Below are positions 1-64,000 of a DNA stretch of 64,000 nt, piece after piece (the first letter of the stretch is position 1; each line of letters begins with the position of its first letter). The stretch covers positions 393,334-457,333 of the forward strand of contig MU004185.1 in assembly GCA_010093605.1 (NCBI GenBank), given 5' to 3'. Source of the stretch: Lophium mytilinum. Taxonomy: Eukaryota. Position numbers and translations under genes: made by a program. The notes under the pieces were generated by a model. It saw only the letters and a program-made list of their open reading frames with translations, made no database searches and had not been told where the DNA came from.

Positions 1-539
1 AAATCCTCTTTATAATAAGTTTAACTTACTCTCTCTATCTACCTTTATATATTTAAAAGATATATAACCTTTAATCTTATCTACTAAAGCCTACCTAGAA
101 AGAAGTCTATTATATACTAAATTAAAACAACTTCTAATACCTAGCTAAGAACCTCTTAGTTAGTGCCTTTAAGCTATACGCTAAAAGACCTTAAGATATT
201 AGACTATTAGATAAGCAGGACGCCTATTTTAAAATTATAGCTAGCACTAATAAAGATTACATTAATAATAATATATTAGATACTACTATTATCTTAAATT
301 ACTCTATAAATAATACTTTTCTATTAAGTATTAATAGCCGTAATCTATAGGGACTATTAGCATAGTTAAGACCTAGACTAAGGCCTAAAGTAACTATAGA
401 AGCTATCTTATCTTAATTAGAAACGCTAAGTATATCTTCTATATCTATATAGTAGACTTATATATTACTCTATATAGAAATACTACTCTATTAATACTCT
501 CTAGCTCTAATTATAATTAGATTCTTACTAGAATTATTA

Positions 540-3500
540 TCTAGGTTATTCTTATCTAAGCTAGAACTAACTTCTTTATCTTCTTTATTCTCTAGATTAG
601 AACTAATTACCCTAAGACGCTATGCCGGTTAAGATAGGCAAAGCGTTGCTAGCTTAGATTAAGAAACTTAACTTATTAACTAGCTAGATTTAGTAGAATT
701 GGGAAATAATAGCATAGCTATAAATAAACGGTTTTAGCAATCTTCTAGTAGAGGGATAGAATTAGATAGCACTAATAGCTTCTCTAGATTCTTAAATAGT
801 AATAATAGTTACTATAGACACCCCCGTAGTAGAATAGAAAGCTAGCGGATCTACTTAACCTTTAAATTTAGGTACTATAATAGTAGTAGACGCTAGATTA
901 ATTGCAAGATAGAAAGATAAGATAGAGAAATATAAGGAAAAGCTAAATAAATAGCTTAACTATTAGAACTAAGTAACATCTATAATTATAACTTAATGCG
1001 GGTTTAATATATAATATATAATAGATAATATTAAATAAGTAGTACTACTACTTAACGCCCTATACCTCTACTTCTAAGATATAGGCTATAGAATAATCTA
1101 TTAGTATTAACTTAACTATAGTAATATATTATTTAATAATTATATAAGTATAGAAGACTTTATAGATAAGCTCTAAGAAGTAAATTAAGACCTTACTAAT
1201 ATTAATCTAACCTGCAAATATAGTAAAGTACACTTAATTAATAACTTCTTTAATAGACTTAGAACTAACTACTAAATATTAGCTAACCTCTTCTAAACTT
1301 AAAATCTAACTATTCCTATAAGAGATGCAGCTAGTATTATTATAAGACTAGCTTTAAACTTTAGCTCTACTATTATAGTAATATAATGTTACAAGACTTC
1401 TCTTAAAGTAGATAAAGAATATAAAAAAGCTATAATAGCTACGTAAGCTAAAGGGAAATTATATAGTACTAGAAATAGAAAAGAAAACTATACTTATAAT
1501 AAGTATTATACTTATTATAAAAAGAAGGCCTAGTATAACGCTTCTATCTACTAGAAACTTTATCTATATCTAGAAAAGGAGTTTAAAGAAAAGAAGGTGG
1601 CTAAGAGAAAGGTAAAATAGAAGAAGAAGGCTAATAATTCTAAGGAATCTAGCTTAAAGCGCTAGAAAATAGACACTATTAAGAAATATAGCGCTAACCT
1701 AGTAGTCTTTTCTACTAATTTTAAATTTCTAGAAGGAACTAACTACATTATCTATATAGTAAATACGTCTGCTATATCTAATAACGTCTAGCTAATTAAT
1801 ACGGGTTGTTTAACTTACTATTGCAGTATCTAAAAAGACTTTATTAAATCTATAATAAAGCTATATTAAGGCCCTAGAATAGAAGAAATAGAAGGAACTA
1901 TTATCTAACTAACTAAAATAGAAATAGTTTAGCTAGAATGCAACTATAAGGAATAGTAGGTTCTTTTCTATCTTACTAATATATTATATACTCCCGGCTT
2001 TAGATGTAACCTTATATTAGTCTTAAAACTAATAAACTAAGGCGTATATATAAGCTTTAAACCCCGTTAAGCTATAATAGAACTCTTAGAAGTTACTATT
2101 CTAGTACCCTACTAAAAGGGGGTCTACGCAATCTAATAGTAGAAGAAAGATATTACGCCTATATTAGTAATAGCTGCATATAAAATTATAGATCTAATAC
2201 TTTAAATCTAGTATAAATAAATAGCTTACCTAGGTAAATAAAACCTCTATAAACTTTAAGAAATATTAGTTAGTATAAAGCTACTTAACCTAGACTACCT
2301 ATATATAGGCTATATAAAAGGTTAAATAAAAGCGGGGTTCTATAGGCGTTATAACTAATAAGAAACTAGTCTACTAGAACTAATCTATATAGATATAGCT
2401 AGTCCTTTTATACTAGAATATAATAGAGTAAAATACTAGGTAACCTTTCTCTATAATAAAACCTAGAATATATAGGTCTATCTACTTAAATATAGAAATA
2501 AGTTCTTCTACTATTTAAAATACTTTATTAACTCTAATAAGACTATTAAGTGCCGCATTAGGCGCATTAGACTAGACTAAGTAGGGGAGAATATTTTAGA
2601 AATCTTTTAAGAGTACTACCGCGACTAGGGGATTCTCCTAGAATATATAGGAATAGACTAATACTAAGAAAATAGCTCCGCAAAAGCACTTAATTAGTAT
2701 ATACTCTCTAAACTAAACCCTACACTATTTAATGCTGGCCTAAATCTAAAATAGTAGCTAGAAGTACTATAAGTAGTTATTATAGTTTAAAACTAAAGCC
2801 CTAGCTTAGTAATTAGTATAACTCTATACTAAGCTTAGCACGGTAACCTTCTAGACCTATTCTAGCTACGCGTAATTAGCTTAAAATGCTATGCATTAAA
2901 GAAAGAGAGAGACTAAAAGGTAATTAGATATATAAGAACTAAAACGTGCACGCTAATTAGATACTTAGAAGGATAATACTACTAGTTATTAAATAAGAAT
3001 AATTAAATTCTAACTATAATAGATATTATTTATCTAGAAGAATAAAGTTATACTAGAAAGTAGTATAAAGTTAACGCACTACTATAAAACCTAGTAAATT
3101 CTACTACTATAGCTATACTTCCTATATAAGCTACCGCACTAATAAGTCTTAGCTAAAAGAGATAGCTAAGCACTACTCGCAATCTATATAATAGTAATAG
3201 AGACGGAAATAAAAGTAACTCTTCTCTACTAAAATAAATATAAAGTCCTACACTATTATAGTACTAGACTCCTCCTTAGTTACTATAATTACTATCTTAT
3301 TATAGTTTACTAGCTTACTTACTAATACTAGTATAATCTATATATACGCAGCTAATATAAAGGCAACTATTACATGTATAGTTAGTATATACTTAGCCCT
3401 TATAGAATAACCTAAAGTAAGTACTACTATTATAGAAGGTTTTATAGAAATGTTAGTATATATAAGTTAAGCCTAGAGAACCTATAACTTATATATAAAG

Positions 3501-5490
3501 TATATAGAGTATCTATTTAGAATTACCTCTTAATTTAGATAGATACTACGTTCTAGAAATAGTAACGCTTAACTATCTAAATCTAAATTAATTAGAAGAA
3601 GAAGTATATATAACTACTAAGCTAGCTATTCTAGAAGTAGTACTTAAGGATCTATAATTAGCTAACTTAGAGCTACTAGAAGAACCTAAGCTAGAAATAT
3701 AAACTAGACCTGCTACTAGAGAACTAGATTAGAATATAGCTCTACTAAGCCTAATAGCTACTGCCGCTATTACTAAGCTATTTAAACCTAAAACGTTTAA
3801 TTAAGCTTAAGTAGATCTACTCTAGAATAAGTAGAAGAAGGCTATAAAGAATAAAGTTCTATTACTAGAAGAAAATAATACCTAGACCCTTATAAATACA
3901 CTACGTAACCGCCGCGTTCTAGAAGAAAAGTAGGTATTTAAACTTAAACATGGGCTAACTAGAGAGATTCTATACTATAAAGCTTAGTAGGTAGTCTAAG
4001 GCTTTAAGTAATAAGAAGGAATTAACTACTATAAGACTTTTATATTAGTAGTTAAGCCTATAAGCTATAAAGCTATCTTTACTATAGCTATAGCCCTTAA
4101 TCTAGAAATTAAGTAAATAGATATTAAAACGGCATTTCTATATAGTAATATAGATAAAGAAATCTATATAGAATAACCGCGCAGCCTTAGCTAATCTAGA
4201 AACTAAGTCTATAAACTTAATAAGGCGTTATATAGCTTAAAATAATTACCTAGAATATAGTACTATACTCTAGCTACCTACCTAAAAGGTTATAGCTTCT
4301 TACTATTAGATTTAGACCTTACTATATTCTTTAAAGGCTATATATTTATTATAGTATATATAAATAACTTATTAATTATAGAACTATTATATAATAAAAT
4401 CTAGGAAATTAAGAATCTACTTAATAATTATTTCTAGATATTAGACCTAGGCCTATATAGCTACTATCTAGAAATATCTATTATATATAATAGATAGAAT
4501 TAAACCCTTACACTTAATTAATAAGGCTATATATCTAAAGTTCTTGCTAAATTTAAAATAGATAAGGGAAAACCGTGCGCTACGCCTATAGATACTAGCC
4601 GTATTAAAGTACTAGTAGAAGACTATAAGGCAACGCTAGAACTTAAAGCGTAGTATATAAGAGCTATTAGATCTCTAATATATACTATACTTAGTACTCG
4701 CCTAGATATTATATATGCAGTATTAGTATATAGCTAATATCTAGTAAATCTAGTACTAGCGCATAAAAAGATAGTTAAACGCGTACTTTAGTACCTATAA
4801 GGTACTATTAACTTCCGCCTAGTATATAAAGGGGAATTAGCACCTCTTATAGAATATACTAACTTTAACTAGGTAGAAGACTAAGAGACGCGCCGCTCTA
4901 TAGCTAGATATATCTTTAATATTAGCAGCGTAGCTATTAGCTAGTCTTTAAAATAATAATTAGTAGTTATACTCTTATTATATAAAGCTAAATATATAGA
5001 AGAAATATAAGCTATAAAAAAAGCTATATAGCTATAGAGTCTTCTTTAGAAGCTCTTAACTATAAAGTTACCTTTAGTAATAATTATATATAGCAATAAC
5101 TAAGAAGTAATTACCTTAGCTAGAAACCCGCAGTTTTACTCCCGGACTAAGTATATAGCTATCTAACACTACTATATATAGAAAAAGTAAGCTAATAATA
5201 CTATTAACCTCTAATTTATACTAATAGAGGAATAAGTAGCTAATAGGCTTATAAAAGCACTACTAAAAGATTATTTCCTACTCTTTTAAAAAGTAATTAG
5301 TTTAGAAGAATACATATACTAAAGGGGGAGCACTCTTTTCTATATATATAGGTTTTAATAAGGCTTCTATCTAAGAATTCTTTCCTATTTTTTCTATAAG
5401 GTTTTTAGGTTTTCTAGATTACTAGACTTCTTCTATACTCTATTCTTTCTTAATTTACCGCTCTAGATAGAGGGGGAGAATATAATAACT
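540..5490 (+). mobile_element. RIP-degenerated Ty1/copia LTR retrotransposon (gag-PR-IN-RT-RH remnant)
   Basis: Reverting TpA to CpA/TpG restores copia motifs in copia order: protease WLIDTGC (1789-1809), integrase LIHxDIAGP (2380-2406), RT QMDVKTAFLYG (4114-4146) and VYVDDL (4354-4371), RNase H IYGDNQGAI (~5086-5112) and RTKHIA (~5143-5160). Polypurine tract AGAGGGGGAG at ~5469-5478. The LTRs could not be delimited, so the boundaries are approximate. Confidence 0.9.
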
Positions 5491-5559
5491 ATTAGAAACG
5501 TATAAATTAGCTAAAACTAATTAAAATAAGTATATAATATCTAAATAAACCTAGATTTA

Positions 5560-5985
5560 GTATATTTATAGTACTAAAAGTGGACCTATCTATAAAAATA
5601 GGAAAAGTAGGTCTATTTATACTTAATAGCACAACTAGAATTACTTAAAAAAGTGTTCTAGATATTTAGCTATATATAGAAACCCGGAATCTATTATAAC
5701 TATAGTACTAAGTAGGTTAAGCGGGTCTACTAAAGAAATAAAAGCGGGTCCCTTTATACTAATAGTAATATCTAAATTATTCTAGAATGTATTTATATAT
5801 ATTAACTATTTATAGAGGACTAAACCTACTTATAGAGACCTAGATCCGCTATAACTATAGTAATAAGCGGGCTAAGTAGGTCTACTAGAAAAATAAAAGC
5901 GGGTCCCTTTATACTAATAGTAATTTTAAATTATCTAAAAATACTTTTATATATATTAACTATATATAGAGAACTAGACCCCTTT
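5560..5985. repeat. RIP-mutated ~155-bp tandem repeat (2 clear + 1 diverged unit)
   Basis: AAAGCGGGTCCCTTTATACTAATAGTAAT occurs at 5741 and 5896 (period 155) with flanking similarity. A more diverged unit lies at ~5560-5690. Confidence 0.8.
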
Positions 5986-6274
5986 TTATCTATAGTTTAA
6001 TAATATAGTATAAATAAAAAATACATTTCTATAATAAATAGTTTATTAAATCCGCTTTTCTTTAGGTATAAAAGACTGCTATTCCTCCTAAATTAAATTA
6101 GTATCTTCTTAGATAAATTCCATCTTTTCTTCTTTCTAACTAGCTAAAAATATAAGTGGTTTCTAATTCTTTTCTATTAAGGTTAAGAAGGAAACTTCTA
6201 AACTTTCTATAGGCCCTAACTCCCCTATATTATTCTATAGCTCTAATACTATAATCTATAGTAATTATCCCCCT

Positions 6275-7240
6275 ATTTACTCTAAAACGCTTGCGGAAAC
6301 GCCTATAGAAGTCCTGGACAAGTTTTTAGATAAAATAGTAGATTTTTTAGACGCGTCTAAAACTATAAAAGAGGATAGTAGTAAGAAGGATAATAATAAC
6401 TCTATAGATAATAACTACTAGCCTTATATAGCCTACTATGCTTACCTAAATATTACTGCCGCCGCTAAATCTATAGACATTTCTATAAATAAAGTTAGCA
6501 TTTCTAAGCTAGAATCTACCTTTTAATAGCTTACTATAGTTAATTATAACCTAGCTATTACTATTAGAGGCGCTAAAATACTTCTAGAGGCCCTCTTACC
6601 TACTATTAGCCCCGGCGTTAAAGAACTAGTAGAACTTAGACTTGCTAGCATTTATACCTAGAAGAATAGAGTTCTTACTACTACTACTAGCTATTCTTAT
6701 AAGGTTATTAAACCTTATAAGCTTATAATACTTAAAGGAAATAGTCCCTTCTACTATAGAGATAGAAATACTATCTATAGTACCTTTATAAGAACTAATA
6801 GTATTACGCGCTTTTATCTATTTAAGAAAAGAGGTAGAGAGAAGTAACTTCTTTATAGTAACCTCTAGATTACCTCTAGCTTTATTACTAAGAACCTAGA
6901 TATTCTTAATAACCTTATATAGACCTAGTTTACCCGCCTAAACTAATTAATAGAAGCTAACTTAGCTATAGAAAGCCTATAGTTCTACCTAGACTCTATT
7001 ACTAATAAGGTAGAGGTTTTAAAGCTAAAGCTAGCGTAGGTAGAAGAGGAAAAGTCTTAGTTAGAGTAGAAGAATACTAACCTTTACCTAATAGACCTAC
7101 TTTATTAAATATACTTAGAGGAAATAGATAGATTAGTAGAAGTTAGCTTATATCTCTTCTATTACTAGAGTAGAAGTATTAAAACTAGTAAGGGTTCTAT
7201 TAATAGTATAGACGCTAACTAGTTTACTATATAATTCTAC
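6275..7240 (+). pseudogene. RIP-degraded non-copia ORF remnant with C-terminal coiled coil
   Basis: Long + frames broken mostly by TAG/TAA codons (ex-CAG/CAA/TGG): YSKTLAETPIEVLDKFLDKIVDFLD...GAKILLEALLPTISPGVKELVELRL, and later NKVEVLKLKLA*VEEEKS*LE*KN. Confidence 0.45.
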
Positions 7241-8422
7241 TAAAGTATATAAAACTATAGCTATATAGTCTTCTCTCCCTTAGTATAATCTAAGGGGAAT
7301 TAAATCTATATAACCCAATTTTAACATATATTTCCTAAAATTTGTTGGCCTCCTCCATAGCGCATTCGACCGGTCAGTGTCTAATGAGGACACCAATCAG
7401 TGACGAAGTAAGTCGCCCCCGTGGCTGGGTTGGAATCCAGCGTGGGTCTGTAGAGCGACATTCCACACGCCAAGGAAGTAGCGTAGGGCCCTGCTCGGTG
7501 AACATTTTACTAGTTAGAACCTCTCGGCGAGCTAGAGTATGAGTCCGGTGTTGGTTGAATTTCTTTTTACGTTTTTTTTTTCTTCAATTATATATAAGAT
7601 GTGGAAGAGGAAGGGCTCAAAAGCGGCAGGGGGGTGTTGCGGTGATGGAATGGGAATGAAGGCGAGCTATAGAGGTGGCTTCTAGGGTTCGAGTCGACCT
7701 CGCGATTCCCTCCACGCCATGGGGAGCCGCTGTGCTGTGGTAGATATTAGATCATGATGTTCTCCATCTTCAGACTCTTCTTCCGCTCTTCACCACCTCG
7801 ACTCTCTCACGAGAAGCACCGCACATACCTGAAGACGAAGCCTCCCCTCCGCGCTGGAGATGAGTGGTCTCTTTGTGGTGTTGATGGCCATCATCGATGA
7901 AAGTTACGGAAGTTACACACTGCCGTCCTCCTCCACGCCATGGTTCGTAGTATCGCGCGATTTTGCTCTACCACTCCACCACCAGTCTTCGTAGGTCGTT
8001 CAGAGTCCTCTCTTCCAATCGCCAACTCCTTCCCAGCATGGGCGGAGTAGACTTGGGATTTTCTTCCACCAGTCCACACACCCAGTCATAGGTCTGTAAT
8101 CCCATGGTTTTCAATCCTCCACACTGCCCATGATGGTCCCTGTAGAACGATTGTGAAATTCCACCCGACTCCAAGCTTCCTGTCCTTCCATAATTTAAGT
8201 TCGGTGTGAGAAAGGTAAAGGTTTTATAGATAAGCTGGATGAGAGAAGTTCGAGGTCACGTGGTAGATATGTCAGCACGTGAGGGGAAGGTTAGAGTCAT
8301 AGCCAGGTTTCACTCTGGAGAAGTCTGAGACACCTCCTGGATGACTTATATCTACCACTCGACCGCAACCATCACGCTGAGACCGTTTAAAAACAGACGA
8401 CAGTGCTTCAAACCCTTCAAAC

Positions 8423-9602
8423 TTACCCCTCCAGCTTCTCGAGCAACAGACTATGCTCAGGGTGCCCAGAGCTCTTCACCTGAATCTGCATGCTCTCCAG
8501 CACTCTCTTCTTAACATCAGAGCCTCTAACGTCCTGTCCCGTGAACCCACCATACGTAGCTTCGAACTCGAACGGCTGCAGCGCCTTCCAGATACCCTCG
8601 ATCTTGGAAGGAGGTAGCGGGATCATATTAGGGATAGACCACATGAAAGAGTAGCTAGACGTCCCAGGCTGGCGAGGAGAAGGCGTTCCTGCGGACTACT
8701 CAGGTTGAACATCAGCCCACCACCAATGAAACACTGGCTAAGTCGATGATATGGGAGATATGAACGAGAGGGGATTTCGCACCGGCACCGTGTACATGGA
8801 ATCTGCAATGAACAGCTTCTTCTCCCAATGCAGCACCATACTTCCATCAAAGTGGCCCCCTACTTTAATGGCCGTGACTCCAGGTACGATCGTTTCGATT
8901 GGCCCTTTGATAAAGCGGCGTGCCTTGAGATGGTCAAAGCGGTTCAGCCATTGCTTGTCTTCGGTCGCGACATAGACGGGGCAGTTGAAGATCTTAGCCC
9001 ATTCGAGGTGGGTGGTGTAGAAGTGTGGGTGGGAGATTACGATTGCTGAGAGGCCACCTTTGGAAGTGATCTGGGGGTGTTAGATGGGCTGCTTGAGAAG
9101 GAAAGTGGTAATATGTGGGAGAATGGGAAGTGGAGCTTACAAAGTCGATGGTCTTCTGGTCGATGAAGGCGATAAGGTCCCAGAGGACGTTGCCGTTTGG
9201 GGTTTGGAGGAGTATGGCGCGTTCTCCAATACCGCACTGTAGTCACATAGAGACGATTGAGTAAATTATCCGAGGAGTTTGTTTGATGACGACTGACCTT
9301 TGGTTCAGTAGTTATGAACAAAATCTTCTCATCTGTAGGATCTTGCTCGAGGAAGTTCTCATGTTTCCCCTTTAGCTGTCCCAAAGTAGTCCAGACTTGG
9401 CCTCCAGGAGGAACATATTGGCGCGGATCCTAAAGTGGGGTTGTCAAGCGCGTGAAGCATAGGTACCGAAAGTATTTGAGTAAATACATACCTCACAAAT
9501 GCGACAGCTCTTGAGAGGCGAGCCGGATTGTAACGACACATCGAACTGTGTGCCGCAGGTGTTGCAGATAAGCAGGTCTTGTCCGTCAACTACTGTAATC
9601 AT
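8423..9602 (-). CDS. Metallo-beta-lactamase-fold hydrolase (multi-exon)
   Basis: Spliced reading MITVVDGQDLLICNTCGTQFD...CRICE/DPRQYVPPGGQ...IGERAILLQTPNGNVLWD...IVISHPHFYTT...FMWSIPNMIPLPP. N-terminal CxxC pair and SHPH metal-binding motif. First intron 9430-9491, with further GT-AG introns. Confidence 0.85.
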
Positions 9603-10049
9603 GGCTGTTGATGGTCGTGAGATGGGTTGCTGGCTGGCGAGGGGCTTTGCTACTATTGGTCAAGTCTGGCCGTATGCGGCTTATCAATGCTGCTTTGCAA
9701 CGCGAGAGTCCTGGATGTCTTGAGCTGGAAAGCAAATGTAAAACTTAGTGAAGAGATCTTTGTGAATTTAGGGCACCAGACTCTAGATATCTTGCAAGTT
9801 GAGAGATCATCTCCAAAGGTGGGGTACGCAGCACGCGGAATCACTGTACGCCATGCTGTTCTGGTAGACTCAAAATCCATTTACTCTTCGTCCAGTCATC
9901 TTCATCATACATACCCAACTCCTCTTAAAAGCTTTGCAGGAATGACGCGCGCCTAAAGATTTAACCTGATAATGCCTCAATGAACGCCGCCAATGCTACA
10001 AAGCCAACGTTTATAGTATCACCCACAAGCCGCTAAGAACCAGAGCACA

Positions 10050-10747
10050 CTAATAGTTTACAACGTTCTTCAGTATCCATACCTCGCCGTTACCTACTTT
10101 GTCAGCAATGCTGAGAACTTCGATATTGCCGGGTTGAATCTGCGTTGATGTCAGCTATAATTTAACGCGAATAGACGCGCAACACATACCATCTTCTTTC
10201 CACCTGTACTCTCGTACCAAATGGTGTTCCCATTCAATGTCTGGACTTTGTGATGCTCCTTCCATGGACTCTCCGGTACAATATGTGCCTCGACGAATCT
10301 CCGCATATTCCGGTGAGCGCGATCCTCGCCCGCCTCACCTTTGTATGCATCATCTCCTAGAGCACTGTACTCTTTCGGGTCCTCCCAAGGTTTCCGAGGT
10401 AGATTCCTCATAGCGCCATTGTCGGGTGCAAGGACAGTAGCATTCTGTGACGCATCATCTAACCGGTCGGACACGGAGTCGATATCCCGACTCAAACCGC
10501 TGAAGATGGCAATATCCTGAGTCTTGCCCATCACGTCGGATATAATGATTCCGGCCGAGATCTCCGGCGAGGACTTGTCATCGTTTATAGGAGGCATGGC
10601 GATGTTCGGGAGATTCGTGAGCGGAGACTGATTACCGCGGATGTGGAGTGACTTGAGGAAGGAGGAGAGCGGTCTTGAATCTGCGGAGGCTGTGAGGGCG
10701 AGACAAATGGCAGCGGCTGGGTATCCGAAGAGTATCTGGGCCTTCAT
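10050..10747 (-). CDS. Secreted FAS1 (fasciclin) domain protein
   Basis: Signal peptide MKAQILFGYPAAAICLALTASA; FAS1 motifs TVLAPDN, LPRKPWEDP, RRFVEAHIVP; terminal exon IQPGNIEV...VGNGEVWILKNVVNY* after one intron. Confidence 0.88.
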
Positions 10748-10944
10748 GGTGTTTGACAACTTGAAGACTTTCACGATGCAGACGGTGTGTTCGGCCAGTG
10801 AGAAGGCCGTATACGTCATCTCGGGTCACGTGCTAGCGCGGAAGTAGCCGCCTAACTTTGTTCTTAGCGCATCTCGAGCTGCACCTCACTTTCTCTCCTC
10901 CACCAACCTCCTCCATGAAGATTCTTCATCTGTGCAAGTAACGA

Positions 10945-11585
10945 ATGGATCTTCCTACTGTCACAGAGGTCAGTGCTTCACTCCTCCATTGTGTAACACC
11001 TCTGACATGCTCCAGGAAGATCTGCGAGCTTTCCACTCCAAACACTTCTCATCTGCCCCACTACCTGCAGTCTTCTTCCACCTCGACGACACGTCTGTTG
11101 AGGCATACGAGGAAGAAGATGACGATGGCTTGGGCTACTACGCTGATGGCGTGAAGCGCACTCTCACCGACGAGCAAATTGCCATCTTTCGGCATTCTGA
11201 GATCCAAACGATCATCAAAGAGTTGCGACAGGCTCGACAAGACAAGGAAGCCGATGGAGCATCGACAGCATCCAGTGAGGAGTCAGACCACGGGTTGAAA
11301 AAGACCATGGCTGAGTTCACACCCTATGGAGAGGGCATGAAGCGGAAGAGGCTCGACTTGTCCTCACTAGCACCCCGAAAGCGCTCCAACAACCGTCTGC
11401 CTGATCCGGAGCCCGGCTGGGAAGATATTAGCAAGATGCGCAACTGGGAGCCAGAGATGACCTGGGAGGGTGGCGGCGCCAAAACTCCAGACAATTCTCC
11501 CAGCGACACGGACGATAAGATGCCAAGACGCGTCGCGAGAGAGGAGGATGATCTCAAAGTCCAAAACATAGAGCTGGACTACTGA
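10945..11585 (+). CDS. DUF3807-family conserved fungal protein
   Basis: MDLPTVTE / intron ~10969-11015 / EDLRAFHSKHF...; hallmark LGYYADGVKRTLTDEQIAIFRHSEIQ. Confidence 0.8.
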
Positions 11586-11732
11586 AGTCAAAGACAACCT
11601 CGAATATCAGACCGGCAACGGCCATCTCACTCCGAGCAACGTTCACAGCTAAGACACGTTCCGTGCCAGCTGATGCGATGAGTCTTCATAACTCCATTCC
11701 GGTTAGTACTCATCTCGTGCCTTCTTTCTTAT

Positions 11733-11910
11733 GTCTGCAATGATGAGGACAAATATCATCCTTAGTCCGAGCCCGGCCTCGACTAACTCTCCTGAAGGCG
11801 GTCCGTCCTTTCATGCATTGCACATTGCGTGATTGGATTGGCTGTCTAGACGTTGTGACCTGCTTGGTTGGCAATGGGGACGCCAAAATAATCTTCTCTC
11901 TGATTCAGAC
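11733..11910 (+). ncRNA. Box C/D snoRNA guiding U6 snRNA 2'-O-methylation (mgU6-47/Z30-like, with a second guide)
   Basis: Terminal stem GTCTG (11733-37) / CAGAC (11906-10); box C ATGATGA 11740-46; box D CTGA 11900-03, preceded by TAATCTTCTCT (11889-99), the exact complement of U6 AGAGAAGAUUA; D'-like CCGA 11767-70, preceded by TCATCCTTAGT, complementary to the U6 AAGGAUGA region. Confidence 0.8.
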
Positions 11911-12554
11911 TTTGTGCACCACCTTACCACTCCTTCACTTCCTGTCTTCGCATGGATGCTAATCTTACGGAGCCACATAGGCATGATCGCACAGCAACGC
12001 GTACTATCACCGTACTAGGGCATCAATCTGCGTACACTCAAATGTCACTGTTTGAAGTCCTTCCATACACTTTCGAGCCTCTGGGCAGAATCCGTTGGAA
12101 CGATCTGTAACTATGCCAGCCCACCCCAGACGCTGGGCCGTCATCGTGGCTACCTGGCCCTCACCGCCCTCTTCCAGAGTTGATGGTGCCCATTCTTCGA
12201 CAGCGAGCGGAAGAGGGCCGAGAGCAGCCCACATGGTGAGTAGGCGGAGGTGATACTGGCGAATTTAGTTATATTGTCTCACAAGTAGCAATCTATGGAA
12301 TACTTGAATACTCGAATGACCTTCTCTTGAAACTTAGATGACAATCATGTCCAACCGGTTTAGCGAGAAGTGACTTCTCCTGACTCATTATCGATAGTGA
12401 AGCCTAGAGCCCGAGCTTTGGGTGAATGGGCACGGTGCGTAATGCGGCTAGCATGCGGGATGATCCCGGTGATCGCGGGCTTTGTCAAAGTCTCGGGACG
12501 GCTGCAGAACGCAGGCCCACTCTCGAAGATCCTACCTCAACTCAATTATCGACC

Positions 12555-13143
12555 ATGGCTAGCATACCGCCGGAACCGAGCAGTGAAGACTCCAATGCTG
12601 CGCTCTCCCAGTCATTATGGGCCGACAAGTACCGCGGGGTAGGTTCCTCCACGGTGGGACAGCTCTGGCTACACTACGAAAATTTCACTACACCGACAAC
12701 ATGCTGATATAGATGCATAGGCGACGATTGAAGACCTCGATCCTCCTCCGGCGCTATCCGTGAAGCCCTCGGACCCAATCTCACACGCCTTGATGAGCGC
12801 CTTTGAACGAGACTACACCCACCTCACCGTTGTGTCACAAGAGAACCGCGCCCTACTTGGATACCTGAGCATCCCGCGGCTAAAGGAGTTGCTGAAGGAG
12901 GGAAAGGTCAAGGAAAACGACCCGGTGGAGCAGGCGATGTTGAAGTTCAGGCGCAAAGGCAAAGTCTACAAGGTTATCACGATGGACACACCACTGGAGG
13001 AGCTAGAGGCATTCTTCAACGGAGGAGTCAACGGCAGCGGAGCGCAAGACTTTGCAGTGGTCACAGATGGCAACAGGAGGTTTGTCCTGGGGGTTGCGAC
13101 CAAATCGGACCTGGCGACGTTTGTCCAGCGCCGACCTGCATGA
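12555..13143 (+). CDS. Small CBS-domain protein
   Basis: MASIPPE...WADKYRG / intron ~12639-12720 / ATIEDLDPPPALSVKPSDPISHALMSAFERDYTHLTVV...FAVVTDGNRRFVLGVATKSDL (CBS pair). Confidence 0.85.
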
Positions 13144-13491
13144 GGGGAGTGAGGGGACCCGTGGAATGAGGGTTGAGCATCATGGCTTCGGCGTTTGGGT
13201 GTCCTTGGTGTATTCTGCGCAAACTCCACGACTCTGCAGCGCTGGAGAGATCTGATTTGCACTGTAGAAGCGAAGAATACCACTTGCATGAAATATAGCA
13301 TCAAAACAATCCATTCAGAACTACTAGCGGCCGCTGCGTCATGGCTGGAATTACGTGAGCGGGAGTCTATCACGGCAACCAGCGGCGATATCTGGTGGCC
13401 GAGAGCAACCTCAACACTTTCCTCTCCCTCTCTCCAGGCGCCTCTTTCTCCCCAGGCCTGCCGCCTTCGCACCCAACCCCGTTCCGCTGGC

Positions 13492-14789
13492 ATGCTCCCG
13501 TTGCGAGTGAGAGCTTCATCCCTCGGCGTGCTCTACCGCCTGCCAGTCCGCCGCCTCTTCCCCGCCGCCTTTCCTCGATGCTACTCCGTCGCGCGCGCTG
13601 TCCAGGAGCCCCGAACCGGCACCACGACCCCGGTTCCTGATGAGAGCGCACTTATTGTCTCGAAATCGCCCTTCTACTTCGAGGCTGGATACGCCCTCTA
13701 TGCGAAGAGGCCCTCGAGGCCTTTCCCGCCACCGTTTCTCTCATACCCCTCTGGATCCTACTCCGACCCGCTGAGCACACATGATAAGAGCCGGGATACG
13801 AGGCCGACTGTGAATGGGGAGATGATACGGGGTGTGACCAACGGTGACGATGCCGTGCTGGTCAGTGACAGCTTCATCGGCGCCAATGACGGTGTTGGGG
13901 CGTGGGCAACGAGGGAGAAGGGACACGCACCGTAGGGCTCTCAACCGCATTCAAGGCACGCTGCTTGGTTTGCACCATACTGACACGTAGTTTCTTCTCT
14001 CAATAGCCTCTGGTCTCGCCTAATCCTCCATTTCTGGGCTCTCGAAGCGGAGCGCGCAAAGTACGGTGGCAACGCAACACCTGATCCCGTTTCCTACCTC
14101 CAACGTGCATTCGAGCAAACAAAAGAAGCCACGGCCGAGCCGAATGAATGGCATGGTACCACGACCGCAAGTGGTGCGCTGCTAAGCTCTGATGACAGTG
14201 GTGGAAACGGTGCTCACCCCATTCTCTACGTCACGCAATTAGGAGACTCTCGAATCTTGGTCTTACGACCACGCGACCAGGAGATAATATTCAAGACTAA
14301 GGAGCAGTGGCACTGGTTCGACTGTCCGCGACAGCTAGGAACTAACAGCCCAGATACGCCCGTCAATAATGCGGTGCTTGATCGTGTCGAGATCGAGGAA
14401 GACGACATCGTGCTGGCCATGACGGACGGCGTAGTGGACAATTTATGGGATCACGAGGTGCTACAAAATGTGCTAGATAGCATGGAGAAGTGGAAAAATG
14501 GGGCGGGTTCGAGTAAGCAGCGCGATGGGAAAGAGCCGGGAGAACAGAGCTACGCAGATGGTATGCGCTTTGTGGCGCAAGAATTAGTCAATGCTGCAAG
14601 AGTAATAGCTGAAGACCCGTTTGCGGAGAGCCCGTATATGGAGAAGGCGGTTGATGAAGGACTGTCTATTGAAGGAGGTATGTGGCTTCCTTTTGCGCTG
14701 GTAAATTTGGCTACTGACGAGGTGTCTTCACAGGCAAGCTGGACGACATTAGCGTTGTTGCTGCGCAATGCAAACGCAGGAACGTCTGA
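13492..14789 (+). CDS. PTC7: PP2C-family protein phosphatase, PTC7/Azr1-like, probable mitochondrial presequence
   Basis: GDDA, ANDGVGAW, GTTTA, QLGDS, HWFDCPRQLG, AMTDGVVDNL and GGKLDDISVV motifs; introns ~13932-14006 and ~14678-14733; Arg-rich N-terminus. Confidence 0.88.
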
Positions 14790-15396
14790 TGAAGCCCCGA
14801 CAGTGGATATGCATTTTGCATATATTAAAGAGGAACCAGAAAACCAGGAGGTCAAATCCATGCACTCCAGAACAGGTCCCATGGAAGCCTAGCGCTACAC
14901 TTTCGACCCTGCGGGTTTTCCAATCTCCGGAGCAGAAAAAGAGGTTTTTACCCATGGCATTTGGCAACTCAGCCGACATTGGGTAGTCCCTAGCCTCATC
15001 ACGTCACGGGAGCTGAGCCGTATCTAACTCCGGCATTCTACCGGAGATATACAAAGTATTAGGCGGCTGGAAGTGTCAGAACGGGTCTCCACGTCACTTA
15101 ATATGGTACCAACGTGCAGATATCAAGCGTAGCGTGCCAAGACGTTGTTCTCCGAGTAACGTGGCATTGCAGAGGAAAAGGAGTGCTTGCATCGCAGCAT
15201 AATGGCAGAAGTATAATTGAACGGGAAGTACGCAGTGTAATGGAGTAGGTTGAAGGGATTAGGACGTGGCGCAAATGCCGCGAAGCATGTGAAGCAATCA
15301 ATTTTCAAGAATCTCATTACATCTCTTCTCAACTCTCCTTGTTGATGTCTGACGGTCCTCTGCCCATTTTTAGAATCAAAGTGAGATGGGACTTTA

Positions 15397-15780
15397 CAGT
15401 GACAGGCCATAAGTCTGGGCACACTGGTTCGCCACTGCAAGGGGCACCATCTAGGGATTTAGAATATCTTTCTTTAGTCGATGTCGAGTTTCGAACAGTA
15501 TGGAACAGACTGCCTCTTGACTAATCAGCTGCTTACCAGCCAGGGTGCCCCCTATAGTGGTATCGAGTGAGTAAAATTAGAGCCTAGTAGTAACAGATCC
15601 ATGTGTTACAGGAATTTAAGGATCTAAAGGCGATGTTGAGTTTAAAGCAGTGCAGGTCAGACAGCCTCTTGACTGCATAGCTCCGTAGCAGCCAGGCTAC
15701 CCCCTACAGTGGTGTCGAGTGAGCAATATTGAAGCCAAGCAGTGACAATTAGGTGTGCCCAGACTTGTGGCTTAGTATTG
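15397..15780. mobile_element. Tc1/mariner-type MITE copy A (with internal ~150-bp duplication)
   Basis: TA|CAGTGACAGGCCATAAGTCTGGGCACAC ... GTGTGCCCAGACTTGTGGCTTAGTATTG|TA: imperfect ~28-bp TIRs, TA flanks, no ORF. Confidence 0.8.
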
Positions 15781-17818
15781 TACCAGTTTGAGTCACCAGT
15801 AAACTTCGCAGGCTATGCCAAACAACGGTGTTTTCAAATCTGTTGATAAACATAGGGTGTCTGTTAAGTAGTAGAGTTTATTTCATTAGTTTCTAGTTAT
15901 AGAAGGGCATGCGCCCCTATCCCACAGGCGGTGATTTTGATATCTCGCAGCTACTCTGAATGCTTATATCCAATCAACGTTCCAGTTATAGGCCATCAGT
16001 CTGGACACACAAATCTCACCTCTCAAATCCCTCTTTCGTCAGCTACACACCATATCAATCGCAGCCCGGACACTATAGAACCAAGGCTATCAATCAGTCC
16101 CTCAAATCCCGCTCTATAACCCATCGCCTCGCTACGCCACCCTAACCCACTTATCTATCCACGGCCCCTGCACCTCCTATGACACACCAGTACGATTATA
16201 CCGCCCGATTAAACCCCCTAGCGCTGCTAAGTCATCTACCCTTGCTGAGTAAGCGCACTCCGTCTTCTAGAGTATATTAATCCGGCGCATACTAACCCGA
16301 AACGAATCTCCTCAAGCTGCTCCCGAGCCAGCTGCTAACTAGGTCCGAGATCGGTTGATCGGCGGGCGCGGACGGGTGCTAATCTAATTCAGGGACGAGC
16401 TGTTCTTGACAGAAGAAGACGATTTTCTTTACTGACTAGGCTGGGCTTTGGGGTGGTGATGATGGGCAGAGGTTTTTGTGGTTGGTGTTGATAATTGTTC
16501 GTGGTGGATGTTGATGAGCAGGATCGGGGTGGGTGGTGATTGGGGGCTTGGGGGGTTATGTGTGTTGGTTGGAGTTGTGAAAGAGGTTATGTTTAAGGGG
16601 GGTTCATCAAGTCTAAAGATGATAAGCTTTATCGATTCAGAGTCTACAATCCCAATCAAATCCATTGTCGTTGTTGTCGTTGTTTGGTGATCCCAGCCAC
16701 GGACACCATAAGAAGGAGATAGATAGAAGTTTGCACTAACACACGAAGCCCAACATGTAATCCATCCGTCGATCGTTTTCCCCCGTTTTAGACCCGTACA
16801 GGTTTTCTCCACGCTGAGTTGCAAAGCCAGCATTCCGTCGAGATACATACCATGAGACAAAACCCGTCACGTGAAAATCACATGCTCGTTCGAGGAAAGT
16901 CCGAACCATGGTTCTCCTCCGGATTCGGGGTTCGGTGTCCACACGACACAACCTCGCACGTGGTAGGTAGTTATGACGTTGATTTAAGCTTCACACATAT
17001 TGTGAAATCGTGAACCTGCCAAGAAATGTTCGGAAGCGTAATAACTACCTCGTGTGTAATAATCCCATCCCTTACACTAATAGAAGGCTGGAAGCTCAAT
17101 AGCAGTGGCACGCCGGGGTGGCTTTGGCGTTCTAGCTACATCCACGAATTGTGGTGGCTAAGACTTACGAATATAGTAGAAGCCACCACGGTAGATCTGG
17201 AGTCTGGTTCAGGGGTAAACGTTATAAGCTTCAAGGCGTCGCGTCTTTCTATTTTCTCGTCCTTTGATAGGTGTCTGACTTCGGATCTCGGGCTCGAGAG
17301 CTCACGGCGGGAGTTGTGGACCAAAGCCTAGAAGGTCTGATGGTGACGAGGTGTGGATGAGAGCGCGCGGCAGCTTCGTCAACGTAGCTGTGATCCCGAG
17401 GGGGGTAGGAAGATAGAGTGGGTTCTAGGGGGAAATGTTACGTGACATGAGACTGGAAATGATCACTCTGCGGATCTCGTTCGTCTGACGCGTGTGTAGT
17501 TCGGAGTCTCGTGCTTCGACGCTGATAAAGGACCGTAGTCTAGGCTTTGCCACTTCGGCATCCCTGTTCTTGTAGTTGGAATGACCGGAGGATGCTTCGT
17601 GTTGTGCCTGTGGCTCCAAGATTGTTCGACATTGGGTAGATTCAGGTGTACATGCTTGGCACCTTGAAGCTGACCTCTTTCTTGAGTTCGATGTTGTGTG
17701 TCGCAAGGTGTACATATTGGATGGCTTTAATATGAGGTGCAGTTAAGTTGTAACGACGTTGGTGCTTATATTAACATAAGAAGAGAGGTAGTTAATGTTG
17801 AGATATAGACCAGATGTA

Positions 17819-18196
17819 CAGTGACAGGCCATAAGTCTGGGCACACTGGTACGCCACTGCTTGGGGTACCCCCACAGGGTTTCCAGGACCTGAGGGCGAT
17901 GTCAAGCTTCAAGCAGTTTATATTAGAGTTTCTCTTGATTATCTGGATGTGCAGCAACCAGGGTACCCCCAACAATAGTGTTAAGTGAGCAAAGTTGGAG
18001 CAAGGCAGAAATCATTCCAGGTGCCCGGACTTATGGCATAATACTGTTAATGTCGAGGTTCAAGCAGTACAGATTAAACTGCCTTTTGACTAATTTCCTG
18101 CTCAGCGGCCAGGCTACCCCTCACAGTGTTATTGAGTGGGCAAGTTGGAGCAGAGTTGTAATAGATCCGTGTGCCCAGACTTGTGGCCTAGGACAG
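17819..18196. mobile_element. Tc1/mariner-type MITE copy B
   Basis: Same TIR as copy A, TA on both sides. The empty site with a single TA is seen in the paralogous segment (CAGATG-TA-GATGGGGGCC, ~20118-20135). Extra internal right TIR at 18021-18046. Confidence 0.88.
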
Positions 18197-19096
18197 TAGA
18201 TGGGGGCCAAAAGGGGTAGTAACGGACTGGAATTGCAGCCGTGGAGGAAGCTGGAATTGCAGCCGGTCCCAAGAGATGGGAGGACGAGCGAGTCTACGTA
18301 GAGCATTAGTAGTACACGGTGATACGGGTCGTCAACAACCTACCTTCCTCCTTTGCTTGAGGTACCGATAGATCGCGTCCACCTTGTGCTTACGGTTTTT
18401 GCTTGGGAGGCCTCGGAAAGCATCACTGTGCAAGAGAAGCTGCTCTCTCACATATGTACGATTGAAGCTGTTTCCGACATTGAAGAGGCGGGCGAAGTCG
18501 TCGTGAGCCATCGTTCCATTGATGAGAAAAGCGTGGATGTAGGTGGCGTGAGAGACGAGGGAAAGGACCCGATACTCTGAAAGCCATGGTTGCGGGTGCT
18601 GTTGTTGTTGCGGCAGTCATCGTCGAGGCAGTTTAGGAAGTCGCGTTCTCGCGGACCAAAACAGAGCGACTGGACATGTCACGTGACATTGTGGATTTTC
18701 TCAGGGAGCCATGATCTAGCACACACTATTATGAGTGTAATCCTACTGTTCTCAACTTGCGTAGTTGTGGTGACGTCTTTCTTTCTATTCCTTTACTCGT
18801 ACGAGTGGTTGTGGTGTATATCTTCGATGTATACTATCATATGTCAAACGGTAGCCAGTGTACTAATCTTTATCTTAATCTCTACGTTTGTGTCGAGGTC
18901 CTCTCATACAGAGGCCGCGCTCTTGCACGTATGTATACACGATGAAACATCTCCAGGGCAACTGGATGGGATTTTTCAGACCATTAAACAGCTGTGACGA
19001 GGCCTCTTCGCCTTGCCATGTGTGTGGGTGCCCGATCTGAGTCCCTCTAATGCTCGAGATGCTTAGCGTCTGATGAGGGCTCGGGTCCTACGACGA

Positions 19097-19374
19097 AGGT
19101 TCTGAACCACGCATCGCATGTGTCAGTATTTCAAGTAAACAAGATTATTGTACGATTCATCTTGTGTAAGCATGCTGATTTCTACGTCGATAGCTCGATT
19201 CCCGGCCACTGTGCAATACTCCGCGATGTCTTAGTCGCCTAGTGGCGGAGGTACAACAGAGGTTTTGAACCACGCAGCGCATGTACCAGTATTTGAAGCA
19301 GGCAAGACTATTGTATAATTCATCTTGTGTAAGCATGCTGATTTCTACGTCGATAGCTCGATTCCCGGCCACTG
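19097..19374. repeat. ~115-bp direct repeat, period 163
   Basis: Identical core TTCATCTTGTGTAAGCATGCTGATTTCTACGTCGATAGCTCGATTCCCGGCCACTG at 19156 and 19319. Confidence 0.9.
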
Positions 19375-19802
19375 CAACAGACTCATCTTCCTCCGCCGTC
19401 ACCCCACACTCTCCACCCACTCTACACACACCTGCAGACGACACACCGGCGCCAATGGCCAATGCACCCCCCGCCGCCTTCTTCGTCGACATGACTAGCG
19501 CCTAGACTGTTCCCACAGGCATTCCGCCTATGGGCCGGTGACGTTGGCAATCGATGCAAAGGTTGCACTCGGCCGGCGTAAAGAGAGTGCGGCAGTCGAG
19601 CAGAACATGGAGCTCGAAAAAAAACGAGAGGATATATTGAGTCAGCGGGTTGATGCACGCAATGTTCAGTCTCAGATCATTGCTCGTTGAGAATGGCAGA
19701 CCTGCAGTGAATTCAATGAGCTCGTCAACATGAGCGACAGTGGGCAAGCTGACTCCGTTCTTGAGTTCGATATAGTGTGTCGTGAGGTATACATATTGGA
19801 TA

Positions 19803-20029
19803 CAGTGACAGGCCACAAGTATGGGCACATCAGATGGACACTGTTTGGGGTCTCCCTATAGGATTTCGAAAATTCAAGGGTGATGTCGAGGTTCAAGCGG
19901 TGCAAATTGGACTACCTCTTGACTAATTGGCTGCTCATCAGCCAGGGTGCCCCTCACAGCGGTGTCAAGTGGGCAAGTTGGAGCCAAGATGTAATGAGTC
20001 TGTGTGCCCAGACTTATGGTTAAGTACTG
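19803..20029. mobile_element. Tc1/mariner-type MITE copy C (227-bp monomer)
   Basis: TA|CAGTGACAGGCCACAAGTATGGGCAC ... GTGTGCCCAGACTTATGGTTAAGTACTG|TA. Empty site in the paralogous segment at ~17711-17735. Confidence 0.88.
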
Positions 20030-20788
20030 TAGCTTCAATATGAAGTGCAGTGAAGTCGTAACGAGGTTGGTGCTTATATCAACATAAGAAGAGAGGTAGT
20101 TAATTTGAGAGATAAATCAGATGTAGATGGGGGCCAAAAGGGGTGGTAACGGAGTATCATGTACTTTCACAATAGAAGGGAAGCACATCATTTACCTTAT
20201 GGTGGACCATCATCCCGTTGCGGAAGCGATGTTATAGGGAATGATATGCATTGTACGAAACTCTTTCTATGCTTTTGATAAACTGGCCAGGTTGTTAGTG
20301 TGCTTACAAGATCGCGATGTTCTGGCCTGCAGGATCGGTCTGAACGTGGTGTGGTTCTAGAAATGAGATCAGACAAGCATCACCCCAGCAGAGGAAGATG
20401 ATTAGAGCAATTAGCAGTCCATTCTCACTCCTGTCGTGGAGCGTTGAAAAAAGATTCAGCACCCTTACCTCATCCCTATGTCGATCGAGCTCGAGCGCTG
20501 AAGCCTAAACCTACTCCCCGTGGGGATCAACCAAATCTCAGACATGTCCAGTCCAATTCATTCGGCTCGGGGCCCTGCAGTAGTGGCGTTGGACGAAGAA
20601 TGCTCTTTGAGGTCAATGGTGACATCATGCATTCGACATCCCACGACGTCGACGCAATGAACCGCCGTACTTGTCGTTGATCCTCACTCTTAACATCCAG
20701 ACATCAATTTCAAGTAGAGAACCAATTCTTCGACATTGAACTATCCCACTGAAACGAACTTGCTGCAAATTCTTCGAGCGTCGTGAAA

Positions 20789-21266
20789 ATGGTCAAAGAT
20801 AACGACACAGTCATCAGGTACGCAGACCTCTTCCAGGCCCTCGGTACAATCCTGGCGCTGATCCTAGGATACCTGCAGCGAGTTCAATGAGCTCGTAAAC
20901 ATGAGCGCCGGGGAGCTGAAGGAATGGCTCGGGAAGGATGAATCCGCGGGGGCGGGATGGAGCAAGGACGACGGATCGGGCGAAACCATCGGCCACGAGA
21001 GGTGTGTCTAAACATATCACCCTTCTATGCATATCAGCGCGTTCTAACCCTCCTGCCTGTACAGCGGACGCAAGATCATAAAGATCCTGGAGAAGAACCC
21101 GGACAAGGACCCAGACGGGTACGATCAGGAAGACATTGACCATATGCGCCGAGTGGTGGCCTACTGCAAGCGGCACCTCGCGCAAGAGTCTACGGCCAAG
21201 CAGAACCCAGACAGCAAGTCGGCCAAATCGCTGAAGAACTGGGGACACGATCCGCAGAAGGCATAG
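20789..21266 (+). CDS. DUF3140-family small protein
   Basis: Three exons: MVKDNDTVI/SEFNELVNMSAGELKEWL...GETIGHE/SGRKIIKILEKNP...DIDHMRRVVAYCKRHLAQE...SLKNWGHDPQKA*. Confidence 0.88.
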
Positions 21267-22840
21267 GCGGATGCAGATGCAGGGCTGCGAGGGATGCGGC
21301 TCCCGGGGGGAATCCGTGAATAGAAACAGCAAGCTTAGTGAGGGGTACGCGAGGGGCAGATCCACGGTCTCGGGCGTGGGGGAATCAGAAATAGGTGAAA
21401 AAGCCGTTGCGTAGGGCTGTAATTGGCCTGGCCTTGTGTGATGCCAACTTACGAGGGGTGCGAATGCGATCGAGGTCGTCTACGCAGGTCAGCCTCGATA
21501 TGGGTGACACTGGGAGTACGGGCTCAGCTAATTGGGGCAGGACATTGGCGGAGCCTCTCATGTTTGCTGTGACCAATTTCCTCGAGGCTCGACTGACGAT
21601 GGAGTGCGGTGGAGTGCAGGGCGGGATGGATGACGCATGGTGGTGAGATGGGTGCAGGTTGTGCTAAACATAAATCTATACATAGGCCGTAGTGCATGAG
21701 GAAGCGGCAGTGGCTGGGGCGCTTAACCGCGAACATCTCCGCTAGCCGGGATTCAATTCCAACCTCACCCAATACCCACGCATGCACGCAGTCCCGCTGC
21801 GTTTCAGCGCGTCCTTATCGAGCTCTCGAAGCCAGCATCACCTGCACTCTCTGCTCGGCGTCACTGCATCCACCTTTTCGGGACATGATGGCCGCGATGG
21901 AGACGGCCGTGGAGACGACGTGGAGACACTCCAGAGGCGAGGCAAGCTTCTGACCTGCATCCCCACTGTAGGTACGTACTGTGTACAGCTTCTGCCGCTG
22001 CTCTCCACGAGCTCCACACGATCAGCTGCTGTCATGCTCGGATGGACGCGGAGTGCCTGACAGCCATGGCGAGCAAGCTTGCGGTACACAGACATCGAGC
22101 AGAGCGTTTCACGATGCACGAAAAATCTCCGCTCGCACCGCCTTGCGTTCTCGACCTTTTCGATATCGCGGCGTCGTCCGAGGCTTCGATTGGCGCTGGG
22201 CCTGGTGGTCTGCCTCGACCCGTGCACGCCGTTCAACAAGCTCCTCCCTACGCCGTGCGGGCCGCCACAGGGCATGGGTCTCGGTCCTCGACGTCTCCCG
22301 AGGAGCCTCGCGATGCACAAACTGCCAGCCCGGCGAGGACAGCGAGTCCGACGCGTCTACAGCGCCCAGCACCGAGTTCTCCACGGTGGAGACGCATTTA
22401 GCTCTGCATGCCGCACTGGTTGTCTGCTGCAGAGGGTGGCCGACGGGCCTCGCTATATGTGAGGGATGCACATCGCTGCTTGCTGCATGTATGGGGTCCC
22501 AGGGCCGCGGGAGGTGTCGGTGCCGGTGCCTGACTGCAGGCCGTTGCTGACAGTGCCGTGTGGCAGCCGGGAGGCCTTCACGGCGGACAGAACAGAGTGC
22601 GTCGATGAGTGCTTGCGGCAGAGGAGTGGTGGAGACGGCTGGGGCAATCTCTCTCTCGAGCACGCGAACCCGGCAAAAGCGTTGCAGATGGGCGTTGGTG
22701 CATAGTGAATGACCCCAAAATAGACCTCGTTCGTCCTAGACCCTACGAAGAAAGGTCGCAAATTACCCGCAATGTCGCGGCCGGGGCCCAATCAAGCCTG
22801 CGCGCGCAAATTGTCCGACAAGGGAGGGGACCGAGGGTGC

Positions 22841-22850
22841 CTAAATATAG
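22841..22850. promoter_or_regulatory. Rlm1/MEF2 binding box in the rlm1 promoter
   Basis: CTAAATATAG is a perfect CTA(A/T)4TAG match, ~270 bp upstream of the MADS gene ATG in an otherwise GC-rich promoter. Confidence 0.6.
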
Positions 22851-23115
22851 AGTCTCCAACGCCCACACCTTCGAGAAACCCAGACCTCCCGACCCAAGGC
22901 ACATCGTCGCGAGAGCCGCATATCAACGTCGCGCTTTCGCAACACCTACTTATACACCCACGGGTTGCCTTACGCCCCTCAGCTCTCCCACGGTACCGTC
23001 TGAGTCGCGCCTCTCCCAAGATCCACTTGACACCTAGCACCAGCGGCACCAGAGTACCTTAACTAGACTCACCTGCCACCTCATGCGCCGGGTCCTCGCC
23101 CACCCTTTATAGAGC

Positions 23116-24945
23116 ATGGGTCGCAGGAAAATAGAAATCAAGGCCATCAAGGATGACCGCAACCGTTCTGTGTGAGTAGTCTCCTCCCGTCGGTTAGCAG
23201 TGTCGTTAGGCCTCGTCTTCGACCAGTGGCTAATGTCTCATCGCGCAGCACGTTCCTCAAGCGCAAGGGCGGGCTCTTCAAGAAGGCCCACGAGCTCTCC
23301 GTGCTGTGCAAAGTGGACGTTGCGGTTATCATCTTTGGCCACAACAAGAAGCTGTATGAGTTTTCGTCTAACGACATCAACGAAACCATCGGCCGCTTTC
23401 AATACGTTAGTGTCCATCTCGTTCTTCCCGGGAGCGACAGCTAACCGTCTTCTTTAGTATGGCGGCGCACACGAGCACAAGGGGCCTGAGGACTTCATGG
23501 GCAAGAAGGAGGGCGACGATGAGGACGAAGAGGACGAGATAATGGGCGGCTCGCCACCGCGCGACTCACACACTCCTCCCGAGCATATGATGCCCCACCC
23601 CCATCTCCACAACCAAGCCGCGTTCCAGCACATGAGGAACCACGCACCCAGCGCTTCCCCTCCAATCGGGAACGGTCAGATTCCCTTCCACAACCGTCAT
23701 TCATCGCCCGCCCCACCAGGCATCTCCCGACCCAACTCTCGCGCAGCACACATCCGTCGCCAAAGCTCGAATCTCGTCCCTCCCCACCATCAGCAGCAGT
23801 CGCAAGCCCCTCTCCAACCTGACAATTATGCCTTCGTGCCAAACCCGCCTTTTTACAACCCTCAGGCCGCTCAAGGAATGCCCGCTAAGGGTACGCCAGG
23901 GCCTCCAGGGCCTCCGCCGCAATTCCAATACCCGCAAGTCCAGCAGTTCCTCCATCAGCAACAGCAGGAACATAGGCGGCAGTCAATGCCGCCAGCGTTT
24001 CCGCAAGACAACCGCTCCCAATCGTCCATGCCGCATCCTTCTCCTCCCCAGCCCCAACCTCCGCCCCAGCAAAACAACATGCAAAATCAATTTCAAAGCC
24101 CTCCCCTACCCCAGCCAAAACCACTCCCATCAGCTGCAAAGCAACATAGCATTTTCACTCCCATAGAAGATAGCCGATCAATGCTGGCCCAACATTGGGG
24201 CAACAGCAACAATATTGAAGCACCTCGCCCAGAAGGCCCTGTGAAGCTCGAAATGGGGCCACGGTCCCAGTCTATCGACGTTGCATCCATGGCTCGGGCA
24301 CAAGCGAATGGACATTCCCCACCTCAACCACGCTCCCAACTACCGCCAAATCAACCTCAGCGAACTGCCTCGACATCTTCGGTGCCCAACTTTGGTCCTC
24401 CTTCGCGGACGAACAGCATGCAGACCGATCCGAAGCGACCAAAGCTAACAGTGCAGATTCCTAGCGAGCATTCAGACGCTGGGAGCGCAACTGCTGATTC
24501 TTCGCCCAAAGAATCAGGGACCACGGGCGCGACTCCAGCGAGGACAAGCACGGTAGATTCACACTCATCAGGAGTTTTGCTTCCTCCACCGTCGCCAAGC
24601 GCAAATAGTCTCATGAGTGCTGGGGCTACCGGACCACCAAACCCATTTGCACGGCCTCCTCCTCCAGGCCAGAACAATTCCTACGGGAGTAGGAACGAAA
24701 TGGAGACACCATCATCTGCTCTCCCCAGTCACTTTGTCGAAGGAATCCTTCCCTCGCCCTCCAACTTCTATGCACCATGGACCCCCTTTAGTAGAGAATC
24801 CAACAATATGCTTCCAAGTCCTCTCACGTTTCAAACGCCTGTCGTACCCAATGGGCCTAGTTTTGGGAGAGAAGACCCCACTGATCGGAAGCGCAAACCC
24901 TCCGAGGAGTCGGACTCGGGGGCTACGAAAAGAATGAAGGGATAA
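23116..24945 (+). CDS. rlmA: MEF2-type MADS-box transcription factor (Rlm1/RlmA)
   Basis: [54 protein letters not shown]; two introns; P/Q-rich tail with [12 protein letters not shown] docking motif and LPSP MAPK sites. Confidence 0.95.
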
Positions 24946-26367
24946 ATGTCACGGTGTCATGTCTAGCTTCAACGGCCTTATACGCAACGTAGGCCGCATC
25001 ATGTGGGGAATGACGAATCTACAAGTTACGTCCCATCCGTCCTCACCGGGGTGTCTATGTTCTTGTATTCTTCCGGGGTTGTCTTACAGGGGGTAAAAGG
25101 GTGGTGTGCTTGTTATATTTGTCGGTATCCATTTCCTTGCTGTACTACTTACCTACGTTCGTTTCTGTTTAAAGCGCATTGTTTGTCTGAATTTCTTCAT
25201 ATTTTTGGGAACAGTTATGGAGCCTGGAGCCGGTTTCGGATACCCTGGGGATGGTCACGATCGTTTTTTTTCGTCTTTAGGATTTGCGACCACCGCTCAG
25301 CGGAGGGACGCTGCCAAGGCCGGCGCGATTCGTGGTCATGTCCTCTTTCTTTCGCTCTTCGGAATGGGCTGAGCCTAGGTGCATTGCTTTTGTCGTTATG
25401 CTGTGCTTCTTGGGGCTTCTGTGCCGCCCGGTATCCAGGAGATGGTGGTTTGGGGCGACGGAATGAGGTTACGGGGTATGTATGCGATGTGGTGCAGAGA
25501 ATAAGAACATGATCCGGTGTAAATACTTGAATGTCGCGAAGTTTGCTCACAGACCTGGAGAATTGTGCTTGACTTTGGTGATTGAGAGGCTGTGAATATT
25601 AGGTTACTTACACAGGTATGCTTTACTGCATAAACGGGAAGCAGGCTGAAGTCGATAAGCTGATGAAGGCAAACAGAGAATATGCAACCCTGCCCGGGGA
25701 TTTTGGCCAAATTAAAGATTCTTATGCGAGGTGCTCAGGCTCGTCTCTGACTCATGAGAGCTACCTAAATGACCTCCCATGGTAACATTGCAGTCTAAAC
25801 TCTAGAGGCCAAAGGTATGATATGGTTTTGGAGTAATAGATCCTTCCAAGCCTTATACAGTAAAAGAGCAGTACGCCATCAGCAGTTCTATGTAGAAACC
25901 TCGAAACGGCAAAAGCGGTAGATCCTTCGCCGTTCCATTAATAGAGGCCGCTATGCATGACCCATCCCAGCGCGTTGCTACCAAAATCCACCTGACAGGT
26001 CGAATCCCAAGCCCCACCAACTTGGCAAAGACCCCTCGCCCCGTTCCTCGCCCCGACCCTCACTGACGTTCGCGGACTCGGAACTGTGAATCGTCCACCT
26101 CTATAAATTGCTACCTCTACCATCCAATTATTACTACCAGGAGCCCTCTACGCCCTCTCGCATTGAACGGCCAATCTAATTGTGCGCCTCACATAGCCCG
26201 CCGTCATCTGGCTGCCAACAAGCACTGCAGTGGAACCGGGATTCTGACCGGCATCACTCGTCAGCCGCACGAGGCTGTGGGAGCCCTGGAGCCTCATCTG
26301 CTGTTCTATAACCCACCTCTCTCCTCTACGAACCCTAGATCAACCCTCTCCATATACCTCTCCCACA

Positions 26368-27788
26368 ATGGCATATAACAAGGGCTACAATCCCGATGCG
26401 CTGCCCGCTCATGCTGAGCCCGAGCAGGTCAGACTCTCCAGCCCCGATGCGACCCCACCACACCTCGCCCTCAATGTATCCACTGCGATCTAGACTAACA
26501 GAGCCCTAGGCTGCTGCCATGATGGCTCAACAGCAAGCCTCTTCGCGACCTCCCCCTAACAAGTCAAACTCCCGCCCCGACTACGGCAAACCCCCTCCAT
26601 CTGTTCCCTCCCACCAACTGCGGCCCGACGACCGCTACGGGCGACCTCATAGTAACAGCTACGGCCAAGGTGCAGGTGGTAGGGACCCCTATGCCGACAG
26701 GCCACCGCCAGGCGCGTATAATGATAGACCCCCTCCACAAGCCGGGTACGGCGATCGCCCCACCGGCTTCAACGACGGGCGGACGCATAGCCCGCGTTAC
26801 GACCAGCATCCTTCGAGGTACGACTCGTACGGCGTAGGATCGCCGCCACCGCAAAGTTATGGCCAGGGACCTCCGCCCGCAGGCTATCACAACCGACCGC
26901 CGATTGCAAACAGGCCTCCTCCGACACCTGCCCCTCCAAGGGACGGAAATGATAGAGAGGGGCTTTGGAAGCTGTTTGGGACGGTTGATAAGGATGGTAC
27001 GCGACTTCTTACCATCGTGTGATTGGTAGCGCTTTTAATGAGAATATGAGGGTTAACGCTGTGGCAGGAAGCGGGCAATTGTCTGAAGCTGAGCTTCGAA
27101 CAGCGCTAGTGAATGGTGACTGGTCTCCATTCGATCCGCATACTGTGCGAATGATGATAAGGTATACCAAGCAGCTGTCCCCGCGCTGAGAGCCTTGTAC
27201 GTCGAGGACGCGCGCTGACTTGAATGAAGAATGTTCGACACGGACCGTTCGGGCGCTATAAACTTTGACGAGTTCTGGTACAGCACTCACCCCATGGAAT
27301 AATCTAGCACGTGTGCTAATGTGTTGAAAAGTGGTCTCTGGGGATTCCTCTCTGCCTGGCGCAGCTTGTTTGACCGCTTCGACGTGGATCGCTCGGGCAG
27401 CATCTCCTTCAAGGAGTTCAGCGATGCGCTCATTGCGTTTGGCTACCGTCTCTCTCCCCAGTTCGTCACGCTCCTCTACCGCACATACGACCGGCGCGGC
27501 GAGAATGCCATCAGCTTCGACCTGTTCGTTCAAGCTTGTATTAGCTTGAAACGCATGACAGACGTTTTCAAGAAGTACGACGAGGACCGGGATGGATATA
27601 TCACTTTGAGTTTGTACGTCTCCCTGTCTTGATCACCACCTCAAAAGCCCATCATGCGAAACCGTACTAACTCATTCTTCGACACACAGCGAAGAGTTCC
27701 TCACAGGTGCGCAAATGCTTTTCCTCTTCAACTCGATCTCGCCCGTCACTGATACGGGCTTGTATTAGAGATCATCGCGCAACGATAG
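26368..27788 (+). CDS. pef1: Penta-EF-hand calcium-binding protein (peflin/Pef1)
   Basis: Pro/Gly/Tyr-rich N-terminus; EF hands DKDGSGQLS, DTDRSGAIN, DVDRSGSIS, DRRGENAIS, DEDRDGYIT; ALVNGDWSPFDPHTV. Several introns, including two flanking a 17-nt exon at 27690-27706. Confidence 0.93.
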
Positions 27789-28819
27789 AGCACCAACTCG
27801 GGGGGCGGTACCGATCCTCCTCCGCCGCCCGCCTTTCGGCAAGGGGGGGGCGCGCGGTGATGCAGCCCAGGTAGAAGTATGTGTTTTTCATGACCTCCCA
27901 GCTTTTACAGCTGCCCTTTCTTCCCGTTTTTGGCGTCTTCTGAAATCAGGATAGGGAAGCGTTTGGGAATTAGGCAAGCGTGCGTGTAGAGATAAGCGTG
28001 TGTGTGTTTGGGGAGCAAGCTAGGCTGTCTCTGCGCAGTATCAGTATTCGCAGGTTGCTGAGAACCATGGAATGAGACGGGTGGGGGGGACCGGGGGTAT
28101 GCAGGCTTTGATACCCGGCCATGGATACTCAGAATTACGGCCTTGACTCTATCTCTCTCGCTTCTTTCTGCATGCAACCGTCGCCTAGGTTCAGCATCCC
28201 TGAGAACCAGAAATACGTGCCGACGCATCCGCGGACGGCATTTGTGGATGCGCCTGCCTGCTTTGCTTTGCTTTACATATAAGCTTACATTCCTTTATAA
28301 TAGTGGATTTGGTACTGATGCACTACTACCCGTCGGTCCCACGAGATTGTGAGGTTGCAGAGTCTTGAATCCTCTAGGTGGTCTAACAATTCAAGCTTGA
28401 CCTGGTTTAGGGCAGCATATGTCGTGAAGCAGGCTGGTGAGATTCTACATCCTTGTGGAGCTTGATCTGCCGCACATTCCAGCGTCTCGTTTCCTAGTAC
28501 GCGCTGAATCAGGCCACTAGACTAGGCTAGGGGGAGCAATGTGAGTGAATGAATAGGAGCTAGCTAGCCCACACACTCTCCTGATCTTGATGATGGCTGA
28601 GAAGTGAGGCTGTTGAAACGATACCGAACCTGTCCTGGTTCAGCGAAGAGAGCGTCAAGGATCCTCCAGCCTACCCCCCCCCCAACCCCCCCTCCCCCCT
28701 TTACCCAGCAGTTCCGTGAATTGCGCAGTACGCGCCCCACGCGACCTTGCTTTGCTACCACGCTCTCATCTCATAGAGCTGGCCACGCACGGTAGGAAAG
28801 AGGCCGCTTCGTGCGGGTT

Positions 28820-30600
28820 TGTGGGAAGAAGGTGCGGATTTGACCGTGTGAGGGGGTTTGGTGGCTGTGGCGGGCATGCTGCGTCTAACCTTATTATTGG
28901 AAATGTAACGTACCATGCGAGAATCTGGGATGGGAGGCATAGTAGAAGGGATATGGTAGGCCATTGTGGGGTTTAAGGACATGGATTGGGGAGGTTTGAG
29001 GACACGCATTGGGGACTTTTTCTTGCAAAAGGTTACAGATTGAACCGTGTGAGGAGGTTTTTAGTAGACGTGGCGCCGAGGCTGCGTGGGACGTGTAGAG
29101 ATGCTTTAAGAGGAAAAGAGACGGGGTTTAAGGAGGTGAATAGGAGAATGAGGGGCCCTATATGCTAGGCTGTTGCCGGACGAATTGCGAAGATTTGATG
29201 CAAAGAGTTACAGATCTAACCGTGTGAGCAGGGTTTTGATGGACGCGGCGGGGAGGCTGCGTAGGACGGTGTGTAGTTACTTCGAGAGGGAAGGAGACTG
29301 GCTGAAGTAGGTAAGTGAAGGTGAACGAAGAGGGCGCCCTATCTGCTAGGCCGTTGCTGGACGCGTTGCGCACTTTTGTTGCAAAGAGTTACAGATTCAA
29401 CCATGTGAAGGGGTTTTTGATAGGTGTGATTTGGAGGCTGCGTATGATGGTGTGTAGATGCTTTGAAAGAGAAGAGCAACGGTGAGTGAGAACAAGTGAA
29501 TAGGAGGAGGTGAAGGAAGAGGGGGCCTATCTGGTGAGCACTCACTGGACGAATTGCGGACTTTTATTGCAAAGAGTTACCGATCGAACCGTGTGAAGGG
29601 GTGTTTTTGGTAGACGTGGCGTACGCACTGGCTGAACGCTCGGTGGTTACCTCAAGTTACGAAAGCGGCGGCCTTGGTGTCGGTGAACAGTGAATGTGGA
29701 GGAAGTGGGAGGCGAATTAGGGGTGGTCGTCGTGGTCGCATTGGCTCATTTCCTGCAAATCTTCACCGATCGGACCGCGGAGAATCGTTTCTTGTAGATG
29801 TGTGTACGCGCTGGGTAGGACGTTTCGTGGTCAGTTTACTTTGCGAAAGCGACAGCCTTGATTTCGGAGTATAGTAGATAGCGGAGGAATTAGGAGGCGG
29901 ATTTAGGGGTGCCGGTGGGGACGCATTCCCTCAATTTGTTGCAAATACTCACAGATCGAACCGCGTATAATCGTTGTTCATGGATATGGCGTACCCGCTG
30001 GGTAGGACGTTTCGTAGTTACTTTAATTTACGAAAGGAACGAGCTTGATCTCTGTGAATAGTAGATGTGGAGAAGTGGGCCACAAATCTGGGGGTACCCG
30101 TGTGGACGTATTGGCTTAATCTTGTTACAAACATTTACAGATCGAACCGTGCAGAAATTCTTTTGATAGACGCGGTGTGGCCTACTATAGTAACGCATCT
30201 CGTAGTTGTTTCAAGGCATGAAACCAACCGCCTTAGCTTCGACGAATGGTAGAAGAGCAAGGAAGAGCGGGACCAATTTTACGATGCTCCGCGTAGACCC
30301 ACCGCCTTAACTTTTTACAAGCAGTCACTGATTCATCTGTGCGAAGCTTTCAGAAATGTATCACTTAGACGCCGCGTCCTACGCGGCGTAGTTGCTTTTC
30401 AAAACAGAAGCAACGGGCCTAAGTTTCGGAGATTGGGAAAGGGAAAGGAGCAAAAGGCCAATTCAGAAGCCTCCGCGTGCATGTATTGCCTCGATGTCTT
30501 GCAAATATTCACATATCTACCTATGGAGATTAGCGTTTATTAGACGCGGCATTGACACTACGTCTAGTCGTCGTGGTCGTTTCTTTGGGCACAAGCGACG
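28820..30600. repeat. Degenerate tandem array of ~10 units of ~175-200 bp
   Basis: Landmark T(G/A)CAAA-n-ACAGATCGAACCGTGT-like motif at 29024, 29199, 29380, 29568, 29754, 29940, 30126, ~30316 and ~30500, plus a partial unit at ~28835. No long ORF. Confidence 0.85.
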
Positions 30601-31420
30601 GGTTCGAGAGGTTGCAGCCACAGTGACCGGTGAAAGCGGTCTGTCCTAAACAGAGCAGAAACACGTCAAGCATGTGACACTCATGACTAGTTAGCTTCGA
30701 GTTTTGAGTGTCGAGCTGCGTTATGAAAGAAGGTTCGTGGTTTGAGGTAAGGAGCAGAACTCACCTTTTGGAGGTCTGCGGTAGTCGATGTGAAGCAGTC
30801 GATATAAAACAAGGGTATGGAAGGGCTGATCAATGTTACATCACTACCCAGTTGGATGGTTTTGCATGGAAAAGACCTCGGGGAAAACCTTCATTGGAAG
30901 GGGCTGGAGCAATATAGGTCAAGATGAAGAATGAGATAAATCAAGACGGTCGCCAGCTGAATCTCTCTCCTTACAAGCTCTCTGGTAATGTGATGAGGTT
31001 ATACTGGTCGTTACTGAGACTGTCATAGGATGACGAGACTTTTTGACAAAAAAATATGTTCGATCACAAAGTAGTGAACGGCTGCGGCTTCAGCTTGAGA
31101 AAAGTGAGAAGAACTGAGGCGAAAAATTCTGACTTGCCAGCATTCAAACACACTGAGCAATTTATTAAAGGTTTCAAATTCCTCTAGAGCTCCCGTAGTA
31201 TCGCAAATGCAAATTAATGAAGTGGATCTTTCACCTAGATTACGTCTACGAGGAATGATCATGTCTTGCAGAGTTGCTGTAGTGTCCGGATCTTGCAGAC
31301 CCCTGGCCGGAGGGCAGGGAAGCCCTATCGACTGCCCCGTAATGCACCCTTCATGAGTGAGAAGTTGTTGACAGCTCCCAAAAGTTTATTTCAACAGGGC
31401 CCAAGAACGCCATTCGCAGA

Positions 31421-33545
31421 CTAAGAGTACCGCCGCCGATCTTCGTAGCTAGAATCATACCAACCTAGTGTGCAGTTGCTTCCACACTCCGAGCCCGAGC
31501 AAGAGCATGATTCCTCATCCTCATCCGTGCTCGCCTCGTCTGATTCGAAGAGCTCGTTTCCCCAGACCGAAGGCTCTGATTCGTAGAAAGGAGACGGAAG
31601 CTCGTGCACCATGCCTCCAGCCCAATTCCCATATCCGTCCGCCCATTGGAAGTAACTCAAGTTGAATCCATTGAGATATGAGGGACCATCAGTGAAAATG
31701 CTTGCGAGCTCCCATGGACGGCGGACCAAGGCCATGTGGTGGCCACCGATAGTTTGCAATTTTGGACAGTGAAAGTCAAGGAAGGCGATTGCGGGCGAAG
31801 TCCCCTCCGTGGGTCTGAAAGTTTCGTAGAAGGAAATGTCCAAGTTGGTAAGGTTCGGGAATAACGGTCGTTCTCTAAGGTGGTCTAAAGCGCGAAGATC
31901 CACATTGGGCATGAATAAAATGTGAGTCAGCGCACGGCAATGTGTCCCTAGTGCAACTAAAGACGCAGCAGATAGCTTCGATTTAAAGTCTCTCGTGGTG
32001 CAAAACTCAAATGATGATAGTTGAGGTAACTTTCGGGCAAGCTGTTCCATATCAGAATCTTCGAGGTTCACATCGGTGAAACTCGGCAGATTCTCGACTC
32101 CCCATTCAATGTCTCCTATGTTCCCGAGTGTAAAATGCAGGATCTCAAGATGCGGGTGATACGTTGCTATGCTTTCCAATAGAGAGGCGGTAATGGGCAA
32201 CTGTGTACGATTCCGTCTGGAACCATACGGACCATATTGATGTCCCCCAAGCAAGAAGTGTTCTGGTGGTATGGGTATTACACACACTTTGAGAGTACGG
32301 AGTTCCGAGAAGTGCGTGATAGCGTCGAAAAGTAGATCAGCCATTTGTTGTCGCTCTGGAAGCGTTCCTTCTACTCCATTACAGCATGTCATCTCGAGGC
32401 TCGTAAGTATTGGGACCACGTGGCACATCCTTATTAGCACCCAGATTGAGCTCGAGATGTTAAGACTGCGAAGATTGGCAAACTGTGAAGGCTGCAACCT
32501 GCTTTCGAATGCGTTCCATTGGCTGAGTGATGCAAAGCGAATTTCCAGTCCGAGACTTTGCAGTTGTGAATAATGGAAAACCTGAAGTAAATAGTCTGAT
32601 GGGAAGAAATACCCTAAGCGGGCGATGTCAAGATGCTTGATTGACGAGAGGTCGTTGAAGGAGCTGAGTAGAGCTGGATAACTATCCAGGCGGAGAGGTC
32701 CTGGCGACCGATACCACCCCTGTGACCAATGAGCAATTGTGACCTTCGTCACTTGATTGCAACGTTTCTACATAAACATGTCAGTGGCACAATTTCGATG
32801 ATTGTTGATCTCGCAACTTAGAGAAGAGCGCAGCAGTATTCGCTAGGTTGCTGGGCGCCCAAGATTGAAAGGTCGACAGGAAGACGTGGTGGCGGTGCCA
32901 GCGAATAGAAAACTCTACATCATGCTGAGTCGGGGCGAGGACCTTTTCGCTTCCTCCATAGGACTAGAAATGCAGCATACAGACAGACTGAGCGTTGAGC
33001 AAAGTCAACCAGGCAATGATACAAAAGCTAAGAAACACCGACTAAAATAGACATAAACAAAAGACTTCTCGTACCGCAATCAACTCTAGCAGAGGTGGGA
33101 AACAGTCCATAGTGGGAAGCTCAAGTTCGATATTTTGCAAAGTGGACGGAAACAAAGGATCAAAACTAGCGTCGCAGATTACTGGCAGGCGCCATACACT
33201 CAGGCGCCATCCACTGACGTTTCCTATGACCTTCACCGACTTTAGTCTTGGGAAGACAAGTGATCTGTGTTTCACAAGTGATAGCGTTGTATTGGCGCCG
33301 TCTTCGACGTCGACGATCGGGACTGAGCATTTCCGCACTTTATCGGCGTAATATTGCTGGCGTTCAGGATGCACATTCTCGAGTGGTAGCTCGCCGACTT
33401 CAGTCCATTGGATTGTGGTTGATTCATACTCCCAGAGGCTATTCACAAGCATACAGTTGAGGAGTGGCTGATCGTCATGTACGTGCTGAAGTATCGTCGA
33501 TAGAAGCTCTGGAAGAGCGAGGACGTGCTGTGCTGCCGTTCCCAT
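31421..33545 (-). CDS. F-box-like / LRR-like protein
   Basis: N-terminal AAQHVLALPELLSTILQHV..L.NCMLVNSLW (fungal F-box-like); intron 32768-33074 joins LIA/KRCNQVTKV in frame; LxxLxI repeats; acidic tail. Confidence 0.72.
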
Positions 33546-33855
33546 CTTATCGTGCAATTATCTGGTGTAGGGGTAGGTGCTCGGAGCCAAAACCCAATCT
33601 GATGTAGTTCTTATATGACTCTGGTTATTTGCAGTCGGGCGTGTGAGCTTAATAAGGAAGCTTGAGCGAATGTCGAAGCATGTTGTTGCCTGAACATAGC
33701 CTCGCGATGAGGTCCAAATGCCAAGGCTGAGCACAGGCCACACGGCCTTTAATTTCTTCCAAGAGCTCAAGCTGCCTTTCACCTATTAACGTGAACATTC
33801 TCAACCGCATCTTCAACCATACGCCTCAACGCCCGGCTGCTCAATTACGTTCAGT

Positions 33856-36101
33856 ATGGGTAAGGAAGGCAAGCGTCGCAAGCGCAACCTTGAGGACTAC
33901 GAGGAGCGCAACGCCGACTTCGGTTTAGGCGCAACCGTCGCGATGCTCAAGGGATCCAACGCCACATCGCCAGACTCGGACGCTGTCAACCAAGAAAATG
34001 GAGAGGAAGATGGATGGCAAAAAATCGGCAAGAATGGACGCCCTGTACGCCCGGAGAAGAGGGCGAAGTCCAGCAAGGGATCCTACCCTGCCATAACCCA
34101 CTCGTCGCATGCTCGAATTCAGAATCGTGTACGGATCAGCGACTTGCAAACTTTAGCGTTGTATCTACTTGCTGATGATGGACCTGCCCCTCAATGGATT
34201 TCATGTCAGCATCATCATGCGGTTAAGAAGGTTGTCGTGCTGATGGTGCCTGGCTTGGAGGCTGCTATGTTTGATGGCAAGATACCTCTCGAGTCTCCCC
34301 AACTAGCACTTGAATCTTTCGAAGATGGTGCCAAGTCTGAGTCTGCCGAGCACAGCACAGGGAGCAAGAGCTCCGGGAAACACCAGCCCGACGTGCCGCA
34401 GAAGCGACTTCACATATCGCCAGATGATTACTACCCAGTCAAGCTCAAATCTGAACAACTTCCAGAACCACTGAAGCCACTCGCGGCTATGTTTCCTCAC
34501 ATCTGGCCCGTTAGAACTCCTGGGGATGAGAAGACAATGCGCATACATTCTCCAATGCAAGCCATGCTATCGGCATCCATTCCATTAACACCAGAGGAAA
34601 AGCTGATGAAGAAAGACAAGCGGCACAAGGGTCCGATTCCTCAAAACAATAAGGTCTGGAAGAACGAACGCACCGCTATTACAGAGTATGTTGCGAGTCT
34701 CCCAGAACTGCAAGAAAACGAGTATGTCATTCACCCCGCATGGTTTACAACTGGAGAACGGCAGGCGGATGCGCTTGCGAAGAGGAAGGCTGCAAAACAA
34801 TCTGCTGATCATGGGTGGGTCGACACAAATGTGTCGCGATTAGAAGACGGAGAAGTACCGGAGAAGGAGATTGAAAGTGGAAGCATCACCGCGGGGAGAA
34901 ATGTAATCACAATGGACTGCGAGATGTGCAGAACCGAAGAAGGCACAGAGCTTACGCGCATCAGCTTGGTTTCATGGGATGGAGCTATAATCATGGACGA
35001 ATTGGTCAAGCCGGCATCACAAATAACTGATTACCTTACGGCGTGAGTATTTTAGGCCCCGCGCTGACTGACTCGATGCTGACGCCGCTTAGATATTCTG
35101 GAATTACGCAAGAACTACTGCAAAACGTCACCACTAGTCTATCTGATATACAGGCGCGTCTTTTGGAGCTAATCACCCCCCGTACTATCCTCGTCGGTCA
35201 TTCTCTCAACTCGGATATGAATGCACTAAAGATGACTCATCCCTTTATCGTCGACACTTCGATCATCTACCCCCATGCACGCGGGCCACCGTTCAAGCAA
35301 TCCCTGAAATGGCTGTCGCAGAAGTACCTTTCTCGGGAGATCCAGAAGAACCACGGCCAGACTGGACACGACAGCAACGAGGACGCACGTGCTTGTCTTG
35401 ACCTTGTCAGACAGAAGTGCGAGAAAGGACCGAAATGGGGCACTAGCGAAGCTACCACAGAGTCGATCTTTAAGAGGCTGGGCAGGGCTCCGAGACCGCA
35501 TCATCTCCAGGCGAATGGCGAAGAGTTCAGGTCGGGGGCGGTAGTTGATTGGGGCGATCCATCACGCGGCTATGGAGCCCTCGCACGCGTGGCGATTGGC
35601 TGCGAAAATGATGCTGATGTAGTGGCAGGGATTAAGAGAGCTATAGAGGGACAAGACCTTGACGAAGCTCCTGCCGGCGGTGTAGACTTTGTCTGGGGAC
35701 GACTGCGCGAACTTGAGGCTAAGCGAGGATGGTGGACCAGGAGCAAGACGGACGACAATGCGGAACTCCGGGATAATGCTATGGTGTCATCGTCAGGCGT
35801 TAAGGACGCAGCGGGCGAGGCCAGTGGGCCAGCGCTTTACGAGGCAGTCGCCAAAACGGTTGGTGATATTGCTGCGATCTTCGAGTCACTGCCACCTTGC
35901 ACAGCATTCATGGTCTATAGCGGCACAGGCGACCCGCGGGAGACGGCGCGGTTGCAGGCGATGCAGCAGCAATATCGCAAGGAGTATCAGATCAAGAAAT
36001 GGGACCAGCTCAGCGTCAAGTGGACGGATAGGGAAGAACAGGCGCTGCGCAAGGCGTGCTGGCAGGCGCGCGACGGCATTGGGTTCGTCGTCGTGAAGTG
36101 A
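33856..36101 (+). CDS. REX1: DEDDh 3'-5' RNA exonuclease (Rex1/Rnh70 family)
   Basis: MDCEMC, LTRISLV, DYLT/.YSGIT, ILVGHSLNSD, IVDTS, GHDSNEDA motifs; intron 35043-35092. Confidence 0.92.
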
Positions 36102-38362
36102 ACGGAGTATTTGTGTGTCGGTGGCACAGGGACCAACTCGGGGCGCATGTGCGACAGTGTTTCAAAGATGCACGTCAGGCCCATATAGCCACAGAGGATC
36201 GCCGGCCATATGAAGGTTAGGCGCTCTGTACAGAAGCTGTATTGTATTCGAGGCAATTCACTCGGACAGCGCTTGGAGAGGTGACCAGCGAGTGAAACGC
36301 GGGCATGCAATCACGAATAGATGCGGGCATGCAGCAATTGCCGTGACTCCAGATTGTGAAACTGTTATATGCCAGATCCCTGCGGCGCATCTCCTTGCAT
36401 TGATGATGTCGGGCCAATCTATTGCAGGGGATTACGCCGCAATAGGCGCTCCGCATCGGGCCTGGCGCAAGCGATTGGCTGGCGCTCAGGGAGGGCGTTG
36501 CTTTTGCCTGAGCTGTCCAGCTGGACTGCTGAAGATTCTCCTGGCTTCTACGGAGCGATTACGGCACAGCAGCTGTGGCAGCGCGTCGAGAGCGGCCATT
36601 TGCTGGCTCGGTGATGGGATGCGGTGGGGCGCTGAGGTTAGAGAATGAGGACAGTGTTGGTGGCGAGCAGTTCCCTATTACGTCGCGGCAATAATGCCTG
36701 CGTGCGAGACGGATTGACAGGAGTGATGACGGGCGTGAGTCGCCGTATTTGACTTTAACGCCGGCTGCTGATTTGCTGTCGTCGTGGCACAGTTAATTTT
36801 TACTGCATGTAGCTAGGGGTCGGATGGGCAGCTAGTTATCGCTGTACGGATCGCGAGCCAGGGCCCCAGTATTGTCCAAGGCCCTTTCAGAGTCCTTTCA
36901 GGATTGCTGTCGATGTTAGGCGCTTTGCCAGCTTGGCAGCAGTCTCGGATCGCGGGTCTCGTCTCAGGCGGTTCCAGCTGGACTTCAGCGTGGCATTGAG
37001 CGTGTACTCCGCTGTACAGGCGAGTGTCTAGGTGTTAATTTTGGATATGATAGGTTGGACGACGGAACGAGGAACGAGAGAACGAATAGATGGAGACTAG
37101 GAAGACAACCTTGGGACGCCTGAATGAGCTTGTTTTGGGCAGTCACTGCGAGTAGGGCGTGAGTCGGCCGGCGCTACGAGCGTACGGAGTAGGCACTTCG
37201 CAGGATGTAACTGTAAAGCCTTTACAGAGTTCCGGCTACAGTAAAACTCCATATAGTGATAGTGGCGTATACCTGTGATACTTTCTATACAGTGATACGT
37301 GTCGCCGGACTGTCCTCTCTGCTTAATATGGTATCACTAAGCCCCTCTCATACAATATCATACTAACCGAGCTGCATCTTGTATGAGAGCGCGCCATAGC
37401 ACCCAAAACGCCCCATAGCGGGGCTGCTTCGGGATAGCCTCGCTTACCAAGCAGCAGCACATGACCGTTAATACGACGATACATTCTATACAGTGATACG
37501 ACCCTAGCCTCGGGCGCCTATTAGTCTATACCGAGGCTTTACTGTACGCTTCGTACAGGCTTCGTAATAGACGGCGAGCTGGGCGCCCATGGCGGCCAGG
37601 GGGCAAAATGACAGGCCTGCATATCATTGCATCTATTGCTAGCCCCGGTCTGGGTAAAGGGCGTCCATGGGTCTGTGCCGGCTGTCCTAAACTTAAACCA
37701 CTCGCGTTGTCTTCTAACTTTTACTAAATCTGCGATCCTTTGCGAGCTGTGTGACCGGAGCATCCACCAGCTCGGACTTCCTGCACTTCTACTGTTACCC
37801 CCTACGCCCGTTGCTACATTCGTTCCTACACCCGTCCCTCTTGCGCCTATTACCGTCTATTCGTCATACATCGCGTATTGCCCCGGTTTGGCTCCAGGAC
37901 GGCGATCTATTCACCATTCTCGTCGAGAGGCCACTGTCCAAGCACTGCACTGCCAATCCTCCACGCACTCCACTTATCAAAGGCCCCAGCAACTGTCAAC
38001 TCTCCAAGCATCCCACTTTCCAAGTTCCAAGCAGGCAAGCAGAAAGCAGCCAAGCGCATTGTTTGTCCGTTTCATCCTGCTTCACCCCTTCTGCTCACCA
38101 CTCAGCGCTCACCTCGCGGCCACTTGACGCACATCCTACCCTTCCGGGCGCGGCCAGCGACGTTATATCTGCGGCCTGCGCTGCGTCAGCGTTTCTCCAT
38201 CCAAATTAGCACTAGGACCCCCGGACGTGCCTTTTGCCTTTTCTATTTGCATCAGGCTTTAGCACCCCAGCACGCGACTGACTGCTTTGATTACTTGCTC
38301 TTAGTGAGCCTGGGCTTGCCACTGGGGTTACCGTCACTAAAATTTTCTTGCGCCCTCCCCAG

Positions 38363-41300
38363 ATGGCCGCCACTCGCAAGCGATCTCGTATCAGTGACAC
38401 GCCGATGGTGCAAGACGAGCACCACGCCTCAGCTGGCGGCGTCCGTCTAGACAACGATCGGCCCACAGCAGCCTCTAGCAGGAGCAGTATCTCCAGCTCG
38501 CAGGACGACGAGTCAACCGCCGGCTTCTGCAAGAAATGTGAAGCGCCGGTGGGCGAGTTCTATAACGCCTTCCGGCAGGTCACCAGCAACTACTATCTGC
38601 CGCTGCTGCTGGGGTCGTACAGCAGCCGGCTGCTCGAGGGGGACAGGGCGTCGGCTGCGAAGGCTGGCACGGCTTTAAATGGATGGTGAGCTTTGGTCGC
38701 AATTTTCCCTTATCCCGGCCGAGTCCCCCCCAATCAGCGCTCCTCGCAAGTGCTATTTAATTTTGGCGCGCTAGCTGCTTTTCTTAACCTTGGACAAATA
38801 ATCTCCACACTATACGCCAGCTGCATTTATCTATTCGCGCCGCCCCCCTCGGTGCTCCCAAGTAGCGTACAAAGTTACTGACCCTCCCAGCAACATCCGT
38901 CCGCTGCTCTGCCCCAACTGCGAAGAGAGTCTTGGCTTTCTCGTCACTGACGCCCCGCGAGACAAAGACGCATTCCGGTACGTAGCTGTTTCGGTCTCTG
39001 TAACTCTGGCTTGCTCTGTTTCCACCGCCATAGAGCCGGGGTCTGCATGTCGTGCGGATCCTCGCAGGTGGTGGATGCTTTGGATGCTCTATGGATGTGT
39101 GGAAGCGCCTTCACTCCTTTAGCCTCACTCCACCACTCCTCCGTGTAGCTCTATGGATGCGCCTTCGCTCCTTTGAGTCTTTGCTTCGCCTCTCTTCCTC
39201 ATGTAGCCCCTGCTAGATCTCTTTCGTTTTTCTGTTCTATCTAGAAGCCTGCGTCATTTTGTTTCTTTAGCAGACTGCATTTCTCGATCCTCCTGGAAGA
39301 TATGCTGACCCCCGCAGCGACCGCGACTTCTTCAAGCTCTCCAAAATCCAATTGAAATGCGAAGTAGCCGGCCATTGGGAACCCGTCGAACCACGCCTTG
39401 CCTCCGTCCCTGACGCCCATCACCACGTCTATCTGAAAGAGGAAATGTCGCTTCTGCCAGCCATGGAGGGCGAAGCAGCACCGCCGGGCCACCCTCCATC
39501 GCAACACCCGGTCCGCCGTGTTGAGCCTAATCACGCCCAGTCGCCAGCGCCGCCGCCATCGCATGCCCCCGTGAAGCCCGCCATCGCCACTCAGGCACCG
39601 CCTGTTCAGCAGCCCGCAGCGCCTCATCAACACTCTCCGTCGATTCCTTTCCCACGGCCACCGCCTTGGGACTCCAAACCAACCCTCGCAGACCGGTCAC
39701 GCGATTTCCCAACCCCTCCCGTAGTTCCCAGCACTCCCGCGACGCCCCACCAGGTTAATGGCCGGGTCTATCCTCCAGCTTCAGAAGTCAAGTTTGAGAG
39801 CCTGTCCCGGGTCCAGGCACAGGTCAGCCAGAACTCGGCAAGCCTGTCAAACCAGCAGCAGCAATTCCATCGCCTGGAAGAGGGCATGCGACGCCAGTTC
39901 GAGGCCCTTGAAGACAGTATGCGGCGGCATGTTGAGGCTCAGGCGACCTACCAGCGCTCTGAAATCAAGCGAGTAGACGACGCACTTCGGGGAATGCACG
40001 ACACGCTGTCGAACATTGTTCGAGATATGAATGCCCGGTCACAGCCTATGTCGGCGCAGGACTCAGCACTTGAGATGATGGCGCACAACATCAAGGAAAT
40101 CCGCGATAAGGCGAGCGATATCGAGCATCTGAGGATGACGACTGAGATATTGAAGGGTAAAGTTTCACGCATGGAGGGTGGTGCGATTCCTCCTGCCAAC
40201 GCGCACGCATTCCCGTCTCCACGCGAGCCTTCGTCGAGTTCGTCCCACCACACCCCTCATCATACGCCTCACCACACGCCTCATGTTCTGCCGAGTAATG
40301 TACCAAGCTCGGTTGCGAGCTCGCATACCATGTCGAACCCAATGCAAAACTCGGCTCCGCAGAAGAACTCGATGCAGCAGCTCCCAAGCTTCCCACATAA
40401 CGCACCGCCCAACGTACCCCTTCTCAGCCAGCCAACTCATCCTAATCTCCAGGCGCAAAGATCGAATCAGTTGTATCATCAAGGCCCGCAAGGTCCGGCC
40501 CACCAGAGTCCAGCCCATCAGACGCCATCCCATCAGGGCCCAGCACATCAGACTCCATCCCACCATGGGCCAGCCCATCAAATCCCATCTCACCAAGGCC
40601 CAACTCACCAAACCCCATCTCATCAAACTCCGTCTCATCACTCTCCAGCTCATCAAACACCAGCCCCGAGCCACATGACGCCTATCAGCTCCCAACATGG
40701 CGAGGCAGACAAGCAGCAGACCGGGTGGGTATCGGTCAATTCCAACACGAAGCGCGGTCACCCAAACGGGCCGGAAGGGCCACACGAGATCGTGGGTCAG
40801 CCCATCGGATCGCCCAAACGCCCGAAGCTGGCACCGATTGAACCTCGCATGGCGTACGAGCCGAACCAAACACCGCTCCGGTCGCCACACCAACAGATCC
40901 AGTACGACCACATGGACACTTCGGACACCGATTCGCGAACGCTCCCACAGGCGCAGTCGCTTCCGCAGTCCCAAAGCCAATCACGTGAGTCTTTAAGCGA
41001 GGCGGCCTCCATTGTGTCCTCTAACTTCATCCCCTACAACACCCAGGACGGCCCGCCAGACCACAGCTGGCGCCCAGAGTCGCAGCGCATACCAATGGAA
41101 CACCACCGACCAGCCCGTGGAGGGAGAGGCCGTGGCGGTGGTCCTGGCAGCCGGGGTGGCCGCCCGCGAAAGAGCGCGCCCGCTGTCGTGGACGCCGAGC
41201 TGGGTACGCCCGAATGGGAAAAGGAGGACTGGAGCGGAGTCAACTCGCAAACCAACCCAAACGGCTACTTCATGCCCGGCGAACACAAACACGGTCGTGA

Positions 41301-42447
41301 TATCGTACGACGGGGCTCTGGCGGCGGCGGCAATGCCTCAGCGGCCAGAACCTCTCGTCCTACTAGCTCTAGCGGCCGTTCCGTCAGTATGGGTATGCAA
41401 GGTGTTACGCCGGGCCCGGGCATCAATCTCGTCGGCCAAGACCCGTACTCGCACACGAAGAAGACGCGTACGAAGCCCATTCGCAATTCCGACGGCATCC
41501 TCATCCGCAAAGACGGTCGCCCAGATATGCGGTCGCAATCCTCGGCCGCCAACCTCCGCAAGGTGCACGCGCGCAAGGAAGAACAGAAGGGGAGCGGACG
41601 TGAATATACGCCGACGTCTGGCTTGTATTACTCGACTGGTGCAGGCGACGAGTCACCGAGCCCGATGGAAGGCGGCGAGGATGCGGGTCCTGCGTCTCAG
41701 CACAAGCACCAGAGGATCATGCGGCGGATGTTCCCAGAGGGGCTGGACGAGGCGAGACGCGGACACGACTACGCAAAGCAGATTTTTGACTCTGCGGCCC
41801 TGGCGAACGCGGGCGCTGCGGCGGCGAGGGGGCAACAGATCACGCTGACGATTGAGGGAGAGAGTAGAGCCGCGAGCAGCGATGTCAGCCCCGTGACTAG
41901 TGCAGGTTCTAGCGGAGACGGCGATGTTGAGATGCGCGAGGTCGGAGTGGATTCGCGATCGCCGAGTCGTGGCGAGACAGTGAAGGGCGAGCAGTCCAAG
42001 TCGCCTGTGCAAATTCAAACCCGGGAGCAGACGGTAGAGCGGGTCCCGGACTCACAAGCAACGGAGTCGCAAGAGCAACAGCGCACTCCTGGGCCTGACA
42101 GCGCAGACAAGGACCGCATGAGTGTTGAGAACCAAAGGCAGGACTATCTCACCACCTCCGAGCGTGCTGCTAAAGCTGCCGCCCCTCCAACTCCCCAACC
42201 TGAGCCCGCCCAGCTTCTTACAGCCACAGCAGCTGAGGGCCGACGCCGCCGCGGCAACACCCTCGAAGCAGCCGCCGTGCGCTCCTCGCCTCGGAAAGCA
42301 GTCGACCGCGGTGACGTGTCTGTCGCTGAATACGCGAAGGAGAATGAGCCGATGGTCACGCGACGGAGGAGAGGGAACACGCAGGATCGGATGTATCTCT
42401 CTGATCAAGACACCGCGAAGGGGGGTGAGGTGAAGTTGACGGCGTGA
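38363..42447 (+). CDS. Large low-complexity probable nuclear protein with N-terminal Mis18/Yippee-like Zn domain and AT-hook-like motif
   Basis: Introns 38686-38890 and 38978-39317 give FCKKC...LNGCNIRPLLCPNC..LGF; then coiled coil, HQxP repeats, RGGRPRK and KPIRNSDGILIRKDGRPDMRSQSSAANLRKVH. Confidence 0.8.
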
Positions 42448-44131
42448 GTGCTCGAAAAGTCGGTGCAAAAACCACAGATTGGAGCAAAGCCATGACATTT
42501 AGCGAGTTCTTCTTACATTTTCCTTTGGTATGCACTCCGAGTAACCAAAGACGGGCACATTTTGAGCGGCGTTAGTTGACTGATGAGGCGTTTTGGCGGG
42601 CATGGCATTTATGGTTCATTCCCCTTGTTATGGGGTGAGCAACTGATCTCAAATTCTTGCATTCATGCAGCGAAGCATACGTCTAGCTGCTGGCTGGCTT
42701 AGACGCCTAGGGAAATCCTGCATGTTTTTTTCTTCTATACCAGATACCCTCTCAATCATCCTCCTAGAAGTTATTAGACCGCTATACGCAAACACTCTCA
42801 CACAAACTCGTAATTAGTCGGCATCGCTAAAACAGCACAATGAAACCGATTTGCATTCCTCACACGTGTCAACTACATTTCTCTCCCTGAAACCGTGATG
42901 TAATAGACCCTTAACGCTTTACATAAGAAGCGAGGATCTATTGGCTTTGCATTACTAGTTCCCCCATCGAGCCCTAGCTCAACGCCGAATCCAGCTGAGA
43001 CAGCGAGCGGCGTTTCGCAGCTAGGCGCGAAGCAGTAATAACAGCCTATAATACGGCTGAAGCTCGGGCCTTGGCTTTTTCACTAAGCACAAATCTACCG
43101 AGTCACCGATTTGCCGAGACGAAAAAAGGAAATTGTGCTGATTTGTCGTTAGCTTGCTAACGAGAAACAGTAGCTGGAAATGAAGGTCGGATTGCGATAA
43201 GTGTGGCCAGGGGTGCGGCGATTACCCACCCATACATGGGTTCCGTTTCACCGGTCTCGATCTGCGCCGCTAATGGGATGCGGTACTCCGAGTGTTTTTC
43301 TAGCGATGGCTGAAGGAAGGCATCGCTCGTTTTATAGTGTGGTGCAGGGATTATTGCTGGACGATTGGGTTGTACTGGCACATGGTTGTATTGGTGGCTG
43401 GGTGCGTGCGTTATCTACAGGCTTTTTTTTTGTCTGACTCTCTGCGCGCCATTTCCTGCTTTCGGATACGGATAGGCGAGTCGTATTTCAGGTTGGTTTT
43501 AGCTCCAGTTTTATTTGGCGGATTGTCGCATCGCATAATGGTCCGTCTTTGCATCCCGGCTGCGATCCAGCTTGGTCGGCGAGGTTGGAGGCCTCACCGG
43601 GGTGCCGGTGAAGGATAGCGGGGAGGATCTGGAATCTTCCTAGGTATGGACCCACTGGTTTTCAGGGATTGACGGTGAGACGGGAGGAAGTAGTCGCGTA
43701 ATGAGTGCTTAATGTTACGCAAATAGTGTTGGTGGGACTCTCTAGTAAGCGTTATTTGGTAGATCGAGTTAGTGCGACCCCCGTAGCGGAGACCCGAGTA
43801 GGGTAATACTTGATCAGAGCAGCCTGTTTTGGTACTTTTAGGGCGGTCTGTGCTGACTCGTGTTGCGTGGAACGGGTTTATGTTGTGTGCACACGGAGTA
43901 GGGGAAATGTCCGAGGGACTTCCGGTGTGAGCTATAGAATAAATTGGCCTTGGAAGGTTAATTGCGGCGCAGCGCAGCGTGGGTATTTGCTATAGTGGTA
44001 GTCCGTTCCCCGTGTTCCCGAATTCTTGACTTCCTTTTCTAGTAAATGACTCCCTGAACATCCACTTCTTTCAGAGTACTTCGAGTGCATATTGTAGCAG
44101 TCTGAGCACCACGTGTTTGTTACTAGCTTTC

Positions 44132-45082
44132 CTAATCAATCTCCAACAAGACCTCCACGCCGACCTCCTTCACATGATTCTCCCATCCTGGATACAGCGC
44201 TCGCGCCCAGATAGCGATCCGGTCTCCGGGCTGCAGCGTCTCGCAGAATCCTTGGCCGTCGCCGCTTCCGGGTAAGGGATCAAAAGTGGAGCCATCTCGC
44301 CACTCCACTTCGTAAGTGCGTTCTTGTGGTGAGGCGCACATGTTGCGCTGAATGTGCCAGACAGGGTCGTTAGGAGTGTTTGAGGGTGCGGCGAGGGAGA
44401 CATGGTAGCGTTCGAGGCTGCTGCTTGTCGGGCGAGGGCTTATGATCATATTGAGAGGGATGAAAGTGACTTTCGCGCTACCGGAGGGACGTAGGATGCT
44501 GGCTTCGAACCAGGTGAAGGAGCCGTTGTATGTGCCTGAAGTGGCATAGTAAGTTAATAGGATAGAGTTCTTGCTCGATGAAATTCACGTGGTAGGGACT
44601 AACATAAAGAGATATAATATATGGGAAAACGAAGGGTAGATAGAATTATGATATGAATTCAAGGCCGCAAATACGATTTTACATGTTGACTCACCTGGGC
44701 ATCCATGCTCTCCACCCCAACCTTGATCACGGCTTCGTACTTTGAACTTCACAGTCTTACGCTTGATCCGCTCGCCGTTTTCGATTGCTGGGATTGGTTC
44801 CGACACCACGTAGAGTGCCGCTGCGCTATTCCCCTTGTAGTTACTCGCTACAACCTTCAACTCTTCGTCTCTATGACCGCGCACAATGGGATAGTATTGA
44901 GCGTAATCAATGATGGTGAGGGCGAGCTCGGTGGGGAGCTTGAGGTGGACTAGGTACGAGCGCACAAGGATAGTGTCGCTGGGCGAGGGGTTCCAGGGTA
45001 AGGCGGGCCCTTCAATTGGCTCAGGACGGGTGGATTCGGGGGCAAAGGGAGTAAGAGTAACCATGTTCCTTAGGTAGTTCAT
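44132..45082 (-). CDS. Conserved hypothetical fungal protein (SRDQGWGG family)
   Basis: LPTELALTIIDYAQY, SRDQGWGG / intron ~44536-44694 / YNGSFTWFEASI, WHIQRN, GDRIAIWARALYPGWENHV. Confidence 0.8.
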
Positions 45083-45555
45083 GTTGTTTTATTTGTAGAC
45101 TTGGAAGGGAGAGCGAAGGGCTGGAGTTAACGTTAGTGTTAGTGTTGACCTTTGTGATGTCACTCGGGACCTTGTAAACTGCCCACCCCGCATTTATACA
45201 TAAAAACGAATTATGCAATATTAGCAAAGGCAGCTGGCTCGAAATAGACTTTGTGATAGCTAAAATTGGACACAAAGTCTTCTATGTTTTGATATTCAAT
45301 TCAAAAATCTAGGTTTCTCTAGTCGGATTGGATATTTGTGGTAGATTTGTGCCTGATTAGCACTTTACGCGTCGCCAATATCCAAAGCAACCCCGGTCGC
45401 TGCGGTGCAACATTCGTTCTCAACATCACCTCCTAAAGCCCGCATCTCGTCTCTTCCCTAGTCCACCAGACCTCCTCAATCGCTCCTCGATGCCGTAGCC
45501 TTCTCAATTAGCATTGCAAGCGCGCAAACTGTTCCTTCACGCGTCGGTTGCTACG

Positions 45556-46891
45556 ATGACGCGCCTTTTCGCACGGCTGGGTAGGTATCGGAAAAGTTCA
45601 CTCCGTACGGCAACAGACTGTAGATCGTGGCTAATTCAGAGCAGGCGCAGGACAGCATCCCATATCACCAAGGGAACCGCATCCTCTTCCCGCAAATGGG
45701 GCTACCACAAGTAATGTACCTACCTTGAGTGTTGCAGGTGCTGGCATTCTTTCCGGATACCAACTGCTGCGACGAAGAGCATTGCCAGGCCACTATCTTC
45801 GGAATGTTGGCTCCTTAGCACTGCCAACCCTTGCTTTCTTGGTGGCTGTCGAAATACTAGACGATGAAGTGTGCATCCGGCCCACTCTAGTCAAGGAAGG
45901 AATCGAACCCATCCGGCCTCCGATATTGGACTTCAACGGAAAGACGACTACGGATGACTTCTTTATGACAGGGGTCATTTCTGGACTCGTGGCCGCCAGC
46001 TTCAAACGGCCTTTTGCAAACATCACGGGCTGGAGACGTTATGTTAGCCTAGCCACGATCGGGGGGTTGTCAGGGTTCTTTCTAGCCCATGCATACTTCG
46101 GAAAGGAGTATAGGGATGCGTGGGAAAAGCGAACGCTGCCGGCATTGAGGGCAAAGATAGAAAAATCACTTGCGCTGCACCGTCGGTTTCCAGGTGATGA
46201 ATCGACGCCTGACGATGCGGGGCCGATAGTTGACCCGGAAGGCTTAGACGCAGTCGTACCACCCATGATACGCACTCCGGGTGCCCACGATCAAATCTTT
46301 GGTCCAGGCATCAGCCCCTTTTTCGTCGGCGAATCAGGCGAAACTTTGATAGACTATGCTTGGGAAGGGAAGGAAAGTGGACTTCGAGATTGTATCCAAT
46401 CACTCGAGCAACTGAAAAAGACGCTTGTTGTTGAGGCCGAGTACCTGTGGCTCGAGATTGCAAAGAAAGAGTACATGTTCTACACAGAACAGGAAGGAAC
46501 GGAAATGAAAGAGACCAAGGCTCGACAGCTCAGAGTGTTGGAAGCTCTTCATCGTCACGTCTACATGGAGATCAGCAGGCTCGATTGGTTGATAGCGAAC
46601 CTTAAGAGAAATATTCGACAACTCCAAGCCGAATCCCATGAATGGCTACCGCACCAAGAGCACCTCTCAAATCCCGCACTACATAGTCCAAGATACAGCG
46701 CAGGTTACCTGCGGAATGCTTTGCAGAAAGCTTGGGAGAAGGACTCTAATTTGACAGCTTCCCCGGGCAAGCGTATGCACCCAGCGATAACTGGGTACAA
46801 AAAGGAAGTTGAGAAAGAGATTTTAGTCCTGGACGATTTGCTCCGAGACTTTGAGAAGAGGGTCCAGGATGCCAACAACCGTAGTCCGTGA
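45556..46891 (+). CDS. Hypothetical protein with predicted membrane segments
   Basis: 388-codon ORF with hydrophobic glycine-rich helices. The 5' exons (ATG 45556, GT donors ~45581 and ~45711) are uncertain. Confidence 0.55.
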
Positions 46892-47733
46892 TCCAGTTTG
46901 GATGGTAGAGGGCACCTTCTAGGTCAAGAGTTTGAGGTGTTGGGCCAGTCGGGTCACAACTCGCAAGTACGGTGAGGCATCTCGAGCAGTACTCGGATGA
47001 GCATGCACAGGCTCTTGACGATAAGTCTGTACTCTTGTTTGGAATTCATAGCCTCGTCAAGAATTCATCGGGTTTCGGGTTAATGTCTTTCTCATGCTAC
47101 ATGTAGATTTGGGCCGTGGTTTAGCCATTGAGGCTCATTACTATCGAACACATCCTTGATACCACGGCTTGTATTCCCATCTGTACTATACCATTCGGTC
47201 TGTTCGAGTCTAAATTAGAATTTCGCGATGTTCATCCTGGGCAATACATTTGAGTGATCTCGCTATCAAGGCTAACTAATTTGGGGCAAAAGAGGATGAC
47301 AAAATGGCACAGATGGCAGTGCGAGTATTAGACACTTTAGAGATACAGCACTTTACCAGGTGAGGGTATTAAGGGTGTACTCTACGCACTCAGCAAAAAA
47401 GTGCCGTGAATAACGACGAGGTAGAATCCAAAGGCTATAAACTTCCGTAACCGTTCGAAGCGCATAGTGCTGCTCAGGGTGCTGTGTAGAAATATGAGGT
47501 CTTTTGATGGTAATGTTTCAATATGGACGTCAGGCAATACGAATAGCAGACCTTCTCTATCGATGTGACATATCACGTGCCGATGATGTAATCATGTTCA
47601 TCTGTTCAACTTTGGGGGCGACATCGGTATCGGTCTCCGCGATGTCCGCGCTTCACATTTTCTTCAAACCTCCCCTCATTCCCCACTCTCCTATTACCAC
47701 AGCCTTTACGAACCTCTAGGACTCTAGAAAACC

Positions 47734-48480
47734 ATGCGATCCATCTCTCCAGCAACACTTTCTTGGCTGCGCGCAGCCGTCGCGTCAGACTCCTCCCTCG
47801 CATCACGGCCTGCATCCCAAGTCGCAGGACTCTGCGCCCTCCAACGCAATGTTCATAGCTCACGCACTTCCATACCACAGTCGAGCTCACGACGAAGGAC
47901 CTTCACGACGAACCTGCACAACCTAAGAGAAGAGCCTCTAAAGTCGCACACCCATTACCACCTCTTTCCGCAATCCCTACCTTCCGGCCCGCCACCACAT
48001 GGACGCTTCGCAGTCGACCTACCGTCACTACGCAAGGAATTCCTACAGCTACAAGCGCGTGCGCATCCTGATCTGCACCCAGCGGAGCACAAAAACAAGG
48101 CCCAAGCGCTTTCCGCTCGCATCAATGAGGCTTATAAGACTCTGCAGTCGCCACTGCTCCGCGCGCAATATCTGCTTTCGTTGAGAGGAATTGATATCCA
48201 TGAGGATGAGACGGCGAAGGTGGAGGATGCAGAGCTGTTGATGGAGGTTCTAGATGCGCGAGAGCGGATCGAGGAGGCTGAGGACGAAGCGGAGTTGGAA
48301 GAGATGAAGGAAGAGAACGATGTCAGGATCAAGAATAGCGCAAAAGTGCTCGAGGGCGCTTTTGAGAAAGACGACATCGAGTTAGCGAAGAGTGAGGCGG
48401 TGCGGCTGAGATATTGGGTCAACATCAAGGAGAGTCTGGATGGCTGGGAGAAGGGCAAGCCTGTGGTGCTGGCACATTGA
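47734..48480 (+). CDS. JAC1: Mitochondrial Fe-S assembly J-domain co-chaperone (HscB/Jac1)
   Basis: Presequence; LRKEFLQLQARAHPD; SARINEAYKTLQSPLLRAQYLL; LLMEVLDARE; RLRYWVNI. Confidence 0.95.
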   Translation: MRSISPATLSWLRAAVASDSSLASRPASQVAGLCALQRNVHSSRTSIPQSSSRRRTFTTNLHNLREEPLKSHTHYHLFPQSLPSGPPPHGRFAVDLPSLRKEFLQLQARAHPDLHPAEHKNKAQALSARINEAYKTLQSPLLRAQYLLSLRGIDIHEDETAKVEDAELLMEVLDARERIEEAEDEAELEEMKEENDVRIKNSAKVLEGAFEKDDIELAKSEAVRLRYWVNIKESLDGWEKGKPVVLAH

Positions 48481-48927
48481 GAGGCTGGTCGAGGCTGTTT
48501 TATGGACCGTTGAAGGCTTAGATACCCCTAATCAATCACACTCTCCACATGCTCGGCCTCTTGTAGTGAATCTGATATGTCGTGGATACAAAACACAAGA
48601 TTACACATCTAGTAACATAGGCAGTGAACTGAGAGCAGCTTCTCATGGATGGACGGAAGAATGTAGTGCTTTGCCATCAATTCATATTTGAAGTTTCTAG
48701 AGAGTATATGGACAGATCCCTAGGGTTTCGATATTCATAGTCCAGTATATTGACACTTGGAGCTCGGGGGTAAATTCCAAGAAGGCTCATCCTGGTCGCT
48801 CTTGACAGCTTGCTTGCGGACTTGACATATCTGTCTCCAAGGACCCTACCTCAAGCTGCGCACTCCACCCACGCCACCTCTACTACCCTCTGCCGTTTGA
48901 ATTACTCAGATACCCAATGCGATAGCA

Positions 48928-50568
48928 ATGAGGGGCTTCTGGGCGCTCCCCGCGTTCCTAAGACTCGTCCTCGCCTCTCCGCACGCCTTCAGCGTCTTTG
49001 ACGACCTCTTGGCTTTCCCGCAGGTATGCTTGCCCACGCACTCCCATAGCGCCAATGACTGACCCTCACCTCTTTCCAGTATGAAGTCGTCTTCCCCGAT
49101 TCCTTCGTGACGGAAGAATTCGCATCATCGCGCCTTGCCCACGCCGCCTCGCGCCCAGCTCCCTCCGCAGCCCCCGATTCACAAGAGACCCAGGAACTAT
49201 CTACCGGACAACGACCGACTGGAAACTCGCACAATGAGGGCGACCAAGATTTCGAGGAACTCGAGGAAACGTACGAGGCTGTAGTCTTAGATGGCCAGCG
49301 CTACTTGTGCAGCATACCCGTGGTGGAGCCGCCGGAGCAGAACACAACGGCCACTCCGGAGCAGGTCAAGGATGAAGAGGAGAAGGAGTTGATGCGCGCG
49401 ACGGACCGTGGGTGGGAGCTGCTTGAGGGGATGCAGGGGAACTGCATTTACTTCCTCAGTGGCTGGTGGAGTTACAGCTTTTGCTATAAGGATGAGGTTA
49501 AGCAGTTTCATTCTCTGCCACCGAGTAAAGGTGTCCCTATCTACCCGCCGGTGGAAGATCCGGATGTCAAGAGCTTCATTCTAGGGAAGTTCCCAGGCGC
49601 GAAGGGCAAAGGGAGGGGCGGGAAGAAGGGAGTAGACGAGACTAGTGGCGAGAGCAAAAGCTCTAGAAAGACGTTAGATGCAGAGCCAGATGACGGGAAG
49701 AAATCTATGGAGCTGGCGAAGCTAGAGACCAAAGGCAGCACCAGGTACATGGTGCAGAGACTCGGCGGTGGGACGGAGTGTGATCTCACTGGCAAAGAGC
49801 GCAAGATTGAAGTACAAGTGAGTATATTTGTTCGCTCTCTCACGTTATATGGCTAATTTTTGGCAGTTCCACTGCAACCAAGGGTCTGCCGACCGTATTG
49901 GCATGATCAAAGAAATAGCAACCTGTTCCTACCTGATGGTCATCTATACACCCAAGCTCTGCAACGACGTTGCCTTCCTTCCACCACAGGATAATCGGCC
50001 GAATGCTATCAAATGCCAGCCTGTTATTGCTAGCGAAGATATCGCAGCGTGGAGTACTATTGCAGCTGATCTTCACGCTGCCGAGGAATTGATGGCGTTA
50101 GCTAGAGAACAAGAGGCAAAAGATCCGGAGAGACCACCGCGCCCTACCATCGGTGGCATCGAAGTCGGCGCGAAGAGACTAGTTGGCTCTGAAGGAAAGG
50201 TCATTGAGAAGTCGATTGTCGCGGGAGGTGGCAAGGACATTTACATTGGCACGGTTGCTAGCAGTGATGGGAAGACGATGAACGAAAAGGAGATGAAGAA
50301 GCTGAACATCAATGATCCCAAAGATGTTGAGAAGATGAAGAGAAATTTGCAAAAGTTAGCAGGCAAAAAGGGATGGAGGCTTGAACTGGTGGATACACCG
50401 CGAGGAAGAGAGTACAGGGGCATTATTGAGGCAGAAGACGAGGATGAGGAGGGCTCCTACTCGCAAAACTCGAATAAGGGCCAGCAACATGGTGACGAAG
50501 CAGAGCGAGAGGAGACGAAGGAAGAAGAGAACGCTGGGAGTGAAGAAGTTTACAAAGAGGAGTTGTAG
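48928..50568 (+). CDS. YOS9: ER lectin OS-9/Yos9 (ERAD)
   Basis: Signal peptide + FSVFDDLLAFPQ/YEV; MRH domain CIYFLSGWWSYSFCY..VKQFH, GGTECDLTGKERKIEVQ/FHC; C-terminal KEEL ER-retention signal. Confidence 0.93.
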
Positions 50569-50935
50569 ATATCGTCCTGGAGCATTTTTTGGCTGGTTGT
50601 ATTTTTAAGCCTGGCTATCCAGCCTTTGGACTCTGACCAACTTGCTTGAGCAAACTTTTGAGTGTCCCCTGCGAAAGCCTCGGAGATCCTATGCTAGCCC
50701 AGATTTTATGGGCCATCCTCGATACAGCACTCCCCGCCTTGCGATAAGAACGATAAGCTGCTTGCTTTTGGCGTCATGCATCTCCGCGCGCCCCGTGGAT
50801 TTCATTCTCGCTGCTAAATAGGGTACCACCTGCACGTAGGCGACCTGCAGGTCGCAAGAAAGAATTCCAACATGACTGTTCCTCTTGGTTTCGTTAGCTT
50901 TTGTTTGCCAGGAACGCGCTGCCAGATTGATAACT

Positions 50936-52094
50936 ATGGAAAACGTACATGGCGACGGCATTGCCATTGAAGGAAAAGGGAATGTGGACTCGGATCACTT
51001 CTCGCCCTATAGAGCTGATGGGAAGCTGGTAAGTGTTCTTCTTCTGGTGGTTCAAGACCGAAAGGTCTTTGATGAAGAAGTGTTTGAGAGAGCTTCTGAG
51101 CAACTGTGCTAATCGTTTTGACGTACAGTATGGATTCGTATGTGTCGTGACAGGCGCAACACAGCCAGTTGGAAAGGCAATCGTTGCTGAGCTTGCAGGT
51201 ATGATTAGGAGAATTCTAGTAAAGCTTATCAATTTTGAAGCTATGTTCTGACTCCTGAATTACTAGCACATGGGGCTGCCTGCATCTACGCCTGCTCTTC
51301 GACCCCCGATGAACCATACGCCCAATTGGCAGCAGAAGTGAACAAAGAATACCCAAATACAAAGGTTATTGGTTATCCATACAAGATCACCAGCGAAGAG
51401 GACACGCTGGGCTTGATCGATGATGTTCTGAATTCTTGGGGACGGTATGTAACATAATTCTGCTATACCACCCAAGACTAATTTCGCGATTAGACTCGAC
51501 GTATGGGTCACGTCCTCTGGCCTTCTCGGCCCTCCTTCTATCGCCGAAACCTCCCCATCGGACCTCCGGAAGTGCTTCGAAGCTAATTCCATGGCCCCCT
51601 TCTTCGCCCTCAAATACGCACCTCCGGCAATGGCCAAGACAACTCCAAAGGGCAACTATCCCAATGCTGCACCTAAGGATCAAGCGTACGGCAGTATCGT
51701 AGTGGTAGGCTCCGTTGCGAGCACATACGGCGGATGTTGGGGTCCTTGCTTCACGATGTCCTCTCACGCCGCTTTAGGAGTTGTACGGGCTGGTGTTTCG
51801 GTGCTGAAAGGAACCGGAATACGGATCAATTGTATCTCGCCTGGCCAGATTGATATTGGTGTTGACCTGAAGGGATTCGATATGCGCGGTATGAGCTCTC
51901 AGCTTCCTCCAGCGAGTTTACAGGGTCCTGAAGCGCAGAAGGCTATTGTAGGACTTGAACGCGCCGGTCTTCCGCAAGAGGTGGGAAGGGTGGCTGGGTT
52001 CTTGGCTAGTGGCTTCAGTAGTTACATCACTGGGGCCAACTTGGTAGTTGATGGAGGAGCGAGTGTTATGAATCCATTGACTGTCCCGATATAG
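50936..52094 (+). CDS. Short-chain dehydrogenase/reductase-like oxidoreductase (multi-exon)
   Basis: VCVVTGATQPVGKAI, GRLDVWV, GSIVVVGSVAS, GIRINCISPG, SYITGANLVVDGG. Confidence 0.88.
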
Positions 52095-52353
52095 AGATAG
52101 GGTGCTTGATAGACAAGAGAAATGATATGGAGACAATTGGAATGATACTGCATATGCACCCTTGTCTCGGGTCTATCTCGACCTCTCTATTGACTGTGAA
52201 ATCTTGCGTAGTCTAGAGAAGTATCCAGACTCATAACCCAACCTCTAATCAAGCATTACCCAACGAAAACGCTTTCAATTCACGAGCAACGCTTATCACC
52301 CAAGATTCTAGTCCCTCTAGCCATGAATCTAACACCGATCCCTTCACAAATCC

Positions 52354-52938
52354 TCATGCCGTCTTCGGTTTCTCTTCCCTCCGCGCCTCTAGCACTTCCC
52401 TTGGCGGTAACGCATCTGGTCCAAAGCTCAATGGCAGCAATTCTCCCATTGTCTTGACCTCATACGCCCCACTAGCATTGTGCATGAATATCGGCATATC
52501 AAGCTCGCAGAACTCTCGCAGAAACTGCCGGCACATGCCACAGGGGCTACAGAAGGCGTCCATATCGGTAGCTACAGCGACAGCCTTGAAGCTACCAAGG
52601 CGATGGCCCTGGATTACAGCAGTGGCCATAGCTACGCGCTCGGCGCAGGTGCCGACCGGATAGGAGGCATTCTCGACATTGGCGCCGGATATGATAGTGG
52701 AAGATGTTTTGAGAAGGATGGCGGCGCCGACGCGGAAGAGGGAGTACGGGCCTAGTGGTTGGTGTGTTAGTAGGCTTATCGAATGGTGGTAAATGCGGCG
52801 GTACATACAGTAGGCCATTTCACGTGCTTCAAGACATTTTGTGGTAAGTGCCCGGATTTCTACGGTGGATAGACCGTGGATGAGAGCGTCGGTTTCTAGA
52901 GTTTGCGTTGCGGAGACTTCATGTGCGATCGTGGACAT
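52354..52938 (-). CDS. CDD1: Cytidine deaminase (homotetrameric type)
   Basis: AY/CPYSLFRVGAA, GANVENASYPVGTCAER, SPCGMCRQFLREF, ELLPLSFGP; intron ~52753-52809. Confidence 0.93.
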   Translation of the reverse strand: MSTIAHEVSATQTLETDALIHGLSTVEIRALTTKCLEAREMAYCMYRRIYHHSISLLTHQPLGPYSLFRVGAAILLKTSSTIISGANVENASYPVGTCAERVAMATAVIQGHRLGSFKAVAVATDMDAFCSPCGMCRQFLREFCELDMPIFMHNASGAYEVKTMGELLPLSFGPDALPPREVLEARREEKPKTA

Positions 52939-53304
52939 AGTGAAGGAAGGAGAGAAAGAGCAAGGTGGGGGAGAGGGTGTTAAGGCCACTCTGCGGATAT
53001 CAGAGCTAGGCTTAATCCGGAGCTGGGCTTATTCACTACGGCTTGTTGCTTGGTCCATGTCTACAATACTTCGTTTCATCATTTTATCCCAATCTGCGAT
53101 GGACGACGCTGTTGACATGTTCTGCGTCCAGGTACCAAACTAAGCATGATGATACAGGTCGCAGCATAGGGACAGCGTAGTACGCGTCTACAATGTAGTG
53201 ACACGGCATGGTAAGAGTTTTACCCATCAAGACATCAGTTCTACTCTATATTTATGGTTGATTCGGTTCACATGACGATACCACATCAACGCTAAGTGCG
53301 CACT

Positions 53305-55000
53305 TCAGATTGATATGCACTCGAGTTGGAGCAGAATCTGGACGGGTCAGTACGATTGTGGTCACCTCGTAAAATCAAACAAATAGGATAAGCAGAGCAC
53401 GTACCTTCTCAATATACCTGACTCCTATTGTAACGCCGTCTTCATCCTCGAACTCACTATCATCGCCAAAGTCTGCATTGGTCTCGTCTAGGCATGTCAA
53501 ACATGTGACGACTATTTCTGTGTACTTGTCTCCCATTCGACTAGGCAACATCTGTGTGGCAAGCTCTACAAGCGCGTCTTTCACCAGAGTAGCCTTCTTC
53601 ACCTCATCTTCCTCTTGATCCTGCAGAACACTGAGAAGACGAGATGGAGCAGGATCGGTCGTCTCCTCATCTTGGTATACCACGAATGTGTCCCACAATC
53701 CGATTTCCAGCAGGCAAACCCCTAGGCTGTAGATGTCGTGCTGCATAATGTACTCATCTTCGGGCTTCAGGCCCTGTCGGCGAGGATGTCGGTAGATGTC
53801 CTTGTACCAAACGCAGTCTCCAAAGCGCATTGTCCGTCCTTCTGCCATCCGAAATCTCTCGAAACCGAGGAGGAACGACGCTGCTAAGGTAGATTTGGAG
53901 CTTCCGAATATCAAGACTGTTTCGGGGCGAATGCTTTTGTGGACGAATCCGTAGGTGTGAATGAAGCTGACGGACGTAGCTAGTTGCTGAGCAACCTTGA
54001 AGCGCGCGCTCAATGAAAGATCTTGGTCTGCTTTCAGCAAAATGGCTCTCAAACTCTTTGGGTTCTGCATTCCCTCGGGGATGTTAAAGACGAAATCGAA
54101 AGACACGATCTTCTTCTTGGTCGGCTCAACGACCTTCACGACACCCTTGCATTCAAGTAGGCCGAATGTAAGTGCATCTGCCCGCGAAAGCTTGCGAGCA
54201 AGGTCTCTGACATCTTTATTTAGGATGTTTATGTTGACATCTGGATCGCCAGCAACCGAGTCGAGGATCGAGAGCTTGCTGGTCGGCGTTCGTTGGATCA
54301 ATTCAGCCGTAGAGAAGGGGATTTGAGTTCGATTAGCTAATACAAGGCCATTTTCGGGGAGGAATATCCTCGTCGCAATTTGCGGCTCTTTCTTCAACGA
54401 GTCTCTCAAGCCTCTTGCAGTCTTCATCGAACCGACCTCAGTTCTATCGTCCTCTAGTTCTTGATCAATGACAGGACTCGCGACCTTCATTATCAAGAAC
54501 CAGGATGGGTTGAACACCTTCTGCCACGATTCAAATTCCTGTATTGCTTTGCCCAAGCTCTCTTTGATAAGAACATACTTGAGTTTTCGTATTCCGGTCT
54601 TGTTCTGCGTTTCACCGTCCTTGTCCTTTTTCTTCTGCACTCTTTCAATCTGTGCAACCGCCGCTTCTAACTTGCCAACCAATATGCGCAGTGTTCTGAT
54701 TTGGATATTCTGGAACTCATCATCCAGAGTACTCCATATCTTTTGGAGGAACTCCACTTGCTGCCTCGTTCGGTACCAGTGTGCCTCCACTGACAGAACC
54801 CGCTCTTCTACATCCGCTTCCGCACCTTTAAATGTTTTATAGGTGTCGACTAGGAGCTTGCCATATCTAGGGAAATCGGAGTTGCATTAGTTTTGTTCGA
54901 ATCTGGCCCCAAACTGACGTATTTGAATAGAGTATTCTACGTACCGAAAGGCCAAGTCAACAGTTGCTATTATGCCTAGAGCTAATTCCGCTCCGGCCAT
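53305..55000 (-). CDS. HeLo/HELL-like N-terminal domain + pseudokinase protein (~516 aa)
   Basis: Exons 55000-54945, 54866-53405 and 53337-53305 give an uninterrupted 517-codon frame. Hydrophobic first helix MAGAELALGIIATVDLAFRYG. Kinase-like C-lobe with VHKSIRPETV in place of HRDLKPxN and LGFE in place of DFG, followed by YRHP..Q and DIYSLGVCLLEIGLW. Confidence 0.85.
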
Positions 55001-55633
55001 CCTGCCGTACACCTAGGCACGAGCTGAATTGCGCGCGTGCTCGATGGTCAGAAAACAAAGTCGATGTCAGTTTGAGAAATCAATGCCTTGAGAGATCAAA
55101 TGCTATCATAGTCCTTTTTCTCCTTCAGTATAAAGTGAGGAGAGGGCTAATTCGCTTTCCGGAGACAGTTTCTTAAAGATGCAGTAGAGGTATGAATCTA
55201 CGTTTGGGGGACCAGCACAGCTTTATGGTTCCGAGGCGCCAAAACGCCACTTTGGCACTGCCCGCAAGCCTGCATACTGATTCGTGGCTTGGCTACACAA
55301 TCCTAGATAATTTATGCAGCCTCATCACCTGACCCCGCCGTAAGCGCCCTCAGCCTCGAGACCTCAGCCTTTAGGTTCCGCTTGAGCCTTCCAGTCGGAT
55401 CTTCTTCATTCCTGGAGTCCTCAACTTCCATACGCGCTGGCGTCTCAACCGTTCAAGGCTTTGGTCTCATAATAACTCATTCTTCATGCCCCCAATCTGC
55501 CTTCCATCGGTTCTTAGGGCATTCAACAGCCTTCGCGATATAAGGCCGACAAATCCGCACGAATCGGTGTTAGCTTCAATGGCTTCCAAAGCATAACCAG
55601 ATATCCGAATCAAACGATATCCGCGTGCTCAAT

Positions 55634-58600
55634 ATGCCACCTGTCTCAGACCTCGTGAGAGATTCCCGGCTGAAGACTCGATTCTCCTCAAAGTACACTC
55701 AGCATGTCTTCTACGTCTCCGGAGAAACACCGCGCCAGCGGAAAGTGAGAAGAGAGGAGCGATGGGAACGCGGAGAAAGCCTTGGGTCTGGCTCTTTCGG
55801 GACAGTGTGGCTTGAAAAGCTCATGGCCGAGCAGACGAATTCTAAGTTTCGAGCAGTCAAGGAGATCCGGAAGGTTCAGCGCGGCTCAAAGGCGATTGAT
55901 TACAGTCGTGAGCTCGAGGCTATTGCCAAATTCTCCCATGAAAAGGTCAACATTCTTACCACGACAATCTAGCAACGCTAATACCCAGACCAATAGTATG
56001 AACTCTGCTTTGTCAAGTCGTGAGGATGGTACGAAAACGACGATAGTGTCTTCATTGCTATGGAATATTTTCCAGACGGGGATCTTCAAAGTCATCTGTC
56101 GTCGCCTTTGCCAGAGAAAGAAGTTCAGCAGATAACCTTCCAAATTTTAGAGGGACTATCCTTCATGCATGACAACGGTTTCGCCCACCGTGACCTGAAG
56201 CCATCTGTAAGTTCCTTGTGGAAACATCTTCTACTCCGACTCCGACTCCTAATTCTCCTTGCAAGAATATCTTAGTGAAATCAAAAGGCCCCGACTGGTG
56301 GGTCAAAGTTGGAGATTTCGGAATCTCAAAGCGGGCTGAAGAGGGTCTTACTGCCCTGAGAACGTTCAACGGCACTCCTGGGTTCCTAGCGCCCGAATTA
56401 CTGGTTCAAAATGGCCTTCTCGACTCCAATGAACTTGAATTCGGAGACGAATATACGACAGCTGTGGACATCTGGGCACTAGGCGAGATCGTATTCCGTG
56501 CTCTTACGGGCCAGGCGCCGTTCACAAGGTCGTTGGGAGCATATATCAGGGGAACCTCCGCGTTTCCTGCTGAGATGATGCTTTCACATGATATCAGCGG
56601 AGAGGGTTGCGATTTCGTCAAAAGCTTGATGGCTCCACTGCCTAAGGATCGCCCAACCGCCGCGATAGCCCAAGAACGCCCTTGGTTAGAGTCTTTGAGA
56701 CCATCATCTCCCAGATCATCGACAGAATTCGAAAGGTACTTCCATACAACAAAAATTTCATCTTGAGTTTTAGTTTCTCTGACTAACACATTTTAGGTCA
56801 GAGCCTCTACCCAATTCATCTATCTTCGCTGTCGCTTCGGAGAAGCAGGCCCCTAACGAGCCGAATTCCACATGGCTTAATGAAGCTTCCGCTTGCTGGA
56901 GCACCATAGACAGAGCAGCACCCGATAGTATGCTGTCAGGTATGGCAATTGGCATCAAGGATCCGCAAACCGCACGGCCTCGGCCCGAAAATAGTGACGA
57001 GTTCACTACGGCGAGCCATGATAGGACACTCGTCGTGATGGAGCACTCCGGGGAATATATCAATACTGACAACAACTTGATATCGAAGCCCTGGCCGCCT
57101 TGTACAACACCGACTTGGATATCATCGTCCTCGATATCACAGTCCGCCTCCGCCTCCGATCCTGCCAGACCTGGCAAGGAGCACACATACGGTTCATACT
57201 CATTCAACAATCTCAAACCGAGAGAGCGGCCGCATAGTGCTTGTGTTGACACTGATAACAGCCAAGCTGTAGAACAATCAGTTGAAGATTTGGGGAACCC
57301 TCGAAGATCGCGGAGACAGCCAACTGGATTTGCAGCACCTCAGAGACTAGCGGAGAGCTATGAGCCCTATCGTTATCCACCAGTTAGCCCCAGGAACCCT
57401 TTCTCCGCGCCGACAAATGCCTCGAAAGAGCAATGATTAAACCGCGCAAGGGATGTCTTGCTAAGCAACTCTGATCCAGAAACAAAGGCGCGCAACTTCT
57501 ATGCTTTGCATAAATCTAGAAGGGTTGAGGACCTCCAGATAAGCAACGAACTTTTCGTTGAAGTATTTAGCCGGACAAGGTATACCTCTCTTGCAGAGTG
57601 GGAGCAAATCCATCTCGTCCAAGCACTTTTCAATACGGTAGTTCGTCCCCAGCAGCCAAACATAGTGCCGGTTCGTCCCCAGCAGCCATATGAAGTACGT
57701 GCCAATTTCAACGTAAGGAATTACGCAGTGTGCTATCACAACCATCAAAGAATCTTGATCTTTGCAGACATCCCGCTCCTGGAGGCATCTCTGGGCGAGT
57801 GGGGACAAAAAGGCGAACGGCTCCACCGAGGGGTTGTGCCGCACGCCACTGTTGAGAGACTGAAACCGAGTTCCATGGTTACATGGAAAGCCTTACGGAA
57901 CGCCCTATCCTCTCCAGACGATGTGAAAACTCGCTTAGGGAGGCAAAATAGGGAATATAATCCTTTCCCGCCGCAGCAACACTCTGGTAGCCACGGATCT
58001 TACGAGCTGGACAAGGAGCTGAACAGCGCATTATACGAGTTTCCAAAGGAGCTGAACAGAGCCCGCTCATCTGCACAAGCTCTCATCCAAATTGTGGCTT
58101 CCACGCCGTCCTAGGAGCTCCAGGACAAACCTGGCGTCAAGGAACTTGCAACTCACTGTTTGAGAGCGAAACTTGACGTGCTGGCTCGCAGTAACAACCT
58201 CAATCTGAAATCGTATAGCATGCTCAACCCTGTCATGTTGGAAGTCATAAAGCGCCTCGACACCGCACTCTCTGAATACCAAGGCGCCATAACACAGACT
58301 AATCAAAGTGTTGCGTCTCCACCAATGCGGGATAGAAGAACGGTAACGGACAACGATGGTAGTGTAACATTGAGGCGCATGACTGAAAAAGAGGTAGCGG
58401 AACACGAGCGGAACGGTGGCAAGAGAAGAGTTGCAACTCCACCAGGAATGGTCGAAATCGAAACAGACAATAGTAGGCGTCGCGTGACGCTGAGACGCTT
58501 GACCGAAGAAGAAGCAGAACGCGAGCGGAACAGAAAACAGACCACACCTATACCAGGAGAGTCGCTCAGAGTCAAAGTAGACGGCGATGGGGGCGCGACA

Positions 58601-59198
58601 CTCCGACGCCTGACCGAAGAAGAGGCAGCTGCAGAACGACAGCGAGCGCGAAGAGAGCGAAGAGACAAGGCCGGTGTTGTCAGTGATGGAAATGGACTGG
58701 AGCCATTTGGATGTGGACTGGATGGAGGTACCCGAGAAAAGGTTTGTTTTGCACCGCGTTGATTGAAGATCGTGGATGATCCTGGCGCCCCAATGCTTTC
58801 CTAGGTCTAAGATTCTCCGCTTCTTATTGGTTTAAACATCTAGTCACGTGGCAATCACGTGATGACCACATAATAATCACCTTCTAGATTAACTAAAATG
58901 CCTACTCTATACCCTCTCATAGCCTTTCTATCCGTTACTTAACTATAACTTTACTGGTTAGTAGTAGGATATAAGTATCTTTAAGCGATTTACTTAAAAC
59001 TTACCTAGACTAAACTACGTCTAGATAGCTACTAGCTATATTAGGTAACCCTCAGCCGTATTGTGGAGCTCCTGGCGCTCCTGGAGCTCCACAGCGATTT
59101 CTGGTGGACCGCCCGTGGATTGAAGGCCTCATCCAGTTCGCTCCGGTCCATTTCCATCACTGGGTGTTGTGATGTCGGCGAGGCAAAATTGGCCATAA
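55634..59198 (+). pseudogene. Ser/Thr protein kinase with GAT-like and repeat C-terminus, disrupted by 3 in-frame stops and a hAT MITE
   Basis: Exons 55634-55945, 55997-56206, 56266-56735, 56797-58680 (+59171-59198 after removing the MITE) form one 968-codon frame with GSGSFGTV, AVK, HRDLKPSN, DFG and GTPGFLAPE. Stops: TGA 56021-23, TGA 57434-36, TAG 58112-14. Confidence 0.85.
58681..59162. mobile_element. Non-autonomous hAT-type element (MITE), 482 bp
   Basis: 23-bp TIR CAGTGATGGAAATGGAC(T/C)GGAGC (58681-58703 / 59140-59162); perfect 8-bp TSD GGTGTTGT (58673-80 and 59163-70); TpA-rich interior. Confidence 0.92.
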
Positions 59199-59530
59199 TT
59201 GATATTCCGAACTGTCTTAAACGCGGTCTCTTCTCTGACGGAATTGAATCTATTTATGCAGATAACCATAGACCTTCCTAAGAAGTCTATAATGCTGGAG
59301 GCGGAAAACTGGCAATGAACATGAGAATTGCTGCTCTACTGACCAATTTCAAATCTAATAGGGCAAACGCTTAATTTCTTTGTATCCGGGCACTCCTTGC
59401 CTGATTTGACTGCACATTAAGCAAGAAGGGATCGTCTGTATAGTCAAAGGATGCTAGAAATGATACATAGTAGATTAATATATACAAAATCATTTCTTCT
59501 TGATCAGCCAGTCCCTTAATAACAACACTC

Positions 59531-61215
59531 TTACACCTCGCGTCGCCTCATCCCGACTTGCAAGCCTAGCGGCTTCCTCAAGAATCCCTCTCGCGTCTCC
59601 AAGTCTCCCTGCCTCAGCTCAAATTCATATCGACGGAAGACTGTTGACACAATAAGGGCCAGTTCCATCTCCGCAACGTTGCGGCCCACACAGGCCCGCG
59701 GGCCGTAGCTGAACGGAATAAATGCTGCTTTTTGCGCATCGGTGGCAGTGAACCAGCGGTCTGGACGGTAAACGTCTGCGTCTGCGCCCCAGATGGCGGT
59801 GCTGTGATGGATTGTGTACGCGGGTACAGAAAGAACGGTGAACTGTGGGAAGTGGTGACCGCAGAGGGTGATGCCCGGCCCGGGGGGCAACTGGCGAGGA
59901 AGGCCGAGGGACGAAGTTGAATGGATACGCATTGCTTCTTTGATCACGGCATCAAGACTGTGTTTGGTTTACTACGATTAGCCGAATGTAATGATGGAAT
60001 CGTAAGATGAAACATGAAATCTAGAAGGAACGTACTAAGGTAGATCCTTCACCATGGCGAAGGAGGGAACTGTATCAACATCTGGAATAGCCTGATCTAG
60101 CTCGTCTTGGAGCTTCTTTACTACGTCTGGGTGTTTCAGACAGTGGTACAGTAGGGCACAGCTCGTGTTGCTCGTCGTATCGCTACCAGCAATGAGCTGG
60201 GTGAGGGCTTCAGCAGTCAACTCTTCTCGGCCGAGTTTATCACCTTTTTCATCGCGACCCTCCATAAGCCGGGCGAGTAAATCGACGCGATCGGTTTCAG
60301 GAGCAGCCAAACGGGAATTGACACGAGCCGTTGCAATACCAGCTAGATTTTCGATTGCCTTCATGCCTTGCGAAAAGAACGGATCGGGGAAGTTCTTAGC
60401 GTAGGGCTTAATCTGAGGGAGACATCCAATAGTCCTAGTTCAATTAGCAAATAGGTTCATCAAAGAAACGGCAGTCGACATACCCAGATACCTCGCCACG
60501 CCGGTTCAACACTTCGATAGCTGGAGCGAAAGTTGGCGGCGAATTAGGCGTCAAGCGAACCTCTGCGACATCCTTTCCTTCTTTCAGCATCCCAAAAGGA
60601 GCGCCAAATGCTAGGTCACCAATGATGTCGAAAGCAAGGTAGTTGAACCAGTTCAACGCATCCATGTTCTCATACCCGCCTTTCGCCGACGCTGCCATGC
60701 GGTCCCATTGCTGGACAAGGTCCTCTAGATTATGGTGCATGTACTGCTCAAACTGGCCAACCGACTTGGCGCTGAAGGTATGGGCGACAGTCTTGCGTTT
60801 CCGGGTATGCTCAGCTCGATCACGGGTATTGAAGAGCCCGCGGTGGATGGAGACGAAGGCATCATAGTACTCGCTGAATCATAAGTCAGGAACTTCCTCA
60901 GTCTGCGTATAGCGTATAGTACCTCTTTAAGAAACCGTTCCCGTGCCCGTATATGATCGGGATCGCATCCGCATCCGCAACCGAGATATGATGGGGCTGG
61001 ATACGGACCAGCTTGCCATACTTCTTATGCGCGGCGTCAACGGCAAGATATCGCTTTCCTTGTCGGCATTGAGCGAGCAACCAGAGGTTTGTCCATGCCG
61101 CAGGGAAAGGGCCTGGTATGTCTCTGATAGACCAATTGCGGAGGTATGGAAGAAGATAGTAAAGAACTGGAACCGCCAGGAGGGAGTACCAGGAGAACAA
61201 GAAGGATAGAAACAT
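59531..61215 (-). CDS. bphA: Cytochrome P450 CYP53 (benzoate 4-monooxygenase)
   Basis: N-terminal TM + IPGPFPA; IYGHGNGFLK; LFNTRDRAEHTRKRK; EALTQLIAGSDTTSNT; EAMRIHSTSSLGLPR; heme motif FSYGPRACVG; three introns. Confidence 0.92.
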
Positions 61216-63472
61216 ATTTGCGGTTTGTGTATTCTCTGCAGCTTCAGAATCGAATTAAGGTATTTGAAGAAACGTCTCAGTCTTGAATCGGTCCTTTGCC
61301 TGTTTCTCACGGAGTGTCAGGCTCAAATATAGACGCTAAGCTCCGCGAAGCCGATCCGCCTGGTCCAATCGCAACGGTTGCTTGATACTGCTTGGAAGCC
61401 GATATTTCTAGCCGCTCCAGCTTAGCCCTCAACCCCGCGATCAAGAGTGACGTTGTGGAGATAACTCGGGGTCTGCGGTGAGAAAAAGCACTACAGTGCG
61501 GTAGCTTGATTAGTTCTGGAGCGATTGTGGGGTAGAACATCCTAGCGTAGAGGCGTGGCGTGCACGTGACCTGATGCTTTTTAAGGTGAGCGATCATTGG
61601 CTAGTCTCGTAGAGATCAACCGAAAGAGGCATTGCTCTCAAATGGCTCGCGTTGTACCATACTAGCTTCATTCAAGCGAAAGTGGCATGGGATGTGATCA
61701 ACCTTGATTTTCAGCTTCAAACATGATAGTTAGTTGTATTGTCCCAGAAGTGCTTTGCGAGACAGTAGAAACTGTCGCGGTCTTGGATGACCCGACCTCC
61801 GGATCCCCTCACCAATTCAGAAACTTTCAGACTTCCACGAAGTGCGACAACAGGCCCACCCAAAAACTCTGCAGATTACTCAGAATTTTCACGTCCCATT
61901 TCGTTGCGATTCCTGGGGGTCCGCTGAGGTGCTTCGACAGTTGCAGGTGAGCGTAATTATCAGGCTTCAACGCGGCTCACTCCCGAGAAATGTGCCGACG
62001 GTCAGACAGTGCCGATATATTTCCCGAGCGTGGATCACCAGGGTTGGCCCCTCAACTCCCTCAGTTTTGCCTGTGAGCAGAGAGCTCAAGCATGGCGTCA
62101 AGGTCAATTTACCAACACGGTTGTAAGCAGGCGTTTGCAGGTTCCCTTGCCCTGCCTGAGCTGTACATTGCCTTCATCATCCTGCCACTCTATCCCACTC
62201 GCGCTCGTCCAACGGGATATACAGGCTTCCAGGTTGGAGGCGCTAGCATTTTTCGTAAGATCGGAGCATTTCGGCAAGACACGCGTGGTCCTCAATATCG
62301 TAGGCCTCGAGGGCGGCGTCTGGGTGTAATAAGTATCGGAGCGTCGAGTCTTGCGGGTGGCGGAGACATACCATCGGTCCGGTGGATTTGGTGACTCGCG
62401 AAGATAGAATAAATTGGGAAGAAGACCCTCAACTACCTGAGATACTCTCCAAAGCCCGATTCAAGGTCTAAATTTCCCGCGGGCTAAGGAATTTAGGTAG
62501 ATTGTCGCGTGTTGGTACTCGCAAGACTTGATCCAATGTTTCTTCAGGGGCTCTTTAGCTTTGTCAAGAAGGAGTACACAGGCCTATAGAAGGCATCCAC
62601 CCTTGATACAATTTCGGGTTTGAGAAGTTCACATACTTGAACCCAAATCGAGGCATTTCAGAAAGCGGCAAAGTAGTGTATATAGACTTATGGCGATGCA
62701 ATGTAAGTGAAAACTTACTTTTTAGGTATTTGGCGATATATGGCCTATGATCGTTAACTAGAGCTCCATTAGTATGCTTGGTAAATAGCAACAAAACGGG
62801 GTTGGCCCTTTCGCGTGCTTGCTGCAAAACAGCTAACTATCTGGCCTCGAGTAGGCGTCGACGATCTTCTCCGCATGGTTTGATAGCTCTGCGATACGTC
62901 GCAATGGTGCCACAGTTAGCGGGTTGGGTGAATGTTGGCATTTAGCCTGGCTTGGATGTTCTCGCTTTGTGGGTGCATCGTTTATGGTCCTTTTCCGTTG
63001 TAGAACAGATTTTTGAGAACTCGGCTTCTTTGGGGTTATGCAAGCCACAATTTGAGTATGATTGCCCTTAGTCTTCTTCTTTGGCGCCTCGAAGTCGCCA
63101 TGAGCGGGGGATTTGATGGCGGGGAAATAGTATCAAGGGAGTGAAAGAGCCCGAAAGAATGATATGAGGAAGATGATATACAGGAAATGAGCGTGTCTGC
63201 ATCTAGCGGATGGCAATAAAACCACCCTTGGATTCGACTCCGCGAATCCCAATGTAAGAGTCGACCTACGGTTCTCCCCGTTTCAATGCCCGTGGGGGTG
63301 TAAAGTATATATGTCAGTCTACGAGTTTCAGCCACCGAAGTAGCGCGTCTCGCCACTGGACAGTCGCGTTTTGGCAGGCCTCGGCAGTTTCTCTCCTCAT
63401 CTGTTCTGCAAACACCATCGAAAGTCGCATCGAAAATGCGCAATAAATCGTTCCTCCATATCTCCTAGCACA

Positions 63473-64000
63473 ATAACAGATGCTCATATTATTGCTCAGA
63501 CCTTCGGATTTACTGTCGACTTTGGACTCGTAGGAGTTCCTGTTTCTGATATAGCAGAACGAGCCATGAACCTGGGAATAAGATTCATCGGCTTCCGCAA
63601 CGAACAGGCCGCTGGCCATGCTGCCACTGCACATATATACTTGACTGGCAAGTCTGGAATACGTCTTGTCGTTCGGACCGGGCGTGCTCCACGCAATTGC
63701 AGGAGTAGGCAATTGTGGCTCCGCGTCTACGCGCTCGATACTGAATAGATTCCTGACTGGACTGAAAAGCCATATTGTCTAACTCTGGAATAGGTTGGGA
63801 ACTCATCAGCTGATTGCTTCCCTCTCTTACTTCTTGATGGTTCTGGTGAGACTTATCTTGTTGGCTAAGGCGACTTCTAGGAGCTCGATACTATATCCCT
63901 CCTCACACCCTACACAAAGCTCACAATACGACCGCCAAATCTCGCTGCTACACCCCAAACCATAGCAAATGCATACAGATGCTCAGGGTATGGAAGGCTA
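63473..64000 (+). pseudogene. 2-hydroxyacyl-CoA lyase / oxalyl-CoA decarboxylase-type ThDP enzyme pseudogene (runs off window)
   Basis: FGLVGVPVSDIAERAMNLGIRFIGFRNEQAA..YLTGK, a frameshift at the GPG motif, then FPLLLLDGSGETYLVG*GDF*ELDTISLLTPYTK...NAYR..YGR. No intact start; in-frame TAA and TAG. Confidence 0.8.

Follow-up and report, generated by a model that had tools for sequence, protein, structure and literature searches.

A divergent gene pair in Lophium mytilinum

In the 64,000-nucleotide window of Lophium mytilinum DNA analysed here, two divergently oriented genes lie head to head, with the ATG of the minus-strand gene at position 55000 and that of the plus-strand gene at 55634, 633 bp apart and at the positions given by the initial annotation (Table 1). 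Transcript evidence came from the contigs of run X3, whose status as RNA is a guess and whose contigs are spliced, and the locus was checked on the DNA level using contigs of two DNA runs. The RNA contigs of both genes meet at 55333-55339 in the common intergenic region; contig ends do not prove transcript starts. The pair is flanked by genes for a cytidine deaminase, a P450, and a short-chain dehydrogenase, so that its earlier description as lying among housekeeping genes fits only loosely. The plus-side end, previously set at 59198, had to be revised, as the chain of open frames stops at 58762 and an inverted-repeat element lies at the 3' end of the kinase-gene tail, with arms of 39 nt each (58681-58719 and 59124-59162; 85% complementary) and an A+T-rich interior.

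Table 1. Positions of the gene pair and its features in the window
Feature	Position	Strand	Basis
Minus gene, 516 aa	53305..55000	-	Splice model, translation, RNA contig
N-terminal four-helix bundle (predicted), residues 1-147	54482..55000	-	AF2 models, ESM Atlas neighbours
Two short linker helices (predicted), residues 150-158 and 164-176	54395..54475	-	AF2 secondary structure
Pseudokinase domain (predicted), residues about 190-506	53405..54355	-	Fold comparison; Pfam Pkinase below cut-off
Divergent intergenic region common to both genes, 633 bp	55001..55633	.	Sequence and RNA contig ends
Plus gene, kinase part	55634..56735	+	Spliced RNA contig, Pfam Pkinase, ortholog identity
In-frame TGA in exon 2, context KS*GWYEND	56021..56023	+	Sequence, ortholog alignment, RNA and DNA contigs
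Last exon of plus gene, C-terminal tail	56797..58762	+	RNA contig unbroken to beyond 58800
Inverted-repeat element, 3' end of kinase-gene tail	58681..59162	.	Repeat search; DNA contigs break and fold back

The coding sequence of the minus gene (here also called the effector gene) consists of exons 55000-54945, 54866-53405, and 53337-53305, 1551 nt with the stop codon at 53307-53305, separated by introns at 54944-54867 and 53404-53338. Its product is a 100% match to the NCBI protein P0001 of L. mytilinum. An RNA contig joining 53308-54866 to 54945-55339 confirms the first intron; the last intron is kept unspliced in the long RNA contig, and the spliced C terminus, ILLQLECISI, is the same ending as in the homolog P0016.

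AF2 predicts helices at residues 2-29, 36-65, 68-101, and 108-147 of the N-terminal domain (pLDDT of 77.5 and 79.5, with blocks mostly at 78-94), the fourth of which is broken at 137-138 in the model of this domain alone. The protein starts with MAGAELALGIIATVDLAF, and exon 1 encodes the first helix, which is rich in Gly, Ala, Val, and Leu. This hydrophobic extreme N-terminal helix is legible in related loci by the pattern xVELALAxxxTxDLCxK, mostly on an exon of its own. Between the bundle and the kinase fold, the two predicted short helices occupy the position of the brace in vertebrate MLKL. An alignment of 81 homologs revealed four invariant residues, W133, F137, D153, and R173, around the end of the bundle and the linker helices.

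In the predicted pseudokinase domain, HRD is replaced by HKS (53941-53933) and DFG by GFE (53866-53858). None of the 81 homologs departs from H328, K329, G353, F354, or T364, so that HK stands for HRD and GF for DFG throughout. The codon of the invariant Thr364 lies at 53833-53831, within the activation loop, which the AF2 model renders with low confidence. The domain also has a conserved CLTCL motif. Comparison with kinase domains using VIA-align yielded Z scores of 16-18.6 over residues 180-507 (16.5 for the rat MLKL pseudokinase), and Pfam Pkinase matched the product weakly, with 22.5 bits and under the cut-off. In a Foldseek search with the full-length model, mouse MLKL (4btf) was found at rank 2 (472 columns) and AtMLKL3 (6ka4) at rank 5 (607 columns). 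The AF2 models, HKS, and GFE all agree with the claimed helical N terminus with a hydrophobic first helix fused to a kinase fold without HRD and DFG. The models thus support an MLKL-like architecture for the minus gene product, made up of a four-helix bundle, linker helices, and a kinase fold without catalytic residues. The effector gene in L. mytilinum is intact, spliced, and transcribed, and all family-invariant residues are kept.

The kinase part of the plus gene comprises exons 55634-55945, 55997-56206, and 56266-56735, with introns at 55946-55996 and 56207-56265. It codes for a CAMK-like catalytic domain, preceded by a conserved N-terminal extension (SDLVRDSRL); the domain has all catalytic motifs, namely, the glycine loop GSGSFG, the lysine in RAVK, the glutamate in RELEA, HRDLKPSN (HRD at 56186-56194), DFG (56314-56322), and APE. 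Pfam Pkinase was detected on exons 2 and 3 with 55 and 72 bits, respectively, and the catalytic domain, leaving aside a stop codon described below, shows 90% identity to the ortholog P0122 of M. resinicola (Mytilinidion). With the relative P0123 as the query, the closest solved kinases among the matches listed (60 of 91 chains) were Rad53, CHK2, CaMKI, CDPK, and DAPK, with E values of 1e-32 to 1e-23, and RIPK was absent from these 60. The kinase, which the initial annotation had implied to be RIPK-like, is CAMK-like instead.

Its reading frame is broken by the in-frame TGA in exon 2, which is codon 113, cuts the protein after 112 residues, and replaces a Tyr or Phe of the orthologs. The spliced RNA contig and both DNA runs carry this TGA with zero differences. 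A stop within the same conserved block occurs in 0 of the other 38 loci, in which the stops in tblastn alignments adjoin the two intron positions. Downstream of a further intron (56736-56796), which is spliced in the RNA contig, the tail frame extends over 655 codons and is open save for TGA 57434-36, TAG 58112-14, and the final TGA 58760-62; these 3 stops compare with an average of 29 in 1,000 shuffles, none of which had fewer than 16. The tail has an ASAxWST motif in common with relatives and three TLRRLTEEEA repeats. Pfam searches with three tail segments found no domain, including no repeat domain, and tblastn of the tail against 80 loci returned self-matches only. RIP was considered as a source of the stops; the local GC content is about 0.49, and the change from a Tyr or Phe codon to TGA is not a simple C-to-T transition.

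The plus gene had been described as an active kinase; this stands for its canonical motifs, but not for its frame, which three in-frame stops interrupt ahead of the final TGA. As splicing does not remove TGA 56021-23 from the mRNA and the tail holds two more in-frame stops, the plus-gene kinase in L. mytilinum is an expressed pseudogene. Therefore, the local gene pair is probably not operative as a module, most likely disabled on the side of the sensor kinase, and an active pathway cannot be deduced from this L. mytilinum strain.

Conservation of the pair and C termini of the partner kinases

We analyzed 41 dereplicated metagenome loci with at least 1,500 bp upstream of the effector gene and searched for a kinase within 3 kb. 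An upstream kinase of the same clade was present in 32 of the 41 loci (29 divergent, 3 on the same strand; none in the remaining 9), the effector genes being 35 to 67% identical to that of the window, and the median gap of the divergent pairs was 562 bp. In the downstream control, a kinase of this clade was found in 2 of 39 loci. Among named genomes, 7 of 7 pairs lie side by side; consecutive GenBank accession numbers show this for 5 of 5 pairs, and neighbouring locus tags for those of Ciborinia and Endocarpon. Dothideomycetes and Leotiomycetes as well as Endocarpon retain the pair, and Paraphoma has two such pairs, the module being duplicated as a unit. The predicted repeated adjacency to one kinase clade was thus recovered, and the pairing of the pseudokinase gene with this clade is not due to chance. 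Neither an amyloid motif nor a NOD domain is needed to account for it, in line with the proposal of an amyloid-independent system. A search of the literature, covering the main texts of largely open-access articles, found no description of the gene pair.

Divergence of the two genes is correlated (Mantel r of 0.74; 0 of 2,000 permutations reached that value). Such a correlation is expected of any linked pair and is not proof of co-evolution. With mean pairwise distances of 0.55-0.69, the family is large and fast-evolving and has more than one copy in a genome. A complex prediction for the Endocarpon proteins P0061 and P0143 (residues 1-345) gave scores of 0.00 and 0.00 and no verdict, and speaks neither for nor against binding.

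The C termini of the partner kinases in 31 loci harbor WD40 (10 loci), ANK (3), TPR (1), or KA1 (2), and named partner kinases carry WD40, KA1, or VPS13_C. The tail in the window differs from these repeat-bearing tails in having no WD40, ANK, or TPR match in Pfam. A related kinase is located at the N terminus of a NACHT-WD40 protein, and the more distant relative P0162 is the sole one named as a NACHT protein; neither the tail in the window nor the 146 ORFs that lie past the partner kinases in the 31 loci matched a NOD family (NACHT/NB-ARC). The 42-residue WD repeats of P0129, P0141, and P0143 show a lag-42 self-identity of 0.67-0.77, and high repeat self-identity is reported as enriched in fungal NLR sensors by Dyrka 2014 (PMC4986451). 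Judged by these matches, partner kinases often end in repeats of the fungal NLR sensor type. Since the kinases of relatives carry NLR-type WD40, ANK, or TPR repeats, the reading of this part as a sensor is strengthened.

Possible relationship of the N-terminal domain to HeLo

The initial annotation expected structure prediction to return a HeLo-like bundle plus a pseudokinase. Bundle and pseudokinase were both predicted, but homology to HeLo or the MLKL four-helix bundle did not emerge from the sequence and fold comparisons. At an E value of 0.01 or better, Pfam HeLo matched 0 of 81 full-length homologs, and 0 of 52 N-domains, searched up to an E value of 10, matched HeLo or HeLo-like families above threshold. 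The best Pfam score was that of PF17111 for the N-domain of the window only, which fell short of the cut-off (13.7 versus 27.2 bits; E = 0.04). Comparison of an N-domain profile with PDB sequences gave chance-level matches only (E values of 0.14 or worse), with no HET-s or MLKL chain up to an E value of 10, and Foldseek with the N-domain alone returned nothing at an E value of 0.001 or better. In fold comparisons, generic helical bundles were obtained, with a top Z of 11.9; the NRG1 CC-R (Z of 8.4) and the MLKL N-terminal domain 6ux8_A (Z of 8.2, 113 aligned residues, rmsd of 3.2) ranked 18 and 22 among them, and the HeLo domain of HET-s was absent from these lists.

The nearest named clusters in the ESM Atlas are HeLo PF14479, at 0.94 (178 features) and 0.95 (182 features). 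Of the ten best matches, 7 agree on HeLo; this is a lead rather than an alignment. Some sources name relatives "HET-s/LopB domain protein," and for DUF7580 no paper was found in the literature. When the N-domain profile was searched against 1.84 billion representatives, 704 matches were obtained. Among the matches listed (150 of 704), all lie at the protein N terminus, mostly in proteins of about 500 aa or in fragments, and they look like members of the same bundle-pseudokinase family. HeLo membership of the N-domain is unproven, the language-model neighbours alone pointing to it.

Proposed working, alternatives, and known systems

In the reading that we favor, and to which we give about an even chance as a whole, the locus is a copy of a two-gene module of Pezizomycotina that is conserved and transcribed divergently, in which a sensor kinase triggers an MLKL-like effector and which is disabled on the kinase side here. 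The C-terminal part of the kinase is exchangeable: relatives have WD40, ANK, or TPR repeats in this place, or else a lipid-binding domain resembling KA1 or VPS13_C. This part would sense a cue and turn the kinase on. The kinase would then phosphorylate the pseudokinase, likely at the invariant Thr364 in the flexible activation loop. The bundle thus freed may oligomerise and damage membranes, and the outcome would be regulated cell death or a non-self response without amyloid or a NOD domain. Binding, phosphorylation, membrane attack, and death are steps that we infer.

The same pair could also be a signalling unit unrelated to death, with the pseudokinase as a scaffold or allosteric partner, the bundle as a coiled coil for localisation or oligomerisation, and the promoter matching expression of both genes; we regard this as possible, if unlikely. 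Kinase-pseudokinase pairs with a scaffold or allosteric role are known, and any functional pair would show such adjacency and correlated divergence. The N-domain, with no significant sequence match to HeLo or MLKL and generic bundles as fold matches, would suit this role as well, and KA1 and VPS13_C-like tails are found in ordinary membrane-associated kinases. It is less easily reconciled with the HeLo clusters as language-model neighbours, with the related kinase heading a NACHT-WD40 protein, and with a large, fast-evolving family that is multicopy in a genome and of which one half can decay, as in L. mytilinum. Moreover, WD40, ANK, or TPR repeats of high internal identity frequently make up the partner tails, and such repeats are concentrated in fungal NLR-type non-self sensors (PMC4986451). 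Alternatively, the two genes would be mere neighbours with a common bidirectional promoter and no functional link, as the compact genomes of fungi hold many divergent gene pairs. This is extremely improbable and already disfavoured, given the upstream versus downstream counts at such low effector identity, the retention of the pair across several groups, and its duplication as a unit in Paraphoma.

Tight linkage would also match a poison-antidote or guard-guardee pair, in which phosphorylation by the kinase holds the effector off and its loss or inhibition, e.g., by a pathogen effector, triggers the guard; kinases are frequent effector targets, as stated in PMC12258605. We consider this inverse logic quite improbable: the kinase is prematurely stopped here while the effector is intact, transcribed, and spliced, and still the fungus was grown and sequenced, and in 9 of the 41 metagenome loci, too, the effector is without such an upstream kinase. 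Very improbable, too, is a local kinase that still works, either by read-through of the TGA or as a product without the N-lobe that starts at an internal Met (NCBI model P0121, 418 aa), and thereby keeps the module functional. In its favor, the depth of the kinase mRNA contig is near that of the effector (21.7 versus 30, depth being no measure of expression), the remainder of the catalytic domain has kept every motif and its high identity to the ortholog in Mytilinidion, and the tail has retained an almost open frame. However, the TGA is in the N-lobe and thus precedes the catalytic loop, translation from the internal Met would leave out the glycine loop along with the lysine and the alpha-C glutamate, and read-through would be needed at three separate in-frame stops.

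We tentatively propose, at somewhat less than an even chance, a widespread necroptosis-like pathway of Pezizomycotina without amyloid or NOD, in which CAMK-like kinases with NLR-type repeats would phosphorylate and release a neighbouring executioner of MLKL architecture. The known trigger of fungal relatives of the MLKL bundle is amyloid templating from NLRs; through the conserved oriented pairing with a sensor-repeat kinase, fungi would have a route to regulated cell death that is based on phosphorylation. The animal logic of kinase, pseudokinase, and bundle would then exist as a compact two-gene fungal cassette, by ancient descent or convergence, that is subject to gain, duplication, inversion, and decay into pseudogenes, as other immune loci of fungi are. 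Of the systems outside animals, it would most closely match the action of RIPK3 on MLKL, and it would make the activation of MLKL-like proteins outside animals directly testable.

Like the fungal effector, vertebrate MLKL combines a four-helix bundle and linker helices with a pseudokinase without catalytic residues, but has no detectable sequence homology to it. MLKL has a dedicated active kinase partner in RIPK3, a counterpart of which is implied in fungi by gene linkage; RIPK3 is a RIP kinase, whereas the fungal partner is CAMK-like. RHIM-based recruitment, as in necroptosis, is not evident in the fungal pair, the tail having no Pfam match. In the fungal pair, the sensor part (WD40, ANK, or TPR repeats or KA1) is instead fused to the kinase, and the genes are adjacent and divergent. 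The plant MLKLs (AtMLKL1-3 and Pm13) likewise combine a HeLo-like bundle with a kinase-like domain and have an immune role outside animals; the abstracts surveyed describe no linked activating kinase gene, and they have no sequence-level relation to the fungal family.

That some fungal HELL domains belong to kinase or pseudokinase proteins reminiscent of MLKL was noted in passing in a 2025 review (PMC12881547, Fig. 6 legend). The bundle-pseudokinase family fits this description, and the account given there mentions no neighbouring kinase gene, kinase-repeat sensor, or experiment. In the HET-S/NWD2 and HELLP/PNT1 systems, as outlined in the same source, the gene of a membrane-targeting HeLo or HELL effector also lies beside a sensor gene, and the extreme N-terminal helix of the effector is important. 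In these systems, an NLR with a NOD signals by amyloid templating, whereas the fungal pair is without a prion-forming motif or NOD; its link would be a kinase and a pseudokinase, and we therefore infer phosphorylation. A covalent modification is also used by the het-Q1/het-Q2 gasdermin-protease clusters, in which the gene of a pore-forming effector adjoins that of its activating enzyme (PMC12881547), with proteolysis of the gasdermin in place of the phosphorylation that the fungal pair would use. The enzyme of these gasdermin clusters commonly carries WD40, TPR, or ANK repeats as a fusion, as described in that review.

Conservation of the effector-kinase pair

The initial annotation had described an effector gene on the minus strand whose start codon lies 633 bp from that of a divergent kinase gene, and this pair is real. 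Its expectation that a related kinase would repeatedly adjoin effector homologs was borne out in metagenome contigs. These were scanned with the effector family alignment, and the best 80 of 194 confirmed loci were clustered at a nucleotide identity of at least 95% into 62 groups. Upstream DNA was searched with six query kinases (tblastn, E 1e-8 or better) in the 41 groups with at least 1,500 bp there; the other 21 were dropped for too little DNA, and 5 of them still carry a truncated kinase start. A kinase of the partner's clade was found upstream in 32/41 groups, divergent and within 3 kb in 29 (gaps of 353 to 2494 bp, median 562) and on the same strand in 3, while 9 groups had none; the same test downstream, used as control, gave 2/39. 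One same-strand locus is explained by an inversion of ~2.8 kb between loci of 93 to 96% identity, which carries the partner kinase (L012:6975-9760 versus L016:7008-9761, also L046) and has its breakpoint on the upstream side of the effector gene, ~190 bp away from it; the two genes are thus arranged head-to-head in a single locus, and head-to-tail in the remaining ones.

Among named NCBI genomes in which both proteins lie on contigs of equal size, 5/5 effector-kinase pairs have consecutive GenBank accessions, and locus tags are consecutive in Ciborinia (NHQ30_002475/6) and Endocarpon (GJ744_006315/6). Since they were chosen with both partners already visible, these seven pairs are evidence of adjacency and not of how frequent it is. 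Two such pairs occur in Paraphoma chrysanthemicola. On co-evolution, also raised initially, pairwise distances of effectors and kinases from 31 loci correlate (Mantel r 0.74, reached by 0/2000 permutations), which is compatible with co-inheritance and inseparable from shared phylogeny.

Some loci are arranged differently. The effectors of L001 and L003 are 95% identical and L003 has no kinase; on the upstream side the two loci are homologous only from ~260 bp before the effector, and DNA found upstream in L003 corresponds to the downstream DNA of L001, which reflects a rearrangement or else a metagenome contig that is chimeric. The group of L037, L038 and L039 has no kinase upstream of the effector; one clade kinase follows the effector on its own strand at a distance of ~2 kb, and a further one is ~10 kb downstream.

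The effector, its pseudokinase and its N-terminal domain

The window is fungal DNA with introns, and translation of the three joined effector exons reproduced the 516 amino acids stated initially. The NCBI protein P0001 (Lophium mytilinum, 507 aa, "partial") is 100% identical to the exon-2 translation. Sequencing run X3 carries the label "RNA?", and its contigs are spliced; one of them confirms intron 1, joining 54866 to 54945 and extending to 55339. Because the last intron is retained in the long X3 contig and two short RNA contigs end at 53337, two C-terminal endings are possible, and both …YIEKVRALLILFV and …YIEKILLQLECISI may be produced. The spliced ending, ILLQLECISI, agrees with the C-terminal end of the Endocarpon homolog P0016.

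The effector family comprises 1967 proteins (E 0.001 or better among 7999 candidates scored), and all named members are from Pezizomycotina. In an 81-member alignment, His328-Lys329 (replacing HRD), Gly353-Phe354 (replacing DFG) and Thr364 in the loop following GFE are invariant; judged from these sequences, loss of catalytic residues is a family-wide trait of the effector rather than local decay. Pfam gave the effector only a sub-threshold kinase domain (22.5 bits versus a cut-off of 31.7). An AF2 model built with this alignment (pLDDT 77.5, pTM 0.73) has long helices at residues 2-29, 36-65, 68-97 and 108-146 and short ones at 150-158 and 164-176, followed by the kinase fold. With the full-length model, Foldseek placed full-length mouse MLKL at rank 2 (472 columns) and Arabidopsis MLKL3 at rank 5. 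VIA-align assigned residues 180-507 to a kinase fold (Z 16-18.6), with top matches of the TK/TKL type (MerTK, B-Raf, JAK1 pseudokinase, LIMK, RIPK2) and the rat MLKL pseudokinase within ~2 Z units of the top row (Z 16.5). The predicted models thus agree with the fold class and architecture first proposed, a helical bundle followed by a pseudokinase.

Evidence on the assignment of this bundle to the HeLo/four-helix-bundle (4HB) class points both ways. Residues 1-18 make up a hydrophobic helix that is conserved and mostly has a separate exon. Residues 1-181 modelled alone (pLDDT 79.5) gave no Foldseek match at E 0.001 or better; in an independent fold search generic helical bundles led (Z 11.9), followed by Arabidopsis NRG1.1 CC-R (Z 8.4, rank 18) and the MLKL NTD (Z 8.2, rank 22), values that are unspecific for bundles. 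Pfam HeLo was found in 0/52 N-domains, and HeLo or HeLo-like domains in 0/81 family sequences. PF17111 reached E 0.04 for the window's N-domain only, the sole row built with the first exon, which two intronless loci in the set also carry. A profile of the 52 N-domains retrieved neither a HET-s nor an MLKL chain from PDB sequences and matched 704 of 1.84 billion representatives; among the matches listed (150/704), the hits resemble the effector family itself. In the ESM Atlas, the clusters nearest to the P0001 and P0016 N-domains are 93-98% Pfam HeLo (scores 0.94 and 0.95, shared features 178 and 182), and certain depositors label effector relatives "HET-s/LopB domain protein". Homology of the N-domain to HeLo/4HB is likely, not demonstrated.

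The partner kinase

The initial annotation had proposed a RIPK3-like partner; the kinase is instead CAMK-like, nearest to Rad53, CHK2, CaMKI, CDPK and DAPK (E 1e-32 to 1e-23). Among 146 ORFs beyond the kinase domain at 31 loci, several with <1 kb of DNA there, the C-terminal part contained WD40 (10/31), ANK (3/31), KA1 (2/31), TPR (1/31), a second kinase domain (1/31), WW possibly from another gene (1/31) or nothing recognised (13/31). Partners in named genomes have WD40 (both locus-tag neighbours among them), KA1 or VPS13_C-like domains, and a 40%-identical kinase is part of a protein named as a NACHT-domain protein, in which Pfam finds many WD40 repeats. The WD repeats have a period of 42 residues, with lag-42 self-identities of 0.77, 0.68 and 0.67 in three partners. 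According to the text of Dyrka et al. (2014, PMC4986451), fungal NLRs have WD, ANK and TPR sensor repeats strongly enriched for high internal conservation, and PKinase among their N-terminal domains. Because repeats and internal conservation match those sensors, the partner looks like an NLR-type sensor minus the NOD module. A second kinase domain follows the first in some partner genes (L001:6047-6826 and the protein P0124, 1273 aa, in which an SH3 and a KA1 domain accompany the two kinase domains).

In the window, the exons of the kinase gene specify a conserved N-terminal extension; the kinase domain that they also encode retains every canonical catalytic motif, as initially claimed. Exon 2 also contains an in-frame TGA in place of a codon that specifies Tyr or Phe in the Mytilinidion ortholog and further relatives. 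Since neither the two DNA runs nor the RNA run differ here by a single letter, the stop is no assembly error. The NCBI model P0121 takes an internal Met as its start, which bypasses the stop and leaves the model without the N-lobe. At 38 other loci with a readable partner kinase, stops within tblastn matches adjoin the two intron positions, and none falls within the conserved KSxGWYE block. The tail holds only three stops in one frame of 655 codons, versus a mean of 29 and a minimum of 16 in shuffles (n = 1000), and was therefore coding until recently. It gave no Pfam domain and no match to related loci. Just past the kinase domain, many partners share the motif (S/T)xASAxWST(I/V) whatever their C-terminal domain (partner-kinase alignment A4). 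The window's kinase gene is an expressed, recently inactivated gene.

Coordinates of features in the window
Feature	Position	Strand	Remarks
Low-G+C block	1-7000		G+C 0.26-0.37 versus ~0.5 elsewhere
Effector CDS exons	55000-54945, 54866-53405, 53337-53305	minus	Joined: 1551 nt, 516 aa; both introns GT..AG
Last effector intron	53338-53404	minus	Unspliced in long X3 RNA contig
Kinase gene, spliced out	55946-55996, 56207-56265, 56736-56796	plus	3396-nt RNA contig
Kinase gene, unspliced	56797 to past 58800	plus	Same RNA contig
In-frame TGA	56021-23	plus	KS*GWYEND
ASAxWST motif	56870-56900	plus	NEASACWSTI
Tail stops	57434, 58112, 58760	plus	58760 is the final stop
Tail units	58330-58660	plus	Three of ~37 aa, each ending TLRR(L/M)TE(E/K)E(A/V)AE; 36-nt direct repeats at 111-nt spacing
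Inverted repeat arms	58681-58719, 59124-59162		39 nt, 85% complementary; interior 404 nt, A+T-rich

Readings of the pair and further features

The initial interpretation as an MLKL/RIPK3-like cell-death module has partial support; it is strengthened by the conserved adjacency and the sensor-type repeats of the partners, and weakened because the window's kinase is a pseudogene and HeLo homology is unproven. The best-supported reading is a cassette of sensor kinase and MLKL-like effector, the working steps of which we infer. The inverse model, with the kinase acting as an antidote to the effector, is disfavoured because here an intact and transcribed effector lies beside a broken kinase. A scaffold role of the pair without cell death is a serious rival to the sensor-effector cassette.

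Fungal death pathways are often organised as two- or three-gene clusters according to a 2025 review (PMC12881547), whose passages on the subject name no kinase neighbour. The legend of its Fig. 6 notes that certain HELL domains occur in one protein together with a kinase or pseudokinase domain, an arrangement reminiscent of MLKL. MLKL homologs are reported from fungi (PMC11476962), and AF2 links HeLo, Goodbye and MLKL-like bundles (Wojciechowski 2022, PMC9815663). A literature search found no description of the gene pair; supplements and figures may list the architecture.

The inverted repeat, where the kinase tail has its 3' end, resembles a MITE or foldback element, and in both DNA runs the contigs break there and fold back. 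The low-G+C block may represent an AT isochore or a repeat affected by RIP.
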